From Rhizobium sp. Q54 (GTDB taxonomy: Bacteria; Pseudomonadota; Alphaproteobacteria; SHVZ01), in contig CAMBVS010000014.1 of the NCBI GenBank assembly GCA_945871425.1, positions 4,497 to 68,496 of the forward strand: a stretch of 64,000 nucleotides of DNA. Reading direction: 5' to 3'. Below, piece after piece: positions 1-64,000 of this stretch. The notes beneath the pieces are model-generated. The model had not been told where the DNA came from, made no database searches, and saw only the letters and a program-made list of their open reading frames with translations. A program made the position numbers and the translations under genes. Within the stretch, counting starts at the first letter, position 1; each line of letters begins with the position of its first letter.

Positions 1-549
1 GTGCTCCGCGGTATCTGGCTCTGCCGGAAGTCGGACCTGCAATGGTGGCTCTACGGCGTCCGTACCATCTTCACCGAGTTCTGGGACGACTTCGCCAACT
101 ACCTGCCGGAAGCCGAGCGCGGCGACATCCTAGAAAACTACTTCAAGCTTCTGGTTCATCCCGATCCCGCCGTGCACATGCCGGCGGCGGCCAACTGGAA
201 GACCTACGAATCCCGCATTGCCTCCCTGATCCCGAAGCCCGGCAGCGAAAAGCCGCAAAGCCCACGCACGCTGGCGATGTCGCGGATCGAGGCCCACTAC
301 ATGCGGAACAACGTGTTCCTGCCGGAAGGCGCGCTTCTGAACGCGGTACCGCGGTTCCGTCATGTCCCGGCCGCGATCATCCACGGGCGCTATGACGTGA
401 TCTGCCCGGCCGAGGGCGCCATCGCGCTCGCCCGCGCCTGGCCGGAGGCTACGTTGACCATGGTGCCCGATGCCGGCCACTCGGCGATGGAGCCCGGCAT
501 CCGGACGGCACTGGTGGCGGCGACCGACCGCTTCTGCGATCTCGATTGA
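1..549 (+). CDS. pip: Prolyl aminopeptidase (proline iminopeptidase), 5'-truncated by window
   Basis: VLRGIWLCR..W, 'RIEAHY', 'IIHGRYDVICP', 'VPDAGHSAMEPG' (catalytic Asp/His region of the S33 family). Confidence 0.9.
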   Translation: MLRGIWLCRKSDLQWWLYGVRTIFTEFWDDFANYLPEAERGDILENYFKLLVHPDPAVHMPAAANWKTYESRIASLIPKPGSEKPQSPRTLAMSRIEAHYMRNNVFLPEGALLNAVPRFRHVPAAIIHGRYDVICPAEGAIALARAWPEATLTMVPDAGHSAMEPGIRTALVAATDRFCDLD

Positions 550-563
550 ACGGAGACTAGCTC

Positions 564-2120
564 ATGCTCAGAAACTGGCTGGCAGTCGCCGCCGTACTCA
601 TTGCCGCGCCCGCCTCGGCCCAGGAGCTGAAGATCGGGCTCGGCGCCATGGCCCGCTCGATGGACCCGCACTTCTACAATTCGGGTCCCGACGTCGCCAA
701 CATGCTGCACGTCTACGACAAGCTGGTGCTCCAGGACGAAAAGCAGGGCCTGATCCCCGGCCTCGCCACCTCGTGGAAGGCGGTCGACGCGACCACCTGG
801 GAAGTGAAGCTGCGGGAGGGCGTCACCTTCCATGACGGCTCGCCCTTCACCGCCGAGGACGTCGTCTTCACCGTCAAGCGTGCGGTCGACGTGCCGAAGT
901 CGGGCTCGCCCTTCTCGCTCTACGTCAACACGATCAGGGAAGTGGTCATCAAGGGACCGCACCTGGTCCACCTGAAGACCGCCGAGGCCGCGCCGCTGCT
1001 GCCCTGGGACATTTCCACCTTCGCTATCATCTCGAAGAAGCACGGCGCGACCGCGGCGACCGAGGACTACAACTCCGGCAAGGCCGCCATCGGCACCGGC
1101 CCCTACAAGCTGGTCTCCTACTCGCCCAACGAGAAGATCGTCTTTCAGCGGAACGACGCCTATTGGGGCCCGAAAGAGCCCTGGGCCAAGGTGACCTTCT
1201 CGCTGATCGCCAACCAGGCGTCGCGGACCGCGGCGTTCCTGGCCGGCGACGTCGATGCCATCGACACGGTGGCGACCCAGGACATCGCGCGGCTGAAGAC
1301 CACCGCCGGCGTCGGCCTCTGGCCGTCGCTCTCCAACCGCGTCATCTACCTGATCCTGGACAGCCACCGCGACGTCGCCGAGCATGTCCGCGACAACGAC
1401 GGCAAGGCGATGACGGTCAACCCGCTGAAGGATGCGCGGGTCCGCCAGGCCCTCTCGCTCTCGATCAGCCGCGAGGCGCTGGTCGACCGGATCATGGAAG
1501 GCGAAGGGGTGCCGACGGGCCAACTCGTCCCGCCCGGCATGTTCGGCCATGATCCGTCCCTCAAGACACCGGCACAGAACCTGGATGCGGGGAAGAAACT
1601 GCTGGCCGACGCCGGCTATCCCAAGGGTTTCCAGCTGACACTGCACGGCTCCAACGGCCGCTACCTCAACGATGCCAAGATCACCCAGGCGATTGGGCAG
1701 ATGTTCGTCCGCGTCGGCATCGACACCAAGGTCGAGACGCTGCCGCGCGCCGTCTTCGGCACGCGTGGCAACGAGTTCGGCTTCTCGGTCGGGCTGTTCG
1801 GCTGGGGCACCGACACCGGCGAGGCCGCCTCGCCATTGAAGGCGCTGATCCAGACCCGCGACAAGGCCACCGGTGCCGGCGCCTCGAACCGCGGGCGCTA
1901 CTCCAACCCCAAGATCGACGCGGTGATCGTCGAGGCGCTCCGTACCATCGACGACAAGAAGCGCGAAGCCCTGCTACAGCAGGCGACCCGCATGGCGATG
2001 GAGGACGGCGCGATCATTCCGCTCTATTTCCAGGCCAACGCCTGGGCGACCCGCGGCCCGATCACCTGGACGCCGCGCACCGACGAATTCACCCTTGCCA
2101 TGTCTGCGAGGCCGAAATGA
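564..2120 (+). CDS. ABC transporter substrate-binding protein, family 5 (peptide/nickel)
   Basis: Signal peptide; 'KLREGVTFHDGSPFTAEDVVFT', 'IGTGPYKL'; SD GGAGA upstream. Confidence 0.92.
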   Translation: MLRNWLAVAAVLIAAPASAQELKIGLGAMARSMDPHFYNSGPDVANMLHVYDKLVLQDEKQGLIPGLATSWKAVDATTWEVKLREGVTFHDGSPFTAEDVVFTVKRAVDVPKSGSPFSLYVNTIREVVIKGPHLVHLKTAEAAPLLPWDISTFAIISKKHGATAATEDYNSGKAAIGTGPYKLVSYSPNEKIVFQRNDAYWGPKEPWAKVTFSLIANQASRTAAFLAGDVDAIDTVATQDIARLKTTAGVGLWPSLSNRVIYLILDSHRDVAEHVRDNDGKAMTVNPLKDARVRQALSLSISREALVDRIMEGEGVPTGQLVPPGMFGHDPSLKTPAQNLDAGKKLLADAGYPKGFQLTLHGSNGRYLNDAKITQAIGQMFVRVGIDTKVETLPRAVFGTRGNEFGFSVGLFGWGTDTGEAASPLKALIQTRDKATGAGASNRGRYSNPKIDAVIVEALRTIDDKKREALLQQATRMAMEDGAIIPLYFQANAWATRGPITWTPRTDEFTLAMSARPK

Positions 2121-3310
2121 CCGACGACGCAGCCGCCCGCCCGTTGACGATCGCCGAGGCCCGCGCCCAGTTTCCGGGGGCGGAGCGCTGGGTTTATGCC
2201 AACGTCGCTTCCAAGGGCATCATCTCGAAGGCGAGCCGGGCCGCGATCGACGAGGTCGCCGATGCCCAGATGACGGGCGAGGAGATCAAGGAGGAGTATG
2301 CGAATACGCTCGCGCGCGTACGCTCCGGCTTCGCCAAGCTGATCGGCGCCAGGCCGCACGAGGTCGCCGTCACCAAGAACGTGTCGGAAGGCCTGAATGC
2401 TATCGGCTCGGCGATGGACTGGAAGCCGGGCGACAACGTCGTCATCTGCACCGAGCTCGAGCACCCGAACAACGTCTATCTCTGGATGAACCTCGCCGAT
2501 CGCGGCGTCGAGGTTCGGGGCGTCAAGTCCAAGGACGGCATGATCGACGCGACGACCGTCGCCGAGGCCGTGGATGCGCGCACGCGCATCGTCTCGGTCT
2601 CGACCGTCACCTTCACGCCGGGCTACCGCACCGATGTCGCCGCCATAGCCAAGGCGACGAAGAAGGTCGGCGCGCTGATGCTGGTCGATGCCGTCCAGTC
2701 AGCCGGCGTGCTCTCGATCGACGTCGAGGCGATGGGCATCGATGCGCTCGCGACCTCGACCAGCAAGGGCCTGCTCGGCGTCATGGGCCTCGGCATGCTC
2801 TATGTCAGCGACCGCTGGGTCGAGCGCCTCAAGCCGGCCTGGGTCGCGCGCTTCAGCGTCGTCACCGGCAAGCACGAGTCCGACCTCGGCGACGGCGTGC
2901 TGCGCCTCCAGCCCGACGCGCGCCGCTTCGAGATCGGCAACTACAACTGGATCGGCATCGCCGCCCTCGACGCCTCCCTCGACCTGATCCTCGGCATCGG
3001 CCCGGAGAAGATCGAGCGCCACGCCGTCGGCCTCGCCAAGCGGCTCGCCGGCGGGCTCGAGCAGTTGGGATACCCGGTCTGCCGGCCGCCGGCGGAATGG
3101 GCCCGCAGCCACATCGTCACCATCGGCACGCTCGGCGCCGGCGACGCCTACACCTCTGACGACGCACGCCTCAACCGCTTTTCGGCGGCGCTCAAGGAGG
3201 CGAACGTCAAGTTCACCGTCCGCCGCGGCCTCGTCCGCTTCGGCCTGCATCTCTACAACAACGAGGCCGACGTCGACAAAATCCTGGAAGTTGCCCGCGC
3301 CAGCGCGTGA
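2117..3310 (+). CDS. Aminotransferase class V-fold PLP-dependent enzyme
   Basis: 'LEHPNN', 'VDAVQSAG', PLP Lys in 'STSKGLLG', 'RRFEIGN'; ATGA overlap with upstream gene. Confidence 0.88.
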   Translation: MTDDAAARPLTIAEARAQFPGAERWVYANVASKGIISKASRAAIDEVADAQMTGEEIKEEYANTLARVRSGFAKLIGARPHEVAVTKNVSEGLNAIGSAMDWKPGDNVVICTELEHPNNVYLWMNLADRGVEVRGVKSKDGMIDATTVAEAVDARTRIVSVSTVTFTPGYRTDVAAIAKATKKVGALMLVDAVQSAGVLSIDVEAMGIDALATSTSKGLLGVMGLGMLYVSDRWVERLKPAWVARFSVVTGKHESDLGDGVLRLQPDARRFEIGNYNWIGIAALDASLDLILGIGPEKIERHAVGLAKRLAGGLEQLGYPVCRPPAEWARSHIVTIGTLGAGDAYTSDDARLNRFSAALKEANVKFTVRRGLVRFGLHLYNNEADVDKILEVARASA

Positions 3311-3311
3311 G

Positions 3312-3412
3312 CCACCCCACCCTAACCCTCCCTATCAAGGGGGAGGGAGTAAGATCTCGTCCGCTCCTCGTGCCCCCCTCCCCCCTTCGTCGGGGAGAGG
3401 TGGGGTGGGGGG
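3312..3412. repeat. Pair of inverted REP-like palindromic elements
   Basis: CCCCACCCTAACCCTCCC-TATCAA-GGGGGAGGG and a reverse-oriented copy CCCTCCCCC-TTCGTC-GGGGAGAGGTGGGGTGGGGGG in the intergenic gap. Confidence 0.7.
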
Positions 3413-3428
3413 CATCTTCGGAGCCTCG

Positions 3429-4547
3429 ATGAACGACCTCTCCGGCCTTCTCATCGTCACCCTCGAACAGGCGGTGGCGGCGCCCTATTGCTCGGGCCGG
3501 CTCGCCGATGCCGGCGCCCGCGTCATCAAGATCGAGCGCGCCGAGGGCGACTTCGCCCGGCGCTACGACAAGGCGGTGAAAGGCGAGTCGGCCTATTTCG
3601 TCTGGCTCAACCGGGGAAAGGAGTCGCTCACCCTCGACATCAAGGACGACGCCGACAAGGCGCTGCTCGCCCGCATCCTCGCCAAGGCCGACGTGCTGAT
3701 CCAGAACTTGGCGCCGGGCGCGGCCGAGCGTGCCGGTTTCGGGTCCGAGGAATGGCGGAAGCGCAACCCGCGCCTGATCACCTGCGACATCTCCGGCTAC
3801 GGCGAGGAGGGTCCCTACGCCGACATGAAGGCCTATGACCTGCTGGTCCAGGCCGAGACCGGGCTCTGCTCGATCAATGGCGGCCCCGAAGCGCCCGCCC
3901 GTGTGGGGGTGAGCGTCTGCGACATCGCCGCCGGAATGGCGGCGCATGCGGCGATCCTGCAAGCGCTCTATGCGCGGGAACGCTCGGGCGAGGGCCGCGG
4001 CATCAAGACCTCGCTCTTCGCCGGCATGGCCGACTGGATGACGGTGCCCTATCTGCACCTAGTCTATGGCGGCAAAGCGCCGGAGCGGAGCGGCCTCGAC
4101 CATCCATCGATCGCCCCCTACGGCCCCTACCGCTGCGCCGACGGCGCCGTGCTGGTCTCAATCCAGAACGAGCGCGAATGGAGGAGCCTCTGCGAGGGTG
4201 TGCTGCAGGCGCCGGGCCTCGCCACCGAAGCCGCCTTCGCCGACAACCTGATCCGCGTCGCCAATCGCGACGCGCTCAAGCTTAGGATGGAAGCGATCCT
4301 GACAAGGCTGCCGCGGGTCGAGGTCGAGCGTCGGCTGAAGCAGGCCCAGGTCGCCTATGGCGGCCTCAACACCGTCGCGGACTTCGCCAGGCATCCGCAG
4401 CTCCGCACGGTTCCGGTCGAGACGCCGGCCGGTGCCATCGACCTGATCGCGCCACCGGTCGCGATCACCGGCGACACGCTCGCGCTCGGCCCGGTGCCGG
4501 CCGCCGGCCAGCACACCGATGCGATCCGGCGGGAATTCGCCGCTTGA
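3429..4547 (+). CDS. CaiB/BaiF family III CoA-transferase
   Basis: 'EQAVAAPYC..LADAGARVIKIE', 'LNRGKES', 'ISGYG..GPY..MKAYD'; start reassigned to ATG 3429 (SD GGAG), after the REP pair. Confidence 0.92.
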   Translation: MNDLSGLLIVTLEQAVAAPYCSGRLADAGARVIKIERAEGDFARRYDKAVKGESAYFVWLNRGKESLTLDIKDDADKALLARILAKADVLIQNLAPGAAERAGFGSEEWRKRNPRLITCDISGYGEEGPYADMKAYDLLVQAETGLCSINGGPEAPARVGVSVCDIAAGMAAHAAILQALYARERSGEGRGIKTSLFAGMADWMTVPYLHLVYGGKAPERSGLDHPSIAPYGPYRCADGAVLVSIQNEREWRSLCEGVLQAPGLATEAAFADNLIRVANRDALKLRMEAILTRLPRVEVERRLKQAQVAYGGLNTVADFARHPQLRTVPVETPAGAIDLIAPPVAITGDTLALGPVPAAGQHTDAIRREFAA

Positions 4548-5905
4548 GGTCACGCCGGCCGGCCAACATCGTCGTGCCGATGATCGTCGCCTGCGCCAAC
4601 TTCATGCAGAACCTGGATTCGACGGTGATCGCGACGGCGCTGCCGGCGATCGGCCAGTCGCTGGGCGAGGATCCGCTCCGCCTCAACCTCGCCATCACCT
4701 CCTATCTGCTCAGCCTCGCCATCTTCGGCTTCATCGTCGGATCGATCGGCTGCAGCTTCGCCAACTCGCTGAGCGAGCTTGTCATCGCCCGCATCGTCCA
4801 GGGCATGGGCGGGGCGATGATGGTGCCGGTCGGACGCCTTGTCCTGCTCCGCAGCGTGCCGAAGTCCGAGCTGGTCAGCGCCATGGCCTACCTCACCATC
4901 CCGGCGCTGATCGGCCCGGTGATCGGGCCGCCGCTGGGCGGCCTCATCGTCACCTTCTTCTCCTGGCACTGGATCTTCTTCATCAACGTGCCGATCGGGA
5001 TTCTGGGCATCGTGCTGGTGACGCTCTACATCCCCGAGGTGCGGGAGCCCCATCCGGGGCGGCTCGACTTCCCCGGTTTCGTGCTGGCCGCGCTCGGCCT
5101 CGCTGGACTGGTTTTCGGCTTCGAAACGGTGGGACGGGGCGCAGTGCCGGACTGGGTCACCTTCGCCCTTCTCGCCGCCGGAACGCTGGCCGTCCTCGCA
5201 TATCTGGCGCATGCGCGCCGGGTCGACTCTCCGATTGTCGATCTCGGCCTCTTCGCGCTTCCCACATACCGGGCGGCCGTGGTCGGCGGGTTCCTCTTCC
5301 GGGTCGGCATCGGCGGGCTGCCGTTCCTGCTGCCGATGCTGCTGCAGGTGGGCTTCGGGCTCTCTGCTCTCTCCTCCGGCTTGATCACCTTCGCCAGCGC
5401 CGCCGGCGCGCTTACGATGAAGTTCACCGCCGGGCCGATCATCCGGGCGCTGGGATTCCGCCGGGTGCTGCTCTGGAACGTCGGCCTTTCCAGCCTCTTC
5501 CTGTTCGCCTACGGCTTCTTCGAGCCGACGACCTCGCATCTCGTCATCTTCCTGGCCCTGCTCGCCGGCGGCTTCTTCCGCTCGCTGCAGTTCACCGCGA
5601 CCGCGACCTTGACCTTCGCCGACGTGCCGCCGAAGCGGATGAGCCGCGCCACCAGCCTGTCGGCGATGATGCAGCAACTTTCGCTCAGCCTCGGCGTCGC
5701 CATCGGCGCGCTCATCCTTCACCTCTCCGTCGTCTTCCGCGACGGCGCCCAGCTCTTGGCCCAGGACTTCCTGCCGGCCTTCATCGGCGTCGGCCTGATC
5801 TCGCTGACTTCAGTCTTCCTATTCCTGCCGCTGGCGCCCGATGCCGGCGCCGAGGTCAGCGGCCATGACGGTGCCCGCAACCGGCGCACACAGACGGCGG
5901 ATTAG
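4544..5905 (+). CDS. DHA2 (EmrB/QacA, HsrA-like) MFS efflux transporter with an apparent in-frame internal deletion
   Basis: 'MQNLDSTVIATALP', 'ARIVQGMGGAMMVP', 'WHWIFFINVPIG'; the motif-A loop (GWxADRFG) expected between TM2 and TM3 is absent. Confidence 0.85.
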   Translation: MRSRRPANIVVPMIVACANFMQNLDSTVIATALPAIGQSLGEDPLRLNLAITSYLLSLAIFGFIVGSIGCSFANSLSELVIARIVQGMGGAMMVPVGRLVLLRSVPKSELVSAMAYLTIPALIGPVIGPPLGGLIVTFFSWHWIFFINVPIGILGIVLVTLYIPEVREPHPGRLDFPGFVLAALGLAGLVFGFETVGRGAVPDWVTFALLAAGTLAVLAYLAHARRVDSPIVDLGLFALPTYRAAVVGGFLFRVGIGGLPFLLPMLLQVGFGLSALSSGLITFASAAGALTMKFTAGPIIRALGFRRVLLWNVGLSSLFLFAYGFFEPTTSHLVIFLALLAGGFFRSLQFTATATLTFADVPPKRMSRATSLSAMMQQLSLSLGVAIGALILHLSVVFRDGAQLLAQDFLPAFIGVGLISLTSVFLFLPLAPDAGAEVSGHDGARNRRTQTAD

Positions 5906-5927
5906 TACCGGCTGAGTCCAGATCCTA

Positions 5928-5956
5928 TTGCCACGCGCCGGGCGTCGGCGCAGACT
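5928..5956 (+). promoter_or_regulatory. Putative sigma70 promoter
   Basis: TTGCCA-N17-CAGACT upstream of ATG 5993. Confidence 0.4.
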
Positions 5957-5992
5957 TTCCGATGGGAAAAGAATTAATCGGGGAGTGATCAA

Positions 5993-7576
5993 ATGTCAGG
6001 AAGACTCGTCGCCTATCTCCTGGGCGCGGTAGCGGCGGCGGCGCTGGTCGCCCCCCCACCCGCATTGGCCCAGAAGGTACTGAAAGTCGTGCCGCAGGCG
6101 GATGTCCGCGTGCTCGACCCCTTCGTCAACAACTCGGGCATCACCACCGAGTTCGCCTACATGGTCTATGACACGCTGCTCGCCGTCGACAAGGACGAGC
6201 GCCCGCAGCCGCAGATGGCCGAGAGCTTCCAGATGTCGGCCGACGGCCTCACCTATACCTTCAAGCTCCGACCGGGGCAGAAGTTCTCGGACGGCTCGCC
6301 GGTGCGTGCCGCCGATGTCGCCGCCTCGCTCAAGCGTTGGGCGGGCCGCGACATCGCCGGCAAGCGAATGGTCGAGCTCGGCGCGACCTTCGAGGCCGCC
6401 GACGACTCGACCATGCTCTTGAGGCTGAAGGAGCCATTCGGCCTCACGCTCGACACGCTGTCCAAGACCGTGTCGATGCCGACCTTCGTCATGCGCGAGA
6501 AAGAGGCGAATGTCGACGTCAACACCGCGGTAACCGACATCATCGGCTCGGGTCCCTACCTGTTCAAGAAGGACGAGTGGGTGCCCGGCAGCAAGGTCGT
6601 GTTCACCAAGAGCCCGACCGCCGTGCCGCGCAGCGACGCGCCGAACTTCTACGCCGGCGCCAAGCTTGCCAAGATCGAGCGCGTCGAATGGATCATCATT
6701 CCCGACACGGCCACCGCGAGCGCCGCGCTAACCCAGGGCGAGGTCGACTTCTGGGAATCGCCGCCGGGCGACCTGATCCCGATCCTGAAGCGCAACAAGG
6801 ACATCAACATCGCAGTCCACAATCCGTCCGGCTTCATGGCCTATCTCCGGCCGAACTTCCTGCATCCGCCCTTCGACAACCCGAAGGCGCGGCAGGCGCT
6901 GCTCTATGCGGTGAACCAGCCGGACTACATGGCGTCGGCCATCGGCGGCGATCCCACCCTCTACAAGCAGTGCAACGCCTGGCTCGTCTGCGGCACGAAA
7001 TACGCGAGCGAGGCCGGCACCGAGGACTTCAGGAAGCCCAATCTCGACAAGGCCAAGGCACTGCTGAAGGAAGCCGGCTACACCAACCAGAAGGTCGTGA
7101 TCCTGCAGCCGTCCGACTTCAAGGTGATCCGCGACCTGACCGAGGTCACGATCCAGCGGCTTCGTGAGATCGGCATGAACATCGAGATCGAGTCGATCGA
7201 CTGGGGCCAGCTGATCCTACGCCGCGGCAAGAAGGAGCCGATCGGCCAGGGCGGCTGGAGCATGTACCACACCTACTCGACCGGCTATGAGCTCGGGCCG
7301 CCGAACGCCAACTTCAATATCTCCGGCGCCTGCGAGCAGAAGAGCTGGTTCGGCTGGCCCTGCGATCCGGAGACCGAGCGGCTGCGCGACTCCTTCGCCA
7401 AGGAAGGCGATCTCGCCAAGCGCAAGGCGATCGCCGAGGCCCTGCAGAAGCGCGCCGTCGAGTTCGTGCACTACGTGCCACTCGGCCAGTTCTTCTCGCC
7501 GGTCGCCTACCGCACCAACCTCAAGGGCGTGATGCAGGTGCCGTGGGCGGTCTACTGGAACATCGAGAAGAACTGA
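5993..7576 (+). CDS. ABC transporter substrate-binding protein, family 5
   Basis: Signal peptide; 'YTFKLRPGQKFSDGSPV', 'IGSGPY', 'PPFDNPKARQA', 'WFGWPCD'. Confidence 0.92.
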   Translation: MSGRLVAYLLGAVAAAALVAPPPALAQKVLKVVPQADVRVLDPFVNNSGITTEFAYMVYDTLLAVDKDERPQPQMAESFQMSADGLTYTFKLRPGQKFSDGSPVRAADVAASLKRWAGRDIAGKRMVELGATFEAADDSTMLLRLKEPFGLTLDTLSKTVSMPTFVMREKEANVDVNTAVTDIIGSGPYLFKKDEWVPGSKVVFTKSPTAVPRSDAPNFYAGAKLAKIERVEWIIIPDTATASAALTQGEVDFWESPPGDLIPILKRNKDINIAVHNPSGFMAYLRPNFLHPPFDNPKARQALLYAVNQPDYMASAIGGDPTLYKQCNAWLVCGTKYASEAGTEDFRKPNLDKAKALLKEAGYTNQKVVILQPSDFKVIRDLTEVTIQRLREIGMNIEIESIDWGQLILRRGKKEPIGQGGWSMYHTYSTGYELGPPNANFNISGACEQKSWFGWPCDPETERLRDSFAKEGDLAKRKAIAEALQKRAVEFVHYVPLGQFFSPVAYRTNLKGVMQVPWAVYWNIEKN

Positions 7577-7603
7577 GACTCAGCCTTATCGCCTAAGTCG
7601 AAG

Positions 7604-7632
7604 GATCGAGCGGGCCAAAAGCCCGCTCGATC
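7604..7632. terminator. Intrinsic (probably bidirectional) terminator hairpin
   Basis: Perfect 12-bp stem GATCGAGCGGGC-CAAAA-GCCCGCTCGATC between convergent genes. Confidence 0.7.
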
Positions 7633-7661
7633 TGCTTTGGCGTCTCCCGTTGACGGCGCCG

Positions 7662-8705
7662 TCATCGGACTCCCAGCGCCGTCCCGAAGAACTGGAGCGC
7701 CGCGGCCGCGATCTCGCCATGCAGGGCGCGGCGATCGACGCCGGCCTCGTCGATGCAGCCGCCGGGAAACTCGTCCTTGCCTTCCTGGTCGCATTCGTTG
7801 GTGAAGATCTCGTGACCCACCGGCCCGGGGATGACCCATAGCCTCGCGCCGGGAATGTGCTCCGCCGCGAATACGGCGTTTTCCTTGGGCGGTGTCTGCG
7901 TGTCGCCGGCGCCGACGGTCAGGAACGCCGGCACGGCGAGCTGACGCAGACCCTCGGGGCTCATGCCGAACGCCTGGACGATGCCCGGCGCCATGGCGAA
8001 AACGCCCTTCACGCGCCCGTCCCTGACCTCCAGCGCCGGCGCCGCGTCGAGCGGCAGGCCGCGACGGATGTGCTCGGGGATCCGTGGATTGTTGATGAAC
8101 AGCCGCTGGAAGGCGAGGAACTTGTCGGCGTCGACGCGCGCTCCGCCGATCCACAGCGAGGTGAAGCCGCCCTGTGAATGACCGGCGACGCCGATCCGGT
8201 CGGCGTCGATATGCGCGCGCCACAGCGGATCGTCGAGCAGGAAGGTGATGGCGATCGAGAGATCGACGGGCCGCTGCCAGATCCTGTTGGCGAGATAACC
8301 GATGTCTCGGTCATAGGTGTTGGCGCGATAATGGTTCATGGCGGCGACGACATAGCCCTTGGCGGCGAGCGCCTGGGCGAACCAGGCATATTGCCAGGCA
8401 TCGCTGCCGCGCCCATGCGACAGCATGATCAGCGGCCGCTTCCCGGCATCCGGCGCGACCGGCGCGGCAGGATAGACCGTGACGTTGGTCACATAGGGAA
8501 ATGGAAATGTCGGCGTGCCCGCGGCGGGCGGCGCGGCCGGGTAGAACACGGCCATCCAGAGCGGCCGCTGGTCTTTCGGATCGACGAATTCAATCTGCCG
8601 CAGGCCGACGGCCCAGTCCGTCGCGCTTGCCTGCATCGGGGCGAACGCCAGGCTGAGCGACACCGCCGCAGCCGCCAGCAGAACCCGCCTTGCCATTGGG
8701 GACAT
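7662..8705 (-). CDS. Exported alpha/beta hydrolase (predicted dienelactone hydrolase type)
   Basis: Signal peptide, 'LSHGRG', nucleophile elbow 'GHSQGG'; start ATG 8705 with SD GGAGGGGAG. Confidence 0.85.
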   Translation of the reverse strand: MSPMARRVLLAAAAVSLSLAFAPMQASATDWAVGLRQIEFVDPKDQRPLWMAVFYPAAPPAAGTPTFPFPYVTNVTVYPAAPVAPDAGKRPLIMLSHGRGSDAWQYAWFAQALAAKGYVVAAMNHYRANTYDRDIGYLANRIWQRPVDLSIAITFLLDDPLWRAHIDADRIGVAGHSQGGFTSLWIGGARVDADKFLAFQRLFINNPRIPEHIRRGLPLDAAPALEVRDGRVKGVFAMAPGIVQAFGMSPEGLRQLAVPAFLTVGAGDTQTPPKENAVFAAEHIPGARLWVIPGPVGHEIFTNECDQEGKDEFPGGCIDEAGVDRRALHGEIAAAALQFFGTALGVR

Positions 8706-8761
8706 CTCCCCTCCGTCATCGTAGCAGCGAAACCTCGCCCATCGAACGCCGCCTGGCAACT

Positions 8762-8793
8762 CCCCCAATCCTTGCCCTCCCCGTGAAGGGAGG
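8762..8793. repeat. Degenerate single REP-like element
   Basis: CCCCCAATCCTTGCCCTCCCCGTGAAGGGAGG resembles the copy at 3315-3348. Confidence 0.45.
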
Positions 8794-8801
8794 TTACGAA
8801 A

Positions 8802-10277
8802 TCAAGGGTACGTCACCTCCAGATCAAGCGGGTAGAAGGCGCGCTCGAGCCGCGTATAGGGCATGCGTTCGACGTTGGACGAGCAGACGCCCGGTGTGTC
8901 GACATAGATGTGCCCCTCCGCCATCTTCCCGAAGATGCCGCTCCAGGCACTGGCGCATTTGGCCGAGACCATCTTCGCCGTCTCCGGCTCGACGCCGGGA
9001 ATGCGCAGATGCAGCGTGTCGAACGGAATCGCGCGCTCGCTGGTCAGGATGACCCGAACGCCGGCGGTCGCCACCGTCGCCACCAGCCCGAGATCGGCCG
9101 GCTGCCCGGTCATCCAGGTCGAGTCCCGCCTATAGCTGACCGGTGCGGCGAAGGTCACGGTGCCGTCGATCGCGACCGGCTCGCCATGCAGCGCCAGGGT
9201 CCTGCCGCCGACCTTGCCACGGAAACGCCCGCCGACGCCGATCTCGGCTGCGGCCTTCGCGGCATCCGGATCCCACATCACCACGGCGGCCTCGCGGGCA
9301 TGGCCGTCGAGGAGCGCCTTCAAGAGATGCGTGCCGTCGCCGGGCGCGCCGCCGCCGATATTGTCGGCCGGCTCGACCAGGAAGATCGGCCCGGCATTGG
9401 CGGCGACCGCGCGTCGCACCGCCTCGGCCGGCTCGACCAGGTCGGGCTTGAACTCGGCGCGGCGCGACCAGACGGCATCCGCGAGCCGGTCGGCAGCGGC
9501 CTCGGCGACACCGGCTTCGCCATAGACCAGCACGGCCATACCGAGTTGGGGCACGTCGCAATAGGCGAAGGCGCCGAGCACCGAGGCCGTGACGACCGCC
9601 GGATCCCGCTCGACCGTGGCGAGATCGCCCATGATCTCCCGCATCGGGCTCTCATGTGTCGGCTGGCGCTGCGGCACGGTGATGATCGGCAGCTTGCGGA
9701 AGACCTTGTGGGGCCTCGTGCCGGTGGCGATCAGCCCGGAGATGATCCGTGCCGCGTCTTCGCCCCGCGCGCCCATATCGACATGCGGCAAGGTCTTGTA
9801 GGCGATCAGCACATCGGCCGGATCGACCAGCGCCTGCTCGACATTGGCGTGGAAATCGATGGTGCAGACCAGCGGCAGGTCGGGGCCGACGATGTCGCGG
9901 ACGGCCTGTACGACGAAGGCATCGGCCTGGTCGATGCCGTCTGCGACCATCGCGCCGTGGAGCGCCAGCAGCACGCCGTCGAGCGGCCCGGCGGCCTCGA
10001 TGTCGGCCTTGAGCCGACCGATCAGGAGGTCGATGACCTCGCGGCTGACCATGCCCGACGGCGCCGCGCCGATGTAGATCGAGGGGATGAGCTCGAGGCC
10101 CGCGGCCGGGGCCGCCGCGATCATGCCGCCGATCTCGGTGTTGGTGCCGCGCGAGCCGGTGATGACCGCCTCGCCTTCGAGATAGAGATAGCGGCGGAAG
10201 GCGGCGAGGTCGGTCGGGACCGGCGAGAAGCTGTTGGTCTCGTGCCAGATGCCGCCGACCAGGACGCGCTTCGCCAT
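8802..10277 (-). CDS. M81 family metallopeptidase (MlrC-like)
   Basis: 'HETNSFSP', 'LALHGAMV', 'DFHAN', 'PHVDM', 'ADNIGGGAPGD'. Confidence 0.9.
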   Translation of the reverse strand: MAKRVLVGGIWHETNSFSPVPTDLAAFRRYLYLEGEAVITGSRGTNTEIGGMIAAAPAAGLELIPSIYIGAAPSGMVSREVIDLLIGRLKADIEAAGPLDGVLLALHGAMVADGIDQADAFVVQAVRDIVGPDLPLVCTIDFHANVEQALVDPADVLIAYKTLPHVDMGARGEDAARIISGLIATGTRPHKVFRKLPIITVPQRQPTHESPMREIMGDLATVERDPAVVTASVLGAFAYCDVPQLGMAVLVYGEAGVAEAAADRLADAVWSRRAEFKPDLVEPAEAVRRAVAANAGPIFLVEPADNIGGGAPGDGTHLLKALLDGHAREAAVVMWDPDAAKAAAEIGVGGRFRGKVGGRTLALHGEPVAIDGTVTFAAPVSYRRDSTWMTGQPADLGLVATVATAGVRVILTSERAIPFDTLHLRIPGVEPETAKMVSAKCASAWSGIFGKMAEGHIYVDTPGVCSSNVERMPYTRLERAFYPLDLEVTYP

Positions 10278-10281
10278 CGGC

Positions 10282-11058
10282 CTATTTCCCCTTGCCCTTG
10301 ATCGCGTCCAGGCCGGCCTTATAGGCGGATGCGATCAGCATGGTGTCGGTCGAGTAAATGACCATGCGGAAGCCCTTCTTCATCCACGCCTTGGCCGCCT
10401 CGGGCGAGGCCACCAGGCAGACGCCCGGCTTCTTGTGGCGCTTGCAGGCGGCGATCACCTTGTCGACCGCGGCGGAGAACCTCGGATGCGTGTAGTTGCC
10501 GGGCACGCCGAGCGAGACCGAGAGGTCCATATGGCCGACGAAGGCGGCGTCGATGCCCGGCACCGAGATGATCTCCTCGATGTTCTCGACACCCTTCGCC
10601 GTCTCGATCTTCGGAATGATCATGTTGCGCTTGTCGGCGGCCTTGATCTGCTTGTCGAGTCCGCCCAGCGAGTAGTCGTCCTGGGCGATGCCGAAGGCGA
10701 CGCCGCGCTTGCCCTTCGGCGGATAGTGCGTGACCGCCGCGATCCTCTCCGCCTGCTCGCGGGTCTCGACCACCGGGATCATCAGCCCCATGGCGCCGCA
10801 GTCGAGCGGCAGCTGGATCATCACCGGGTCCTGCGAGGCGACGTTGACCATCGGCACGATCCTGAGGCCGCGGCACATCGCCATCTGGTCCTTGATCTTG
10901 CCGATGTCGAAGCAGGCCGCCTCCATGTCGTACATGATGAAGTCGGCGCCTGCGTTCTCGAAGATCTTGGCGAGGCCCGGCCCCGCCAGATCGAGGATCA
11001 TCGTGCCGAAGGCGGCCTCGCCGCGCGCCAGCTTCGCCTTCACCGGATTGGGCCGCAT
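10282..11058 (-). CDS. HpcH/HpaI aldolase/citrate lyase family protein
   Basis: 'DFIMYDME', 'LDCGAMGLMIP', 'YPPKGKRG', 'IETAKGVENIEEI..VPGIDAAFVG..DLS'. Confidence 0.88.
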   Translation of the reverse strand: MRPNPVKAKLARGEAAFGTMILDLAGPGLAKIFENAGADFIMYDMEAACFDIGKIKDQMAMCRGLRIVPMVNVASQDPVMIQLPLDCGAMGLMIPVVETREQAERIAAVTHYPPKGKRGVAFGIAQDDYSLGGLDKQIKAADKRNMIIPKIETAKGVENIEEIISVPGIDAAFVGHMDLSVSLGVPGNYTHPRFSAAVDKVIAACKRHKKPGVCLVASPEAAKAWMKKGFRMVIYSTDTMLIASAYKAGLDAIKGKGK

Positions 11059-11147
11059 GTTTCCTCGCAGAAATTGTAAGCGGCGCATCCTAGGCTCGGA
11101 TGAACCGAGGCGCTAGACTGCGTTCACGATCGGAAATCGGAGGAACG

Positions 11148-11915
11148 ATGCTCGAGCAGTTCTCGCTCAAGGGGAAGGTCGCGCTGGTCACCGGCTCGTC
11201 CAGGGGCCTGGGATGGGCGATCGCCGACGCTCTCGGCGGCGCCGGCGCGCATGTCGTGCTGAACGGCCGCGACTCTGGCCGTCTCGCGCCCCGGCTGGAA
11301 GAAGCGAAGAAGCGTAGCTGGGGCGGCGTCTCCTCCACGATCTTCGACGTCACCGACGGGCCGGCGGTCGCTGCCGGCGTCGCCAGGATCGAGGCGGACC
11401 AGGGCCATCTCGACATCCTGGTCAACAACGCCGGCATCGTCATCCGGAAGCCGACGCTGGAGACCACCGACGCCGACTGGCAGACGGTGATCGATTCCGA
11501 CCTCACCGCCTGTTTCCGCCTGTCGCGCGAGGCCGCCCGCGGCATGACCAGGCGCAAATGGGGGCGGATCATCATGATCTCCTCGGTGATGGGCACCATC
11601 GCCAGGCCCACCATCGCCTCCTATGTCGCCTCCAAGGCCGGCCTCCATGGCCTGACGCGCGCGCTCGGCGTCGAGCTCGGCCCGATGGGGGTCAACGTCA
11701 ACTGCATCGGGCCCGGCTTCTATCCGACCGAGGCCAACGACGTCGTCCGCAACAACAAGCAGTTCTACGACTGGGTCAGCGGCCGCTCTCCGCTCGGCCG
11801 CTGGGGCGATCCCAAGGAGCTCGGCGGCGCTGCGATCTACTTCGCCTCGGAGGCGTCGTCCTTCTGCAACGGCCAGGTCCTGACCATCGACGGCGGCATG
11901 ATCGCGGCACTCTGA
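11148..11915 (+). CDS. SDR oxidoreductase (gluconate 5-dehydrogenase-like)
   Basis: 'TGSSRGLG', 'NNAG', 'YVASK'; SD GGAGG before ATG 11148. Confidence 0.9.
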   Translation: MLEQFSLKGKVALVTGSSRGLGWAIADALGGAGAHVVLNGRDSGRLAPRLEEAKKRSWGGVSSTIFDVTDGPAVAAGVARIEADQGHLDILVNNAGIVIRKPTLETTDADWQTVIDSDLTACFRLSREAARGMTRRKWGRIIMISSVMGTIARPTIASYVASKAGLHGLTRALGVELGPMGVNVNCIGPGFYPTEANDVVRNNKQFYDWVSGRSPLGRWGDPKELGGAAIYFASEASSFCNGQVLTIDGGMIAAL

Positions 11916-11983
11916 CGCCGGGTCGGCGGACAAAGGGCCCCTCGCCTGCGCTATTCTGCGGTCATGTCGCCTTCGATCCGCCG

Positions 11984-13045
11984 ATGACGAACCGCCAGCA
12001 ACGGCGTGCCGCCGCCAAGAAGAGCGGCCGCTCCGCTGTCGACGAGTTCAACGCAGGTGCCGCGGCGATGGCGGAGGGACGGCTTGATCTGGCCGAGGCG
12101 CATCTGCGCCGCTCGCTGCTCCTCAAGCAGACGCGCCAGGCTCATCACAACCTCGGAAGCGTGCTGACCGACCGCGGCGCGGCGGCGGAGGCGGTCGGGC
12201 ATTTCCGCCAGGCGCTCCGTCACAGCCCCGCCGATTCCCGGCATCACAACTCCCTGGTCAAGCCGCTCCACCTTCTCGGCCGCCAGACCGAGGCCATTGC
12301 CAGCGGGTCACGGACGCTGATCCTCAAGGATGCCGAGGCTCTCGGTTCCTGGAGCGGGTCGGCGGCCCCGTCCCCCGACCTGCCTGCCGGGTCGGATCGC
12401 CACCGCGACGTGGTCGCGTTCAGCCTGTGGGGCGATGTCCCGCTCTACACGCGCGGCGCCATCGAGAACGCCGCCGCGATCCCGAGCCTGCTGCCGGGCT
12501 GGACCTGTCGCGTCTATCACGACGACTCAGTGCCGAAGGGAATTCTCGGCGAACTCGCCGCCAGAGGCGCGGAGCTGGTGGCCATGCCCCCCCATCGCGA
12601 AACCGGCCTCGGCCTCTTCTGGCGCTTCGGCGTTGCCGTCGATCCGTCGGTCCGCCGGTTCCTGTGCCGGGACGCCGATTCGCGCCCCTCGCCGCGCGAG
12701 GCGGCGGCCGTCGAGGCCTGGGTCGCTTCCGGCCGCGACTTCCACATCATCCGGGATGAAGTCCTGCATTGCGAGGTGATGCTTGCCGGTCTCTGGGGCG
12801 GCAAAGCAGGGCTCCTCCCCGATCTGCCGGAGCGGGCGGCGCGCTGGCAGGCGGCGAACCCGCACCGAATGAACGCCCGCGTCGAGGACCAGCGCTTCCT
12901 CCGCTTCGAGGTGTGGCCGCTGGCGCGCGGCCGCGCGCTGATCCACGACTCGGTCTATCGGGTTCTGGGCAGTGTCGACTTCCCGGCCGGCGCGCCACGC
13001 CCGGCGGGCGAGCATGTCGGCATGCGCCGTCAACCGGCCGGCTGA
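11984..13045 (+). CDS. TPR-repeat protein with C-terminal uncharacterised DxD-containing (GT-A-like) domain
   Basis: N-terminal TPRs ('AHHNLGSVL...AEAVGHFRQAL'); 'VAFSLWG..Y..GAIENA', 'FWRF', 'RDADSR', 'FHIIRD..H...MLAGLWGG'. Confidence 0.7.
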   Translation: MTNRQQRRAAAKKSGRSAVDEFNAGAAAMAEGRLDLAEAHLRRSLLLKQTRQAHHNLGSVLTDRGAAAEAVGHFRQALRHSPADSRHHNSLVKPLHLLGRQTEAIASGSRTLILKDAEALGSWSGSAAPSPDLPAGSDRHRDVVAFSLWGDVPLYTRGAIENAAAIPSLLPGWTCRVYHDDSVPKGILGELAARGAELVAMPPHRETGLGLFWRFGVAVDPSVRRFLCRDADSRPSPREAAAVEAWVASGRDFHIIRDEVLHCEVMLAGLWGGKAGLLPDLPERAARWQAANPHRMNARVEDQRFLRFEVWPLARGRALIHDSVYRVLGSVDFPAGAPRPAGEHVGMRRQPAG

Positions 13046-13755
13046 TCTGCCTCTGCCAGCAACCGATCGGACGCCGCCTCGACCCGCTCCTCGATCATGC
13101 GCGCGACCTTGGCCCGAGGCAGGCCGGGCGGAATCGGGTCGAGGAACTCGAGCGTGATCGTCCCCGGATGCTTGAGGAAGCTTCGCCTCGGCCAGAAGCG
13201 GCCCGAATTGAGGGCGGCCGGGACGACCGACGTGGCGAGGTGGGTGTAGAGTCCGACCGCGCCCGGCTGATAGGGCGCCTTGACGCCGGGCGCCACCCGC
13301 GTCCCCTGCGGGAAGATGACGATCTTGCGGCCGAGCGCGAGCGACGCCGTCGCGTGCGTGATCACCTTCCGCATGGCGACCGCCCCGCCCTTGCGGTCGA
13401 TCGGGATCATGCCCGACTTGATCAGGCACCAGCCGAAGAAAGGCACCATCAGAAGCTCTCGCTTCAGGATATAGACGGGTGCGTCGAAGACGGCGAAGTA
13501 GACGATGGTCTCCCAAGTGGACTGGTGCTTGCAGGCGACGATGGCGCCACCCTCCGGAACCTTCTCTCGGCCGATGACGCGATAGCGGAGGCCGCAGATC
13601 ACCCTCAGCATGAACAGCAGGCTCCAGGACCAGCCGCGCGCATAGGCAATCATGACGCGCTCGGGCAGCGCCAGCAGCGGCACTGCGACGAGAACGACGA
13701 CGCCGGTCCAGGCGAAGAACAGGACATTGAAGACGGCCGACCTGATCCAGATCAC
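13030..13755 (-). CDS. plsC: 1-acyl-sn-glycerol-3-phosphate acyltransferase
   Basis: 'KHQSTWET', 'IFPQGTR' acyltransferase blocks. Confidence 0.9.
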   Translation of the reverse strand: MIWIRSAVFNVLFFAWTGVVVLVAVPLLALPERVMIAYARGWSWSLLFMLRVICGLRYRVIGREKVPEGGAIVACKHQSTWETIVYFAVFDAPVYILKRELLMVPFFGWCLIKSGMIPIDRKGGAVAMRKVITHATASLALGRKIVIFPQGTRVAPGVKAPYQPGAVGLYTHLATSVVPAALNSGRFWPRRSFLKHPGTITLEFLDPIPPGLPRAKVARMIEERVEAASDRLLAEADQPAG

Positions 13756-14399
13756 GAGGGAGACTCCGGTTGAGGTCGCACGCCCAGGATGTCGGCGAGG
13801 CCGATGCGAAGCTGAGCCAGCACGTATTTATGATACTCGATGATCACCAACGCGGCCGACCCCGGCCATTGCCACCAGCCGTCCCGCTTGAAGGTTTCCG
13901 GGAAGACCGGAAAAGGCACGATGCGCGCACCTGGAAGCGCGCGGTGGAATTCCGTGAGGCTTCGCGGCATATGATACGTCGCCGTCACCAGCGTCAGCGA
14001 GGTGAATCTCTCGCGACGCATCCAGCCGGCAGTTTCGACGGCGTTGCCGACCGTGTCCGTCGCCTCGTAGCCGAGCGAGACGCAACACTCGGCGAGCGCC
14101 CGCAGCCGCGGGTCGCCGCCGGCGATCTCGGCCTTGACCACGTCGGGATGCACGCCCGAGACCAGCAGCTTCCTGACCTCGCCGCGGGCCAGCAGATCGA
14201 GGCCGGTCGAGAGGCGGCGGCTGCCGCCGGTCAGCACCACCACCGCATCGGTCGGCGGGACGTCCGCCGGCGGCACCGTCGGCATCTCGCCTGCGAACCA
14301 GGCGAGGCCCATCGTCCAGGCACCGAACGCGACGCCGAACAGCGCAAGCTGCAACCAGCGTCGCTGCCCGTTCCGGCGCTGTCGGAAGCTCAGCCTCAC
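13752..14399 (-). CDS. YdcF/ElyC (DUF218) family protein
   Basis: 'VVLTGGSRR', 'TVGNAVET', 'VTATYHMPRS', 'EYHKY'. Confidence 0.88.
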   Translation of the reverse strand: MRLSFRQRRNGQRRWLQLALFGVAFGAWTMGLAWFAGEMPTVPPADVPPTDAVVVLTGGSRRLSTGLDLLARGEVRKLLVSGVHPDVVKAEIAGGDPRLRALAECCVSLGYEATDTVGNAVETAGWMRRERFTSLTLVTATYHMPRSLTEFHRALPGARIVPFPVFPETFKRDGWWQWPGSAALVIIEYHKYVLAQLRIGLADILGVRPQPESPS

Positions 14400-15274
14400 G
14401 GCATCCGCTTCAGCTGGCGGTGGACCGTGGCGAGCGCTGCCAGCAGCGCGACCACCGCTGCGGCGAGGGGCAGCGAGGCGATCACCGCCCAGGCAAGCGC
14501 CGACAGCTTCACCTCCGGCAACGGCAGCGGGCCGAAGGCACCCCGGCCCTCGGCCAGGACCGCGACCAGGGAGACGGCGGCGGCCAGGCCGATCAACCCG
14601 CCCTTCAGCGTCGCCCTAAACGCATGCCGGGCGAACTGGCGCGCGATATAGCCGTCGCGCGCACCGATCAGGTGCAGGACCTCGACGACATCGCCGTGGA
14701 TGGCGAGGCCGGTGCGGACGGCAAATCCGACCGCGGCGACGGAAAGCACGCCGATCAGCCCGACCACTGCGAGCGCGACCGCCTCGACCGCCCTGACCAC
14801 CGCGCCGACGCCGGCGAGCCAGAGCGCGTGATCGTCGAGCTTCGCTCCCGGAACCTCCTCCGCCAGCCGCTCGGCCAGCTCGCCCAGGTCCAGCCGCGCA
14901 TCGTCGGCGAGTCGGACCTCGATCAGCGCCGGCAGGGGCAGTTCGGCCAGGTGGGCGCCGACGCCGAGCCAGGGCTCGACCAGGCGCTCGAGACGTTCCC
15001 TCGGCACCATGCTCGCCTCGGCGACGCCCACCGTCGCCTTAAGGAGAGCAAGGGCCGATTCCTCGCGCGACGTGCCGGGGGCGTCCGCCCGCGTCGGCAC
15101 CTCGACCGTCAGCGTGCCCGCCAGGTCGTGCTGCCAGCGGGCCGCCACGGTCTGCGCCAGCATGGCGCCGGCGAGGGCCAGCGCCGCGAGAAACACCATG
15201 GCGCCGGCAACCCAGGGCAGGAACCGGGCCGAGGCATCGCCTGCAAGCGGCAGGTCGCGGCCCGAGCTACTCAC
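14396..15274 (-). CDS. ftsX: Cell division permease FtsX
   Basis: 4-TM layout, 'LPLPALIEV', '[18 protein letters not shown]'; GTG start overlapping the ftsE stop. Confidence 0.88.
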
Positions 15275-15962
15275 CGGCCCGCACCCTCTTCGCACGCGGC
15301 CGCCCGGGGATGGGATAGAGCCGCCCGTCCTCCAGGTGAAGCTGCGGATGGGGGAACCGGGCGACCAGCGCATCGTTATGGGTGGCTATCACCACCGTGG
15401 TCCCCACCTTGTTGAGCTCCTCGAACAGGTACATGAGCCGGAGCGCGATGCGGTCGTCGACATTGCCGGTGGGCTCGTCGGCGAGCAGCAGGCTCGGCCG
15501 CCCGATAACGGCGCGGGCGATGGCGATCCGCTGCTGCTGGCCGCCGGAGAGGGTCGGCGGCAGGTCTTCGAGGTGGTCGGCAAGCCCGACCCAGCTGAGC
15601 AGTTCGGCCACATGGTCATGGACCTGGGCCTCCCGGGCGCCCGCGACTCGAAGCGGCAGCGCCACATTGTCGAGGGCCGAGAGATGACCGATCAGGCGAA
15701 AGTCCTGGAAGACGACGCCGATCCGCCGGCGGATCGACGGCAGCTCGCTCCGCGTGATCCTGGCGACGTCGCGGTCGAAGAGATGGATCGTGCCGCCGAC
15801 CGGCTTCAGCGCCAGGTAGAGCAGCCGCAACAAGGTGGACTTGCCGGCACCCGACGGTCCGGTGAGGAAATGGAACGAGCCCGGCGCAAGCTCGAAGCTG
15901 AGGCCGGTGAGCACATCGGGCCCCTGGCCGTACCGCGCCGCCACGTCCTCGAAGCGTACCAA
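15267..15962 (-). CDS. ftsE: Cell division ATP-binding protein FtsE
   Basis: Walker A 'GPSGAGKS', '[13 protein letters not shown]', 'LSGGQQQR', '[10 protein letters not shown]'; TTG start inferred. Confidence 0.92.
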
Positions 15963-16166
15963 CCGCGCCTGACCCTTTCCGATCGCGATCTTGCCCGCCC
16001 GACTTGGTCGAGAGCGGGGCGGCCGCACCATGACACGGGCGGCAAAGCCCCGTAAAGCTGCCCCTATCAGCCCGCAACCATCTGCCACGCCTTGCAAAAT
16101 GGCGGCGGCGCACCCTATAGATGAAGGGCGCCCGGCGCCATCCGCCAACGGGGAGCCCGACCCGGC

Positions 16167-16844
16167 TTGATTCTCATCTGTCCCGCCTGCGGCAAACGCT
16201 ATCTGGTGCCTTCGAGCGCGCTCGGGTCTCCCGGCCGTCGGGTCCGGTGCGCAGCATGCGGAGAAACCTGGTTCCAGGAGCCCCCGGCGCAGGACGCCGA
16301 CACCGCGGTGGCCTTCGAGGAGCCGGTGATCGATCCGCCGCCCGAGGACATCGAGCCGCCGCCTCTCCGCGCCGGGTCGAACCTCCCGGCGCTTCGCCGG
16401 CGGCCGGAAAAGAAGCGGCTGCCGGTCGGCTGGATCCTGCTCGGGCTTTTCATCGTCGCCGTGGTCGCGGGCGGCGTCTTCGGCCGTGGCATCATCGTCA
16501 GCGCCTGGCCGCCGTCGGCACGGCTCTACGAATTGGTGGGTCTACCGGTCCCGGTGCCCGGCGCCGGCCTCGTGCTCCATGACGTCGCGACGGAGCGGAT
16601 GAGCCAGGGGGGCGTGCCCGTCCTGGTCGTCACCGGCACCATCGCCAATCCGACCCAGGAAGTTAAGAACGTGCCGAAGCTGCGGGTCAGCCTCCGCGAC
16701 GGGCGGCGGCGAGAGGTCCAGAGCTGGGTATTCGCAGCCGACACCGCCAAGCTCGTTCCGGGCGAGTTCGTGAAGTTCGGAAGCGAGTTCGCCAATCCCT
16801 CGACCGAAGCGGTCGACCTCACGCTGACCTTCACTCACGAGTGA
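16167..16844 (+). CDS. MJ0042-type zinc-ribbon / DUF3426 bitopic membrane protein (ZitP-like)
   Basis: 'CPACGKRY...VRCAACGETWF', proline-rich linker, single TM, periplasmic Ig-like domain; divergent from ftsE. Confidence 0.85.
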   Translation: MILICPACGKRYLVPSSALGSPGRRVRCAACGETWFQEPPAQDADTAVAFEEPVIDPPPEDIEPPPLRAGSNLPALRRRPEKKRLPVGWILLGLFIVAVVAGGVFGRGIIVSAWPPSARLYELVGLPVPVPGAGLVLHDVATERMSQGGVPVLVVTGTIANPTQEVKNVPKLRVSLRDGRRREVQSWVFAADTAKLVPGEFVKFGSEFANPSTEAVDLTLTFTHE

Positions 16845-16859
16845 GCCGGCAGGCGGGCC

Positions 16860-18017
16860 TCACGCCCCGCCGACGAGGCGCTGCGCCAGGAGCCGGGTGC
16901 CGTTGTTCCGCCGATAGGCGCCGGCCGCGTCCTCTGCGTCGCGAATGAAGGCGGAATGGCCCTCCAGCATCGTCTCGAGCGCCAAGACCAGTGCGGCCGG
17001 GTCGGGGCTGGTGGCCAGCCCGATGCGAGCATCGGCCATGATCTCCGCCGCCATCGAGGTTTCGTTGGCGGCGATGACGGGGCGTCCGAACCAGCGGGCC
17101 TCGGCGAAGACCGCGGAGGTTCCGATCCGGTAGGCAGGCCCGAGATAGGGAAGCAGCAGCACGTCCGCCGATCGGATGAGCGCGTGATAGGACGGGCGGT
17201 CGAGGTAGCCCTCGATGACGGTCGCTCCGCTCGCCGCGATCTCCGCAGCCGACACGTCCTCCGTCGGGCAGTACTGCACCACGAACTCGACATCGGTTCG
17301 ACGCGCGAGGACGCGCCGGATCACGTCCGGCAGGAGCGCGAAGCCCTTCGAATTGCGGCTGCTGCCACAGGTGAGCACGCGCCGGCGGCCGGATGAGCCG
17401 ACGCCGGCCTCGGGCGAGGCGGGCGCGTCTGCGAGCTCGCCGACGGGATAGGGGGCCCGCTCGACCGTCCGGCCGGCGATGGTCGAGAACTCGCGCGCCT
17501 GCCGATCCGAGAGGGTGAGGAAGGTGACGCGGTCGCCGGGGAACTGCGAGAATCCGTAGCGATAGAACAGCTGGTCCAGCGTCCCGGCGCCGCCTTCGAT
17601 CGCGAACTCGAAGTGGCCGGGCAGCATCACGAACAGATGGCGCGGCGGCAGAGTCCATTCGCGGGCCCAGCGGCCGAGGCCGGCGAGCGAGTTGTGGCTC
17701 GCGGTCGCATACAGGAGGGTGGACACTTCCATATCCAGCACGTCGGACAGCCGGTTGAGATCCCGGTAGAGGCGCTCGTTCTGCAGCTGGAACCGGTCGA
17801 GGTCGACCAGCATCGGATCCTCGGTCGTCGTCTGCCCGAGGACATCGAAGAAGGGCGTTATCTCCTGGTGGTCGTTGAGGTGCGGATTGTTGGTGCGGTG
17901 ACAGAAGATATGGCCGGGGACGCCGAGGCCGGCCGCGGCGGCGAGCAGCGCCGTATCCAGCTCGAAGTGGTGCCCCGCGATCATGTGCAGACCTGGGTCG
18001 ATGATCACGAGGGCCAT
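16860..18017 (-). CDS. GT-B glycosyltransferase (GT4-like)
   Basis: 'IIDPGL...GHHFE', 'KGFALL', 'ADVLLLPY...TSAVFAEA..GRPVI'. Confidence 0.75.
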   Translation of the reverse strand: MALVIIDPGLHMIAGHHFELDTALLAAAAGLGVPGHIFCHRTNNPHLNDHQEITPFFDVLGQTTTEDPMLVDLDRFQLQNERLYRDLNRLSDVLDMEVSTLLYATASHNSLAGLGRWAREWTLPPRHLFVMLPGHFEFAIEGGAGTLDQLFYRYGFSQFPGDRVTFLTLSDRQAREFSTIAGRTVERAPYPVGELADAPASPEAGVGSSGRRRVLTCGSSRNSKGFALLPDVIRRVLARRTDVEFVVQYCPTEDVSAAEIAASGATVIEGYLDRPSYHALIRSADVLLLPYLGPAYRIGTSAVFAEARWFGRPVIAANETSMAAEIMADARIGLATSPDPAALVLALETMLEGHSAFIRDAEDAAGAYRRNNGTRLLAQRLVGGA

Positions 18018-18100
18018 GCGAGGGCGCGCCTCTATCGTCCAGGCGTCGGTGCGGCGATGCCGGCCGGAATACCCCGAATCGGCGAGGTCGCCAAGGCCCG

Positions 18101-20776
18101 CTAGAAGCGCCTGAGCAGGCGATCGATGTAGTCGCGCTCGATCTGCGGCCGGGTCGGCTCCGCGGCACGGCGGCGCAGCTCGTCGAAGATCTCGCGCGAA
18201 CGCTGGATATCGGCCTCCTCCGGGATCCCGACGTGTCCGCGGTTCATGCCGCCCGAATTCCGGGTCGGCCGCCCCAGAGGATCGCGTCCCTGGCGGTCGG
18301 CCTGCGGCCGCGGCTGTCCGGGTGCCGGATCGCCCATGCCGTCGCCCTCGCCCGGGTCCTGGCCTTCCATCCGCCGGGCCATCTCCTCGGCCATCTGCTG
18401 GGCCCCCTGCTGGAGCTGCTCCAGCGCATCGGACTGCGGATCGACCGCGTCACCCCAACCCTGGCGGCGGAGCGCATCGGTCGCTTGGCGCATCGACCGC
18501 TCGGCCCGGCCGAAGGCGTCCGGGATGTCGCCGCCCTCGCCCATCTGGCGCATCAGGTCGCCCAGCATGCGACGGAGCGCGTCCTGGGTGTCGGCGGCGC
18601 CGGATGCTGCCTGCTCGTCGCCCTCGCCCGGTTGGCCTTGCTGGCCCTGGCCGCGCTGGCCGCGTTGTCCCTGCCCGCGCTGGCCCTGCTGGCCCTGGCC
18701 CGGCTGCTGGCCTCGCTGGCCCTGCTGGGCTCGTTGACCCTGCTGGCCCTGCTGGCCCTGCTGACCGCGCTGCCCCTGTTGGCCTTGCTGACCCTGCTGG
18801 CCCTGCTGGCCCTCCTGACCGTCCTGCCCCTGCTGACGCTGATGGCTCTGATCCAGCAACTGGCGCTGGCGCTTGGCGAGGTCCTGCAGGTTCTGCAGCA
18901 TCTTCATCTGCTGCTGCATCTGCTCATTGGGGCGGCCGAGCTGGGCGCCCCGCAGGTTCTCCAGCATCTCCTTGAGCTGGGACAGCATCTGTTTGGCGGC
19001 GTCGCGATTGCCGGAGCGGGCGAGCTCGCGGGCCCGATCGAGCATCCGCTGCAAGTCCTCGCGCTGCACCATCTGGGCGCCCGGCGGAAGCTGCTGCATC
19101 TCCTGCTGCTCGCCGTTGCGCTGCGCCTCCATCATCTGCCTGGCCATCGCCTCGAGATAGCGGTCGATGGCCCGTTGCAGCTCGTCCATCAGCCGCTGCA
19201 GCTCCTGGTCCTCGACATTGCGGGCGAGCGCATCCTCGAGCGCCTGCTGCGCCTGGCGAAGCTCGCGCATGGCGATGGAGACGTCGCCGTCCTCGACCCG
19301 GAGCGCGGTATCCCAGAGCAGCTGAAGCGTCGACTGCAGGCCTTCCTTCGAGTCGTCGTGGCGCAACCGGCCCATGGACGACTTGAGCGCCATGAAGACG
19401 ACGATGTCGTCGCCATAGGCGCCCGGACGCGAGGCGATCTCCGCAAGGCTCCGAATGACCGCCTGACGGTTGGCGACCGGCGCCTGCACCAGCTTCTTCC
19501 GCTCCTCGATGATGGCGCGGGCGACCGGATGGCGGAACTTGCGCTCGGGCAGGACCAGGCGCTGCGGCTCGCTCTCGCCCGTCTGCCCGATCGCGTCGGT
19601 CGCAACCAGCGTCGCCAGAACCGTAAGCCCGGCCCAGGGATGGGCCGTCAGGTCGTGGTAGCTGGCATTGGCGGCCTCCTTCAGCCCCAGGCCCGGCAGC
19701 GCCATGGCGAGTTCGATCACCTCCTCGGCGTCGAGCTCGGAGATCCCTTCCTCGGCCCGCTTGACCCGGGCCACGACCGATTCGACGCCGTAGTCGTCGG
19801 CCGCCGCGTAGTCCAGGCGAAGCGCGCCGCGATCGCTCTGGGTCGGCGGCTGGCGGAAAGCGACCGTCGGCGGCTGGTCGGGGATCACCTGGATCCGCCA
19901 GGCGCCCAGCTCTTTCTGCCCGGACGCCACGGCGATCCGGGCACCATCTACGAGGGTGGTGCTGGCACGATGGCTGGTCGGCCCCAGGCTCTCGAACGCG
20001 GTCGCCTGATCATCGATCATCAGGCTCGGCGAGGTCTTGAGCCCGTTCACCTGCGCCAGCACGACCGATCGCAACGGAATCTCGATCGGCCCTTCGGCCT
20101 GTTGCAGGCGCGAATCGAGCAGGATCGGCGCCTTGCCGGTGTAGGCCGGCGGATTGACCCAGAGATCCAGCGTGACGCCCGGCCCGGGAGCCGTCGCGGT
20201 GACGTCGGGAGCGAGGGCGCGGGCGACCCGGTCGAAGCCCTCCCCCCAGGAAGCGGCAACACCGATGACCAGCAGGAGGCCGATGGCGGCGCGGATGCCG
20301 CGCGGGTCGGCACGGCCCCAGCCGGCGGCGGGCCAGCCGACGCGAAGGCGCGCGAGCCGGGCGGCGAGTCGCCGGCGATGCGCCTCCCACAGCGCCCGGC
20401 TGACCGGGTCGGCGGCACCGAGCGCCAGGTGGTCGTCGAGGCCGGAGAGCGGCCGGTGGGAAAGTTCGCTCGCGACCTCGAGCCGGCGTCGTCCGGCGGC
20501 CTCGCCCGGCAGGGCGAGCGACGCCAAGGCCCGCCAGACGGCGACCGCGAGGGCGACCGCGAAAACGGCGAGGACGGCCGCATGAGCCCAGGGCGGAAGC
20601 TGGGGGAGGACGTCGAGGAGCGAAAGCGCGAGGAAACCGCCGAACACCGCCGCCGGAAGCCAGAGCGCCGGCCACAGCCGTTCCCAGAACAGGGCGGCGC
20701 GCGCCATCGCCACCTGGCGAGCCACCCGCTGCTGGGTTCCCGGATCGAGAAGGCTGGACTGGGTGCGCTCTTCCAT
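18101..20776 (-). CDS. TIGR02302 / DUF4175 family membrane protein
   Basis: 'ALFWERLWP', 'WVNPPAYTG', 'DDYGV', 'DLTAHPWAG', 'RDPLGR', 'ERDYIDRLL'; adjacent to lysA. Confidence 0.9.
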   Translation of the reverse strand: MEERTQSSLLDPGTQQRVARQVAMARAALFWERLWPALWLPAAVFGGFLALSLLDVLPQLPPWAHAAVLAVFAVALAVAVWRALASLALPGEAAGRRRLEVASELSHRPLSGLDDHLALGAADPVSRALWEAHRRRLAARLARLRVGWPAAGWGRADPRGIRAAIGLLLVIGVAASWGEGFDRVARALAPDVTATAPGPGVTLDLWVNPPAYTGKAPILLDSRLQQAEGPIEIPLRSVVLAQVNGLKTSPSLMIDDQATAFESLGPTSHRASTTLVDGARIAVASGQKELGAWRIQVIPDQPPTVAFRQPPTQSDRGALRLDYAAADDYGVESVVARVKRAEEGISELDAEEVIELAMALPGLGLKEAANASYHDLTAHPWAGLTVLATLVATDAIGQTGESEPQRLVLPERKFRHPVARAIIEERKKLVQAPVANRQAVIRSLAEIASRPGAYGDDIVVFMALKSSMGRLRHDDSKEGLQSTLQLLWDTALRVEDGDVSIAMRELRQAQQALEDALARNVEDQELQRLMDELQRAIDRYLEAMARQMMEAQRNGEQQEMQQLPPGAQMVQREDLQRMLDRARELARSGNRDAAKQMLSQLKEMLENLRGAQLGRPNEQMQQQMKMLQNLQDLAKRQRQLLDQSHQRQQGQDGQEGQQGQQGQQGQQGQRGQQGQQGQQGQRAQQGQRGQQPGQGQQGQRGQGQRGQRGQGQQGQPGEGDEQAASGAADTQDALRRMLGDLMRQMGEGGDIPDAFGRAERSMRQATDALRRQGWGDAVDPQSDALEQLQQGAQQMAEEMARRMEGQDPGEGDGMGDPAPGQPRPQADRQGRDPLGRPTRNSGGMNRGHVGIPEEADIQRSREIFDELRRRAAEPTRPQIERDYIDRLLRRF
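18632..18842 (-). repeat. Coding low-complexity tandem repeat (Gly-Gln-Gln/Arg, ~9-bp unit)
   Basis: Repeated (+ strand) CTGCTGGCC / CTGACC units encoding GQQGQQGQRGQQ... Confidence 0.85.
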
Positions 20777-20829
20777 CGGGCTCCTTAACCGCCGTCGGGT
20801 CGGCCGGCTCGCGAGCCCTTGCGGGAGCC

Positions 20830-22089
20830 CTAGAGCCAATCGGGAACGCGGTCGCGGCCGATCAGATCCTCGTAACTCGGACGCGGCCGCACCACCGCGA
20901 ATTGCTGATCCCGGACAAGCACCTCCGGAACCAGTCGCCGCGCATTGTAGCTTGACGACATCACCGCGCCATAGGCTCCCGCATACGTGATCGCCAGAAT
21001 GTCACCGGCGGAAACCGGCGGCAGAGCCCGCTCCTTGGCGAAGAAATCGCTGGATTCGCAGATCGGGCCGACCACGTCGACCGGGCGGCTGGCGGCGCCC
21101 GCCTTGGGCTCGGTCACCGGCAGGATCGGGTGGTAGGCGTCGTAGAGGGTCGGCCGGATCAGGTCGTTCATCGCCGCATCGACGATGACGAAGGTCTTGC
21201 TCGACCCTTCCTTGACATAGAGGACGCGGGTGAGCAGCGCGCCCGCCTCGGCGACCAGCCGGCGTCCGGGCTCCAGCACCAGCCGGCAGCCGGCCTCGAT
21301 CGCAGCGGCGCGCGCGATCTCGGTGTACTCGGCGACCGAGGGCGGCGCCTCGCCGGTGTAGCCGACGCCGAGGCCGCCGCCGACGTCCAGCACGCTGATC
21401 GGGATGCCCTCGGACCGGAGCTGCTTGACCAGCTCGACCATGCGCGCGAACGCCTGCCGGTAGGGATCCAGCGAGGTCAGCTGCGAGCCGATATGGCTCG
21501 CCACCCCGACCGGCTCCAGCGAGGCGTGCGCCGCCGCCCGCTTGAAGACCGCGGGCGCCTGGTCGATGTCGATCCCGAACTTGTTGCCCTTCTTTCCGGT
21601 GGTGATCTTGGCGTGGGTCTTGGCGTCGACGTCGGGGTTGACGCGGACGGCGATCTTGGCGCGCTTGCCCATCTGGCGGGCGACGTCGGCCAGCAGGTCC
21701 ACCTCGGGTTCGGATTCGACGTTGAACTCGCCGATGCCGGCCGAGAGCGCGAAGCTCATCTCCTCGGCCGACTTGCCGATCCCGGAGAAGACGATCTTCT
21801 CAGGATCGAAGCCGGCCGCCAGCGCGCGGCGAACCTCGCCTTCGGAGACCGTGTCGACGCCGGCGCCGAGCTTGGACAGCAACCTCAGGATCGCCTGGTT
21901 GTCGTTGGCCTTCATCGCATAGCAGACGGTCGCGTCGACGCCCTTCACGCCATCGGCGTATTCGCGGTAGCGCCGCTCGATGCCATGGCTGGCATAGACG
22001 TAGACGGGGGTGCCGACGGACTCGGCGATGCGGGCGAGGTCGACGCCCTCGGCATGGAGCCGGCCGTTCTTGTAGGCGAAGTCGCTCAT
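20830..22089 (-). CDS. lysA: Diaminopimelate decarboxylase
   Basis: 'YAMKAN', 'HIGSQ', 'EPGR', 'GPICES', 'GAYGAVMSSSYN'. Confidence 0.96.
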   Translation of the reverse strand: MSDFAYKNGRLHAEGVDLARIAESVGTPVYVYASHGIERRYREYADGVKGVDATVCYAMKANDNQAILRLLSKLGAGVDTVSEGEVRRALAAGFDPEKIVFSGIGKSAEEMSFALSAGIGEFNVESEPEVDLLADVARQMGKRAKIAVRVNPDVDAKTHAKITTGKKGNKFGIDIDQAPAVFKRAAAHASLEPVGVASHIGSQLTSLDPYRQAFARMVELVKQLRSEGIPISVLDVGGGLGVGYTGEAPPSVAEYTEIARAAAIEAGCRLVLEPGRRLVAEAGALLTRVLYVKEGSSKTFVIVDAAMNDLIRPTLYDAYHPILPVTEPKAGAASRPVDVVGPICESSDFFAKERALPPVSAGDILAITYAGAYGAVMSSSYNARRLVPEVLVRDQQFAVVRPRPSYEDLIGRDRVPDWL

Positions 22090-22214
22090 TTTGTGGGGTA
22101 GGTCCGGGGAAAGGTTACGGTCTTGTCGGCTTCGTCGGGTCGGAGCGTCCCCGGCTTCTTGCCGCAGGCGGCCAGCGGCACCGACAGCATCACCAGGATC
22201 AGCAGCGCTCTCAC
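22086..22214 (-). CDS. Small lipoprotein (LptM/YifL-type, 42 aa)
   Basis: GTG start overlapping the argH stop; lipobox 'LAAC' followed by 'GKK'; lies between argH and lysA. Confidence 0.8.
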
Positions 22215-23653
22215 AGCCAGGCCTTCCTCGCGGCCCTGGCCTGACGGCGGACATTCGCCGGCGCCGTACCGCCGTAGCTGGTGCGGCTCGCCGCCGACCG
22301 CTCGACCGTCAGCACCTTGAAGACGTCGCGGGTGATGCGGGGCTCGACGCCCCTCAGATCGGCCAGCGACAGCTCGCCCAGGTCCACGCCCCTCGACTCG
22401 GCAAGCCTGACCGCGCGGCCGGCGATGTGATGCGCCTCGCGGAAGGGGATGCCGAGCCTCTGCACGCACCAGTCGGCGAGGTCGGTTGCCGTCGCATAGC
22501 CCTGGGCCGCTGCGGCGCGCAGCACCGGCGCGTTCGGCTCCATGTCGCGGACCATGCCGGCCATCGCGGCGACGGCCAGCGCGAAGGCGTCGGCGGCGTC
22601 GAAGGTCGGCTCCTTGTCCTCCTGCATATCCTTGCCGTAGGTCATCGGCAGGCCCTTCATGACGATGAGGAGGGCGTTCAGCGCCCCAACGATGCGCCCG
22701 ACCTTGGCGCGGACCAGCTCGGCGGCATCGGGGTTGCGCTTCTGCGGCATGATCGAGCTGCCGGTGGTAAAGGCGTCAGACAGCTTGACGAAGCGAAACT
22801 GCGCCGAGCACCAGATGACGATCTCCTCGGCGAAGCGCGAGAGATGCATCGCCGAGATCGAGGCGGCCGCCAGGTACTCGATGACGAAGTCGCGGGCGGA
22901 GACCGAGTCCAGTGAGTTCGCCGTCGGCCGGTCGAAGCCCAGCGCCTTCGCCGTCCGATGCCGGTCGATCGGAAACGAGGTGCCGGCCAGCGCCGCGGCG
23001 CCGAGGGGACATTCGTTGAGCCTCTTGCGCGCGTCGCGGAAGCGGCCGCGGTCGCGCCCGAACATCTCGACATAGGCCATCAGGTGGTGGCCGAAGGTGG
23101 TCGGCTGCGCCGACTGCAGATGGGTGAAGCCCGGCATGATCGTACCGGCATGGGCCTCGGCCTTGTCGATCAGGGCCGCCTGCAGGTCGCCGAGAGCGAC
23201 ATCGGCCTCGTCGATGGCGCGGCGGACCCAGAGCCGGACGTCGAGGGCGACCTGGTCGTTGCGGGAGCGCGCGGTGTGCAGCCGCCCGGCAGGCCGGCCG
23301 ATGATCTCCGAGAGCCGCGCCTCCACGTTCATGTGGATGTCTTCGAGCGCGCGCGAGAACTTGAAGGTGCCGGCCTCGATCTCGCCCCGGACCTGCCTCA
23401 GGCCCTTGACGATCGCCTTCGCATCGGGTTTCGAGATAATGTCCTGGGCGGCCAGCATCTCGGCGTGCGCGATCGAGCCCTGGATGTCCTCGGCGTAGAG
23501 CCGGCGGTCGAAATCGATCGAGGCGTTGATCTGCTCCATGATGGCGGCCATGCCGCCGGAGAAGCGTCCGCCCCACAGCGCATTGGCGGAGGACGCCTTG
23601 GTGGAGCGGCCCTTGGATGAGCGGGGAGCGGTCTTGGAGGTCTTGCGGGCCAT
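22211..23653 (-). CDS. argH: Argininosuccinate lyase
   Basis: 'LWGGRF', '[10 protein letters not shown]', '[12 protein letters not shown]'. Confidence 0.97.
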
Positions 23654-23678
23654 GAATCCTGGGAATGATCGCTTCGGG

Positions 23679-24254
23679 ATGACGCGGCGGGCCTTGCTGG
23701 CGGGAGGCTTCGCGCTCGTGGCCGCCGGCACCGCACGCGCGGACGGGCGGCCGCCGCTCGCGGGCCAGATGAAGAAGTTTACCTTGCATCCGAGCCCGCG
23801 GCCAGCGCCGGAGGCGCCGTTCAAGACCAGGGACGGCGCGGCGACAACCCTCGCCGACTTCCGCGGCCGGGTGCTGCTGGTCAACTACTGGGCGACCTGG
23901 TGCAGCCCCTGCGTCGCCGAGATGCCGTCGCTGGACCGGCTGGAGGCGGCGCTCGGTGGAACGGACTTCGCCGTCCTGCCGATCGCCTCCGACCGCGCCG
24001 GCCTCCGGGTGGTCGAGCCGTTCTACGCCAAGGCCGCGCTGAAGCGCCTGCCGATCTATCTCGACCAGGACATGAAGTTCACCCGCGGCTCCGGCGTGCG
24101 CGGGCTGCCGACCACGCTCATCGTCGACCGCGCCGGCCGCGAGGTGGGCCGCATGGAAGGCGATGCCGCCTGGGACTCAGCCGACGCCCAGGCACTGATT
24201 CGCCACTACATGGCGGAGAAGGCCGACCCGCTGGTGGTCAAGACCGGCGGCTAG
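23679..24254 (+). CDS. tlpA: TlpA-family thiol:disulfide oxidoreductase
   Basis: '[18 protein letters not shown]', 'GLPTT'; twin-arginine-like N-terminus 'TRRALL'. Confidence 0.88.
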
Positions 24255-24261
24255 CTGAAGC

Positions 24262-25134
24262 CTAGCGTGTCGGGACGGGCTTCTCGCCGGAGTAGTCGTA
24301 GAAGCCGCGCTTGGTCTTGCGGCCGAGCCACCCGGCCTCGACGTATTTCACCAGCAGCGGACAGGGCCGGTACTTCGAGTCCGACAGGCCCTCGTGCAGC
24401 ACCTGCATGACCGCAAGACAGGTATCGAGGCCGATGAAATCGGCGAGCTCGAGCGGCCCCATCGGGTGGTTGGCGCCGAGACGCATGGCGACGTCGATCG
24501 CCTCGACCGAGCCGACGCCCTCGTAGAGCGTGTAGACCGCCTCGTTGATCATCGGCAGCAGGATGCGGTTGACGATGAAGGCGGGGAAGTCCTCGGCGGT
24601 CGCCGGCGTCTTGCCGAGCTTGATCGCCAGGTCCTTGACCGACTTGAAGGTCTCCTCGTCGGTGGCGATGCCGCGGATCAGCTCGACCAGCGCCATCACC
24701 GGCACCGGGTTCATGAAGTGCATGCCGATGAACCTGGCCGGCCGGTCGGTCGAGGCGGCAAGGCGCGTGATCGAGATCGAGGAGGTGTTGGTGGCGATAA
24801 TGGTCTCTGGCCCCAGCTCCGGCACCAGCTTCTTGAAGATGCCGCGCTTGACGTCCTCGTTCTCGGTCGCTGCCTCGACGACGATGTCGCATCCTCGGAG
24901 CCCGGCGAGATCGACGACGGTGACGATGCGGGACATCGCCGCATCCCTGTCGGCCTGCGTCGCCTTGCCCTTGCCGACCTGTCGATCGATGTTCTTGCCG
25001 ATGTTGGCGACGGCGCGCTTCAGCGCGTCCTCGCTGATGTCGGAGAGGCGCACGTCATAGCCGGCGAGCGCGGCGACATGGGCGATGCCGCTGCCCATCT
25101 GGCCGGCGCCGATGACGCCGATGGTCTTGATCAT
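24262..25134 (-). CDS. hbd: 3-hydroxybutyryl-CoA dehydrogenase
   Basis: '[10 protein letters not shown]', 'GMHFMNPVP', '[14 protein letters not shown]'. Confidence 0.95.
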
Positions 25135-25168
25135 GAAAGTCCGTCCTTCAGCCGTTCGACGAGCGGGA

Positions 25169-26110
25169 TCAGCGTCCCTTGGCCAGTTCGGCGTCCAGCT
25201 CCGGCACCGCCTTGAACAGGTCGGCGACGAGGCCGTAATCCGCGACCTGGAAGATCGGCGCTTCCTCGTCCTTGTTGATGGCGACGATGACTTTCGAGTC
25301 CTTCATCCCGGCGAGATGCTGGATCGCGCCCGAGATGCCGACCGCGAGGTAGAGGTCGGGCGCCACGATCTTGCCGGTCTGTCCGACCTGGTAGTCGTTG
25401 GGGACGAATCCCGCATCGACCGCGGCCCGGCTGGCGCCGACGGCGGCGCCGAGCTTGTCGGCGACGGACTCGAGCAGCTTGAAATTGTCGCCGGACTGCA
25501 TGCCGCGGCCGCCGGAGATGACGATCCGGGCCGAGGTCAGCTCCGGGCGCTCGGACTTCGACAGCTCCTGTCCCTTGAACTGCGAGAGGCCGGCATCGCC
25601 TTTGGCTGCGACCGCCTCGATCGCCGCCGAGCCGCCGGTCGCCGGCACCGGATCGAAGCCGGTGGCGCGGACGGTGATGACCTTGATCGCGTCCTTCGAC
25701 TGCACGGTCGCCAGCGCGTTGCCGGCATAGATCGGGCGGATGAAGGTATCGGCCGACACCACCTCGACGATCTCGGAGACCTGCGCAACGTCGAGCAGGG
25801 CCGCGACGCGCGGCATGACGTTTTTGCCGGTGCTGGTAGCGGCCGCCATCACATGGGTTCGCGACCTGGCGAGCTCCACCAGGAGCAACGCCAGGTTCTC
25901 CGGCAGGCCGTGGGCGTACTCGGCGGCATCGGCGACCAGCACCTTGGCGACGCCGGAGATCTTGGAGGCGGCCTCGGCGGCAGCGGCGCAGCCCTGGCCC
26001 GCAACCAGCACCTCGACCGGCCCGCCGACCTTGCTCGCGGCGGCGACGGCATTGAGGGTGGCCGGCTTGATCGACGCGTTGTCGTGCTCGGCTAGGACGA
26101 GGACGCTCAT
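25169..26110 (-). CDS. etfA: Electron transfer flavoprotein alpha subunit
   Basis: 'ASRAAVDAG', 'QVGQTGK', '[12 protein letters not shown]'. Confidence 0.97.
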
Positions 26111-26859
26111 GGGATCACCTTGGCTTCGGTGCGCAGCTTCTCGATCAGCTCGGCGACCGAGCCGACCTTGACGCCGGACTTGCGCTTGGGCGGCTCGTCG
26201 ACCTTGACCGTGACCAGCCGCGGGCTGGCATCGACGCCGAGCGCATCAGGCGTCAGCTGGTCGATCGGCTTCTTCTTCGCCTTCATGATGTTGGGGAGCG
26301 AGGCGTAGCGCGGCTCGTTCAGGCGGAGATCGGTGGTGACGATCGCCGGCAGCTTGAGCACCACCGTCTCGAGGCCGCCGTCGACCTCGCGGGTCACGGT
26401 GAGGTTGTCGCCGTCCGGCACGATCTTCGAGGCGAAGGTGCCTTGCGACCAGCCCAGCAGCGCCGCCAGCATCTGGCCGGTCTGGTTGCAGTCGTCGTCG
26501 ATCGCCTGCTTGCCGAGGATGACCAGCTTCGGCTGCTCCTTCTCGACCACGGCCTTCAGCAGCTTGGCGACCGCCAGAGGCTGCAGCTCGACATCGGTCA
26601 GGACATGGATGCCGCGGTCGGCGCCCATGGCGAGCGCGGTCCGGATCGTCTCCTGGGTCTGGGCGACGCCGAGCGAGACCGCGACCACCTCGGTCGCCTT
26701 GCCGGCTTCCTTGAGCCGGATCGCTTCCTCGACGCCGATTTCGTCGAACGGGTTCATGGACATCTTGACGTTCGCCGTCTCGACACCCGTCTTGTCGGCC
26801 TTGACGCGGACCTTGACGTTGTAGTCGACGACCCGCTTGACCGCGACCAGCACTTTCAT
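26107..26859 (-). CDS. etfB: Electron transfer flavoprotein beta subunit
   Basis: 'KRVVDYNVK', 'MNPFDEI', 'GKQAIDDD', 'NEPRYASLP'. Confidence 0.97.
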
Positions 26860-26895
26860 CTGGTGCCCATGGACTGTTTTAAGGGAGGGGAGGTT

Positions 26896-26924
26896 GGTGT
26901 AGACGCCATGCTGCACCGCGTCAA
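26896..26924 (-). promoter_or_regulatory. Putative sigma70 promoter of etfB-etfA-hbd
   Basis: Minus strand TTGACG-N17-TACACC. Confidence 0.5.
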
Positions 26925-26967
26925 GCGAGGTGCGCCAGCCCTTTTAGTTAACGATTAGGCCCGGAAG

Positions 26968-27516
26968 TTACCGGTTCTGGCCGGGAACCCAGAGCACGTC
27001 CTTGGCGCCCCCGTCGTTCTCGGCGCGGGCCAGGACGAAGAGGTGGTCGGAGAGTCGGTTGACGTAGCGGATGGCGGCGGCGGAGACCTCCTCCTTCTCG
27101 GCGAGGCGCGTCATCGCGCGTTCCGCCCGGCGCACGATGGTGCGCGCGAGATGCAGATAGGCCGCCGCCGGTGTGCCGCCGGGAAGCACGAAAGAGTCGA
27201 GCGGCTTCAACTTCGCGTTCATGCCGTCGATCTCGCGCTCCAGCCGCTCGACCTGGGCGTCGGCGACCCGGAGCCCGTCGGTCCCCGGCCGGCAGAGATC
27301 GGCGCCGAGGTCGAAGAGGTCGTTCTGGATAAGGACGAGCATGGCATCCGCCGCCCCCGACGCATGCAGCCGGGCGATGCCGATCGCCGCGTTCGCCTCG
27401 TCGACGGTGCCGTAGGCTTCGACCCGGAGCGCGTGCTTGGGCACGCGCTTGCCGCCGCCGAGCGAGGTCCGGCCCTTGTCGCCGCCCTTGGTGTAGATCC
27501 GGGTAAGCCGGACCAT
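26968..27516 (-). CDS. pduO: ATP:cob(I)alamin adenosyltransferase (PduO type)
   Basis: 'IYTKGGDKG', 'AYGTVDEAN', 'RRAER', 'NRLSD.LFVLAR'. Confidence 0.93.
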   Translation of the reverse strand: MVRLTRIYTKGGDKGRTSLGGGKRVPKHALRVEAYGTVDEANAAIGIARLHASGAADAMLVLIQNDLFDLGADLCRPGTDGLRVADAQVERLEREIDGMNAKLKPLDSFVLPGGTPAAAYLHLARTIVRRAERAMTRLAEKEEVSAAAIRYVNRLSDHLFVLARAENDGGAKDVLWVPGQNR

Positions 27517-27711
27517 CTATCTGGTCAGCAGCATCAGGAGAGCGAAGAGGCCGATCGCGACGGCCTGCAGGATCACCCGGTAGCGCATGAACTTGTTCGA
27601 TCGCTGGGCCGAGCCCGGGCCGCCCCGGGCCATGGTGACGAGGCCGAAGAGCAGCACGCCGAGCGTTGCGAACATGGCGATGCCGATGAGGACGACGAAG
27701 AACGTATTCAT
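27517..27711 (-). CDS. Twin transmembrane helix small protein (HIG1-like)
   Basis: Two TM helices flanking 'SNKFMRYRVILQ'; adjacent to pduO. Confidence 0.85.
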   Translation of the reverse strand: MNTFFVVLIGIAMFATLGVLLFGLVTMARGGPGSAQRSNKFMRYRVILQAVAIGLFALLMLLTR

Positions 27712-27720
27712 GGTGCGAAT

Positions 27721-28002
27721 CTAGTCACTAAGGCCGCCGATCACCACCGCGACATCCCGCCGCTCCGCCGCGGCCTCTTCCAGCGTCGCCCGGATGCCAT
27801 CGGCGTCGGGGCCTAGTGTCCGGCGAGCAGCGGGGAAATCCGGCCAGACGATCTCGACCGGACCGGGAACGTCGCGGGTAAGCGCGTCCCAGAGCGCGTC
27901 CAGATTGGCGCCGAAGTGACCGGGGAGACCGAGCTGACGGGCAAGATCGACATAGACCGCCTCAGTGCTGGCGTAGGGCCCGGCGAGGGTGCAGCGGGTC
28001 AT
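27721..28002 (-). CDS. Barstar family RNase inhibitor
   Basis: 'LGLPGHFGANLDALWDALT..PVEIVW' barstar signature; ATG overlaps the RNase stop (ATGA). Confidence 0.9.
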   Translation of the reverse strand: MTRCTLAGPYASTEAVYVDLARQLGLPGHFGANLDALWDALTRDVPGPVEIVWPDFPAARRTLGPDADGIRATLEEAAAERRDVAVVIGGLSD

Positions 28003-28454
28003 TTCGGCACCTCGCGGAAGCTCCGGTAGTGGTCGAGCGTCACCCATCTGAGGCCGTCGGAGCTCCACACCAGCCGGCGGGCGCCGCGGCTCCCGCCGGC
28101 ATAGTCGAGATCGGCCTCGAAGAAGCGGCGCCCCGCCGCGCTCGGAAGCAGGCGTTCGCGGTTGCCGAATCGGTCGCCGCCGATGCTCTTGCCCGGTGCC
28201 ACCTTCCAGAGATCGCTCCCCGGGCGCCAGCCCAGGCTCTCGGCCGCGTCCTTGGTGAGGAACCGTTCCGGCAGGCGACGGTCGCGGTCGAGCGAGCCGA
28301 CGGCTTCGACGAAGCCCCGGACGTCGCGAAGCCCGACCGCGCGCGCGAACGCCTCCAGGCTCTCGGCCCGCGCCGGCGCAGCCGCGAGGCAGAAGAAGGC
28401 CAGCGCCGCCAGGTTGATGGCGAGGCGGCGCACCAGTAGCTTCGTCCGATCCAT
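27999..28454 (-). CDS. Secreted barnase-like guanyl-specific ribonuclease
   Basis: Signal peptide; 'LPERFLTK..A..LGW', 'VAPGKSIGGDRFGNRE', 'EADLDY', 'DHY'. Confidence 0.92.
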   Translation of the reverse strand: MDRTKLLVRRLAINLAALAFFCLAAAPARAESLEAFARAVGLRDVRGFVEAVGSLDRDRRLPERFLTKDAAESLGWRPGSDLWKVAPGKSIGGDRFGNRERLLPSAAGRRFFEADLDYAGGSRGARRLVWSSDGLRWVTLDHYRSFREVPK

Positions 28455-29076
28455 GGCTCTCGGCCGATCCTACACCATCCCCTGCCCCACGGCGTTCCGC
28501 GACCGCGTGACGGCGCTCGCACGTCGCCAGGGCGTGAGCGTCGCCGACCTCGTCCGCGCGGTGCAGCTGCTGGTGCCGGCCGACCTCCTGGCAAAAGTGG
28601 TCGATCCCGGCGAGCCGGCGGATTCCGACCGCGAAGACGTCCGGCTCAAGACCGGTCCGTCGAAGGACCGCCGCATGCGGCGGAAGCCACGGCTGCAGGT
28701 GCGGCTGACCGGGGAGCATGCGGTCGCCGACCTTCGCCGCGCCCTCAGGCTCGCCCTCGACCTGGCCGAAGGCGGCACCGCGCTCCGCCTGGAAGCGGCC
28801 GGTTCCGTCGATACCGCCGCCCTTCATCAGGAAGAAGTCGAGCGCCTCAAGGTCTCGGTGCAGGCGCTGGCCTTCGAGCCCCTGGCGGAGGACATCCGCT
28901 CGCGCTCGGAGGCGCTCTATGTCCTTGGCTATCCGCCCTGGGCGACCCCGGATCAGCGTGCGCTGCGCAGCCGCTTCCGCGCGCTCGCCACCGTCTATCA
29001 CCCGGACAACCCGACCGGCGACACCGTCCGCATGGCCCAGCTCAATGCCGCCATCGCCTTCCTGACCCGGGCGTAA
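28453..29076 (+). CDS. J-domain (DnaJ-like) protein with N-terminal ribbon-helix-helix-like segment
   Basis: C-terminal 'EALYVLG...RFRALATVYHPD...MAQLNAA'; N-terminal 'SYTIPC..FRDRVTALARRQGVSVADLVR'. Confidence 0.8.
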   Translation: MALGRSYTIPCPTAFRDRVTALARRQGVSVADLVRAVQLLVPADLLAKVVDPGEPADSDREDVRLKTGPSKDRRMRRKPRLQVRLTGEHAVADLRRALRLALDLAEGGTALRLEAAGSVDTAALHQEEVERLKVSVQALAFEPLAEDIRSRSEALYVLGYPPWATPDQRALRSRFRALATVYHPDNPTGDTVRMAQLNAAIAFLTRA

Positions 29077-29093
29077 GGCGATAGGCTGCACCG

Positions 29094-30311
29094 ATGACGG
29101 ATAAGCTTCGGGCGGATGTGGTGGTGGTCGGCGGCGGGCTGGTCGGGCTCTCGCTCGGCCATGCGCTCGCCACCGCCGGCATCGAGGTCGCCGTGGTCGA
29201 CCGCGAGACGCCGGCGGTCGCCGCCAACGATGCCTATGACGGCCGCGCCTTCGCCATCTCCTACGGCTCGCGCCGCATCCTCGAGGGCCTCGATCTCTGG
29301 CAGGAGATGGGGCCGCATGCCGCGCCGATCCTCGACATCCGCGTCACCGACGGGCCGTCGACCCTGTTCCTGCACTACGACCATCGCGAGGTCGGCGAGG
29401 AGCCGCTAGGCCACATCGTCGAATCCCGCTTCGTCAGGCGGGCCTTGCTCGGCCGCCTCGGCGACCAGCCTCGTCTCAGGTTGATTGCACCTGAGGCCGT
29501 CACCCGGCTGGATCGGCACCAGACCGGCGTCTTGGCACATCTCGGCGACGGGCGTCGCATCGAGGCCGGCCTGGCGGTCGCCGCCGACGGCCGCGCCTCC
29601 CCGATCCGTCGGGCGGCGGGGATCGGCGTCCTCGAATGGGACTATGCGCAGACCGCGATCGTCTGCACGGTCGCGCTCGCCCGGCCCCACGACGGCATCG
29701 CCCACGAGCGTTTCCTTCCCGCCGGCCCCTTCGCGCTTCTGCCCTTGCCCGGCGACTTCTCCTCGGTGGTCTGGACCGAACGCAAGGAGGTGGCGCCGGC
29801 GATGATGGCGCTCGACGACGATGCCTTCTCCCAGGCGATGACGCGGCGCTTCGGCGATGCGCTCGGGCCGCTTCGCGTCGTCGGCCGGCGCTGGTCCTAT
29901 CCCCTCGGCCTCCTCATCGCCGAGCGCCTGACCGCCTCGCGCCTGGCCCTGGTCGGCGACGCCGCTCATGCCATCCATCCGCTCGCCGGCCAGGGCCTCA
30001 ACCTCGCAATCCGCGACGTGGCGGCGCTGGCCGAGGTCGTGGTCGATGCGCATCGCTTAGGGTTGGATATCGGCGTCGCCGACGTGCTCGACCGCTACGC
30101 CTCCTGGCGGCGTCTCGACACGCTGGCGCTGCTGGCGGTGACCGACGGGCTCAACCGCCTGTTCTCCAATGACATCGGCCCGCTCCGGCTCGTCCGCGAC
30201 CTCGGGCTCGCCGCCATCGACCGACTGCCGGCGGTAAAGCGCCTGTTCATGCAGCACGCCATGGGCACGGTCGGCGACCTGCCCAGACTCGCCCGCGGCG
30301 AGGCGCTCTAG
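29094..30311 (+). CDS. UbiH/UbiF/VisC/COQ6 family ubiquinone hydroxylase (probably UbiL clade)
   Basis: 'GGGLVG', 'AADG', '[17 protein letters not shown]', '[11 protein letters not shown]'. Confidence 0.9.
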
Positions 30312-30826
30312 GAGAGCGCTGCCAGGACCCGACGATAAGTCGCCGTCGTCTCGGCGCCGAAGCAGCAGAAGATGACGCGCGTGCAGCCCGGGCTGTCGGG
30401 CAGCGCCGCAGTCACCGTGTCGATCGCGATGCGTGTCGCCGGCTCCAGCGGATAGCCGTAGACCCCGGTCGAGATCGCCGGGAAGGCAATCGAAGCCAAC
30501 CCAGCCTCCTTCGCGAGCCCCACCGCGGTGCGATAGCAGCTCGCCAACAACGCGGGCTCGCCGGAACGGCCGCCGCGCCAGACCGGACCGACGGTGTGGA
30601 TGACGTAGCGGGCCTTCAGCCGATAGCCGCGGGTGATCCTCGCCTCTCCGGTCGGGCAGCCGCCGAGCATGCGGCATTCGGCCAGCAGCTCAGGCCCGGC
30701 GGCGCGGTGGATGGCGCCGTCGACCCCGCCGCCGCCGAGCAGGGATTCGTTGGCGGCATTGACGATCGCGTCGACGTCGAGCCGAGTGATGTCGCCTTCA
30801 GCGATCTCGATCCGATCCAGAAGCAT
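30308..30826 (-). CDS. Macro domain O-acetyl-ADP-ribose deacetylase (YmdB-like)
   Basis: 'GDIT', '[23 protein letters not shown]', '[12 protein letters not shown]'. Confidence 0.93.
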
Positions 30827-31554
30827 CAGAACGATCCCGCGGCGAGGATGACGAGGCGGATCGCCAGGGCGCTGACGATGAGGCGGATGCCGAGGCTGAC
30901 CAGACGCGTCGGCAGCCGGAGCCCGAGCCGCTCGCCGAGGACGGTGCCGAGCAGGCCCGCCGCGATCATCGCCGCCAGCAGTGGCACGAGGGGCACATAG
31001 GCAACGCCGACGAGGACGAAGGCGACGACCTTGAGCCCATGCTGGACGGCGGTCGCCGCGGTGACGCTCGCGGGGACCTGCGCCGGATCGACCGGCTCGT
31101 CGGCGATGAACGGCCGGATCAGCGGGCCGGTCTCGCCGACGAACACCGAGCACACGCCGGTAAGGCCGCCCATCAGCGGCAGCCGGTAGGGAAAGCGTTG
31201 CCCCGGATCCGGCGCCGGCCACCAGCAGGCCCAGACGAGGTAGGCGCCGATGAGGACCGCGTGGGCGTGATCGGGCAGGACACGCACGAAGGATGCGGCG
31301 AGGCCGATGCCGAGGAAGGCGCCGGCGCCGGCGGCGACGACGATCTGCGTGCTGACCCGGCGGCGAAGCCGTGCCCAGCCGAAGCCGGTGCGCGCGCCTT
31401 CGACGACGGCGTGGACGGGAACGACGAGCGGCGGCGGCAGGACAGTCGCCAGGATCGCCAGCAGGAGGCCGCCGGTCGATCCCAGCGTCGCCGTGCCGAC
31501 CGCGACCAGGAAGACGGCACCGACCAGCAATCCTTCGGTGACGCCGACCTCCAT
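30826..31554 (-). CDS. TauE/SafE (TSUP) family transporter
   Basis: Multi-TM; 'GSTGGLLL...VVPVHAVV', 'FVGETGPL', 'QHGLKV'. Confidence 0.75.
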
Positions 31555-31570
31555 CAGCCGCTAGCGACCC

Positions 31571-32479
31571 TCAGGCGGCCTTGGCCAGGTTGGGGCGGCT
31601 GGCCAGAGCCTTCCGCATGGCGTCCTCGACCTGACGCCGGTCGGCGCCTTCGAGCGCGAGACGCGGCGGACGGGTGCGCTCTGAGCCGCGGCCGGCCATC
31701 GCCTCGCAGAGCTTGATGCACTGCACGAGGTCGGCGCGCGCATCCAGGTGGAGCAGCGGCATGAACCAGCGATAGATCGCCATCGCCTCGTCGAAGCGCC
31801 CGGCGCGGGCGAGCGCGAAGAGCTCGTTCGATTCCTTCGGGAAGACGTTGGAGAGGCCGGAGACCCAACCGACGGCGCCGAGCATGATCGCCTCGAGCAC
31901 GACGTCGTCGAGGCCGCAGAACAGCGTGAAGCGGTCGCCGGTCAGGTTGACGAGGTCGACGAAGCGCCGCGTGTCGCCCGAGGATTCCTTGATCGCGACG
32001 ATGGTCTTCACGTCGGAGAGCCTGGCGACGATTTCCGGGACCAGGTCGTTCCCGTAGGCCGGCGGGTTGTTGTAGAGCATGATCGGAAGGTCGCTGGCCG
32101 CGCCCACGGCGCTGAAATGCGCCACGATCTCGTTCGGCTTCGCCGAATAGACCATCGCCGGCATCGCCATCAGCCCGTCGATGCCGATCTTCTGAGCGTC
32201 GCGAGCATATTCGCAGGCGAGCTCGGTCGTGTACTCGGCGACGCCGGAGACCACCGGCACGCGGCCGCGGGACACATCTTTGGCGAGCTTCAGCATCTCG
32301 CGCTTCTCTTCGGCGCGAAGCGCCGTGTTCTCGCCGACCGAGCCGCAGACGATCAGCCCGTTGACGCCGTCGTCGATCAGCGCCGACATCACCTTGCGGG
32401 TGGCGTCGTAGTCGATCTTGAAATTGCGGTCGAACTGGGTGGTCGCCGCCGGGAAGACGCCGGTCCAGGAAATGCCCAT
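31571..32479 (-). CDS. DapA-like lyase (resembles 1-pyrroline-4-hydroxy-2-carboxylate deaminase)
   Basis: 'GVFPAATTQF', 'GSVGE', 'YNNPPAY', Schiff-base Lys in 'IKESSGD'. Confidence 0.85.
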   Translation of the reverse strand: MGISWTGVFPAATTQFDRNFKIDYDATRKVMSALIDDGVNGLIVCGSVGENTALRAEEKREMLKLAKDVSRGRVPVVSGVAEYTTELACEYARDAQKIGIDGLMAMPAMVYSAKPNEIVAHFSAVGAASDLPIMLYNNPPAYGNDLVPEIVARLSDVKTIVAIKESSGDTRRFVDLVNLTGDRFTLFCGLDDVVLEAIMLGAVGWVSGLSNVFPKESNELFALARAGRFDEAMAIYRWFMPLLHLDARADLVQCIKLCEAMAGRGSERTRPPRLALEGADRRQVEDAMRKALASRPNLAKAA

Positions 32480-32565
32480 GGGTTCCCTCCTTCAGATTTC
32501 CCAACTGATATACGAGTGACATACGAGTTGCCAGCCCTCGGGCCGACGTCTAGAGAGGCCGCAGC

Positions 32566-33537
32566 ATGAGCGACCAGCCGGGCAGCATTCTCGTCTATGT
32601 CGGCCTCGACCGCTTCGGTGACGGGCTGATGAAGCTGCCCTTCGCCCGCGCGGCTCGCAGCACCTGGCCGGAGGCACGCATCACCTGGCTCGCCGGCAAG
32701 GGCGAGACGGTCTATGCGGGGCGGCTCCGCGATCTGGTCGCGGGTCTGATCGACGAAGTGATCGAGAAGGCCGGCATCGGGCTTGCCGCGACCGAGCTGC
32801 TGCATCGGCCGCTGCCGGATCGGAGCTTCGACCTCATCCTCGACACCCAGCGCCGCGCGATGACCTCGCTGGTGCTGAAGCGCATCCGCCATCGCCGCTT
32901 CGTCTCCGGCACCGCCGGCTGGCTTCTCTCCGACGCCCGCCCGCCACGGCGGGAAAAGCCGCCGGCGATGATCCGCCAGATGCTCGACCTGATCGAGGCG
33001 GCGAGCGGCCACCCGGTCGAGCCGAGACGCGCCCGGGTCGAGCTGCCGGACGCGATCGAACGACAGGCGGCGGCCCTGCTGCCCGGCGGACCTCGCTACG
33101 TCGCGATCGTGCCCGGCGCCGGCGACAGGCGGAAATGCTGGCCGCTGGAGCGCTTCACCGCCCTCGGCGGCCGCCTGGAATCCCCGGTGGTCCTCCTCGG
33201 CCCCGACGAGACCGAGTGGCACGCCGGGCTCGCCGGCGCCTTGCCGCAGGCGCTGTTTCCGTTCCAGGCGACGGCGCTCGGCGCCGATCCCGCGCTCTCG
33301 CTGGCGGTGGCCCGGCGTCTGAAGGCGGCGGTCGCCAACGACGCCGGCATGGGCCACCTGCTGGCCGCCGGCGACTGCCCGCTGGTCTCGCTGTTCGGCC
33401 CGACGCCGGCCGCGAAATTCGCCCCCTTCGCCGAGCGGCTGACGGTGATCGAGGCGCAATCCTTCGGCGGTGACGAGATGGCGGCGATCCCGGTCGACGC
33501 CGTCGCCGAGGCGGTCGACCGCCATCTCCGCGGTTGA
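32566..33537 (+). CDS. Glycosyltransferase family 9 (heptosyltransferase-like)
   Basis: 'GDGL', 'FDLILD', 'KCWP', 'ANDAG.GHL.AA..PLVSLFGPT'. Confidence 0.85.
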   Translation: MSDQPGSILVYVGLDRFGDGLMKLPFARAARSTWPEARITWLAGKGETVYAGRLRDLVAGLIDEVIEKAGIGLAATELLHRPLPDRSFDLILDTQRRAMTSLVLKRIRHRRFVSGTAGWLLSDARPPRREKPPAMIRQMLDLIEAASGHPVEPRRARVELPDAIERQAAALLPGGPRYVAIVPGAGDRRKCWPLERFTALGGRLESPVVLLGPDETEWHAGLAGALPQALFPFQATALGADPALSLAVARRLKAAVANDAGMGHLLAAGDCPLVSLFGPTPAAKFAPFAERLTVIEAQSFGGDEMAAIPVDAVAEAVDRHLRG

Positions 33538-33563
33538 CGGCCCGCCGTCCCGGCCGCTACCTT
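33534..33563 (+). promoter_or_regulatory. Putative sigma70 promoter for a leaderless uORF transcript
   Basis: TTGACG(33534)-N18-TACCTT(33558), 6 nt before GTG 33570. Confidence 0.55.
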
Positions 33564-33569
33564 CGCCCC

Positions 33570-33620
33570 GTGGCAAACGGCCTGCGGAAGACCCTGCGAA
33601 TTACGACCCCGATCCTCTGA
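33570..33620 (+). CDS. Putative leader peptide MANGLRKTLRITTPIL (uORF)
   Basis: GTG GCA AAC GGC CTG CGG AAG ACC CTG CGA ATT ACG ACC CCG ATC CTC TGA; forms the 5' arm of the long hairpin. Confidence 0.5.
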   Translation: MANGLRKTLRITTPIL

Positions 33621-33672
33621 GGATCGGGTTGTCGTCGTTCGTCCGTGGTCTTCCGTCTTCAGGAGCCGTGCC
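33571..33672 (+). promoter_or_regulatory. Long RNA hairpin sequestering the downstream SD (candidate translational attenuator)
   Basis: ACGGC-CTG-CGGAAGACC..GCGAAT..ACGAC-CCCGATCCT / AGGATCGGG..GTCGT..GTTCGT..GGTCTTCCG..CAG-GA-GCCGT pairing covers AGGAG (33661-33665). Confidence 0.65.
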
Positions 33673-33975
33673 GTGTCCATATCCGTCGCCTATGACCGTC
33701 TTCCCGCCTCCTCCGAGGCGCTTCCCCACTGCTATTCGGTCCTCGCCCGCGCCGAGGTGTCGGTGATGCCGCGCGTGCTGGAGCTGTTCGTGAAGCGGGG
33801 CATCCTTCCCCGCCGCTGCCACGGCGTCGTCTCCGGCGCCGGGCATGACGAGCTTGAGATCGACCTCCAGGTCGACGGGCTCGACCTCGAGACCGCCGAG
33901 CACATCCAGCGCTGCCTGGCCCAGCTGGTCCATGTCGAGCGCGTGCTGATGTCGCGGGCGCATCGCTGCGCCTGA
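33673..33975 (+). CDS. Stand-alone ACT-like small protein (IlvM-like)
   Basis: 'YSVLARAEVSVMPRVLELFVKRG...LEIDLQV...IQRCLAQLVHVERV' fits a beta-alpha-beta-beta-alpha-beta pattern; SD AGGAG. Confidence 0.7.
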   Translation: MSISVAYDRLPASSEALPHCYSVLARAEVSVMPRVLELFVKRGILPRRCHGVVSGAGHDELEIDLQVDGLDLETAEHIQRCLAQLVHVERVLMSRAHRCA

Positions 33976-34823
33976 TGGCCTTCGTCGACCACATCCGGCG
34001 CTGCAACGCCTATGCGCCGGAGGACTTCGTTCCGTGGTCGATCTCGGGCGAGACCGCCGGGTATGTGCGCCGGACGCTGCGGCCGGTGCTGGCCGGATAT
34101 GCCGGGCTGTTCGTCGACGACGGCGGGCTCGCCCTCGATCCGCGCCACGCCGATGCCGCCGCGCGCACGGCGGCGCTGGCGGAGACGGTCGACCGGCTCC
34201 ACCGGGCCGGCCTCGTCCGGCACGTCACCGGCGAAACCGCGCCCGTCACCATCAAGGGCCGGCGAATTGCCGCGATCGAGCGAGGCGCGCTCGACGTCTT
34301 CGGCATCGAGAGTGCAGGCTGCCATGTGAACGGCGTGGTCCGCCGGCCCGACGGTCTCCATCTCTGGATCACCCGACGCTCGCCGACCAAGCGCACTTTC
34401 CCGAACCTGCTCGACAACTTCGTCGCCGGCGGCCAGCCCGACGGTCTCACCGTCATCGAGAATCTGGTCAAGGAATGCGGAGAGGAGGCGGGCGTGCCGC
34501 CGGAGCTCGCCCGTCGGGCCGTGCCCGTCGGCATCATCAGCTACGTGATGGCGAACGAGCCCGACATCGGCAATGGCCTCAGCCGTCACGTCCTTCACTG
34601 TTTCGACCTGGAGTTGCCGGGTGATTTCCGGCCGACGGCGGTCGACGGCGAGATCGCCGAGTTCCGGCTGCTGCCGGCGGCGGAGGTCGGCGCCATCATC
34701 GAGGGCGGCTGGAGCTTCAAGTTCAACTGCGCATTGGTGGCCATCGACTTCATGATCAGACATGGCCTGATCGATCCGGATCACCCTGACTATCTGGAAA
34801 TCTGCCGGGGCCTCCGGCGGTGA
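33975..34823 (+). CDS. DUF4743-containing Nudix hydrolase
   Basis: 'CHVNG', 'LWITRRSPTKRTFPNLLDNFVAGG', Nudix box 'KECGEEAG', 'FKFNCALV.IDF'; TGATG overlap with the ACT gene. Confidence 0.88.
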   Translation: MAFVDHIRRCNAYAPEDFVPWSISGETAGYVRRTLRPVLAGYAGLFVDDGGLALDPRHADAAARTAALAETVDRLHRAGLVRHVTGETAPVTIKGRRIAAIERGALDVFGIESAGCHVNGVVRRPDGLHLWITRRSPTKRTFPNLLDNFVAGGQPDGLTVIENLVKECGEEAGVPPELARRAVPVGIISYVMANEPDIGNGLSRHVLHCFDLELPGDFRPTAVDGEIAEFRLLPAAEVGAIIEGGWSFKFNCALVAIDFMIRHGLIDPDHPDYLEICRGLRR

Positions 34824-34912
34824 AGTACACAAATCAATAGAAATTGATGTCGCTTTGAAGAACCAGGCCTTGCTGATGATAACAGGCCAGCGTGGTTCGA
34901 TGAGCCGACGCT

Positions 34913-35119
34913 GTGATCGGCCAGCTCACCGGCAGCATCGCCCATGACTTCAGCGATCTCCTGAGCATCATCATCGGCAATCTCGACGTCCTGCAGGACG
35001 ACTCGACGGTCGTGAAGGACCCGGCGATGACGGCGACGCTGGTCGACGAAGCCCTGCAGAAGCCGTTCCGGCGCGCCGAGCTGCTCGCCATCGTCGACGG
35101 CCCGATCGGCAAGACCTAG
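34913..35119 (+). pseudogene. Internally deleted hybrid histidine kinase remnant (HisKA start joined to receiver end)
   Basis: 'IGQLTGSIAHDFSDLLSIIIGNLD' H-box followed in frame by the receiver tail 'LQKPFRRAELLAIV'. Confidence 0.75.
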
Positions 35120-35955
35120 CCTGGAAATCCCGCCATCGTCCGGACCTCCGCCGGGCTCCGCCCCTGGTCGCGCAATGCCGCCAGGGTCGGCGCGCCGTCG
35201 CGCTTGGCAAGCCGCCTGCCCGCCGCATCGAGGATCAGCGGGTGGTGCTCGTAGTCGGGCGTCGGCAAGCCGAGCAGCGCCTGAAGCAGCCGGTGGACGT
35301 CGGTGGATGCCAAGAGATCCTCGCCGCGGGTGACCAGGGTCACGCCTTGAAGGGCGTCGTCGAGGGTGACGGCGAGGTGGTAGCTCGCCGGCGTCTCCTT
35401 CCGTCCGAGGACCACGTCGCCGAAGCGCTCCGGCTCGGCCCTTTGCTCGCCGCGCCGGCGATCGTGCCAGGTGAGCGGGCCGGCACCGGCACGAGCCTTC
35501 GCCATGTCGAGCCTGAGCGCATAGGGACGGCCCGCCTCGATCCGGCTCATCCGCTCCTCCTCACCGAGGGCACGGCAGGTGCCGGGATAGAGCGGGCCGT
35601 CCGGACCGTGCGGCGCAGCGCCCGACCGCTCGATCTCGGCCTTGATCTCGGCCCGCGTGCAGAAGCACGGATAGAGCAGGCCCGCCGCCCGAAGGCGGTC
35701 GAGCCCGCCCAGGTAGTCGGCCATGTGCCTCGACTGGCGCCGGATCTCGCCGTCCCAGTCGAGGCCGAGCCAGGCGAGATCCTCGCCGATGGCATCGACG
35801 AACTCCGGCCGGCAGCGCGTGCTGTCGATGTCCTCGATGCGCAGGAGAAAGCGTCCGCCGGCCTCCCGCGCCCGGCGATGGCCGAGGAGGGCCGAATGGG
35901 CATGTCCGAGATGAAGGCGCCCGGTCGGGCTCGGCGCGAAGCGAGTGACGATCAT
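35116..35955 (-). CDS. gluQ: tRNA glutamyl-Q(34) synthetase
   Basis: 'RFAPSPTG.LHLGH', 'YPCFCTR', 'YPGTCR', 'RLAKRD'; no anticodon-binding domain. Confidence 0.93.
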   Translation of the reverse strand: MIVTRFAPSPTGRLHLGHAHSALLGHRRAREAGGRFLLRIEDIDSTRCRPEFVDAIGEDLAWLGLDWDGEIRRQSRHMADYLGGLDRLRAAGLLYPCFCTRAEIKAEIERSGAAPHGPDGPLYPGTCRALGEEERMSRIEAGRPYALRLDMAKARAGAGPLTWHDRRRGEQRAEPERFGDVVLGRKETPASYHLAVTLDDALQGVTLVTRGEDLLASTDVHRLLQALLGLPTPDYEHHPLILDAAGRRLAKRDGAPTLAALRDQGRSPAEVRTMAGFPG

Positions 35956-36009
35956 GGGTCTGCGGTTCAGGTTGCCGGTGGACGCGGCGGCCGTCTACAA
36001 CTCTGCGCC

Positions 36010-36693
36010 ATGCAAGATCCCTTCGCCCTCGACGGCCCGCGCCTGCCGGCACGAAGCGGCAAGGCCAGGAGCCTCGTCATCCTGCTCCACGGCCTCGGCT
36101 CCGACGGCAACGACCTGATCGGCCTTGCGCCCTATTGGGCGCCGGGGCTGCCCGACACCGCCTTCGTCTCCCCCAACGCCCCCTTCCCCTGCGACATGGC
36201 GCCCTACGGCTACCAGTGGTTCAGCCTGCAGGATCGCTCGCCGAACCGCATCCTCGCGGGCGTCCAGGCGGCGGCGCCGATCCTGGACGCCTTCATCACC
36301 CAGGAGCTCGAGCGCCACGGCCTGGATGAATCCCGCCTCGCGCTCGCCGGCTTCTCCCAGGGCTGCATGATGTCGCTGTTCGTCGCCCCCCGCCGCGAGA
36401 AGCCGGTCGCCCAGGTGCTGGGCTATTCCGGCCGGCTGATCGGGGCCGACCTGCTGAAAGCCGAGGCGCGCTCGAAGCCGCCGGTCCTCTTGGTCCACGG
36501 CACCGCCGACGAGATGGTCCCCTTCGATTCGCTGGCAGCCTCGGAGGCCGGCCTCAAGGCGGCCGGCATCCCGGTCGAGACCCTGGCCCGGCCGGGGCTC
36601 GCCCACTCGATCGACGAGCGCGGGCTGCAGGAGGGCGGCAAGCGTCTCGCCCGGGTCTTCGGTCACGATTCTCTAAACGAGATCAAGCCATAA
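36010..36693 (+). CDS. Phospholipase/carboxylesterase (YpfH-like)
   Basis: 'LHGLGSDG', 'GFSQG', 'HGTADEMVP', 'GLAHSID'. Confidence 0.9.
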   Translation: MQDPFALDGPRLPARSGKARSLVILLHGLGSDGNDLIGLAPYWAPGLPDTAFVSPNAPFPCDMAPYGYQWFSLQDRSPNRILAGVQAAAPILDAFITQELERHGLDESRLALAGFSQGCMMSLFVAPRREKPVAQVLGYSGRLIGADLLKAEARSKPPVLLVHGTADEMVPFDSLAASEAGLKAAGIPVETLARPGLAHSIDERGLQEGGKRLARVFGHDSLNEIKP

Positions 36694-36805
36694 GGAGATC
36701 CGGGCGGCCTCAAGATGTTGTGCCGCCCGGGCAGTTACGGTATGTAGATCGTAGGCGTCCCGCAGGGGATCGTCCCCGCCGGGATCGTCCGTCAGGAGGA
36801 TCGGC

Positions 36806-37372
36806 GTGGGGCATTTGTCGCCCGAAAGCTGTCCCGCTCTGGTGCTGAACGCCGACTTCCGGCCGCTCAGCTATTTCCCGCTGTCCTTGTGGTCGTGGCA
36901 GGACACGGTCAAGGCCGTGTTCATGGGCCGGGTCAACATCATCCACGAATACGACCGCACCGTCCGCTCGCCCAATTTCGAGATGAAGCTGCCCTCGGTC
37001 ATCTCGCTCAAGGACTACATCGCTTCCGCCCGCCGGCCGGCCTTCACCCGGTTCAACGTGTTCCTGCGCGACCGTTTCGGATGCCAGTATTGCGGCCACG
37101 GCTTCCCGACCCAGGACCTGACCTTCGACCACGTGACGCCCCGCTCCAAGGGCGGGCGGACGACCTGGACCAACGTCGTCACCGCCTGCTCGGACTGCAA
37201 CCTGATGAAGGGCAACCGGCTGCCGCGCGAGTCCGGCATGCATCCGCGCACCAAGCCCTTCCAGCCGACGGTCTACCAGCTGCAGGAGAACGGCCGGGCC
37301 TTCCCGCCCAATTTCCTGCACGAGAGCTGGCGCGACTTCCTCTACTGGGATTCGGAGCTGGAATCGGCTTAG
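36806..37372 (+). CDS. HNH endonuclease (McrA-like conserved family)
   Basis: 'LVLNADF.PLS', 'RD...CQYCG', 'DHV.PRSKGG...W.NVVTAC..CN'; SD AGGAGG. Confidence 0.9.
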   Translation: MGHLSPESCPALVLNADFRPLSYFPLSLWSWQDTVKAVFMGRVNIIHEYDRTVRSPNFEMKLPSVISLKDYIASARRPAFTRFNVFLRDRFGCQYCGHGFPTQDLTFDHVTPRSKGGRTTWTNVVTACSDCNLMKGNRLPRESGMHPRTKPFQPTVYQLQENGRAFPPNFLHESWRDFLYWDSELESA

Positions 37373-37908
37373 AGCCGTTCCGACAGCCAGATCGCGACCC
37401 GCGAAGCGCCTTTGATCGCCTGCGAGAGCACCGCGTAGCCCGGCGCTTCCTCGGCTCCGGCAGCGAGTGCGGTATCGCGATGCGCCACCTCGTCCTGGCG
37501 GAAGCTTTCCAGTGTCTCACCCAAAGCCGCCTCACCGCCCTCGAGCGAGGCGATCTGGCCGCGATAGTGCTCGTCGATCACCTCCTCGACCGCGACCGTG
37601 CAGGCCATCGCCGCGCGCTCGCCGAGCAGGGCGGTCGCCGCGCCGAGGGCGAAGCCAGCCAGGTGCCAGACCGGCAGGAGCGCTGTCGGCCGGGCCCGGC
37701 GCTCGACCATCAGCGTCTCGAAAGCCTTGAGGTGCTGGCCCTCCTGCTCGGCCATGTGGCGAAGCGCCGGCGCGCTCGGCGACTTGCCGAGCACCGCGAG
37801 CTGGCCCTCGTAGATGCGGCGGGCGCCGTACTCGCCGGCATGGTCAACGCGGAGGATGCGCTCGACCAGCTCCGCGCCCGTAAGATCCCCGGGGAGGCGC
37901 CTCTTCAT
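37369..37908 (-). CDS. coq7: Demethoxyubiquinone hydroxylase (Coq7/Clk-1 di-iron)
   Basis: 'RVDHAGEYGA..IY.GQ', 'AMACTVAVEEVIDEHY', 'DEVAH'. Confidence 0.93.
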   Translation of the reverse strand: MKRRLPGDLTGAELVERILRVDHAGEYGARRIYEGQLAVLGKSPSAPALRHMAEQEGQHLKAFETLMVERRARPTALLPVWHLAGFALGAATALLGERAAMACTVAVEEVIDEHYRGQIASLEGGEAALGETLESFRQDEVAHRDTALAAGAEEAPGYAVLSQAIKGASRVAIWLSERL

Positions 37909-38399
37909 CGGATCAGCTCCGCGCCGCCCCTGAGCCCGACCAGCGCCAGCGCGCCGGAGACCAGGAAGTTCCAGCCTGCCATCGAGATGCCGATGAGAGA
38001 CCAAGCGATCTCGTCGCAACGAACGACGGGTGCGGCCAGCAGCCGGTCGCGAAGGGCCGCGGCGCTGGTCCCGGTCGGACCTGTCGCCCCGCAGGACGCC
38101 GTTCCCTCCCACCAGTGCAGCTCGACGCCGGCGTGATAGGCACCGATGCCCGCGGTGACGGCGAGTGCCAGGGCTGCCGCCAGGGCCGCCCAGCCGGCCG
38201 GCGCCCGCCGCCCCTGGCGGATCAGGAACATGCCGACCAAGCCGGCGGCGATGGCGACGACGTGCGGCCAGCGCTGCCAGAGGCAGAGCACGCAAGGCTG
38301 CAGCCCGCCCCAGTGCTGGAAGGCGAGCGCGCCCAGAAGCAGGGCCGCCGATCCATGGGCGAGGAGGGCCGGGGCGACGCGAGGCGAGAGGAGTTTCAT
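37905..38399 (-). CDS. dsbB: Disulfide bond formation protein B
   Basis: 'PCVLCLWQRWP', 'YHAGVE..WW.G..SC', 'VRCDE..W...GISMAGWN'. Confidence 0.9.
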   Translation of the reverse strand: MKLLSPRVAPALLAHGSAALLLGALAFQHWGGLQPCVLCLWQRWPHVVAIAAGLVGMFLIRQGRRAPAGWAALAAALALAVTAGIGAYHAGVELHWWEGTASCGATGPTGTSAAALRDRLLAAPVVRCDEIAWSLIGISMAGWNFLVSGALALVGLRGGAELIR

Positions 38400-38401
38400 G
38401 G

Positions 38402-38983
38402 CTAAAAAGTATAGCGCACGACGACGAAGCCGCCGACCAGTACGATCGTGCCGACCAGGACCACGATGCCGAGGCGCTCCTCGACGAAGCGGCGGACCGG
38501 CGGGCCGAACCACCAGAGCAGCAGCGCCACCGCATAGAAGCGGATGCCGCGCGACAGGATCGAGGCGGTGAAGAATTCCAGGAGATCGAAGGAGGCGGCG
38601 CCGGAGGCGATGGTGACGAGCTTGTAGGGGATGGGTGTCGCGCCCTTCAGCACGATGATCCACCAGCCGTATTCGGCGAAGGCCTGCTCGAACTGCCTGA
38701 TGGCATCGCCATAGCCGTAGATGGTGAGGACCGGCCGGCCGATCGCCTCGAAGCCCCAGTGGCCGATGGCGTATCCCAGCAGCCCGCCCAGCACCGAGGC
38801 GACCAGGCAGACGGTCGCATAGAAGAAGGCACGGTCGCGCCTGGCAAGGATCATCGGGATCAGCAGGACGTCCGGCGGGATCGGAAAGACCGAACTCTCG
38901 ACGAAGGAGACGACGGCGAGCCACGGCAGCGCCCGCGGATCGGCGGCCATGCGCAGCAGCCAGTCATACATTCGGCGAAGCAT
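38402..38983 (-). CDS. YqaA/DedA (VTT domain) membrane protein
   Basis: 'SFVESSVFPIPPD', 'TPIPYK', 'SRGIRF'. Confidence 0.9.
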   Translation of the reverse strand: MLRRMYDWLLRMAADPRALPWLAVVSFVESSVFPIPPDVLLIPMILARRDRAFFYATVCLVASVLGGLLGYAIGHWGFEAIGRPVLTIYGYGDAIRQFEQAFAEYGWWIIVLKGATPIPYKLVTIASGAASFDLLEFFTASILSRGIRFYAVALLLWWFGPPVRRFVEERLGIVVLVGTIVLVGGFVVVRYTF

Positions 38984-39104
38984 CGGCAATCCAGTCAGGC
39001 AGGATCGGAGTCGAGGTCATAGACGCGGGCTCTGCGTACCGCAATCGTCTTCCGACCCGCCTGCGGCACCGTCGCCGTTGGCAAGCCCGGCCCTGGCGGT
39101 AAGC

Positions 39105-40463
39105 ATGGGTTCGCCCGCGGTAGAGCCGGCAAGAGCAGCACGGGGGGTGACGGATGAGTCGACTCGGCCGCAGCGCGGAATGGCTGCCCTGCTCGGCCCT
39201 CTCGCGGCCGTCCTTCATGTGGTCCTGCGCTATGGCGTGAATTTCCCCTTCGCCGATCAGTGGGACTTCATCGCCTTCTTCGCCGCGCAGGAGGCCGGCG
39301 AGCTTCGATGGCGCGACGTCTGGGCGCTCCACAACGAGCACCGGATGGTTGCGCCCAAGCTGGCGATGCTGGGGCTCGCCTCGTTGACACGCTGGAACAT
39401 CGTCGCGGAGATGCTGGCGAGCGTCGTGCTGGCGCTCGCCAGCTTGCTGATCTTGCTGCAGCTGGCGCAGCCGGTCCTCCGGGGAAGCGGGCAGGTGGGA
39501 CGGCTGTGGACGATGCTCACCCTCTCACTCTACGTCTTCTCGCTCGCCCAGGGAACGAACCGGCTCTGGGGCTGGCAGATCCAATGGTTCCTCAGCCTCT
39601 TCGCAGCGGTCCTCACCGTCGCCCTGGCGACGTGGAGCCTCGGAAGCGTGCGCCCGTGGGCCTACGTCGCCGGCGCGGCCCTCGCCGCCCTGGTCTGCCA
39701 GTTCAGCATCGCCAGCGGCGTGGTCGCCTGGGGCGCCGGCGCAATGGTCCTCGCCGTCCATCCGCTTCGCCGCCGCGTTCTCGCGCCCTGGCTGGCGGCG
39801 GCCGCCGTCGCCACCGCCGCCTTCTTCGTCGGCAACGAGCGCCATAACGGGCTGCCGTCCCTGCTGATCGCGCGCGACCATCCTCTGCTGCTCCTCGAAT
39901 ATGTCGGCAACTACCTCTCGGGGCCGCTCGGTCGGCATGCCGCCATCGGTCTTGTCGTCGGCCTCGCCTTCGTCGGCCTCGTTCCGATCGCAGCGAGCCG
40001 CCATCGCGAGCGGCCGGACCTGTTCATGCCGTGGATCGCCCTCGGCCTCTTCGCCGGCGCCAACGCGGTGCTGACCGCCATCGGCCGCGTCGGCATGGGC
40101 GCCGAGCAGGGGCTGGTGGCCCGCTACGCGACCATCGCGCCGCTGATGACGGTTTCGGTCGTGCTGCTGGGGATCCTGGCGTTCCGCGCCTGGCCGTCGG
40201 GGCGCCTGACGGCGCTCACGCCGGTCGGGGCCGTCGCCGGCGGCGCCCTGCTGGCCTTGCCGGCGATCGTGGCCGATGTCCGCGGCATGGCCGACCTCAA
40301 GGAGGTCAATCGGCGGATCGTCGCCGGCCGGACCTGCGTGCTGGCGATCGACACGGCGCCCGACCCATGCCTCGTCCGCCTTCGCCCCGATCCGGCGGTG
40401 GTCCGTCTCCGCGCCCCGCAGCTAAAGGCTCTCGGCCTGAGCGGCTTCGCTTCGAAACGCTAG
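39105..40463 (+). CDS. Polytopic membrane protein, candidate GT-C glycosyltransferase
   Basis: Roughly 11-12 TM segments; acidic loop motif 'PFADQWD' after TM1, 'HNEHR', 'WGWQ', 'GR..G...RY'; start uncertain (39105/39147/39180). Confidence 0.65.
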   Translation: MGSPAVEPARAARGVTDESTRPQRGMAALLGPLAAVLHVVLRYGVNFPFADQWDFIAFFAAQEAGELRWRDVWALHNEHRMVAPKLAMLGLASLTRWNIVAEMLASVVLALASLLILLQLAQPVLRGSGQVGRLWTMLTLSLYVFSLAQGTNRLWGWQIQWFLSLFAAVLTVALATWSLGSVRPWAYVAGAALAALVCQFSIASGVVAWGAGAMVLAVHPLRRRVLAPWLAAAAVATAAFFVGNERHNGLPSLLIARDHPLLLLEYVGNYLSGPLGRHAAIGLVVGLAFVGLVPIAASRHRERPDLFMPWIALGLFAGANAVLTAIGRVGMGAEQGLVARYATIAPLMTVSVVLLGILAFRAWPSGRLTALTPVGAVAGGALLALPAIVADVRGMADLKEVNRRIVAGRTCVLAIDTAPDPCLVRLRPDPAVVRLRAPQLKALGLSGFASKR

Positions 40464-40473
40464 CGGCGGCCGT

Positions 40474-41214
40474 CTACAGGCTCAGCTGCTTGAACACGCG
40501 CTCGGGGATCAGCCGGATGATCAGCATGATCGGCCGCCAGAACCAGGGCAGATAGACGACGTCACGGCCCTTCTCGATCGCGGCCAGGATCCCGGCGGCG
40601 ATGGCTTCAGGCTTCGCCCAGAGCGGGCCGCCCTTGGCGATGCCGGCCGTCATCGGCGTATCGACGAAGCCGGGCTTGATCGTGAGCACCTGCACGCCCG
40701 CGCCGGCGAGCCGGTTGCGCAGACCCTGCAGGAACAGGCTGACCATGCCCTTGGCGGCGCCGTAGACGTAGTTGCTCTTGCGGCCGCGATCGCCGGCGAC
40801 CGAGGAGATGACGGCGATGACCCCGGCCCGCCCCGCCTCGAAGCGGTTGGCGACCAGGGTCAGGAGCGCGATGACGCCGAGCGCGTTGGTCTCGATGTCG
40901 GCAAGCGTGCGATCGACCGACGCCTCGCAGGCCTTCTGGTCGGGAAGCACGCCATGGGCGACCAGCACGATGTCGAGGCCGCCCATCGCCTGCTCGGCTG
41001 CCGCCAGCAAGGCCGCGTGACGGCTCCGGTCATTGGCGTCGAGCGCCATCACCTCGACGGAGCCGGCGCCGCGGGCGGCCAGGTCCTGCCGGACCATCTC
41101 CAGCCGGCTGAGATTGCGCGCGGCCAGAAAAAGCCGGTCGCCGCGCGCGGCCAGCAACCGTGCCGTCGCCTGGGCGATGGCCGAGGTAGCGCCGACGATC
41201 AGCACCTTGCGCAT
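40474..41214 (-). CDS. dprE2: DprE2-like SDR (polyprenyl-phospho-2-keto-pentose reductase)
   Basis: 'GATSAIA', 'SSVAGDRGRKSNYVYGAAK', 'KPGFVDTPMT'. Confidence 0.85.
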   Translation of the reverse strand: MRKVLIVGATSAIAQATARLLAARGDRLFLAARNLSRLEMVRQDLAARGAGSVEVMALDANDRSRHAALLAAAEQAMGGLDIVLVAHGVLPDQKACEASVDRTLADIETNALGVIALLTLVANRFEAGRAGVIAVISSVAGDRGRKSNYVYGAAKGMVSLFLQGLRNRLAGAGVQVLTIKPGFVDTPMTAGIAKGGPLWAKPEAIAAGILAAIEKGRDVVYLPWFWRPIMLIIRLIPERVFKQLSL

Positions 41215-41227
41215 GGGACGTCTCCGA

Positions 41228-42535
41228 TCATCTGCGAGCATCGAGGGTGACCCGGCGCCAGAACGCCGACATCACCTTAGGATCGCGCATGGACTCGAGC
41301 TTTTCCCAATCAGGGAAGGTCCGGCCGAAGACCTCGCCCGACATGCGGGCGTCCTTCGCCGGATAGACACCGCCGCCGGCATCCATAACGACACGGTCGA
41401 GGCGGTCCAGCAGACCCAGGGTCGGCTCCCCGCGGAACGGGAAGTCGAGGGCGAGCGTGGCACCGGGGCGCGGGAACGAGAGCAGGCCGCACCCCGGCAT
41501 CGTCCCGAACAGCTTCAGCACCGAAAGGAAGGACCCCTGGCCATCGGCGGCGATGAGATCGAGGATCCGGCGAAGCGCCGCGGGCGCCGAACCAGGCGGC
41601 ACCACGCATTGGTACTGCACGAAGCCGCGCTGCCCGTAGAGCCGGTTCCAGTCGAGGATGGAATCGAGCGGATAGAAATAGGTCAGGTAGTGCTGGATCG
41701 AATGCCGGGACCGTGGGAAGCGGTAGTAGAGCTCGTTGAAGGCGCGGAGCGTCAGCCGGTTCACTGGCGAGACCGGCGGCGTGAACGGGACCCGGCGGGC
41801 GCCCCGCGGCGCCTCGTGCTTGCCGCTCGGCGTCGGCGCGTGGTTCGCACGCATGAAGAGGCCGCGGCCGAGATCCTGGCCACGGGCAAGGCAGTCGATC
41901 CAGGCGACGGTGTAGTCGTGGCTCCGGTCGGACTCGGCCGCGAGGGCGAAGAAGGCGTCGAGATCGGGGAAGCGGAGGGTCTCGACGTCGAGCCAGGGTC
42001 CCTCGACGCGGATGAGCTGAAGCTCCGCCCAGGTGACGAGACCGGTCAGGCCGAGCCCGCCAACCGTTGAGCAGAACCAGTCAGGTTCCAGGTCGGGTCC
42101 GCAGAGGATGCGTCGCCCGTCGGAGCGCAGCAGCTCGAACCGGAGCACATGGTTGCCGAAACTGCCGCGCCGATGGTGGTTCTTGCCGTGAACGTCGTTG
42201 GCGATAGCGCCGCCGACGGTGACCAGCCGGGTCCCGGGCGTGACCGCCAGGAACCAGCCCTTGGGCACGGTCAGCTCCAGGATGTCGCCGAGGAGCACGC
42301 CGGCCTCGCAGGCGAGCCGTCCGGTCGACGGATCGAAGGCGATGAAGCGGTCGAGCCCGCGCACATCGAGGAGCGTCCCGCCATCGGCGAGACAGCTGTC
42401 GCCGTAGCTGCGGCCGTTGCCGCGCGGCAGAACCTCTCCTGCGATCGCCGGCCATCCCTGGTCGCGCCAGGAGAGCGCAACCGCCCGCTGGGGCAGCTTC
42501 GGATAGTGTCCCCAGCTCGCGTAAGCGTCGGTCAT
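41228..42535 (-). CDS. dprE1: DprE1-like FAD-dependent oxidoreductase
   Basis: 'RGNGRSYGD', 'PGT..VTVGGAIANDVHGKNHH', 'YGQRGFVQYQ', 'TLALDF', 'YPAKD'. Confidence 0.9.
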   Translation of the reverse strand: MTDAYASWGHYPKLPQRAVALSWRDQGWPAIAGEVLPRGNGRSYGDSCLADGGTLLDVRGLDRFIAFDPSTGRLACEAGVLLGDILELTVPKGWFLAVTPGTRLVTVGGAIANDVHGKNHHRRGSFGNHVLRFELLRSDGRRILCGPDLEPDWFCSTVGGLGLTGLVTWAELQLIRVEGPWLDVETLRFPDLDAFFALAAESDRSHDYTVAWIDCLARGQDLGRGLFMRANHAPTPSGKHEAPRGARRVPFTPPVSPVNRLTLRAFNELYYRFPRSRHSIQHYLTYFYPLDSILDWNRLYGQRGFVQYQCVVPPGSAPAALRRILDLIAADGQGSFLSVLKLFGTMPGCGLLSFPRPGATLALDFPFRGEPTLGLLDRLDRVVMDAGGGVYPAKDARMSGEVFGRTFPDWEKLESMRDPKVMSAFWRRVTLDARR

Positions 42536-42538
42536 GCG

Positions 42539-43990
42539 TCAGAAGGCGAGAAGGATGACGACCGCCATTGCGAGCGCGACGGCGCGGCTGACCCGATCCT
42601 TCACCGCGAAGACGATCGGATCGTCGTGCATGTTGCCGCGATGGGCGACCAGCCAGGCCCGGCTGACCCAATAGAGCAGCAGCGGGCACAGCAGCCAGAG
42701 CGCATCCGGCCGGCTGTAAAGCGGCAGGACCGCCGGGCTGTTGACGTAGAGCGCCAGGACCAGGACCGAGAGATAGCCGGCACCGCCGCCGAGCGCCGAG
42801 AGCAGCTCGAGGTCGCCCGTCCGGTAGCCACGGCCCGGAGCGGTGGCCTCTCCCGCCTCGCGCACGCCGAGAAGCTCGGTATAGCGCTTCAGAAGGGCGA
42901 GGCTGAGGAAGATGAACATGGAAAATGCGAGCAGCCAGAACGACGGCCAGAGCCCAAGCGCCGCCGAGCCGCCGATCAGCCGCAAGGTGTAGAGGCCGGC
43001 CAGGATGAAGACGTCCACCAGGACGAGGCGTTTGACGCCGAATGAATAGGCGGTGGTGACCACGACATAGACGGCGAGCACGCCGACGAAGGCGGGCGAA
43101 ACCGCGAACGCAACCGCCAGGGCGGCCCCCAACAGAAGCGGCGCCAAGACGATGCCGTTCAGCGCCGGCACGTTGCCGGCCGCGAACACCCGCATGCGTT
43201 TGCGCGGATGGCGCCGGTCGTCGGCGAGATCGAGCAGGTCGTTCACCACGTAGATCGCCGAAGCGCAGAGCCCGAAGGCAATGAAGGCAAGCGCCGCCAA
43301 CAGGATCTGCCCGGGCTCGAGCACGGCATGCGCGGTCACGAGGGGAACGAATACCAGCAGGTTCTTCAGCCATTGCTGCGGCCGAAGAGCCTGCAGATGG
43401 CTTTGGATCGCAGCGGGGCGGTCGTCGAAGCTGGCGGCGACGTCGGTGATCGCCTCGACCTTGCCGGCGATGCCGGGTCCGGGATTGACGATCACGGCCG
43501 AGCGCGCGGACGGCCAGACCGAGAGGTCGGCCTGGTCGTTGCCGGCGTAGTCGAAGCCCTTCTCGCCGAAGCGCTCGACCAGTCGCGCGCGTTTGGCGTC
43601 GGCCTTGAGATTGGTCGAGCCGTCGCTCGCCAGGACCTCGTCGAACAGGCCGAGGTGACCGGCGATCGGCGTCGCCGCGCCATGGTCGGAGGCGGTGGCC
43701 AGAACCAGAGGCTGGCCTGCGGCCCTCCGCTCCTTGAGGAACGCGATGAAGGCTTCGTTGTAGGGAAGCGTCGTCGGATCGATCGACGCCCGGCGGGCGA
43801 CCTCGGCCTTGAGCCGCGCCTTCCCGCCCCCGGCGAGCCAGGACAGCATGTCGAAGGCGGCGAGCGGACGCTGGCGAAGCAGGACGAGTGCGCCCTCGAC
43901 CAGGAGGTCGGTCTTGATCAGGGTGCCGTCCAGATCGACGACCAGCGGAGGCTGCGATGAAGCCGCGCCTTTCTGTCCCGGAGCCGACAT
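42539..43990 (-). CDS. HAD-UbiA fusion: polyprenyl-phosphate phosphoribosyltransferase with N-terminal phosphatase-like domain
   Basis: HAD 'VDLDGTL'; UbiA 'RPQQWLKNLL', 'NDLLD...DRRHPRKR', 'HDDP'. Confidence 0.9.
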   Translation of the reverse strand: MSAPGQKGAASSQPPLVVDLDGTLIKTDLLVEGALVLLRQRPLAAFDMLSWLAGGGKARLKAEVARRASIDPTTLPYNEAFIAFLKERRAAGQPLVLATASDHGAATPIAGHLGLFDEVLASDGSTNLKADAKRARLVERFGEKGFDYAGNDQADLSVWPSARSAVIVNPGPGIAGKVEAITDVAASFDDRPAAIQSHLQALRPQQWLKNLLVFVPLVTAHAVLEPGQILLAALAFIAFGLCASAIYVVNDLLDLADDRRHPRKRMRVFAAGNVPALNGIVLAPLLLGAALAVAFAVSPAFVGVLAVYVVVTTAYSFGVKRLVLVDVFILAGLYTLRLIGGSAALGLWPSFWLLAFSMFIFLSLALLKRYTELLGVREAGEATAPGRGYRTGDLELLSALGGGAGYLSVLVLALYVNSPAVLPLYSRPDALWLLCPLLLYWVSRAWLVAHRGNMHDDPIVFAVKDRVSRAVALAMAVVILLAF

Positions 43991-43994
43991 GTCC

Positions 43995-44414
43995 TCAGCG
44001 TCGATAATTGCGAAAGGTCCAGTACTTGTGGCCGACGAAGCTGGTGAAGACCGGCACGATCACGCCCACCACATGGGCCAGCGTCTCGGCATGCTCGACC
44101 ACCCCGACCGCGGGCAGGGCATAGTAGGCGAGAGCCAGGCTGATGACGAGGGTCTGGGCCACGGCGAGCAGGTTGACGAGAGCGAAGGCCAGCATCTCGC
44201 CAGGGACGCCGCGGTCGCCAGGCCCGAAGACCAGGAGGCGGTTCAAGACATAGGCCGTCGCCATGCCGGTGAGATAGGCCGCCACCACGGCGACGGTGTA
44301 GGTGACGGCCTGGCTGTAGAGGAGCCGCGACAGGACGTTGACCAGGGCTGCGACGCCGCCGGCGAGGAGGAAGCGCAGCAGGCCCGAAGTGACGAAGGCG
44401 TCCTTGAGCCTCAT
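43995..44414 (-). CDS. GtrA family flippase-like protein
   Basis: 4 TM; 'RFLLAGG', 'YVLNR..VF', 'HKYWTF'. Confidence 0.88.
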   Translation of the reverse strand: MRLKDAFVTSGLLRFLLAGGVAALVNVLSRLLYSQAVTYTVAVVAAYLTGMATAYVLNRLLVFGPGDRGVPGEMLAFALVNLLAVAQTLVISLALAYYALPAVGVVEHAETLAHVVGVIVPVFTSFVGHKYWTFRNYRR

Positions 44415-45706
44415 CGACCGGCGACGACCTCCGCCAGGCGCCGGCCGACGGCGACGCTTTCGGAGATCGAGCGGTCCTCCGGGTAGTAGTAGGAGGTATC
44501 CGCCATGTAGAAGCCAGGAAGCCGGCTCTCCATCGGCGGCAGCTTGTCGTAGAAGCCGGGCGTGCAGACGGTCTGGGCGAACTCGTAGCGCGACACCTTG
44601 GCAGCGATCACCTGGTCGTCCTCGAACGCCGGGTTGATGCGCTTGAGACAAGCCTTCACCTCGGCGATCAGCTCGGCGTCCGGCCGCTTCCAGTTCGGAT
44701 GGGCCTTCGGCATGTAGTAGGGCGCATAGAGGATATGCGCCTCGCCCGGATGCAGGTTCGAGTACTCGATGACGCCGGGGATCGGGATCTCCGGGTCGGT
44801 GATGTTCATCCAGAAATAGGGCGTCACCGGGCGCGTCATCTTCAGGATCACGCAGGCGACCGCGATGTTGTCGATCTCGGCGATGCGGCGGCGCTCGTCC
44901 TCCGGCAGCGCCGGCACCAGCCGCGTCACATAGGGCAGCGGCACCGTGGAGACCACCTGGTCGTGCCGCTCGACGCCGCCTTCCAGGCGGACACCGACCG
45001 CACGCCCGTCCTCGGCCACGACCTCGCGCACCGTGCTCTTGAGACGGATGGCGCCGCCGGCGGCGAGTATCCGCGCCTCCATCGCCGAAAGCAGCGTGTC
45101 AGAGCCACCGTCGAGCGTGCCTAGGCGCTCCTGGAACAGGCTCTTCCTCGACTTGGCGACGCGCTTGATACGGGTGCCGATCCAGGCCGCGGAGAGACGG
45201 TGCGCGTGCTCGAAGAACTTGAGCTCGAACAGGTTGCGCCAGAGGACCTCGTAGGCTTCGGCGCCGACCCAGCGGCGGAGCCAGTCGGTCGCCTCGACCT
45301 TGTCCAGCGGCCGCCAGTCCTTGATCCCCTTGGTATAGAGGACGTGCAGCGCGTAGCGGATCTTGGCGACCAGGCCGAGATGGGGGAACAGCAGCAGCCG
45401 GTCGGGCCGGCCCCACTCGTAGAGCGTGCCCCGGTAGAAGAAGCCCATCCGGGTGTCGACCCAGCGGAGCGTGCCCGAGAGGCCGAGCTCGTCCAGAAGC
45501 GCGAACAGCGCGTGGTCGGTGGCGCAGATGAAATGGTAGTAGCGCTCGATCTTCAGGCCGTCGAAGTCGAAGGAGGCGGACATGCCGCCGATGCGGTCGT
45601 CGGCCTCGTAGATCGTCACCTTGTGGCCGCGCTTCAGCAGCTCATGCGCGCAGGCGAGGCCCATGGGACCCGCGCCGAGCACGGCGACGCTGCGGGCCTC
45701 AGACAT
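44411..45706 (-). CDS. FAD-dependent oxidoreductase (protoporphyrinogen/amine oxidase-like)
   Basis: 'GAGPMGL', 'E....IGG', 'ERYYHF', 'YYYPEDRS'. Confidence 0.85.
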   Translation of the reverse strand: MSEARSVAVLGAGPMGLACAHELLKRGHKVTIYEADDRIGGMSASFDFDGLKIERYYHFICATDHALFALLDELGLSGTLRWVDTRMGFFYRGTLYEWGRPDRLLLFPHLGLVAKIRYALHVLYTKGIKDWRPLDKVEATDWLRRWVGAEAYEVLWRNLFELKFFEHAHRLSAAWIGTRIKRVAKSRKSLFQERLGTLDGGSDTLLSAMEARILAAGGAIRLKSTVREVVAEDGRAVGVRLEGGVERHDQVVSTVPLPYVTRLVPALPEDERRRIAEIDNIAVACVILKMTRPVTPYFWMNITDPEIPIPGVIEYSNLHPGEAHILYAPYYMPKAHPNWKRPDAELIAEVKACLKRINPAFEDDQVIAAKVSRYEFAQTVCTPGFYDKLPPMESRLPGFYMADTSYYYPEDRSISESVAVGRRLAEVVAGR

Positions 45707-46646
45707 AGGGCTTCACCTGGACCTTGCTGTAGACGGGATCGCAGAAGGTCTCGCGGATCGCGTCCACGAAGGGCGTCGGGCGGACGCCGAAGGTCGCCTC
45801 GATGTCGACGCCGGTGAACTCGTCGCCGGCGGTCAGCGCCTTCAGCTGGTCGGCGGTGAAGGGCGGGTTGGCGCTGAACAGCGCATAGACCCGGAGCAGG
45901 AAGGCGAACAGGCCGACCGGGATGTGCACGATCGGCGTCTTCAGGCCCTTGGCGTCGCGGATGGCCCGGATGATGTCGACATAGTCGACCCGCTCGGCGC
46001 CGGCGAGATCGTAGACCGTCCCCTGCGGGCGGCGTTCCAGGCAGACGGCGATCACGCGGCAGAAGTCGCGGTTGTAGAGGGGCTGGCGCATGTAGCGGCC
46101 ATGGCCGGGGATGGGGAACACCGGCACGCGCTCGAGGAAGCGGGCGAGCCAGCCCAGGTGCTTCGGGTCGAACCAGCCGAACATCAGGGTCGGGCGCAGC
46201 ACGCAATGGGGAAGCCCGGACGCCCGGACCAGCTCCTCCTGCGCCCGCTTGGTGCGGGTGTAGTCGTCGTCGGCGACCGAGTTCAGCACCGAGGAGCTGA
46301 CATGGACGATGTAGGGGACGGCCGAGCGCCGGCACTCGTCCAGCACCAGCCGGGTCGCCTCGATGTTGTTGCGGACGAAAGGCCCCTCGCCCTTGCCGGT
46401 GATCTGGGCATGGAGCTGGACGAGCGCGTCGGCGCCGGCGAAATGGCCCTGCCAGGCGCCGGGTTCGGCCAGATCGGCCTCGACCGCGGTGACCTTCGGA
46501 TGGAGCCGGGCCAGAACGCCGAGATTATGGGCGTGCTTGTCGATGGCGACCAGGTCGAGGTCGGGCCGCTCGGCCAGCAGGGTCACGAGATTCTGCCCGA
46601 CCAGCCCGGCGGCGCCGGTGATGACGATCTTCTTCCGTTGTGGCAA
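45699..46646 (-). CDS. NAD-dependent epimerase/dehydratase (extended SDR)
   Basis: 'TGAAGLVG', 'YTRTK', 'LRPTLMFG'; TTG start with SD GAGAGGG inferred. Confidence 0.85.
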   Translation of the reverse strand: MPQRKKIVITGAAGLVGQNLVTLLAERPDLDLVAIDKHAHNLGVLARLHPKVTAVEADLAEPGAWQGHFAGADALVQLHAQITGKGEGPFVRNNIEATRLVLDECRRSAVPYIVHVSSSVLNSVADDDYTRTKRAQEELVRASGLPHCVLRPTLMFGWFDPKHLGWLARFLERVPVFPIPGHGRYMRQPLYNRDFCRVIAVCLERRPQGTVYDLAGAERVDYVDIIRAIRDAKGLKTPIVHIPVGLFAFLLRVYALFSANPPFTADQLKALTAGDEFTGVDIEATFGVRPTPFVDAIRETFCDPVYSKVQVKPYV

Positions 46647-46769
46647 CGAAACAGCCCTCTCGGCCGTGGGTCGGGCGTGATGCCGGCTTAAGGGGGCGAC
46701 CGGCCGTCGCTCGGGCGAGCCAATCGCACAGGCGGGGACGGCTGTCAAAGACCCGGGCTCCGGGCTCCC

Positions 46770-46798
46770 TTGTCGCCCCGCCCCCTCGGCTTTATGGT
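46770..46798 (+). promoter_or_regulatory. Sigma70 promoter of tRNA-Leu
   Basis: TTGTCG-N17-TATGGT, 12 nt upstream of the tRNA. Confidence 0.6.
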
Positions 46799-46810
46799 CC
46801 GCGCCTGAGT

Positions 46811-46896
46811 GCCCCAGTGGCGAAACGGTAGACGCGGCAGACTCAAAATCTGTTGCCGGCAACGGCGTGCTGGTTCAAGTCCGGCCTGGGGCACCA
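46811..46896 (+). tRNA. tRNA-Leu(CAA)
   Basis: Acceptor GCCCCAG/CTGGGGC, anticodon arm GCAGA-CTCAAAA-TCTGT, long variable arm, T-loop TTCAAGT, encoded CCA. Confidence 0.97.
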
Positions 46897-46924
46897 ACCC
46901 GACTCGATCGCGGCGAATCCGGTC

Positions 46925-47704
46925 CTAGAACGTCCCCGGGTACTGGCCGCCGTCGATCAGCAGGTTCTGGCCGGTGATGTAGCCGGCATGGGCCGAGCAG
47001 AGGAAGGCGCAGTAGGCGGCGAACTCCCTCACGTCGCCGTAGCGCCCGGCCGGGTTCAGCGCCTTCCGCTCCTCCCAGATGGTCTCGAACGGCTTGCCGG
47101 TGATCTTGACCAGGCCCTGGACGTGGCGGCGCTGGGCGTCGCTGTCGAAGACGCCCGGCAGCAGCGTGTTGATCGTCACATTGTGGCGAACCGTGGTGCG
47201 CGCGAGGCCGGCGACGAATCCCACGAGTCCCGACCTGGCGCCATTCGATAGTCCCAGGTCCAGCTGGGCGATCTTCACGCTGCGGGACGAGATGCTGACG
47301 ATGCGGCCGAACTTCCGCGCCATCATCCCGTCGACCGTCGCCTTGATCAGCTCGATCGGGGTCAGCATCAGGGCGTCGATCGCGGCGATCCAGTCGTCGC
47401 GGGTCCAGTCGCGGAAGTCGCCGGGATGCGGCCCGTCGGCATTGGTGATCAGGATGTCCGGCTCCGGGCACGCCGCCAGCGCCTTCGCCCGGCCGTCGGG
47501 CGTGGTGATGTCGACGGCGACCGTGCCGACCTCGACCCCGGTCTCGGTCCGGATCGACGCCGCCGCCGCCTCGAGGCGCTCGGGATTGCGCGCGATCATC
47601 ACCAGGTTCACACCCTCGCGGGCGAGCAGCTGGGCGGTCGCATGCGCCATGCCGCGGCTGGCACCGGAGATCAGCGCCGTCCGGCCCTTGATGCCGAGAT
47701 CCAT
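46925..47704 (-). CDS. SDR family oxidoreductase (FabG-like)
   Basis: 'MDLGIKGR.ALISGASRGM', 'DILITNA', 'YITGQNLLIDGG'. Confidence 0.88.
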   Translation of the reverse strand: MDLGIKGRTALISGASRGMAHATAQLLAREGVNLVMIARNPERLEAAAASIRTETGVEVGTVAVDITTPDGRAKALAACPEPDILITNADGPHPGDFRDWTRDDWIAAIDALMLTPIELIKATVDGMMARKFGRIVSISSRSVKIAQLDLGLSNGARSGLVGFVAGLARTTVRHNVTINTLLPGVFDSDAQRRHVQGLVKITGKPFETIWEERKALNPAGRYGDVREFAAYCAFLCSAHAGYITGQNLLIDGGQYPGTF

Positions 47705-47726
47705 CAGCCGGCTCCCGTCGCCGAGA

Positions 47727-48191
47727 TCATCCGTTCGGGCCTGAGAACTTGCCGAAGGAACGGCTGGGGGTGCCGCGGAACAGCGACATATGCGTGTGGA
47801 CGGCGACCCAGTCTTCGCCGACGGCCTTGCGGGCGAAGGCGACCGTCGCCCGGCCCGGCCGGTCGAAGCGGCTGCCGTCCTGGTTGAATCCGTCGGAATC
47901 GAAGATCGCCATGCCGACCGCGCTCAACCGGTCGGGCGAGACGATGGCCTCGACGCCCTCCAGCCGCCAGCGGAAGTTGCGGATGGTCGGCCAGACGTTG
48001 CTCCATTGCTCCTTGACCACGGCCGGGCGCTCGGAGACGAAGTCGCTGAAGGTGCCGAAGGCGATCAGGTCCTCGGCAAACAGCGGATAGGCGGCCTCGA
48101 AATCGACCGCCTGCACGCAGTCCGACAGCCGCTTGAACCAGCGGCGGATGCCGTCGACATCCTTCGCATCCGGGGTCGTCCGCAGGCGCAT
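47727..48191 (-). CDS. SnoaL/NTF2-like fold protein
   Basis: 'LFAED...FGT', 'GRATV', 'WVAVHTHMS' C-terminal strand motif. Confidence 0.75.
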   Translation of the reverse strand: MRLRTTPDAKDVDGIRRWFKRLSDCVQAVDFEAAYPLFAEDLIAFGTFSDFVSERPAVVKEQWSNVWPTIRNFRWRLEGVEAIVSPDRLSAVGMAIFDSDGFNQDGSRFDRPGRATVAFARKAVGEDWVAVHTHMSLFRGTPSRSFGKFSGPNG

Positions 48192-48205
48192 CGGTCTCTT
48201 CCGTG

Positions 48206-48532
48206 TCAGTGTTTCAGGATTGCGGGCGGCACGATGGTGCCGCCCGCCGGCGCCTCGCCGGCGAAGCGTTCGATCTCGACCAGCGTGGTCGGGGCGGCAT
48301 AGCCCTGCCCCAGCCGCGAGGTGCCGCGGTCATAGGTCAGCACGTTCGGATTGCCGCGATTGTCGGTGCCGCCGCCGAGCGGATCGAACCAGGCGCCGGC
48401 CGCGAGCGGCACCACGCCGGGACGCACGCCGTCGGCGACGGTGGCGCCGGCAAGGCAGGCGCCGCGGCCGTCCTCGACGACCGCCTTGAAGGCGCCCCAG
48501 TGCGAGCTGGAATGGACCGTCCGGCGGCTCAT
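48206..48532 (-). pseudogene. Internally deleted BisC/TorA-type molybdopterin oxidoreductase
   Basis: N-terminal 'SSHWGAF.AVVEDGR' joined in frame to C-terminal 'GACLAGA..GVRPGVV..GAWFDP...GNPNVLT.D.GTSRLGQG'. Confidence 0.85.
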
Positions 48533-48617
48533 GCGATCATCTTTTCATTGATCGTCCGCGGCGTCACCCAGCTTCAGAGCGGCGCGGCGCCAACCCGATG
48601 CACCGCGCCGGCACGCC

Positions 48618-49703
48618 CTAACCTAAGGAGATCACCTGCTTCTCCTCGAAGCTGCGATAGGCCGCCGTCAGCACCTCGAGCGCCGCCAGACCCGCTTCGC
48701 CCGGCACCTCGACCGGCGCGCCGTCGAGAATGCTGCGGGCGCAGGATTCCATTTGCGCGGCGAAGTGGCCGGGCGCAGAACTCCCCTCCAGCTCGATCTG
48801 GCGGGTGCCGTTGCGATCGGTGAGGAACAGCGCGTGGGCGTAGTGGTGGATGCGGAGCGCGCCCTTGGTGCCATGGACATGGATGGTCCCCGGCGCCGAC
48901 TGCCAGCGCCCGGGTGGAACATAGCCGTCGAGGCTCCACGCCGATCCCCAGCTGAAAATTCCTTCCCCTGGCAGGCTGGTCGGAAACGTCGAGTCTTCGT
49001 ACAGCAGATGGCCGAGGCTGCCGTTCCGGAAGTTCATCAGAAGGTACTCAGTCGACGGCGCGGCGCCGGAGATGTTGCCGCGCCCGAACACCGAGGCGAC
49101 GGGGCTGCCGGTCATCCAGCCGAAGGCGTCGATCAGGTGGATGCCGTGATCGACCAGCCCGAGGCCGGAGCCTCCCGGCCCGCCGGGAGGATAGTGCGCG
49201 AAGCCCATGATCTGGCGACCATCGGGCCCGGTGCCGCCGATCTCCTGCTCACGCATCAGCAGGACCTCGCCGATGGCGCCGCTTCCGATGAGATCGCGTG
49301 CCTTCCGCAGCGCCGGCAGGAAGCGATAGGAGGCGCCGTAGAACAGCTTCACCCCGGCGGCGGCGCAGGCGGCGATCATGCGCCGTGCGGAGGCGACCTC
49401 CACCGCCAGCGGCTTCTCGCAGAGCACGTGCTTGCCCGCCTCGGCGCAGGCGATCGCCACGGCCTCGTGCGTGACGACCGGCGTCGCCACGCAGACGAGG
49501 TCCAGCGTCTCCTCGCGCAGCATCCGCGTGAAGTCGGCATAGGGGCGGAACCCGTAGCGGGCCTGGAGGCTCGTCCGCTTCGCGTCGTCGATCTCGGCCG
49601 CCGCGACCAGCTCGATCGCCGAGCTGTCGCGGTAGGCTTCGAGATGGATGGAACCGACGCCACCGAGCCCGACGAGGCCGACACGCAGCTTCCGCTTCGT
49701 CAT
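48618..49703 (-). CDS. Gfo/Idh/MocA oxidoreductase
   Basis: 'VGLGGVG', 'GKHVLCEKP', 'DHGIH'. Confidence 0.9.
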   Translation of the reverse strand: MTKRKLRVGLVGLGGVGSIHLEAYRDSSAIELVAAAEIDDAKRTSLQARYGFRPYADFTRMLREETLDLVCVATPVVTHEAVAIACAEAGKHVLCEKPLAVEVASARRMIAACAAAGVKLFYGASYRFLPALRKARDLIGSGAIGEVLLMREQEIGGTGPDGRQIMGFAHYPPGGPGGSGLGLVDHGIHLIDAFGWMTGSPVASVFGRGNISGAAPSTEYLLMNFRNGSLGHLLYEDSTFPTSLPGEGIFSWGSAWSLDGYVPPGRWQSAPGTIHVHGTKGALRIHHYAHALFLTDRNGTRQIELEGSSAPGHFAAQMESCARSILDGAPVEVPGEAGLAALEVLTAAYRSFEEKQVISLG

Positions 49704-49719
49704 TCCCGGCTCCGCCGTC

Positions 49720-50322
49720 CTAGCCTCGGATCCAGGTCTCCGAGAAGGCGAGCATCGCAGTCGAGATCGAATGGCCGGCGATCTCTCGCGGCACCGGCTT
49801 GCCCGGCAGCTTCTTGCCGTTGATCGTCACCGAGGCATCGGCACAGCCGACGAAGAGGCTCGGCATGTAGTGCTTGCCGGTCGCCGACTTGTCCGGCGGC
49901 AGGGCAAAGCAGAAGGGCTTGCCCAGCCCGGTCCATTTGAGCTCGATGGTCTCGCCGCCGGCCTTCACGATCTCGCTGTAGGTGCTGCCCGGATCGCCCG
50001 CGGTGGCAACCGAGTCGATCTTCCTGTAGGTCAGTCCCTTCAGGCCCGGCAGCCCCTTGTAGGCGCCGAAATTGGCGACGAAGTCGCTGACCAGGTAGCG
50101 CGCCAGCTTCTCGTTGTCGTAATAGCAGACATTGCCTGCGGACGAGCCGTCCTGCGGCGCCTGCAGCAGCACCAGCGCGTGGCCGCGACCATGCGGCGAC
50201 AGCACGACGCGGAAGAAGCTGGCGAGCGTGACGAACGGTCCGTCCGGCGTCTCCTTCAGCGAGACGCCGGGATTCTCGCCCGACCATTCGACGGTGCCCG
50301 GAAATTTGATGGGATCGGCCAT
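49720..50322 (-). CDS. Hypothetical protein (beta-rich)
   Basis: Host-like codon usage, SD GGAGG, 'WSGENP', 'FRVVLSPHGRGH', 'AFSETW'; family not recognised. Confidence 0.75.
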   Translation of the reverse strand: MADPIKFPGTVEWSGENPGVSLKETPDGPFVTLASFFRVVLSPHGRGHALVLLQAPQDGSSAGNVCYYDNEKLARYLVSDFVANFGAYKGLPGLKGLTYRKIDSVATAGDPGSTYSEIVKAGGETIELKWTGLGKPFCFALPPDKSATGKHYMPSLFVGCADASVTINGKKLPGKPVPREIAGHSISTAMLAFSETWIRG

Positions 50323-50462
50323 GGGGTCCTCCATTTCAGTCGGGGGATTATGCACGACTCGGACGTCGTGTGATGCTCATTCCGCCGCCGGTCCCGATCG
50401 GTGGCGCCCGCGGTCGCGATCTGTCACCGTCCACACGTCCCCACCGAAATCACAGAGCCTTG

Positions 50463-51674
50463 ATGGCGCTTCCTCCCTGGCTTCCGCCGCTGGCGGCGGT
50501 CCTCCTCATGCAGATCGTCGCGGCCTTCCAGTCCCAGTCGATCTGGGTCCTGGCGCCGATCCTGACCCAGGCCGCCGGCGTGACGCCGGAGCGCGTCGGC
50601 GAGCTGGCCGGCCTGGTGTCGCTGGGCTCCGCCTGGTTCTTCCTCAGCGGCCATCCGATCCTGCAACGGCTCGGATCGCTGAGGGCGCTGCAGCTGGGCG
50701 CGTTGATGGCGTCCGCCAGTCTGTTGATCTTCTTCGCGCCCTGGTGGCCGGCGATGATGCTGGCGGCCCTCCTGGTCGGCATCGGCTACGGCCCGACGAC
50801 GCCGGCCGGCAGCGACGTGCTCGCCCGCTACACTCCGCCCCGGCACAAGAGCGCGATGTTCTCGATCAAGCAGGCGGGTGCACCGCTGGGCGGCGCCATC
50901 GCCGGCTTGAGCCTGCCGACCCTCGCCGTCTTCATCGGCTGGCAGTTCGCGCTCGTCGCGACGGCGCTGCTCGGGCTCGCCGCCATCCTCGTGGTCCAGC
51001 GGGTCCGGTGCGAGCTCGATGCCGACCGCGACGACAGCGTGCCGCTTTCGGCGCGGATGCTGGTGTCGCCGGCCAATCTTCGCCAGCCGGTCGAGGCGCT
51101 GGCACTCTCGCCCGGCCTGCCGCTCTTGACCGTGGCCTCGTTCTGCCTCGCCGCCATCCAGGGCAATCTCTTCTCTTTCGGCGTGACCTACCTCACCGAC
51201 GAGATCGGGCTGACGCTGGTTCAGGCCGGCGCCGCCTCCTCGGCCATGCTGTTCACCGGCATGTTCGGGCGCGTGCTGATGGGGTGGATCGCCGATCGTA
51301 CAGGTTCGGCGATCGACGTCCTGAAGACGCTCGCCGTCACCGCGACGCTCTCGACCCTGGCGCTGTCGACGATCCGGCCGGACTGGTCCTACGGCGCGAT
51401 CGTTGCTGTGTTCGCAATGACCGGCATCGCCGCCACCACCTGGAACGGCGTGTTCCTGGCCGAGGTCGCCCGCGTCGCGCCCAAGGGCAAGGTCGGGATG
51501 GCGACGGCCGGCTCCGCCTTCTTCACCTTCCTCGCCTACACCAGCGGGCCTTTCGTCTTCGCCAAGGCGGTCTCGCTGGTCGGCGCCTACGGGCCGGTCT
51601 TCACAGGGGTCGCGGGCCTCGGCGTGCTCGCCGGCATCGCCCTGATCCTGGCCGGGCGACGAGGCGCCGCCTAG
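50463..51674 (+). CDS. MFS transporter
   Basis: About 12 TM; 'FSIKQAG.PLGG', 'GRVLMGWIADR', 'WNGVFLAEVAR'. Confidence 0.88.
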   Translation: MALPPWLPPLAAVLLMQIVAAFQSQSIWVLAPILTQAAGVTPERVGELAGLVSLGSAWFFLSGHPILQRLGSLRALQLGALMASASLLIFFAPWWPAMMLAALLVGIGYGPTTPAGSDVLARYTPPRHKSAMFSIKQAGAPLGGAIAGLSLPTLAVFIGWQFALVATALLGLAAILVVQRVRCELDADRDDSVPLSARMLVSPANLRQPVEALALSPGLPLLTVASFCLAAIQGNLFSFGVTYLTDEIGLTLVQAGAASSAMLFTGMFGRVLMGWIADRTGSAIDVLKTLAVTATLSTLALSTIRPDWSYGAIVAVFAMTGIAATTWNGVFLAEVARVAPKGKVGMATAGSAFFTFLAYTSGPFVFAKAVSLVGAYGPVFTGVAGLGVLAGIALILAGRRGAA

Positions 51675-52459
51675 CGTCCGACGAAGGCGGGCTTCCGCTT
51701 CTCCATGAAGGCGCGCCGCCCTTCGACGTAGTCCTGGCTCGCGAAGCATTCGCGTACGACGCGGTCGCACATCTCGAGGTCGCGATCCTCGGGATCCTTC
51801 ATCGCCTCGCCGACCAGGCGCTTGATCGAGGCGACGGTCAGCGGCGCGTTGCCGGCAATGGTGGCGGCATACTCGTTCACCTTGTCCTCGAGCTCGGCTG
51901 ACGGCACCACCCGGTTGACCAGCCCCATCGACGACGCCTCGGCGGCGTCGAACTGGCGCGCGGTGAAGAAGATCTCCTTGGTGAAGGACGGCCCCACCAG
52001 ATCGATCAGCCGCTGCACGCCGGGAAGCCGGTAGCCGAGGCCGAGCTTGGCGGCCGGGATGGCGAAGCGCGATCCCTCCTCGCAGAAGCGAAGGTCGCAG
52101 CTCACCGCCAGCGCCACGCCGCCGCCGATGCAATATCCCCGGATCATCGCGATGGTTGGCTTTCCGAGGTTGCCGAGTCGCTGATACAGGCGGTCGGTGG
52201 TGGCGTTGTATTCCTCGACCGCCTTCTCCGAGGCGCGCTCGCTCTCGAACTTCGAGATGTCGGCCCCCGAGACGAAGGCCTTGCCGCCGGCGCCGGTCAG
52301 CACGATCACGCGGATCGCGGGATCTCGCTCGAAGTCGTCGAGGATGGTATCGGCCGCCTGCCACATCTCCAGCGACACGGCATTGTGGCGCTCGGGGTTG
52401 TTGAAGATCATCCAGCCGGTGTTGCCGTCCTTGCGGGCGATCATTTTGTCCGTGGACAT
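51671..52459 (-). CDS. Enoyl-CoA hydratase/isomerase
   Basis: 'AFVSGADI', 'GYCIGGG', 'PAAKLG', 'EGRRAFMEKR'. Confidence 0.92.
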   Translation of the reverse strand: MSTDKMIARKDGNTGWMIFNNPERHNAVSLEMWQAADTILDDFERDPAIRVIVLTGAGGKAFVSGADISKFESERASEKAVEEYNATTDRLYQRLGNLGKPTIAMIRGYCIGGGVALAVSCDLRFCEEGSRFAIPAAKLGLGYRLPGVQRLIDLVGPSFTKEIFFTARQFDAAEASSMGLVNRVVPSAELEDKVNEYAATIAGNAPLTVASIKRLVGEAMKDPEDRDLEMCDRVVRECFASQDYVEGRRAFMEKRKPAFVGR

Positions 52460-52480
52460 GCCTTTTCTCCTTCTGCTGGT

Positions 52481-53677
52481 TCAGATCACGCCGCGCGACC
52501 GCAGGCCGGCAATCGCGGCCTCGTCGTAGCCGAATTCGCGCAAGACCTCCTCGGTGTGCTGGCCGATCTCGGGCGAGGGCAGCTGGCTCTTGCTCGGCGT
52601 CCGCGACAGCCGCACCGGCTGGGCCAGGTATTTGGCCTTCGGTCCCTTCACCGGCGAGTCGACCTCGTCATAGGGCTGGAGGTGCCGCACCTGCGGATCG
52701 GCGAAGACCTCGTCCATCTTGTTGATGCGCCCGCAGGGCACGCCGGCGGCATTCAGCCGGTCGATCCAGGTGGCGCCGTCCTCGCCCTGGAGTCGCCGCT
52801 CGATCTCGGCGTTCAGCGCGTCCCGGTTCTTCGAACGGTCGGCGGCGGTCGAGTAGTCCTTGCGCGCCACCAGGTCGTCGGCTGCGATCGCCTTGCAGAA
52901 GCGCTCCCAGATCTTGCGGCCGGTGACGGCGATATTGATGTGGCCGTCCTTGGTCTTGAACACGCCCGTCGGGATGCTGGTCGGGTGGTTGTTGCCGGCC
53001 TGCTTCGGCACCTCGCCGTCCATCAGCCAGCGCGCAGCCTGGAAGTCGAGCATGAACATCTGGGCCTGCAGCAGCGAGGTCTGCACCCATTGGCCCTCGC
53101 CCGACACCTCGCGCTCGAGCAGCGCCACGACGATGCCGTAGGCGCAGAAGATGCCGGCGGTCAGGTCGGCGATGGGAATGCCGACGCGCACCGGCCCCTG
53201 GCCGGGAAGCCCGGTGATCGACATCAGGCCGCCCATGCCTTGCGCGATCTGGTCGAAGCCCGGCCATTCGCGGTAGGGCCCGTCCTGGCCGAAGCCGGAG
53301 ATGCTGGCGTAGACCAGCCTGGGATTGACCGCCTTCATCGCCTCGTAGTCGATGCCGAGGCGGGTCTTCACGTCGGGGCGGAAATTCTCGACCACGACGT
53401 CGGCGCATTCGGCCATGCGCTTCAGGACGGCGACGCCTTCGGGCGACTTCAGATTCAGGGTCATGCCGCGCTTGTTGCGCTGCAGGTTCTGGAAGTCGGA
53501 GCCGTGGCGCGGCCCGCCCGGCGCATCGCCCGGCTCCATGCCTTCGGGCATCTCGATCTTGACCACGTTGGCGCCCCAGTCGGCGAGCTGGCGGACCGCG
53601 GTCGGGCCCGAGCGCACACGCGTGAGATCGAGGACGGTGAAGCGCTGAAGGGCCGCAGAGGTTGGTCGAAAGGGCAT
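52481..53677 (-). CDS. CaiB/BaiF family III CoA-transferase
   Basis: 'LDLTRVRSGP', 'VENFRP', 'SGFGQDGPY..PGFDQIAQGMGG'. Confidence 0.93.
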   Translation of the reverse strand: MPFRPTSAALQRFTVLDLTRVRSGPTAVRQLADWGANVVKIEMPEGMEPGDAPGGPRHGSDFQNLQRNKRGMTLNLKSPEGVAVLKRMAECADVVVENFRPDVKTRLGIDYEAMKAVNPRLVYASISGFGQDGPYREWPGFDQIAQGMGGLMSITGLPGQGPVRVGIPIADLTAGIFCAYGIVVALLEREVSGEGQWVQTSLLQAQMFMLDFQAARWLMDGEVPKQAGNNHPTSIPTGVFKTKDGHINIAVTGRKIWERFCKAIAADDLVARKDYSTAADRSKNRDALNAEIERRLQGEDGATWIDRLNAAGVPCGRINKMDEVFADPQVRHLQPYDEVDSPVKGPKAKYLAQPVRLSRTPSKSQLPSPEIGQHTEEVLREFGYDEAAIAGLRSRGVI

Positions 53678-53748
53678 CGGTCTTTCCCACTCGAGGCGGC
53701 CGCTTGCCGCCGCAGGTCTTTATTCGGTATCACTATTCTTAGGACCTG

Positions 53749-53766
53749 AAAACTGTTGACAGTTTT
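53749..53766. promoter_or_regulatory. Palindromic operator candidate overlapping TTGACA
   Basis: AAAACTGT-TG-ACAGTTTT in the AT-rich divergent intergenic region next to a GntR gene. Confidence 0.65.
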
Positions 53767-53790
53767 TGCGCCCAGCCGCCCAATGCCGCT

Positions 53791-54549
53791 ATGAACGAGG
53801 TCTACGGCAACACCGCCCTCGAGATGGTGACCGCATTGCGGATCCGGCGGACGGAGACCCTGGCCTCGCTGGTGCGCAAGGAACTGGAGCGCATGATCGT
53901 CTCGGGCGAGCTCAGGGCCGGCGACCGGCTGAACGAGAGCGCGCTCGCCGACCGCTTAGGCGTGAGCCGGGGGCCGATCAGGGAGGCCTGCCGCGGTCTC
54001 GAGCAGAGCCGCCTGGTCGAGGTCGTGGTCAACCGCGGAACCTTCGTCCGCCAGATCTCGCTCCAGGACGCGCTCGACATCTACGACGTGCGCTCGGCCC
54101 TGTTCGGCGTCGCCGGCGAGACGCTGGCCGCGCGCATCACTCCGCCCCAGCTCGCGACTCTCTCCGGCCTGGTCGAGGCGATGGCGCGGGCGGCCGACGA
54201 CATCGATGCCTACTACCCGCTCAACGTCGACTACCACGCCAAGCTGGTCGAGTTCTCCGGCAACGCCCGGCTGGTCACCACATATCGCAGCCTCGCCCAG
54301 GAGCTGCACCTGTTCCGCCGGCAGGGCCTGGTCAGCGAAGGCTCGATGGCAGTTTCCAACCGCGAGCACCGTGCCATCCTGGAGGCGCTGGCCCAGCGCG
54401 ATGCCGCGCGGGCGAGTACACTCATGCGCGAGCACATCCTCGCCGGCAAGAAGCGGTTGCTGAAGCTGACCGAAAGCGAACGAGCCGGGGCCGCGTCGCC
54501 GGCGCCGGACTCTCAGCGACGACGAAAACGACTTGTTGCAGGAACCTGA
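53791..54549 (+). CDS. GntR/FCD transcriptional regulator
   Basis: wHTH 'LNE..LADRLGVSRGPIREA', FCD 'N..YH...SGN..L...EH..I..AL'. Confidence 0.92.
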   Translation: MNEVYGNTALEMVTALRIRRTETLASLVRKELERMIVSGELRAGDRLNESALADRLGVSRGPIREACRGLEQSRLVEVVVNRGTFVRQISLQDALDIYDVRSALFGVAGETLAARITPPQLATLSGLVEAMARAADDIDAYYPLNVDYHAKLVEFSGNARLVTTYRSLAQELHLFRRQGLVSEGSMAVSNREHRAILEALAQRDAARASTLMREHILAGKKRLLKLTESERAGAASPAPDSQRRRKRLVAGT

Positions 54550-54589
54550 ACACAGGCCGGCGACCAACAAGACCTATGGGAGGAAGACC

Positions 54590-55579
54590 ATGCCGACGAA
54601 GACACCGACACACATCCGCCTGACCCGCCGCGCCTTCGCCGCCGGCAGCGCCGCCGCCGCAGGCCTCGCCTGGTCGCCGCTCGGCGCCCAGGAGAAGTTC
54701 CCGTCGAAGACGATCGAGGTGGTGACCCATGCCGGCGTCGGCGGCGGCACCGACATCACCGGCCGCATGATGATGGTGCATGCACCGGAAGCGTTCGGCA
54801 CCGAGTTCGCCATCGTCAACAAGGTCGGCGGCAGCGGCGCCGCGGCGTTGGCCTACGCCGCCTCCAGGCCGCGCGACGGCCACACCATCCTGCTGATCAC
54901 CCAGACGCATCTCCTGACCGTCATGCAGGGCAAGGCGCCGGTGAAGTACGACGAGATCGTCGGTCTCGCGCGTGCCACCGACGATCCCCAGTTCCTGATG
55001 GTGGGCAAGTCGAGCCCGCTCAAGACCGCCCAGGAGATGATCGCCGCCGGCAAGACCAAAGCGCTCAAGTTCGGCGTCACCCAGCTCGGCGGCGTCGACC
55101 ACCTTGCCGTCCTCGGCTTCGCCAAGAAGGCGGGGATGCAGGCCCCGACCATCGTGCCGTTCCGAGGCGGCGGCGACATCGTGATCAACACGGTCAGCGC
55201 CAATGTCGACGTCGGCATCCTCAACTACGCCGAGGCGGAGTCGCAGCTGAAGGCCGGCGACGTCAGGGCGCTGGTGACGTTGACGCCGAAGCGCCTCGCC
55301 CCGCTGCCGGACGTGCCGTCGGCGAAGGATATCGGCCTCGATATCAACTACTCGACCGTCCGCGGATTCGTCACGCTGAAGGGCGTGGCGGACGACCGGC
55401 TGAAGGCGCTCGAGGATGGCCTGCTGAAGGCGATGAAGGGGCAGATGTACGCGACATACATCGAGAGGTCGGGGCAATCCGCGGACAGCGTTGTCGGCCG
55501 TGGCCCCTGGCAGGCTCAGCTCGACGGCTTCTACAACGAGGGCCAGGCGGCGCTGAAGGAAATTGGCCTGCTGAAATAG
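54590..55579 (+). CDS. tctC: Tripartite tricarboxylate transporter substrate-binding protein
   Basis: Tat signal 'TRRAF', 'GGGTDI..R', 'N..GGSG', 'VPFRGG'. Confidence 0.88.
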   Translation: MPTKTPTHIRLTRRAFAAGSAAAAGLAWSPLGAQEKFPSKTIEVVTHAGVGGGTDITGRMMMVHAPEAFGTEFAIVNKVGGSGAAALAYAASRPRDGHTILLITQTHLLTVMQGKAPVKYDEIVGLARATDDPQFLMVGKSSPLKTAQEMIAAGKTKALKFGVTQLGGVDHLAVLGFAKKAGMQAPTIVPFRGGGDIVINTVSANVDVGILNYAEAESQLKAGDVRALVTLTPKRLAPLPDVPSAKDIGLDINYSTVRGFVTLKGVADDRLKALEDGLLKAMKGQMYATYIERSGQSADSVVGRGPWQAQLDGFYNEGQAALKEIGLLK

Positions 55580-55589
55580 CGAGCCCGGC

Positions 55590-56063
55590 ATGACCGTTCC
55601 GGGCTGGCGGAGCCGCACCGATCTCCTCGTTGCGGCGGTCATCCTCGCCTTCTGTGCGATCGTCTACGGGCTCACCTACCGCTTCGACGCCGTGCCCGTC
55701 GCGTTGATGGACGGGCTCGGCGCCGAGCTGTTTCCACGCCTGGTTCTCGGCGTGGTGGCGCTGATGGCGGTCCTGATCGCGCTCGGCATCGGCATCACGC
55801 CCATGGCCGCGCCGCCGCCGGTGCACCCGATGGTATGGATGACCGGCGGCGCCATGCTGGCGTTCATGGTCGCGGTCGAGGTGATCGGGCTATGGCCGAC
55901 CGCCTTCCTTTTCGTCGTCGGCCTCGGCTGGCTCTGGGGAGAGCGCAGCCTGCTCAGGCTCGCGCTTAGCGCCGCCGGGTTGTGCGCCGTGCTTTACCTT
56001 CTGTTCGTACGGCTGCTCGGCGGAACCTTCCCCAAGGGCCTGCTCACCTCCCTCTGGTCGTAG
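55590..56063 (+). CDS. tctB: TTT small permease
   Basis: 4 TM, 'G..LFPR', 'P.G' tail; lies between tctC and tctA. Confidence 0.85.
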   Translation: MTVPGWRSRTDLLVAAVILAFCAIVYGLTYRFDAVPVALMDGLGAELFPRLVLGVVALMAVLIALGIGITPMAAPPPVHPMVWMTGGAMLAFMVAVEVIGLWPTAFLFVVGLGWLWGERSLLRLALSAAGLCAVLYLLFVRLLGGTFPKGLLTSLWS

Positions 56064-56076
56064 GGATCGTACCCGG

Positions 56077-57564
56077 ATGGACGCCTTTTTCGCCGGCATG
56101 GGGGTTCTGCTCGATCCCTACATGCTGTTCCTGGTCTTTGCCGGCACCGTCCTCGGCATCGTCGTCGGCGCGCTGCCGGGGATCAGCGGCAGCACGACGA
56201 CGGCGCTCCTGCTGCCGCTGACGATCGCGATGACGCCGGCCGCGGCGATCGCCTTCCTCGGCTCTCTCTACTGCGCCGCCAATTTCGGCGGCTCGATCAC
56301 GGCGATCCTGATCAACACGCCGGGCGACCCCTCGGCCTCGGCCACCGCCTTCGACGGCTATCCCATGGCGGCCCGCGGCGAGGCGGGAAAGGCTCTCGGC
56401 ATCTCGGCGGTGGCGAGCGCCATCGGCGGCATCTTCAGCGTCTTCGTCCTGATCGTCGCCGCCCCGCTGCTCGCACGCATGGCCTACCAGTTCGGCCCCC
56501 CGGAATACTTCGCACTCGCCGTCTTCGGCCTCTCGATGGTGGCTGCGATCGGCGGCGACTCGCCGGTGAAGAACCTGCTCGCCGCGGCCCTCGGCGTGCT
56601 GCTGGCCACGGTCGGGCTCGACCTCACCACCGGCGTCGAGCGCTTCACCTTTGGCGCCTACGCGCTCTCCGACGGCATCGAGTTCATTCCCGTTCTCGTC
56701 GGCCTGTTCGCGATCTCAGAGCTCCTGGAGCAGGCAGCCCAGCACGGCGCCGTTCAGAGCTACATCAAGCTGAAGAAGGTCGAGCTTCCGACTCTGGCCG
56801 ACTTCCGCAAATGCGCCAAGGCGATCTCGCTCTCCAGCGTGATCGGCACTTTCATCGGCGTGCTGCCGGCGCTCGGTGCCACGACGGCGGCGCTGATCTG
56901 CTACAATGAGACCCGCCGCTGGTCGAAGCACAAGGAGGAGTTCGGCCGAGGCGCCATCGAGGGCGTCGCCGGGCCCGAGGCCGCCAACAACGCCGCGGTC
57001 GGCGGCGCCATGGTGCCGACGCTGGCCCTCGGCATCCCCGGCAGCACCACCTCGGCGATCATCCTTGCGGGCCTGATCATCCAGGGCATCCGGCCGGGAC
57101 CGCACCTGTTCACCGAGCAGCCGACGCTGCTCTACGTCGTCTTCGGCTCGATGTTCGCGGCCAACCTGCTCTACCTGGTGATGGGCCTCGGCATGGCCAA
57201 GCTGTTCGCCCGCATCGCGCTGATTCCCGCCACATATCTCTGGCCGGCCGTTTTCGTGCTCTCGGTGGTCGGATCCTACGCACCGAACCAGTCGATGTTC
57301 GATGTCTGGGTCATGCTAGCCGCCGGCGTCGTCGGATTCCTCTTCCGGCGCTACGGCTTCTCCCCGGCACCGCTGATCATGGGCCTGGTGCTGGGCAAGC
57401 TGGTCGAGGAGACGCTGAAGCAGTCGCTGCTGATCTTCGACCGGAACTGGCTGATGTTCCTGACCCGCCCGGTGGTGGTTGTGCTGTTCGCGATCACCGC
57501 GGCAGGGCTCGCCGCGCCGGCGCTCCTGCGGCTGTGGAGATTCTGGCGGGCTAGCGCAGCATGA
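56077..57564 (+). CDS. tctA: TTT large permease
   Basis: 'GALPG', 'ILINTPG', 'FDGYPMA', 'GPEAANNA', 'LGIPG'. Confidence 0.93.
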   Translation: MDAFFAGMGVLLDPYMLFLVFAGTVLGIVVGALPGISGSTTTALLLPLTIAMTPAAAIAFLGSLYCAANFGGSITAILINTPGDPSASATAFDGYPMAARGEAGKALGISAVASAIGGIFSVFVLIVAAPLLARMAYQFGPPEYFALAVFGLSMVAAIGGDSPVKNLLAAALGVLLATVGLDLTTGVERFTFGAYALSDGIEFIPVLVGLFAISELLEQAAQHGAVQSYIKLKKVELPTLADFRKCAKAISLSSVIGTFIGVLPALGATTAALICYNETRRWSKHKEEFGRGAIEGVAGPEAANNAAVGGAMVPTLALGIPGSTTSAIILAGLIIQGIRPGPHLFTEQPTLLYVVFGSMFAANLLYLVMGLGMAKLFARIALIPATYLWPAVFVLSVVGSYAPNQSMFDVWVMLAAGVVGFLFRRYGFSPAPLIMGLVLGKLVEETLKQSLLIFDRNWLMFLTRPVVVVLFAITAAGLAAPALLRLWRFWRASAA

Positions 57565-58369
57565 ACGACATCGCCGAGAAGCAATTGAGCGTGCGGATCA
57601 CCGACTTCATCGAGCCCGCGGTGTAGGACACCACCTCCGGCGCCGGCCGCTCGGTGCCCGGCAGCAGCGACATCAGGTCGGCCAGCGCCACATTGTTCAA
57701 CTCGACGCGCACGTTCATCGGCGGCGCGATGCGGAACGGGCTGATCTCCTTCGCCCGCCCGACCGCCCGGGTCGCAGCGGCGCGGATCAGCTCATGCGCC
57801 TTCCTGGGCGCGATCGAGTCCGCCGCCGAGTTCATGATCGCGCGCTTGACCTCGACGATCTCGGCGCCTTCGAACAGCGGCGCCGTCTCCGCCTTCAGGC
57901 AGTCGTCGCCGGAGAGCAGGATCACCGGCACGCCGACCTCGCCGGCATAGGCGCCGTAGAGCCCCGACTCACCGAGCTCGCGGCCGTTCACCGTGATCCG
58001 GCCGAAGGCGAAGCCGTTGATGGTGTGGGCGAGGATGCCGTGCGAACGCGCACGGGCGTGGTAGCCGAGAGCGAAGACGCCGGCATAGTCGGCAGTCAGG
58101 CCCTCCATCATCGAGACCGGCTTCGGCTTGCCCGAGATCAGGCGGGCGCGCACGTCCAGATCCTCGATCAGGAGATTGCGCATCGACCCATGAGAGTCGT
58201 TGACCAGGATCTCGGTGGCGCCGCCCTCGAAGGCGCTGGCGATGGCGGCGTTCACCTCCGCGGTCATCAGCCGGCGGGCGCGCTCGTATTCGGGATTGCC
58301 CGGCTGCCCCTGCTGGCCGTGCACGACGCCGGCGACTCCCTCGATGTCCGACGAGACGTAGATCCGCAT
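57551..58369 (-). CDS. dppA: M55 family D-aminopeptidase
   Basis: 'SSDIEG', 'VNDSHG', 'GYHA', 'LAHT', 'LGE', 'SGDD'. Confidence 0.92.
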   Translation of the reverse strand: MRIYVSSDIEGVAGVVHGQQGQPGNPEYERARRLMTAEVNAAIASAFEGGATEILVNDSHGSMRNLLIEDLDVRARLISGKPKPVSMMEGLTADYAGVFALGYHARARSHGILAHTINGFAFGRITVNGRELGESGLYGAYAGEVGVPVILLSGDDCLKAETAPLFEGAEIVEVKRAIMNSAADSIAPRKAHELIRAAATRAVGRAKEISPFRIAPPMNVRVELNNVALADLMSLLPGTERPAPEVVSYTAGSMKSVIRTLNCFSAMSFMLR

Positions 58370-58457
58370 TTTAATCCCCTCCGATGGCGGGCGGCACGGT
58401 AAGCCGAAACCAGGCAGGGCGACAATCATCCAGGGGATCGGTAGTGTCTGCCATCCC

Positions 58458-59048
58458 ATGACCGACCGCGCCCTCATCGAAACCTTCACGCGTGCCGTCC
58501 TCGCCGATGAGCCATCGGCGCTGATCCCGCATTTCTTCGCCCACGACATTGCGCCGCCGATCTTTCGTTGGAATCCCCAGATCGGATCCCTGGTCGAGGC
58601 GCCGCTCAAGGTGCTGTTCCGGTGGTGGCGGGAGCAGCGGGTTGCCGGCGGCATCCCGTCGGTCGACGCGGTCGACCCGCTGGCGCTCAAGGAAGCGCTG
58701 GGCTACCTGATGATCCTCGACGTGCTCGAGGACGGCTGGGACTTCCGCTACCGCCTCTACGGCAGCGAGATCGCCCAGCACGCCAAACGCGACTACACCG
58801 GGCAGCGCACCTCCGAGCTCAAGGTCGTCTCGCTGATCCCCACATTCTACATCGCCTGCTATCGGGCCGTGCTCGTGCGCCCGGAGCCGCTGATGACCCG
58901 GAACGAGCCCCCGACCGACGTCGCCACCACCACCTGGACCCGCCTGGTCCTGCCGCTCGCGGACGGCAGCGGCAGAATCGTGCGTTTCCTCGTCGGCAAC
59001 GTTCCCGGCACCTGGCGGCAGCCCACGAAAGGTGAATCCAGGAGCTGA
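58458..59048 (+). CDS. Stand-alone PAS-like (PAS_5 type) protein
   Basis: 'WW.......P....DP..L...LG.LMILDV....DFRYRLYGS', 'RLVLPL.D'. Confidence 0.7.
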   Translation: MTDRALIETFTRAVLADEPSALIPHFFAHDIAPPIFRWNPQIGSLVEAPLKVLFRWWREQRVAGGIPSVDAVDPLALKEALGYLMILDVLEDGWDFRYRLYGSEIAQHAKRDYTGQRTSELKVVSLIPTFYIACYRAVLVRPEPLMTRNEPPTDVATTTWTRLVLPLADGSGRIVRFLVGNVPGTWRQPTKGESRS

Positions 59049-59122
59049 GCGCAAGGATGGCAGGCGGCAGCACTCCACGGCATGATGCCCGCCGAGGCGC
59101 CTCTTCCTCCCGGAGTTTCCCG

Positions 59123-60121
59123 ATGCCCGATACGATCCTGCCCACCGCCGCCTGGCTGACGGCACCGGCCGACAGCCGGTGGAACCCGGAGATCCTGGCC
59201 GAAGCCTGGGCCTACGCCGCCAGCATCGACAGTTCGGCGGTCATGGTGGTGGAGGGCGGACGCGTGGTGGCCAGCTGGGGCGACGTCGAGCGTCGCTACA
59301 TGTACCACTCCATGCGGAAGAGCTTCCTCTCGGCGCTCTACGGCATCCACATCGCGGAAGGCCGCATCAGCCGCGGCACGACGCTGGCCGAACTCGGGAT
59401 CGAGGACAAGGAGGGGCTTTCCGGCCGCGAGAAGGCCGCGACCATCCTCGACCTGCTCTCGGCACGCTCCGGCATCTACCACCCGACCGTCTACGAGAGC
59501 CAGTGGATGCGCTCGATCAAGGAGCTTCGCCACGCCCGCGCGCCCGGCGTCTTCTGGTGCTACAATAACTGGGACTTCAACGTTCTCGGGTCCATCTTCG
59601 AGAAGCTGGTCGGCCGCTCGCTGTTCGACGAATTCCGCGACCGCATCGCCGGGCCCATCGGCATGCAGGACTTCCGCTATGACGACGAGCGCAAGGACGG
59701 TGAGTATGTCCACGGCGCCGAGACCGACCACCCCGCCTATCCCTTCCGCATGTCGAGCCGAGACCTCGCGCGCTTCGGCCTGCTGTTCCTCAACGGCGGC
59801 CGCTGGGGCGACAGCCAGATCGTCCCGCGCCGCTGGGTGAAGGAAAGCACGGCGCCGATCTCGGAGGCGGGCAACGCCGGCGCCTACGGGTACATGTGGT
59901 GGGTGGCGCGCGCCGGCGTCCACATCCCGGGCGTGATCCTGCCCGACGGCACCTACTCCGCCCGCGGCGCCGGCGGCCACAAGATGTTCGTCATCCCGGC
60001 GCACGACATCGTGCTCGTGCACCGGGTCGATACCGACGTGAAGGGGCGCGAGGTGAAGACGCACCAATTCGCCCCGCTGATCGATCTCGTGCTCGCCGCC
60101 CGGCTCGGGCGGGACTGGTAG
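59123..60121 (+). CDS. Serine hydrolase, beta-lactamase class C / 6-aminohexanoate-dimer hydrolase family
   Basis: SxxK 'SMRKS', 'YNN', 'SRDLARFG', 'YGYMWW', 'SARGAGG'. Confidence 0.88.
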   Translation: MPDTILPTAAWLTAPADSRWNPEILAEAWAYAASIDSSAVMVVEGGRVVASWGDVERRYMYHSMRKSFLSALYGIHIAEGRISRGTTLAELGIEDKEGLSGREKAATILDLLSARSGIYHPTVYESQWMRSIKELRHARAPGVFWCYNNWDFNVLGSIFEKLVGRSLFDEFRDRIAGPIGMQDFRYDDERKDGEYVHGAETDHPAYPFRMSSRDLARFGLLFLNGGRWGDSQIVPRRWVKESTAPISEAGNAGAYGYMWWVARAGVHIPGVILPDGTYSARGAGGHKMFVIPAHDIVLVHRVDTDVKGREVKTHQFAPLIDLVLAARLGRDW

Positions 60122-60135
60122 AAGGAGACGCAAGG

Positions 60136-61233
60136 ATGGTGACGCTTCTGACCGAACGCGGCAGTTTCGAGGTGAAGGCCCGCAGGGTCGGCGAGGATCT
60201 CTGGGTCGACTCGGACGCCCTCGCCGAGGCGACGGGCTGGGAGCTGAAGCCGGAAGGCTTCTGCCGCGACGAGGTCTGCGTGCCGCTGCCGCGGGGACGC
60301 GAGTCCGAGTTCCGCCAGGGCGCGGAAATCAACGCGGCGAAGCTCTGGCGCCATGCCGGACAGCCGATCGTCGTCAGCCGCGACGGCGAGGCCTGGTCGC
60401 TCGGCACGTCGGCAGCATTGCGCACGAGCGCGCTCGAAAGCCTCGAGGCGCCGGACGTGGCGCTGCCGGACTTGGACGGCCGCATCCACCGGATCTCCGA
60501 CCACCGCGGCAAGAAGGTCTTCCTCTCCACCTGGGCATCCTGGTGAGGCTGTCGCTTTGACTTGCCCGTGTGGCAGCAACTGTACGACGAGCTCAAGGAT
60601 CACGGCTTCATGGTGTTCGCGGTCGCGATGGACAGTCGCGGACCGGAGATCGCGCGGCCCTGGATCGAGGCGGCGAAGTCGACCTATGTGTCGGTGATCG
60701 ACACCGAGCATCGCCTGGCCGATCTCTACAACATGGTCAACGTGCCGGAGGCCGTGTGGATCGACGAGACCGGACGGATCGTGCGCCCGACCGAGGTCGC
60801 CGGCAGCGGCGACTATTTCCGCAAGATGGATCGCCAGACCAAGACGCTTCCCGAAGACGCCAAGGTCATGCGGGAAGAGATGCGGGCGCTCTACATGAAC
60901 GCGCTCCGCGACTGGGTGAGAAACGGCCGGAGGAGCAGCTACGCCTTCGATGAGTCCGCCGCGCGCTGCCATGTGCGTCCGCAGTCGGAGGACGTGGCGC
61001 TCGCCCATTGCTGGTTCCGGCTCGGCCGGCACCTCCATGCGGCCGGCAAGCTCGACGAAGCGGAGGCGGCCTTCGCCGAGGCGAGCCGCCTTCACCCGGA
61101 CTCCTGGAACATCTGGCGCCAGATGGGCGACATCAAGCACCAGGGCCAGCCCAATCCCGAGTTCTGGGCACGGGTCGAGACGCTGGGCAACCGCCGCTAC
61201 TACGGCAAGATCGACATGCCGGGCATGCCGTGA
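60136..61233 (+). CDS. Selenoprotein: ResA/TlpA-like thioredoxin-fold protein (WASW-U-GC) with C-terminal TPR-like helices; Sec at codon 137
   Basis: The ORFs ending at 60546 and starting at 60562 are in the same frame; TGA 60544-60546 occupies the first Cys position of the redox motif; SECIS-like hairpin follows. Confidence 0.85.
60548..60593 (+). promoter_or_regulatory. Putative bacterial SECIS element
   Basis: Apical stem TTGCC/GGCAG with loop CGTGT starting 20 nt after the UGA; lower pairing TTG/CAA, GTCG/CGAC, GCT/AGC. Confidence 0.6.
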
Positions 61234-62651
61234 CCCCTCGGGCGTCCGTACCCGAGGTCGCATGGACGGAGCTGGCATCGGGTACGGCCGACGATCTCGA
61301 CGGCTCGTCCGTCGAAATCGCCGGCTGGCTCCGCCCGGTCGAGGAGGGCACGCGGCGGGGCTACGCCCTGCTGGTGCCGGATTCGCTTTGCTGTGCCGGC
61401 TGCGCGCCCGTCGACAGGCGAACCACCGTCGAGGTCCTCTTCAAGGGGGGCCTCGCGTCCTTCCCAGGAGAGGCACGGCTCGCCGGTACGCTTCGGCGGC
61501 TGCCCGATGACGACCCGGCCGGGTGGCGCTATCAACTCCGCGACGCCACCCTCCTCGCTGCTGCGCCATCCGTCAGCGTGTTCTCTCGGCGGGCGCTCCT
61601 CGGCGCCGGACCGCTTCTCTGCCTGGCGGCGACCGCCCCTCGCGCCGTCCAGGCCCAGGCTGACGACCTCGGCGACGCCCGCCGGGTACTCGCCGGCGCG
61701 CTCACCATCGATATCCATTCCCATGCAGGCCGCGCCGTCGGCCGCACGCATCCGGCGTTCACCGCCGTCGCCGCGCCGATGCGCGACGGCGCCATGGCGA
61801 CGATCTGTCTCGCCATGGTTGCGGATACGCCGACGCTCGAGCTCACGCCCGATCGCCGCATTCGGTCGATGCGCGAGCCGGAGCGGGGCGAGCTCTACCA
61901 ATGGAGCCGCCGCTCCTTCGCCCGGCTCGCCGAGCTGGTCGCGCACCAGCAGCTCGACGTCGTCACCGATCTCGCCTCGTTGAACGCCTCTCCCCGGCGT
62001 GGCCCCTCCGCCATCATCGCCGCCGAAGGCTCCGATTTCCTCGAAGGCCGGATCGAGCGGTTGGAGGAGGCCTATCGCGAGCACCGGCTCCGCCACCTGC
62101 AGCTGACCCACTACCGGGTCAACGAGCTCGGCGACATCCAGACAGCCACGCCGGTTCATGGCGGCCTCACCGAATTCGGCGTCGAGGTGGTCCGCAGCTG
62201 CAACCGCATGGGCATCGTCGTCGACGTCGCCCATGGCACCCTCGACCTAGTCAAGCGCGCCGCCACGGTCACCACCAAGCCGCTGGTGCTGTCGCACACC
62301 TCCCTCGTCAACCGGCCGGCGCTCTTCAGCCGGCAGATCTCGCCGGATCACGCGCGCATCGTCGCCGGCACCGGCGGCGTCATCGGCATCTGGCCACCCT
62401 CCGGCATCTTTCCCGACCTGACGGCGCTCGCCGGCGGCATGGCGCGCACGGTCGACGTCACCGGCATCGACCATGTCGGCCTCGGCACCGACATGAACGG
62501 CCTCACCGCACCGCCGACCTTCTCCAGCTATCGCCAGCTGCCCGACCTCGCCGCGGCTCTGATGGCGCGCGGCTTCCATGCCGAAGAGGTCCGGAAGCTT
62601 CTCGGCGGCAACTACGCCCGGGTGTTCGCGGCGACCGTCGCACATTCGTAG
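61230..62651 (+). CDS. Membrane dipeptidase (M19) fused to an N-terminal Cys-rich DUF3299-like domain
   Basis: GTG overlaps the upstream stop; 'DIHSH', 'AEG', 'LTHY', 'VDVAH', 'SHT', 'HVGLGTD'; N-terminal 'LVPDSLCCAGC'. Confidence 0.82.
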   Translation: MTPRASVPEVAWTELASGTADDLDGSSVEIAGWLRPVEEGTRRGYALLVPDSLCCAGCAPVDRRTTVEVLFKGGLASFPGEARLAGTLRRLPDDDPAGWRYQLRDATLLAAAPSVSVFSRRALLGAGPLLCLAATAPRAVQAQADDLGDARRVLAGALTIDIHSHAGRAVGRTHPAFTAVAAPMRDGAMATICLAMVADTPTLELTPDRRIRSMREPERGELYQWSRRSFARLAELVAHQQLDVVTDLASLNASPRRGPSAIIAAEGSDFLEGRIERLEEAYREHRLRHLQLTHYRVNELGDIQTATPVHGGLTEFGVEVVRSCNRMGIVVDVAHGTLDLVKRAATVTTKPLVLSHTSLVNRPALFSRQISPDHARIVAGTGGVIGIWPPSGIFPDLTALAGGMARTVDVTGIDHVGLGTDMNGLTAPPTFSSYRQLPDLAAALMARGFHAEEVRKLLGGNYARVFAATVAHS

Positions 62652-62750
62652 CAACCACACTTACAATATGGTTGTCTCCAGGGACGACGGCGGAAACAAT
62701 CGCCGCCGCACCGGCCTTCGCCGGGAACCCGCCACAAGGACGTGAACGAC

Positions 62751-63308
62751 ATGGCCGACATCCGCATTCTCGGCATTTCAGGAAGCCTGCGCAAAGGCTC
62801 GTACAATTCGGCGGCGTTGAAGGTCGCCGCCGGGCTCATGCCGGCCGGAGCGCGGCTTGAGATCTTCGACATCTCCGGCATCCCGCTCTACAACGAGGAC
62901 GCGAAGGCTCAGGGCTATCCCGAACCGGTGCAGCGCCTTCGCGAGAAGATCGCTGCCGCCGACGGCGTCGTCTTCGCCACACCGGAGTACAATTTCTCGA
63001 CCTCGGGCGTTCTGAAGAACGCCATCGACTGGGCCTCCCGCCCGCCGGAACAGCCCTTCGACGACAAGGCGGTCGCGATCATGGGTGCGTCGGGCGGCGT
63101 ACTCGGCACAGCACGGGCCCAGTATCACCTCCGTCAGATCGGCGTCTTCCTCAACATGCGCTTCGTCAACAAGCCCGAGGTGTTCATCGGCGGCGCCGCC
63201 TCCAAGTTCGACGCCGCCGGCAACCTCACCGACGAGACCGCCAAGGGCCTGATCCGGAACCTGATGGCCGAGCTGGTGACCTGGAGCAAGCGACTGAAGA
63301 AGGACTGA
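62751..63308 (+). CDS. NAD(P)H-dependent FMN reductase (ChrR-like)
   Basis: 'SGSLRKGSYN', 'TPEYN.S..GVLKNAIDWASR', 'GTARAQ'. Confidence 0.93.
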   Translation: MADIRILGISGSLRKGSYNSAALKVAAGLMPAGARLEIFDISGIPLYNEDAKAQGYPEPVQRLREKIAAADGVVFATPEYNFSTSGVLKNAIDWASRPPEQPFDDKAVAIMGASGGVLGTARAQYHLRQIGVFLNMRFVNKPEVFIGGAASKFDAAGNLTDETAKGLIRNLMAELVTWSKRLKKD

Positions 63309-63364
63309 GCCGCTCCGGCACGGTTGCGGCCGGCCCGGACACGGGCGATCATTGCGGCGGCATC

Positions 63365-63403
63365 TGCCGCTTCCGATGGCAGCCCCTGCACTTTGCGGAG
63401 GCA
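63365..63403 (+). promoter_or_regulatory. Tandem NtrC-like enhancer sites
   Basis: TGC-N11-GCA at 63365-63381 and TGCAC-N7-AGGCA at 63387-63403, 22 bp apart. Confidence 0.5.
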
Positions 63404-63456
63404 CGAGACCGGCGCGGCAAGCGGCTGCGCCGTGTTTCGTTTCAGGGAGCCGGCGA

Positions 63457-63471
63457 TGGCATGCCGCTTGC
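63457..63471 (+). promoter_or_regulatory. Sigma54 (-24/-12) promoter
   Basis: TGGCATGCCGCTTGC = GG-N10-GC matching TGGCAY-N5-TTGC. Confidence 0.75.
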
Positions 63472-63511
63472 CGATCTCGCTTGCGGCCGGAGGATGCGTA
63501 GAGGAGCGACG

Positions 63512-64000
63512 GTGACGACATCCGCCTTCGACGAGATGAGCGGTGACGGAGCGACCCGCCCGCCCTATGCCGCCATCGCCGACTGGCTCGCCTCGACCCC
63601 GGCCGAGGTGCTGGCGCTCAAGCGCGACGAGGCCGAGCTGATCTTCCGGCGAACCGGCATCACCTTCGCGGTCTATACCGAGGGCGGCGACCCCGAGCGC
63701 CTGATCCCCTTCGATATCATCCCGCGCGTCCTCGACGCGCATGAGTGGACGGTGCTCGAGCGCGGTCTCTCGCAGCGGGTGCGCGCGCTGAACGCCTTCA
63801 TCGCCGACGTCTACGACCAGCAGGAATTCCTCCGCGCCGGGAAGATCCCGCCGGCGCTCGTCCTGCACAACTCGGGCTTCGCCACGGAGATGGTCGGGCT
63901 CAAGGTTCCGGCCGGCATCTACACCCATGTCGCGGGCATCGACATGGTCAGGGTGGGGCCGGATGAGTTCTACGTGCTCGAGGACAATTGCCGCACGCCA
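63512..64000 (+). CDS. Circularly permuted type 2 ATP-grasp protein (3'-truncated; missing from the ORF track)
   Basis: GTG after SD GAGGAG; 'FDEM', 'GITFAVY', 'ERLIPFDIIPR', 'QRVRALNAF', 'GIDMVR', 'VLEDNCRTP'. Confidence 0.92.
   Translation, partial: MTTSAFDEMSGDGATRPPYAAIADWLASTPAEVLALKRDEAELIFRRTGITFAVYTEGGDPERLIPFDIIPRVLDAHEWTVLERGLSQRVRALNAFIADVYDQQEFLRAGKIPPALVLHNSGFATEMVGLKVPAGIYTHVAGIDMVRVGPDEFYVLEDNCRTP

What the first reader, a model, noticed from the sequence alone, without database searches (positions are those of the whole stretch)
33534..33975. Candidate new translational attenuator: leaderless Ile/Thr uORF controlling a stand-alone ACT protein
Seen: (i) TTGACG-N18-TACCTT placed so that +1 would fall on GTG 33570; (ii) a 16-codon uORF MANGLRKTLRITTPIL whose 3' half is Leu/Ile/Thr-rich and includes CGA-ATT, codons unusual in this GC-rich DNA; (iii) the uORF is the 5' arm of a ~100-nt rod-like hairpin (CGGAAGACC/GGTCTTCCG, CCCGATCCT/AGGATCGGG) whose 3' arm masks the SD AGGAG of a 100-aa ACT-like gene; (iv) no poly-U tract, which favours translational over transcriptional control. 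Established: Thr/Ile leader peptides regulate thr/ilv operons, and ACT domains bind amino acids. Inference: ribosome stalling on the uORF opens the hairpin and switches on an orphan regulatory subunit, for example an alternative AHAS small subunit. I do not recognise this as a described system.
Basis: partly seen in the sequence, partly recalled or inferred. Interest (0 to 1): 0.8.

Follow-up and report, generated by a model that had tools for sequence, protein, structure and literature searches.

The report
Isoleucine-codon leader before mini AHAS subunit
A short upstream reading frame with one fixed isoleucine codon, set just before a strong RNA hairpin, precedes a small regulatory-subunit gene here and the isoleucyl-tRNA synthetase gene in many related bacteria, so it probably switches these genes on when isoleucine runs short.

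Summary
The hexamers, the 16-codon GTG uORF (33570-33620), the about 100-nt rod hairpin (MFE -60 kcal/mol, z -6.25) and the lack of a terminator are all present.

Comparison shows a conserved element. All 80 of 80 loci found through the downstream protein carry CGAATTA upstream. The best promoter-plus-start-codon pair is in frame with CGA-ATT in 79 of 79.

The pattern CGAATTA-N4-CCCG-hairpin-CGGG occurs in 107 of 401 alphaproteobacterial genomes. Of 128 hits fetched, 51 precede ileS, 52 an ACT-like gene, 2 a catalytic-only threonine ammonia-lyase and 1 ribF-ileS. So it is an isoleucine leader, not an Ile/Thr one.

The 100-aa product has an ACT fold closest to IlvN. It is modelled onto the AHAS large subunit at 0.76 against 0.00 for the best control, possibly by likeness to solved complexes.

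The mechanism is inferred: ribosomes stall at AUU and unmask the Shine-Dalgarno site. Folding suggests one stalled ribosome is not enough and a queue covering the 5' end is needed.

The only prior mention found is an "ileS leader CDS" in Caulobacter (PMC4117421). Verdict: new variant of a known kind.

The parts
33534..33539 (+). -35-like hexamer TTGACG
   Evidence: Sequence. A TTGAC-type hexamer lies 16-19 nt upstream of the -10-like box in the best-scoring arrangement of the 79 related loci. The consensus scanner does not call it in the window.
33558..33563 (+). -10-like hexamer TACCTT, 6 nt before the uORF start
   Evidence: Sequence. It matches 3 of 6 positions of TATAAT. Relatives have TAGGGT, TATGAT, TAATAT or TACATC in the same place, 4-9 nt before the start codon.
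33570..33620 (+). Leaderless uORF (GTG start, 16 codons, TGA stop in the apical loop): MANGLRKTLRITTPIL
   Evidence: The start found by the promoter criterion is in frame with CGA-ATT in 79 of 79 loci, at 11 different distances that are all multiples of 3. An open in-frame ATG lies 12-69 nt upstream in 179 of 189 distinct leaders, against 15 and 14 in the other two frames. Within the genus the loop stop varies between TGA, TAG and TAA.
33577..33583 (+). Anti-SD segment inside uORF codons 3-5; it pairs with the SD region at the base of the rod
   Evidence: MFE structures. In relatives the SD partners are nt 12-19 of the leader. Covering nt 1-16 lowers the cost of opening the ribosome-binding site (window 10.3 to 4.4 kcal/mol; median 16.6 to 7.7).
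33585..33593 (+). Basal 5' arm CGGAAGACC
   Evidence: Pairs with 33647-33655 in the MFE structure.
33597..33603 (+). Invariant heptamer CGAATTA (Arg CGA, Ile ATT, then A): the presumed sensing codon pair
   Evidence: Present in 80 of 80 loci found through the protein and invariant in alignment A2. It occurs 19 times in the whole 67.9% G+C genome, and only this copy is followed by a hairpin. One natural variant, CTT-ATT-A, was found.
33604..33607 (+). Fixed 4-nt spacer between the heptamer and the hairpin
   Evidence: No gaps in this stretch in 75 of 75 aligned leaders.
33608..33628 (+). Apical GC-clamped hairpin (CCCGATCCT / AGGATCGGG); the uORF stop lies in its loop
   Evidence: CCCG and CGGG are invariant or nearly so. 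Three inner pairs change on both sides. In the 8-pair apical helix 93.2% of cells are paired; across all 13 counted pairs (apical helix plus CGAAU/RUUCG) 91.2% are paired, against 24-60% when the 3' partners are slid.
33637..33641 (+). GTTCG, 3' partner of CGAAT
   Evidence: Helix 17-21 / 66-70 of A2 is paired in 88% of cells. No covariation is possible because the 5' side is invariant.
33647..33655 (+). Basal 3' arm GGTCTTCCG
33661..33665 (+). Shine-Dalgarno AGGAG of the ACT-like gene, partly paired at the base of the rod
   Evidence: Median P(paired) is 0.80 over 76 distinct leaders and about 0.59 in the window's near relatives.
33673..33975 (+). 100-aa stand-alone ACT-fold protein (IlvN/IlvM-like mini subunit; precomputed family PF26954)
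   Evidence: Modelled onto the AHAS large subunit of same-genus genome G008 at ipSAE 0.76 against 0.00 for the best control.
33975..34823 (+). DUF4743 + NUDIX hydrolase gene; its start overlaps the ACT gene's stop (TGATG)
   Evidence: It follows the ACT gene in 42 of 80 related loci.

Best explanation
The element is a ribosome-dependent, isoleucine-sensing translational attenuator.

Proposed steps:
1. A sigma-70-type promoter starts the mRNA at or within a few bases of the uORF start codon, so the uORF is leaderless.
2. The uORF holds one fixed Ile codon (AUU), preceded by the rare Arg codon CGA. Exactly 5 nt after AUU, a hairpin begins with three G-C pairs.
3. Left alone, the whole 100-130-nt leader folds into a rod. 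In it the first codons of the uORF pair with the SD and start region of the downstream gene, which keeps that gene off.
4. When charged tRNA-Ile is scarce, ribosomes wait at AUU. Following ribosomes then stay on the 5' end of the uORF, the anti-SD is covered, and the gene is translated.
5. Here that gene encodes a mini ACT subunit that probably binds acetohydroxyacid synthase (AHAS). The NUDIX gene is coupled to it.

Shown: the conserved uORF, heptamer, spacing, hairpin and rod, and the isoleucine-related genes under the same leader. Inferred: the transcription start site, the stalling, the queueing, the direction of control and the partner of the ACT protein.
For: Translation of the uORF:
- The start chosen by the promoter criterion is in frame with CGA in 79 of 79 loci, at 11 distances from 15 to 54 nt that are all multiples of 3.
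- An open in-frame ATG is found in 179 of 189 leaders, against 15 and 14 in the other frames.
- Loop stops vary between TGA, TAG and TAA.

Isoleucine link:
- Of 128 pattern hits fetched, 51 precede ileS, 52 an ACT-like gene, 2 a catalytic-only threonine ammonia-lyase (NF005600, E 1e-101) and 1 ribF-ileS.
- ileS directly follows the ACT gene in 12 of 80 loci.
- Beyond the fixed AUU, Ile makes up 9.2% of upstream uORF codons against 4.1% in downstream genes, and 14.9% of the last five codons.
- ATT plus ATA are 54% of these extra Ile codons against 14.5% in the background. Relatives are not independent, so the p-values overstate.

Structure:
- Window z-score is -6.25.
- Over 76 distinct leaders the median z is -4.7 and the median P(SD paired) is 0.80.
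- The apical stem covaries.
- Each leader's own 5' and 3' strands pair better than mismatched ones (-24.5 against -17.0 kcal/mol), and the own partner ranks first in 11 of 29 lineages.

No terminator:
- One search finds none in the window.
- A U-rich tail follows the apical hairpin in 4 of 125 ACT leaders and 6 of 51 ileS leaders.

Unmasking:
- Covering nt 1-16, or the whole 5' part up to a stalled ribosome, lowers the cost of opening the ribosome-binding site from a median 16.6 to 7.7 or 8.6 kcal/mol.

ACT protein:
- ACT fold, with IlvN among the best matches (TM 0.71/0.77).
- Complex score 0.76, best control 0.00. The mark was reached by 58 of 80 solved complexes and 2 of 110 mismatched pairs. 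Runs agree in at least 68% of contacts and the partner's pLDDT is at least 80.

Precedent:
- Leaderless trpL attenuator in S. meliloti (PMC10117765, passages).
- 'ileS leader CDS' seen by ribosome profiling in Caulobacter (PMC4117421, passages).
Against: - There is no experimental transcription start, ribosome or reporter data for this organism.
- The promoter scanner calls nothing in the window.
- A single ribosome modelled at CGA(P)/AUU(A) does not free the SD. Median P(paired) is 0.78 against 0.79 for the free leader.
- That single ribosome lowers the opening cost by only a median 2.3 kcal/mol, and in the window not at all (10.3 to 11.0). The model therefore needs queueing or kinetics, neither of which is shown.
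- 63 of 184 leaders have no Ile codon other than the fixed one, unlike classical multi-codon attenuators.
- CGA, ATT and the following A are fixed at synonymous or non-coding positions. Amino-acid sensing alone does not explain this.
- In 76 of 121 ACT-type leaders the uORF runs on past the main start codon. Fast translation should then also open the structure.
- Own-strand pairing ranks poorly in some lineages (rank 14-26 of 29 in 7 lineages).
- The complex pass may reflect likeness to solved AHAS holoenzymes.
- The ACT protein misses the curated cut-off of the AHAS small-subunit family (13.6 bits against 119).
Confidence: 0.55

Rival explanations
1. The invariant CGAAUUA, the fixed spacer and the GC hairpin form a binding site for a trans-acting factor. 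Candidates are IleRS, the ACT protein itself loaded with Ile (TRAP-like), or uncharged tRNA-Ile read through the AUU-A 'specifier' as in a T-box. Binding, not ribosome stalling, would set expression. The uORF would only help to open or load the leader.
For: - Conservation is at the nucleotide level and at synonymous sites. CGA and ATT are kept in 80 of 80 leaders and the next base is A, while the encoded third residue varies (T, S, I, M, R).
- The spacer is fixed at 4 nt in 75 of 75.
- A single stalled ribosome does not unmask the SD in folding.
- The leader travels with the ACT gene into several different neighbourhoods.
- The ACT fold shares the beta-alpha-beta-beta-alpha-beta topology with RNA-binding folds; ribosomal protein S6 appears among the structural hits.
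Against: - A protein- or tRNA-binding RNA needs no reading frame. Yet the frame, the start at the 5' end and frame-preserving length changes are conserved.
- Extra Ile codons with non-optimal codon choice are enriched.
- No T-box or other Rfam family matches.
- No conserved UGGN-type element appears in A2.
- 51 leaders precede ileS with no ACT gene directly downstream.
Confidence: 0.2
2. The uORF encodes an arrest peptide (core R-I-x-x-P). Together with free isoleucine or another small molecule inside the ribosome, it stalls translation, as TnaC does with tryptophan.
For: - R-I and P are fixed residues at fixed spacing in all leaders.
- The uORF is translated in a related setting: the Caulobacter ileS leader CDS (PMC4117421).
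- Many known arrest peptides end in or near proline (recalled, not from a call).
Against: - The two residues between I and P are highly variable.
- The proline codon is part of the invariant CCCG stem base, so its conservation can be explained by the RNA.
- Upstream residues and the peptide length before the motif vary widely, with 5 to 18 codons before CGA.
- Synonymous-site fixation is not explained.
- One leader has L-I instead of R-I.
Confidence: 0.1
3. The leader is not an Ile sensor. It would be a constitutive device: a stabilising 5' hairpin with a small uORF that couples or limits translation of the downstream gene regardless of isoleucine.
For: - Long uORFs that end just after the main start (76 of 121 ACT-type leaders) look like plain translational coupling.
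- No condition-dependent data exist.
- The window's own uORF has a single Ile codon.
Against: - The downstream genes are not random. 51 ileS, 52 AHAS-like subunit genes, threonine ammonia-lyase and ribF-ileS together account for 106 of 128 hits.
- One Ile codon is invariant and others are enriched.
- Genomes carry separate copies before ileS, the ACT gene and PALP (pyridoxal-phosphate enzyme) or AAA_33 genes, as expected of a regulon.
Confidence: 0.1

Closest known systems
Classical leader-peptide transcription attenuators of branched-chain amino acid operons and of pheST (E. coli ilvGMEDA, ilvBN, pheM-pheST; recalled, no call)
   Same: A short uORF rich in the codons of the regulated amino acid. 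Ribosome position is read out through RNA pairing. The targets are biosynthesis and tRNA-charging genes for that amino acid.
   Different: There is no terminator or U-tract in the window. A U-rich tail after the apical hairpin occurs in 4 of 125 ACT leaders and 6 of 51 ileS leaders. The readout appears to be masking of the SD. One fixed Ile codon replaces a run of codons. The uORF is leaderless.
Leaderless trpL attenuator / rnTrpL of Sinorhizobium meliloti (PMC10117765, passages read; PMC6614838, abstract start seen in the listing)
   Same: An alphaproteobacterial leader peptide whose mRNA starts at the AUG of the uORF. It senses tRNA charging by ribosome position.
   Different: trpL works by transcription termination and senses Trp. 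This leader has no terminator, senses Ile (inferred), and has an invariant CGAAUUA plus a hairpin at fixed spacing.
Translational attenuation of ermC / cat / cmlA (recalled, no call)
   Same: A ribosome paused in a uORF rearranges a hairpin that hides the SD of the next gene. No terminator is involved.
   Different: There the stall is induced by a drug and a specific nascent peptide. Here the presumed signal is lack of Ile-tRNA at one codon, and the anti-SD lies at the very 5' end of a leaderless uORF.
'ileS leader CDS' CCNA_03934 of Caulobacter crescentus (PMC4117421; passages read)
   Same: A small translated ORF directly upstream of ileS in an alphaproteobacterium. 51 of the 128 pattern hits fetched here have that position.
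   Different: The paper uses it only as a negative control in a motility and cell-division assay and gives no mechanism. Whether it carries the CGAAUUA-hairpin motif could not be checked here. In the window the leader precedes an ACT-fold gene, not ileS.
T-box riboswitches of ileS in Firmicutes and Actinobacteria (recalled; PMC1262725 seen in the listing only)
   Same: The same regulatory logic: ileS is induced when tRNA-Ile is uncharged. In Actinobacteria the readout is translational, through SD masking. An Ile codon followed by a purine is the key element.
   Different: tRNA is read directly by the RNA without a ribosome. No T-box match was found here, and a conserved reading frame is present instead.
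AHAS regulatory subunits IlvN / IlvM / IlvH
   Same: A single ACT fold of about 90-100 residues, as in IlvN and IlvM. IlvN is among the best structural matches. It is modelled on the catalytic subunit at 0.76 against 0.00 for the best control. Some sources name relatives 'acetolactate synthase small subunit'.
   Different: It lies below the family cut-off (13.6 bits against 119) and has no Pfam-A hit locally. It is not adjacent to the AHAS large subunit; in G008 that place is taken by a canonical ilvH. It has its own Ile leader.

Membership tests
Ribosome-dependent leader-peptide attenuator (transcriptional type) | Short translated uORF carrying codons of the regulated amino acid | tested here: met
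   The uORF is conserved in frame. One Ile codon is invariant. Extra Ile codons make up 9.2% against 4.1% in the background. Translation itself is inferred, not measured.
Ribosome-dependent leader-peptide attenuator (transcriptional type) | Terminator hairpin with U-tract and a competing antiterminator | tested here: not met
   0 terminator-like sites in 33300-34100. A U-rich tail follows the apical hairpin in 4 of 125 ACT-type and 6 of 51 ileS-type leaders.
Ribosome-dependent leader-peptide attenuator (transcriptional type) | Controls genes for synthesis or charging of the same amino acid | tested here: met
   ileS 51, ribF-ileS 1, threonine ammonia-lyase 2 and ACT/AHAS-like 52 of 128 hits.
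Translational attenuation (ermC/cat type) | SD of the regulated gene paired with a segment lying inside the uORF | tested here: met
   In MFE structures the SD partners are nt 12-19 of the leaderless uORF. Median P(paired) is 0.80 in 76 leaders; window structure.
Translational attenuation (ermC/cat type) | A ribosome paused at the sensing site frees the SD | tested here: inconclusive
   A single footprint at CGA/AUU lowers the opening cost by a median 2.3 kcal/mol, and in the window it changes from 10.3 to 11.0. Covering the 5' end or a queue lowers it by about 7 kcal/mol. This is equilibrium folding only.
T-box riboswitch | Match to the T-box covariance model (Stem I, specifier loop, T-box sequence) | tested here: not met
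   No Rfam match at gathering score in the window or in 8 ileS-type loci. Nothing relevant appears at E up to 10 in 33400-33800.
Alphaproteobacterial ileS leader CDS (CCNA_03934) | Small translated ORF directly upstream of ileS | tested here: not met
   In the window the leader precedes the ACT-fold gene. The genome's ileS follows ribF with a 17-nt gap and no leader. The wider family does meet the feature in 51 loci.
Alphaproteobacterial ileS leader CDS (CCNA_03934) | Sequence likeness to CCNA_03934 | not testable with these tools
AHAS small (regulatory) subunit | ACT fold (beta-alpha-beta-beta-alpha-beta) | tested here: met
   AF2 model at pLDDT 84.7 with strands and helices in that order. 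Foldseek: IlvN 5ypp TM 0.71/0.77, rmsd 2.1.
AHAS small (regulatory) subunit | Scores above the curated family cut-off | tested here: not met
   NF008864 gives E 0.04 and 13.6 bits against a cut-off of 119. No Pfam-A family at E up to 0.1. Relatives carry the precomputed family PF26954 (22 of 25), whose name was not available.
AHAS small (regulatory) subunit | Binds the catalytic subunit | tested here: inconclusive
   The model supports binding: 0.76 against 0.00 for the best control. The mark was reached by 58 of 80 solved complexes and 2 of 110 mismatched pairs. The pass may come from likeness to solved AHAS complexes. No measurement exists.
AHAS small (regulatory) subunit | Encoded next to the large subunit | tested here: not met
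   In G008, G011 and G067 a canonical ilvH lies directly after the large subunit. The ACT gene lies elsewhere.

The most novel reading that the evidence does not exclude
The leader is a new kind of single-codon 'hungry-codon' sensor.

- The codon pair CGA-AUU, plus the next base A, sits exactly 4 nt before a hairpin clamped by three G-C pairs.
- The hairpin therefore abuts the ribosome's mRNA entrance just when AUU is in the A site. This geometry is inferred from recalled work on the ribosomal helicase and on frameshift stimulators.
- That would make decoding of one wobble-read Ile codon rate-limiting.
- The resulting pause is read out by ribosomes queueing back onto a leaderless 5' end that carries the anti-SD.

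With this device, Alphaproteobacteria would run an isoleucine regulon of ileS, a threonine ammonia-lyase and an inducible mini AHAS subunit. The mini subunit could keep branched-chain synthesis going when valine shuts off the canonical enzyme.
Probability: 0.3. Interest if true: 0.8.

Novelty: new variant of a known kind. Interest (0 to 1): 0.62.

Why it matters
- It would explain how many Alphaproteobacteria adjust IleRS and isoleucine synthesis to tRNA-Ile charging. Gram-positive bacteria do this with T-boxes, and no mechanism for Alphaproteobacteria turned up in the searched literature.
- It gives a compact, sequence-defined motif that can annotate this regulon in genomes: 107 of 401 sampled genomes.
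- The design is unusual: one fixed codon pair, fixed spacing to a GC clamp, a leaderless start and the anti-SD in the first codons. If confirmed, it would show how a single sense codon can act as a sensor, and how ribosome queueing on a leaderless mRNA can be used for control.
- It assigns a testable role to an unnamed family of about 100-aa ACT proteins (PF26954): inducible AHAS partners.
- It flags further genes of unknown role under the same signal: an AAA_33 kinase-like protein, a 170-aa protein and a DUF4743-NUDIX hydrolase.

Tried and rejected
- Repeat or mobile element: rejected. The leader matches only itself in the genome.
- Known RNA family: none in Rfam 15, either in the window or in 8 ileS-type and other loci.
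- RNAalifold on the MAFFT alignment gave only 5 pairs at the base of the apical stem. The basal rod aligns poorly between lineages, so I used per-sequence folds, hand-set pair counts and an own-versus-cross strand duplex test. The duplex test supports co-evolution in many lineages but not all (rank 1 in 11 of 29).
- Apical hairpin as an intrinsic terminator: rejected as a general feature.
- Programmed frameshift at CGAAUUA plus spacer plus hairpin: considered because of the geometry and rejected by inspection. The heptamer allows no re-pairing of the Arg or Ile tRNA in the -1 or +1 frame. This is my own reasoning, with no tool.
- CGAAUUA as an RNase E-type site, or as complementary to 16S rRNA: ideas from memory, not tested.
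- A leader before the window genome's own ribF-ileS: none found.
- Relaxed pattern meant to see which codon precedes ATT: the tool ignores leading N, so it showed nothing about CGA. From its list I fetched 12 places not found by the strict pattern. One is a true leader with CTT-ATT-A before an ACT-like gene; 11 have no ACT or ileS gene behind them. Whether ATC or ATA ever replaces ATT was not searched.
- RNA evidence: one lake metatranscriptome contig (X1, 160 nt, 6 differences) lies on 33582-33725, and one (X2) lies on 33770-34027. These are contigs of relatives, with no strand or 5' end, and DNA carry-over is possible, so they are not used as evidence.
- A single stalled ribosome unmasking the SD: not supported by folding, as reported above.
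- Canonical AHAS genes in the window's own assembly: none above cut-off, but the assembly is 82.8% complete. They are present in G008 of the same genus.
- Literature: four searches found no description of the mechanism. Subscription-only papers, such as the 2004 survey of attenuators in proteobacteria cited in PMC10117765, were not readable.


Full report
**1. What is in the window**

- TTGACG (33534-33539), 18 nt, TACCTT (33558-33563), then 6 nt to GTG at 33570.
- A 16-codon ORF, MANGLRKTLRITTPIL, ending in TGA at 33618-33620.
- The arm pairs CGGAAGACC/GGTCTTCCG and CCCGATCCT/AGGATCGGG.
- AGGAG at 33661-33665.
- A 100-aa ORF from GTG 33673 to 33975. The next ORF starts inside its stop (TGATG).

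The stretch 33570-33690 folds into one long irregular hairpin of -60.0 kcal/mol. This gives z -6.25, and none of 200 dinucleotide shuffles folds as well.

It is not a repeat: the 113-nt leader finds only itself in the 3.56-Mb assembly. It is not a known RNA family. No terminator-like site is present. The consensus scanner calls no promoter either, because TACCTT matches only three positions of TATAAT.

The neighbours are:
- a family-9 glycosyltransferase upstream;
- a DUF4743-NUDIX hydrolase downstream;
- a convergent class-I tRNA-synthetase-like gene.

**2. The downstream protein**

The 100-aa protein has no Pfam-A match locally. It has only a weak NCBIfam match to the AHAS small subunit: E 0.04, 13.6 bits against a cut-off of 119.

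Of its 25 database relatives, 22 carry the precomputed family PF26954, and 5 are named 'acetolactate synthase small subunit' by one source.

An AlphaFold2 model (pLDDT 84.7) has the beta-alpha-beta-beta-alpha-beta order of an ACT domain. Foldseek finds IlvN (5ypp, TM 0.71/0.77, rmsd 2.1), NikR and MgtC C-terminal domains, the yeast AHAS regulatory subunit and other ACT domains.

In G008, a 98%-complete genome of the same genus, a canonical AHAS large subunit and a canonical ilvH lie side by side. The small protein is therefore an extra. In the window's own 82.8%-complete assembly neither was found above cut-off.

A complex model of the G008 large subunit with the G008 copy of the small protein scored 0.76, against 0.00 for the best of 3 controls. 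This mark was reached by 58 of 80 solved complexes and 2 of 110 mismatched pairs. The runs agree in at least 68% of contacts, and the partner's pLDDT is at least 80. The contacts use the family's most conserved stretch, around PRVLELFVKR.

AHAS holoenzymes have been solved, so the pass may reflect likeness. It supports binding but does not show it.

**3. The leader is conserved wherever the protein is**

A protein-anchored scan of one genome per species returned 239 relatives. The best 80 loci were kept. By the record titles they are Rhodospirillaceae, Pelagibius, Kiloniellaceae, Thalassobaculaceae, Nisaea, Stellaceae and unnamed MAGs.

All 80 of 80 have CGAATTA within 400 nt upstream. The window's 67.9% G+C genome holds that heptamer only 19 times on both strands, and only this copy is followed by a hairpin.

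In an alignment of 75 distinct leaders:
- CGAATTA is invariant;
- exactly four bases follow it;
- then comes CCCG, which is invariant;
- the hairpin closes with CGGG.

Three inner pairs of that hairpin change on both sides. Overall 91.2% of cells are paired, against 24-60% when the partners are slid. CGAAU pairs with a downstream RUUCG in 88% of cells. Because the 5' side never varies, that helix cannot show covariation.

**4. The uORF is real**

For each locus I scored every ATG, GTG or TTG in any frame up to 90 nt upstream, together with the best -35/-10 pair lying 4-9 nt before it.

In 79 of 79 loci the winner is in frame with CGA-ATT (one further locus lacked upstream sequence). Its distance to CGA is 15, 24, 27, 30, 33, 36, 39, 42, 45, 51 or 54 nt, always a multiple of three. 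The start is ATG in 66 and GTG in 13.

Over 189 distinct leaders, including the ileS type described below, an open ATG lies 12-69 nt upstream in the CGA frame in 179. The other two frames give 15 and 14.

Within the window's genus the stop in the hairpin loop is TGA, TAG or TAA.

The start codon sits where transcription should begin, so the uORF is leaderless or nearly so. This rests on promoter-like hexamers, not on mapped 5' ends.

The peptide core is R-I-x-x-P. The residue after Ile is T, S, I, M or R while its first base stays A, and the proline codon is part of the stem. Conservation is therefore largely at the nucleotide level.

**5. The whole leader is a rod that hides the ribosome-binding site**

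From the uORF start to the main start is 100-132 nt. Across 76 distinct leaders folded alone:
- the median z-score is -4.7;
- the SD is paired with median probability 0.80;
- its partners are nt 12-19 of the leader, that is codons 4-6 of the uORF, often a CUCC.

Each lineage's own 5' and 3' strands pair better than mismatched ones (mean -24.5 against -17.0 kcal/mol). The own partner ranks first in 11 of 29 lineages. It ranks 14th or worse in seven.

In the window the SD is only partly paired.

**6. The same leader precedes ileS and other isoleucine genes**

In 12 of the 80 loci the ACT gene is followed directly by isoleucyl-tRNA synthetase. In 10 of these it is preceded by ribF. The NUDIX gene follows in 42 of 80 and an AAA_33 protein in 6 of 80.

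The strict pattern CGAATTA-N4-CCCG-N8-24-CGGG was then searched in 401 genomes sampled across the class. It was found in 107 genomes, or 80 of 307 genera. The reversed control pattern gave about 17 hits.

I fetched 125 places holding 128 hits and asked which gene comes first downstream:

| First downstream gene | Hits |
|---|---|
| ACT-like | 52 |
| ileS | 51 |
| AAA_33 | 6 |
| 170-aa protein with no family match | 3 |
| PLP enzyme | 2 |
| ribF followed by ileS | 1 |
| none of these | 13 |

The hits of G000, G005, G008, G011 (contig 80), G014, G020, G040 and G053 were not fetched again. Where I checked earlier, they lie before ACT genes.

The PLP enzyme is a threonine ammonia-lyase without its regulatory domain: NF005600, E 1e-101, profile positions 10-321 of 408.

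Genomes with several copies place them before different members of the set, for example ileS, ACT and the ammonia-lyase in G067 and G366. In G011, of the window's own family, one copy precedes the ACT gene and another ribF-ileS.

In the window's genome, ileS follows ribF after 17 nt with no leader.

ileS-type leaders mostly have short uORFs that stop in or next to the loop (46 of 51). ACT-type leaders are split, 45 short and 76 long.

**7. Signs of isoleucine sensing**

Leaving out the fixed codon, 184 distinct uORFs show these features:

| Measure | uORF | Downstream genes |
|---|---|---|
| Ile among upstream codons | 9.2% | 4.1% |
| Ile among the last five codons | 14.9% | - |
| ATT + ATA share of extra Ile codons | 54% | 14.5% |
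| Arg among upstream codons | 14.5% | 8.0% |

Some ileS leaders read I-I-I-R-I. But 63 of 184 have no second Ile codon, and the window's uORF is one of them. Relatives are not independent, so these contrasts are descriptive.

**8. How it most likely works, and where the argument is thin**

The pieces fit a translational attenuator:
1. A ribosome loads on the 5' end.
2. It reaches CGA-AUU.
3. It waits there if Ile-tRNA is scarce.
4. The ribosome-binding site of the next gene opens.

The fixed 4-nt spacer puts the first G-C pair of the hairpin 12 nt after the first base of the P-site codon when AUU is in the A site. From recalled work on the ribosomal helicase and on frameshift stimulators, that is where a downstream helix meets the ribosome. 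The GC clamp may therefore hold the ribosome at exactly this codon. This step is inference.

A direct test by constrained folding did not support the simplest version. With a footprint of -12 to +14 around CGA:
- the SD stays paired (median 0.78 against 0.79);
- the cost of opening -14 to +13 around the main start falls by a median of only 2.3 kcal/mol;
- in the window the cost changes from 10.3 to 11.0.

Covering the first 16 nt lowers the cost from a median 16.6 to 7.7 kcal/mol (window 10.3 to 4.4). Covering everything from the 5' end to the stalled ribosome lowers it to 8.6 (window 7.1).

The model therefore needs a second ribosome held on the start of the uORF behind the stalled one. The 24-54-nt distances between start and CGA would allow this, but nothing here shows it.

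The long uORFs that run over the main start in many ACT-type leaders are also not explained by a simple on/off picture.

**9. Rivals**

- The nucleotide-level invariance of CGAAUUA keeps open a factor-binding site, for IleRS, the ACT protein or tRNA-Ile. The conserved frame argues against a purely RNA-based switch.
- An arrest peptide is unlikely. The residues around the core vary, and one leader has L-I instead of R-I.
- A constitutive device is unlikely given the gene set.

**10. Comparison with what is known**

Leader-peptide attenuation, translational attenuation and leaderless leader peptides in Alphaproteobacteria are established. An example of the last is trpL of S. meliloti (PMC10117765, passages).

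An 'ileS leader CDS (CCNA_03934)' was seen by ribosome profiling in Caulobacter and used as a negative control (PMC4117421, passages). Four full-text searches found nothing more, and Rfam has no model. Papers outside the library and supplementary files were not seen.

I therefore class the finding as a new variant of a known kind. It is a defined, widespread isoleucine leader with an unusual single-codon design. Here it controls an AHAS-like mini subunit rather than ileS.

**11. Verdict**

- Observation: confirmed.
- Interpretation: partly supported. The uORF, the rod, the isoleucine link and the AHAS-subunit guess hold. Threonine sensing and 'orphan system' do not. The stalling-to-unmasking step is unproven and needs revision.
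- Confidence in the stated mechanism: 0.55.
- Interest: 0.62.

Noticed in passing
L152, L153, L213 (G240:C61, G069:C11, G368:C1): Two copies of the CGAATTA-hairpin motif lie about 180-200 nt apart in tandem before one ACT-like gene. Only the first copy has an in-frame start within 66 nt.
   Followed up: partly
L136, L144, L190, L212, L214, L229; also L034 and 5 other loci: An AAA_33 P-loop kinase-like protein of about 170-180 aa is either directly under the same leader (6 hits) or follows the ACT gene (6 of 80). It has a very weak match to a non-canonical homoserine kinase model: NF040667, E 3.9e-4, 20 bits against a cut-off of 197.
   Followed up: partly
L126-L128: A roughly 170-aa protein with no convincing family match sits under the same leader in three genomes of one genus, G047, G223 and G351.
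   Followed up: no
window 33975-34823: The start of the DUF4743-NUDIX hydrolase gene overlaps the stop of the ACT gene (TGATG). The gene follows the ACT gene in 42 of 80 related loci. Its link to isoleucine or AHAS is unexplained.
   Followed up: partly
L246 (G109:C9): A natural variant of the heptamer, CTT-ATT-A (Leu-Ile) instead of CGA-ATT-A, lies before an ACT-like gene. The spacer and hairpin are kept.
   Followed up: yes
L079, L093, L095, L098 (Nisaea): The heptamer CGAATTA occurs twice, 12 nt apart and in frame (R-I-I-G-R-I). Thalassobaculaceae have R-I-G-R-R-I, with the first pair written CGC-ATC.
   Followed up: no
G002:C291, G003:C139, G005:C22, G009:C33 (loci L009-L011, L019): In several MAGs of the genus the contig ends within a few hundred bases of this gene or inside it. 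This may reflect assembly breaks near the locus.
   Followed up: no
L137, L140 (G067, G366): The threonine ammonia-lyase under the leader has 321-330 aa and lacks the C-terminal ACT-like regulatory domain (profile positions 10-321 of 408). The same genomes also carry a leader-controlled stand-alone ACT gene, so a split enzyme is conceivable. This was not tested.
   Followed up: no
window 35116-35955 (- strand): A 279-aa class-I tRNA-synthetase catalytic-domain protein (tRNA-synt_1c, E 6.5e-52) lies convergent to the NUDIX gene. It is conserved next to the NUDIX gene in 17 of 80 loci. By recall it is probably a glutamyl-Q tRNA(Asp) synthetase.
   Followed up: no
window 33582-33725: One 160-nt contig from a lake metatranscriptome (X1, 6 differences) covers the leader from 12 nt after the predicted start into the ACT gene. 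It is too weak to count as evidence of transcription.
   Followed up: yes

Follow-up and report, generated by a model that had tools for sequence, protein, structure and literature searches.

Described relatives of the family

A selenoprotein family has been in print since 2008 as 'Prx-like (UGC-containing)' (PMC2398784). The accessible portions of the papers on it count 46 Sec and 855 Cys sequences in GOS, report higher numbers for non-marine samples, and describe the family by motif and domain. The three-domain architecture, the CxxxxC motif and the hairpin consensus presented below do not appear in those portions. The selenoprotein family is already catalogued, both in print and in NCBIfam, where NF041054 is named 'ResA-like WAxxUGC motif-containing protein'. 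The printed family and NF041054 are probably the same, equated here by motif and domain only. The protein analysed below shares with this family the W-A-x-x-U-G-C motif, a single Sec, pfam00578 as the best Pfam domain, many Cys homologs, and non-marine or freshwater sources. No literature was found in the accessible text under 'WAxxUGC' or 'ResA-like' selenoprotein, 'UGC-containing' being the name in print, and 'UGC' was not found in PMC5029168.

ResA, TlpA and DsbE (CcmG) are extracytoplasmic thiol-disulfide oxidoreductases with a thioredoxin fold and a CxxC centre. In CnoX/YbbN, a cytoplasmic thioredoxin-fold domain is followed by TPR helices, an arrangement for binding client proteins. This is another thioredoxin subtype, not known to have an N-terminal CxxxxC domain or Sec. 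Peroxiredoxins (AhpC/TSA, BCP/PrxQ) carry the signature PxxxTxx[C/U] (PMC13188914).

A single frame across an in-frame UGA

The window is the whole stretch of Rhizobium sp. Q54 DNA that was analysed, 64,000 nucleotides long. Its positions 60136-61233 very probably hold one functional gene, encoding a cytoplasmic selenoprotein of 365 residues that belongs to the UGC-motif, ResA/TlpA-like family NF041054. Read directly from the sequence, one frame of 365 codons runs from ATG 60136 to TGA 61231-61233, with an in-frame TGA at 60544-60546 (codon 137) in the context ...KKVFLSTWASW-U-GCRFDLPVWQ.... Translation table 11 cuts this frame into ORFs 59896..60546 and 60562..61233. The first-pass annotation had proposed that UGA read-through unites these two ORFs into 365 amino acids with a UxC rather than a CxxC motif; both the frame and the U-G-C motif are as it described. 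The features of the frame are as follows.

60136..61233, forward strand: complete gene of 365 codons and a terminal TGA, very probably for a selenoprotein, which falls into NCBIfam NF041054 (WAxxUGC_long) (profile match, dN/dS)
60122..60127, forward strand: Shine-Dalgarno-like AAGGAG, 8 nt before the ATG (read from the sequence)
60544..60546, forward strand: selenocysteine codon UGA 137, which occupies the attacking, N-terminal redox position in the thioredoxin fold (conserved column; TGA/TGC in the family)
60550..60552, forward strand: Cys139, second residue of the U-G-C centre and putative resolving residue (invariant in the 18-sequence family alignment A2)

With Sec entered as Cys for profile scoring, the protein reaches 308 bits against NF041054 (curated cut-off 300, E 9.3e-92), and the match spans profile positions 5-353 of 354. 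The motif is present as W133-A-S-W-U137-G-C139, in which U is the TGA codon. The WAxxUGC family that the first-pass annotation had named is a real one, and the protein scores above its cut-off.

Conservation of the UGA codon

Orthologs with 76-89% identity and one internal TGA each are found in 9 of the 10 same-genus genomes. In the tenth (G009), contigs end at both flanks, which is an assembly gap at the locus. In all nine assembled orthologs the TGA stands in the identical column, TWASW*GCR. Uniqueness of the TGA to this strain, which the first-pass annotation had named as grounds for refuting read-through, is contradicted by these orthologs. Beyond the genus, 26 family loci with the motif, spread across three phyla, have either TGA (16) or TGC (10) at this position; the homologs with TGA or Cys that the annotation had suggested looking for therefore both exist. 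Where homologs depart from the conserved UGA at codon 137, they always have a Cys codon.

Compared with five orthologs, codons 1-136 give a dN/dS of 0.23-0.41 and codons 138-365 one of 0.18-0.25. Both halves, including the frame after the UGA, are under purifying selection. These results bear on the reading of the TGA as a nonsense mutation or sequencing error in a broken Cys-type thioredoxin-fold pseudogene. Such a pseudogene would agree with the two ORFs given by table 11 and with the failure to detect selA, selB and tRNA-Sec in the source assembly. However, the nine orthologs come from different species-level genomes, TGA recurs across three phyla, dN/dS stays low downstream of the TGA, and a second TGA-containing selenoprotein gene is kept in 11/11 genus genomes. 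We regard a pseudogene or error as ruled out by the TGA conservation together with dN/dS, and its probability as next to nil. Reassignment of TGA to Trp or Gly was also rejected, because the gene's own stop is TGA and the homologs have Cys, not Trp or Gly, in this column.

The family is widespread, with 389 representatives at E<=1e-30. In the search of metagenomes, the top 150 representatives include 43 W..WC.C forms, and CGC is found in 38 of the 45 W..Wx.C representatives. They also include 41 C-terminal halves that begin just after the UGC and 4 N-terminal halves that end in W..W, the signature expected of Sec genes cut by gene callers. Such halves, together with the start-like codons after the TGA, could also be taken as a sign of two proteins, namely a 136-residue N-terminal product and a C-terminal product restarted at TTG 60562 or GTG 60568. 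Several points argue against this. The six codons from the TGA to the TTG (G-C-R-F-D-L) include G138, C139 and R140, which are invariant in alignment A2, and a Shine-Dalgarno sequence is not evident before 60562. The Cys forms consist of one chain each and have this same length. In the structural model, the active-site unit, formed by strand 127-133 and helix 138-156 with U137 between them, spans the TGA. A split gene is ruled out by the unbroken fold and by the invariant residues that separate the TGA from the next start codon, and we consider two separate products extremely improbable.

The result is useful for annotation. Table-11 callers split this gene in two, and dozens of such halves stand in public protein sets. 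As a result of split calling, a conserved selenoprotein is under-reported in genomes of this freshwater alphaproteobacterial group.

Sec-to-Cys conversion did occur in one lineage. In the tree, L065, the only Cys form from proteobacteria, branches within the Sec clade as the sister of the Sec form L064 (support 97/94).

Candidate SECIS hairpin

In bacteria, a SECIS element is recognized (bSECISearch) as a stem-loop shortly after the UGA, with G followed by U near the start of the apical loop and a spacing of about 16-37 nt from the UGA to this loop. Downstream of UGA 137, the following candidates were located.

60562..60576, forward strand: candidate SECIS hairpin UUGCC / loop CGUGU (60567-60571) / GGCAG (conservation, synonymous suppression, SelW-like counterpart)
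60544..60595, forward strand: possible extended SECIS context, 60544-60547 with 60592-60595 and 60550-60554 with 60585-60589 (MFE folds, weak prediction)

The stem consists of 5 bp between 60562-60566 and 60572-60576. Its loop has G-U early in CGUGU and lies 20 nt from the UGA, within the SECIS range, and a SECIS-type hairpin with a fitting CGUGU loop had indeed been reported from the sequence at first pass. The hairpin was then said to begin 20 nt after the UGA, a distance that holds for the start of the loop; the first paired base of the stem is already at 15 nt.

Comparison within the family supports the hairpin. All 17 Sec forms (12 distinct) keep 5-6 of the 6 hairpin pairs, including L071, whose loop is GGUCU. 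The hairpin is broken in 8 of the 9 assessable Cys forms, among them L065 despite nearly the same peptide there. A perfect 6-bp hairpin, though of another sequence, occupies this place in one Cys form (L080). A small hairpin whose loop reads N-G-U-N-N comes after codon 137 only if the codon is UGA. In the hairpin, 88.9% of cells are paired, as against 30-49% when the partners are slid. At the codon level, synonymous variation is seen in 3 of 14 invariant degenerate codons at codons 137-153 and in 127 of 190 elsewhere (Fisher p=0.001), with the sliding minimum at codons 137-151.

Thermodynamics alone does not single the hairpin out, since its folding energy is not exceptional (z = -1.5 for 67 nt and -0.75 for 40 nt), and its support comes from the conservation and the Sec/Cys contrast. 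A competing stem in the 40-nt fold pairs 60549-60554 with 60571-60576 and uses the same 3' arm. Covariation is weak: 1 of 15 pairs is changed on both sides, shuffles reached the observed score in 147/500 cases, and the pair counts gave no statistical support beyond conservation. Much of the stem is encoded by the conserved residues L-P-V-W-Q. In the lower helix of the possible extended context, no pair has changes on both sides. A search of Rfam with 60300-60900 (E<=10) returned no SECIS and no other relevant family.

The same genome supplies a counterpart. A SelW-like gene with a C-S-S-U motif, the second selenoprotein gene of this assembly, has the hairpin CCCUC/CGUGC/GAGGG 21 nt after its UGA, near-identical to that at 60562-60576. 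In both genes the stem is 5 bp long and G+C-rich, and the 5-nt loop, C-G-U-G-Y, starts 20-21 nt after the UGA. The SelW-like protein itself (Rdx, CxxU) is small and unrelated, with Sec at the C-terminal position of CxxU.

As in the established Sec pathway of bacteria, SelB with its Sec-tRNA(Sec) would bind the hairpin on the translating mRNA, leading to Sec insertion at UGA 137. The TGA at 61231-61233, which lacks such a hairpin, would cause termination. The current understanding of Sec decoding is unchanged by these findings.

Selenocysteine machinery in the source genome

The source assembly (G000) is 82.8% complete and comprises 3.56 Mb, compared with about 5 Mb in relatives. The presence of selA, selB, selD and tRNA-Sec had been put forward at first pass as a check on Sec decoding, and the outcome is mixed. 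An intact selD is present at 301.5 bits as a Pyr_redox_2-SelD fusion. The other components were not found in this assembly: the best selA match reaches 60.8 bits (cut-off 267.9) and the best selB match 115.2 bits (cut-off 242.25), while the tRNA-Sec model hits are tRNA-Ser or tRNA-Leu according to ARAGORN and ARAGORN, run over the whole genome, gave no tRNA-SeC. The assembly also yielded no selenouridine synthase.

Given the completeness and size of the assembly, the missing matches to selA, selB and tRNA-Sec establish neither absence nor presence. In the genus, selA is present in 9 of 10 relatives. The genes selA, selB and tRNA-Sec form one cluster in G008, G004, G003 and G002, and they are adjacent in G008. 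In the source assembly, the selD contig (C63) ends about 40 nt past the last base syntenic with G008, where the sel cluster follows at a distance of about 5.5 kb. This end position agrees with a break in the assembly rather than with a clean deletion, and an assembly gap is what the evidence favours.

Alternatively, the strain may have lost its Sec machinery, so that the UGA is decoded inefficiently by a near-cognate tRNA (Trp/Cys) or terminates, and the gene is heading to loss or Cys conversion. The undetected genes agree with this, as does the conversion seen in L065, and about 17 kb of G008 around the sel cluster is covered by no contig of the source assembly. Against it stand the intact selD, the retention of two TGA-containing selenoprotein genes with intact hairpins, and the position of the C63 break. 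Furthermore, the only other genus genome without selA (G006) is likewise the other small assembly (77% complete, 3.3 Mb), and it keeps both TGA genes. Loss of the machinery is therefore very unlikely. With an assembly gap as the preferred explanation, the Sec trait of an incomplete MAG can be inferred from retained UGA genes and their common hairpin even where selA, selB and selC are unassembled.

Domain architecture and predicted activity

The full protein was modelled with high confidence (pLDDT 92.7, pTM 0.90), and three regions can be distinguished.

60136..60438, forward strand: N-terminal beta-rich domain, about residues 1-101, with invariant Cys43 (60262-60264) and Cys48 (60277-60279) in CxxxxC (alignment, model)
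60445..60795, forward strand: ResA/TlpA/DsbE-type thioredoxin-fold domain, about residues 104-220 (Pfam AhpC-TSA 2.4e-15, fold matches, invariant columns)
60853..61185, forward strand: C-terminal helical region, about residues 240-350, with a TPR unit at residues 290-332 (Pfam, model helices)

The thioredoxin-fold domain has the subtype of ResA, TlpA and DsbE. Foldseek gives E ~1e-11 and TM ~0.8 to ResA, and VIA gives Z 15.4 for DsbE (3gl3, rmsd 2.1, 140 aligned), 14.5 for ResA (2f9s, rmsd 2.2, 137 aligned) and 12.2 for TlpA (1jfu). These matches bear out the first-pass placement of the TGA at the attacking-Cys position of a ResA/TlpA fold. The W-x-x-W-[C/U] lead-in and a conserved proline are common to the protein and to ResA, TlpA and DsbE; this invariant Pro204 (60745-60747) is read as the cis-proline of the thioredoxin fold. 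The UxC centre has one residue fewer between its redox residues than CxxC, and N-terminal and TPR domains are added. The scores are far below the NCBIfam cut-offs for ResA (67.2 vs 170), TlpA (52.7 vs 230), StoA (45 vs 210) and DsbE (22.5 vs 123). Unlike these extracytoplasmic proteins, this one has no signal peptide or membrane segment: the maximum 19-residue Kyte-Doolittle mean is 0.71, that over the first 40 windows is -0.04, and the N-terminus is modelled as a confidently folded beta strand (pLDDT 94). The cytoplasmic location that the first-pass annotation had considered probable is supported by these values.

The best Pfam match is AhpC-TSA (PF00578), with 57 bits against a cut-off of 26 over residues 104-216, and peroxiredoxin structures match at Z 11-12. 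However, the peroxiredoxin motif is missing: positions -7 and -3 relative to U137 are L130 and A134, and PrxQ-type NCBIfam scores are negligible.

The N-terminal domain belongs to no Pfam or NCBIfam family. Its CxxxxC motif is present in 34 of 37 assessable full-length representatives. Folded alone (pLDDT 88.9), the domain gave no Foldseek match at E<=0.001. Its best VIA alignment, to 5h3k_A, has Z 5.8 (rmsd 3.8, 91 aligned); usher N-domains come next at Z 4.1-4.7, and beta-grasp proteins reach Z 2-2.6. These values are below the level that is common in this tool for unmatched models, so we neither name a fold nor claim a new one. What is possibly new is the invariant CxxxxC in this domain, for which no clear structural relative emerged.

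The C-terminal region was modelled as helices 240-266, 285-302, 306-319, 324-335 and 342-349. TPR_14 matches with 29.1 bits (cut-off 23.5), in agreement with the earlier description of a thioredoxin-TPR protein. No sequence or fold match to a CnoX/YbbN-type protein appeared in the Pfam, NCBIfam, Foldseek or VIA results.

The predicted activity is most likely cytoplasmic (seleno)thiol-disulfide exchange. Sec137, where helix 1 of the thioredoxin fold begins, would act as the attacking nucleophile, and Cys139 would resolve the adduct as a selenenylsulfide within the UxC centre. The invariant Cys43 and Cys48 are a candidate internal redox partner, and the TPR-containing C-terminal helices may provide a surface on which a protein partner docks. 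A more elaborate and rather speculative reading, to which we give only a minor chance, is a three-domain cytoplasmic machine in which CxxxxC and U-G-C form a four-residue redox relay within the molecule or a metal or metalloid site with Se/S ligands, while the TPR helices hold a protein client. If this were true, the protein would be a new type of UxC/CxC oxidoreductase. The invariant CxxxxC and UxC motifs and the natural Sec-to-Cys pair L064/L065 offer handles for a first biochemical study.

Genomic context

The neighbours of the gene in the window are a GntR regulator, TctCBA, a PAS_5 protein, a beta-lactamase-family hydrolase and an M19 dipeptidase. This synteny is kept only within the genus. 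An all-against-all comparison of 19 loci yielded no common neighbour except alternative-frame shadows of the gene itself, and since none is shared outside the genus, the context provides no functional lead. A promoter and terminator scan of 58900-61800 returned no sites. The TAG stop of the upstream gene is at 60119-60121.

An in-frame UGA conserved across the genus

Window 60136-61233 (+) was described in the first-pass annotation as two ORFs joined by UGA read-through into a 365-residue protein. Re-reading of the sequence confirmed this description, and the selenoprotein interpretation attached to it is supported. The frame opens at ATG 60136, which is preceded by AAGGAG at 60122-60127, and ends at TGA 61231-61233, with a single internal TGA at 60544-60546 (codon 137). 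With this TGA read as selenocysteine (Sec, U), the product has 365 residues and the context KKVFLSTWASW-U-GCRFDLPVWQ; under translation table 11 the frame is read as two ORFs, 59896..60546 and 60562..61233. Comparison with five orthologs gave dN/dS values of 0.23-0.41 upstream of the TGA and 0.18-0.25 downstream, and the latter values indicate that the part past the TGA is translated in the same frame.

A TGA confined to this strain would point to a nonsense mutation or a sequencing error. It is not unique. Nine of the ten other same-genus genomes carry an ortholog (76-89% identity) with one internal TGA apiece, in the identical column in 9/9. In the tenth, the sequences flanking the locus are both found at contig ends, and thus its copy falls in an assembly gap. 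A family scan with one genome per species gave 27 loci; the motif is present in 26. Homologs with either codon at position 137 were found: TGA in 16 loci (alphaproteobacterial MAGs, one record titled Deltaproteobacteria and one Acidimicrobiales MAG) and TGC in 10 (one alphaproteobacterial MAG, an Acidimicrobiia MAG, Frankiales and other Actinomycetota MAGs, and Nocardioides taihuensis).

A profile search over 1.84 billion representatives returned 389 proteins at E<=1e-30. The best 150 of these, which were classified, include 43 W..WC.C forms (38 of them CGC), about 19 more with near variants of the motif, 41 C-terminal halves starting just past the UGC position and 4 N-terminal halves ending in W..W. 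Such halves are the expected gene-caller output from Sec genes. The Sec/Cys position is Ser in representative P0003 (WASWSEC) and Arg in P0149 (WASWRGC). Among ten AhpC-TSA matches in the assembly, only the 60136-61233 gene has a TGA. A second TlpA/AhpC-TSA-type thioredoxin-fold gene in the window, 23802-24158 (+) (G000:C14:28298-28654; PF00578, 47.4 bits), lacks it and is an ordinary Cys paralog.

Family, domains and proposed chemistry

The gene is of an already known kind. The ResA-like WAxxUGC family named in the first-pass annotation is catalogued as NCBIfam NF041054 ("ResA-like WAxxUGC motif-containing protein", WAxxUGC_long), of which the protein is a full-length equivalog match at 308 bits (cut-off 300); it falls far below the cut-offs of the ResA, TlpA, StoA and DsbE models. 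We equate, by motif and domain only, the printed "Prx-like (UGC-containing)" family (PMC2398784) with NF041054. The product lacks the peroxiredoxin motif PxxxTxxC/U. The parts of the printed family descriptions that we consulted describe neither an architecture of three domains that includes a second invariant pair of Cys residues nor a hairpin consensus.

The proposed thioredoxin-TPR architecture was recovered by Pfam, with AhpC-TSA at residues 104-216 (2.4e-15), Redoxin as well, and a TPR unit at residues 290-332 (TPR_14, 29.1 bits; cut-off 23.5). An AlphaFold model from 18 family sequences (pLDDT 92.7, pTM 0.90) has three parts:

Residues 1-101: beta-rich N-terminal domain
Residues about 104-220: thioredoxin fold, closed by helix 240-266
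Third part: C-terminal helices

In structure comparison of the model, the thioredoxin part resembles DsbE (Z 15.4), ResA (Z 14.5) and TlpA (Z 12.2). The TGA codon falls between strand 127-133 and helix 138-156, the attacking-Cys position of the fold, as the first-pass annotation had placed it. The second Cys is one residue away (UxC rather than CxxC), whereas the DsbE/ResA-type spacing is two. Residues invariant in the 18 sequences (33-82% identity) include C43, C48, W133, W136, U/C137, G138, C139, R140, D189, H192, P204, W208, D210 and E211. C43 and C48 form a CxxxxC within the N-terminal-domain motif ATGWxLKPEGxCxxxxCVP, and 34 of the 37 full-length representatives that could be assessed have this CxxxxC. 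Folded alone, the N-terminal domain reaches pLDDT 88.9; Foldseek gave it no match at E<=0.001, and its best VIA value (Z 5.8) is inside the tool's background range. The protein has neither a signal peptide, as previously noted, nor a membrane segment. The Cys-form full-length representatives P0010, P0012 and P0022 have signal-peptide- or lipobox-like N-terminal extensions and, judging from these sequences, some family members may be exported.

By analogy with thioredoxin-fold chemistry, and because of its position, Sec137 would attack a disulfide, another electrophilic sulfur or a peroxide. Further steps, not derived from that position, are conjectural: Cys139 could resolve the Sec137 adduct as a selenenylsulfide, Cys43/Cys48 are a candidate internal partner, and the TPR helices may be a docking site for a protein client.

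Candidate SECIS hairpin

A candidate SECIS follows the UGA, and an independent SelW-like gene in the same assembly has a comparable one:

60562-60566 with 60572-60576 (+): 5-bp stem, starting 15 nt past the UGA
60567-60571 (+): loop CGUGU, starting 20 nt past the UGA
L099:1501-1689 = G000:C78:11381-11569 (-): SelW-like (Rdx) gene, about 70 residues, motif C-S-S-U

The hairpin start of 20 nt in the first-pass annotation thus holds for the loop but not for the stem. All 17 of 17 Sec forms (12 distinct sequences) have an intact stem, with at least 5 of the 6 counted pairs present. Position 19 alternates between U.G and C-G. Eight of the 12 distinct sequences have C.C, a mismatch, as the outermost pair, and the other four have C-G, U-G or U-A there. 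The Acidimicrobiales Sec form has the loop GGUCU, preserving N-G-U-N-N. The stem is interrupted in 8 of 9 assessable Cys forms. One of these, L065:620-1720, groups in the tree as sister to the Sec form L064:3961-5061 (support 97/94, 61% identical); the two encode nearly the same peptide at the hairpin, which is disrupted in L065 by synonymous Leu, Ile/Val and Gln codon changes. This natural pair would serve as a ready-made experimental control. At genus-invariant degenerate codons, synonymous variation occurs in 3/14 within codons 137-153 vs 127/190 elsewhere (Fisher p=0.001), with the sliding-window minimum at codons 137-151.

Several results argue against a SECIS. Covariation is weak (both sides change in 1/15 pairs, and shuffles attain the observed score in 147/500 runs), folding energies of the region are ordinary, no Rfam model matches it, and a competing stem (60549-60554 with 60571-60576) shares the 3' arm. 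An actinobacterial Cys form (L080:4001-4963) shows, at the SECIS position, a perfect 6-bp hairpin whose sequence differs (GCUUCC/CUCGU/GGAAGC); this may be chance or a relic. The small hairpin is preferred because the SelW-like gene carries one of the same geometry and nearly identical loop (CCCUC/CGUGC/GAGGG), 21 nt past its UGA. The SelW-like TGA is retained in 11/11 genus genomes, G000 (the assembly of the window) and G006 included.

Sec machinery

For this assembly (3.56 Mb, 100 contigs, 82.8% complete), the case is weakest at the Sec machinery. Of the components that the first-pass annotation proposed to look for, selD was found (301.5 bits; L016:1378-3564 (-), contig C63; 729 aa), fused to a pyridine-nucleotide-disulfide oxidoreductase domain (Pyr_redox_2, Ndh-like); selA, selB and tRNA-Sec were not found in the 82.8%-complete assembly, nor was selenouridine synthase. 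PMC2398784 describes the same Ndh-SelD fusion in aquatic bacteria. Matches to the tRNA-Sec model are tRNA-Ser and tRNA-Leu, and ARAGORN found no tRNA-SeC over the whole genome. A weak match in the window (46809-46894 (+), G000:C14:51305-51390; 36.3 bits) is tRNA-Leu(CAA) by ARAGORN.

In the relative G008, selA, selB and tRNA-Sec are adjacent (C1, 67129-70495), as they are in G004, G003 and G002. Nine of the 10 genus relatives have selA; the exception is the other small assembly, G006 (77% complete). The selD contig stops about 40 nt beyond the last base syntenic with G008. In G008, about 5.5 kb more sequence separates this point from the sel cluster; none of the contigs of our assembly cover that stretch. 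The absence probably reflects an assembly gap.

Flanking genes

Gene neighbours are conserved within the genus only. A beta-lactamase-family serine hydrolase gene (59057-60121 (+)) stops 14 nt upstream of the selenoprotein start, and this adjacency is seen in all genus loci and in no more distant locus; the two genes may form a genus-level operon. Window 58900-61800 yielded no promoter-like or terminator-like sites. Immediately 3' of the selenoprotein stop, at 61236-61257, is an inverted repeat, CCTCGGG...CCCGAGG. About 470 nt (61234-61700) separate this stop from the conserved core of an M19 dipeptidase, compared with about 125-180 nt in relatives; none of 25 loci was matched by tblastn with this stretch. 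A twin-arginine-like signal, SRRALLGAG, is read in the frame that leads into the dipeptidase. Further upstream of the selenoprotein gene, window 53791-57564 (+) holds a gene for a GntR/FCD regulator and, after it, tctC, tctB and tctA of a tripartite tricarboxylate transporter.
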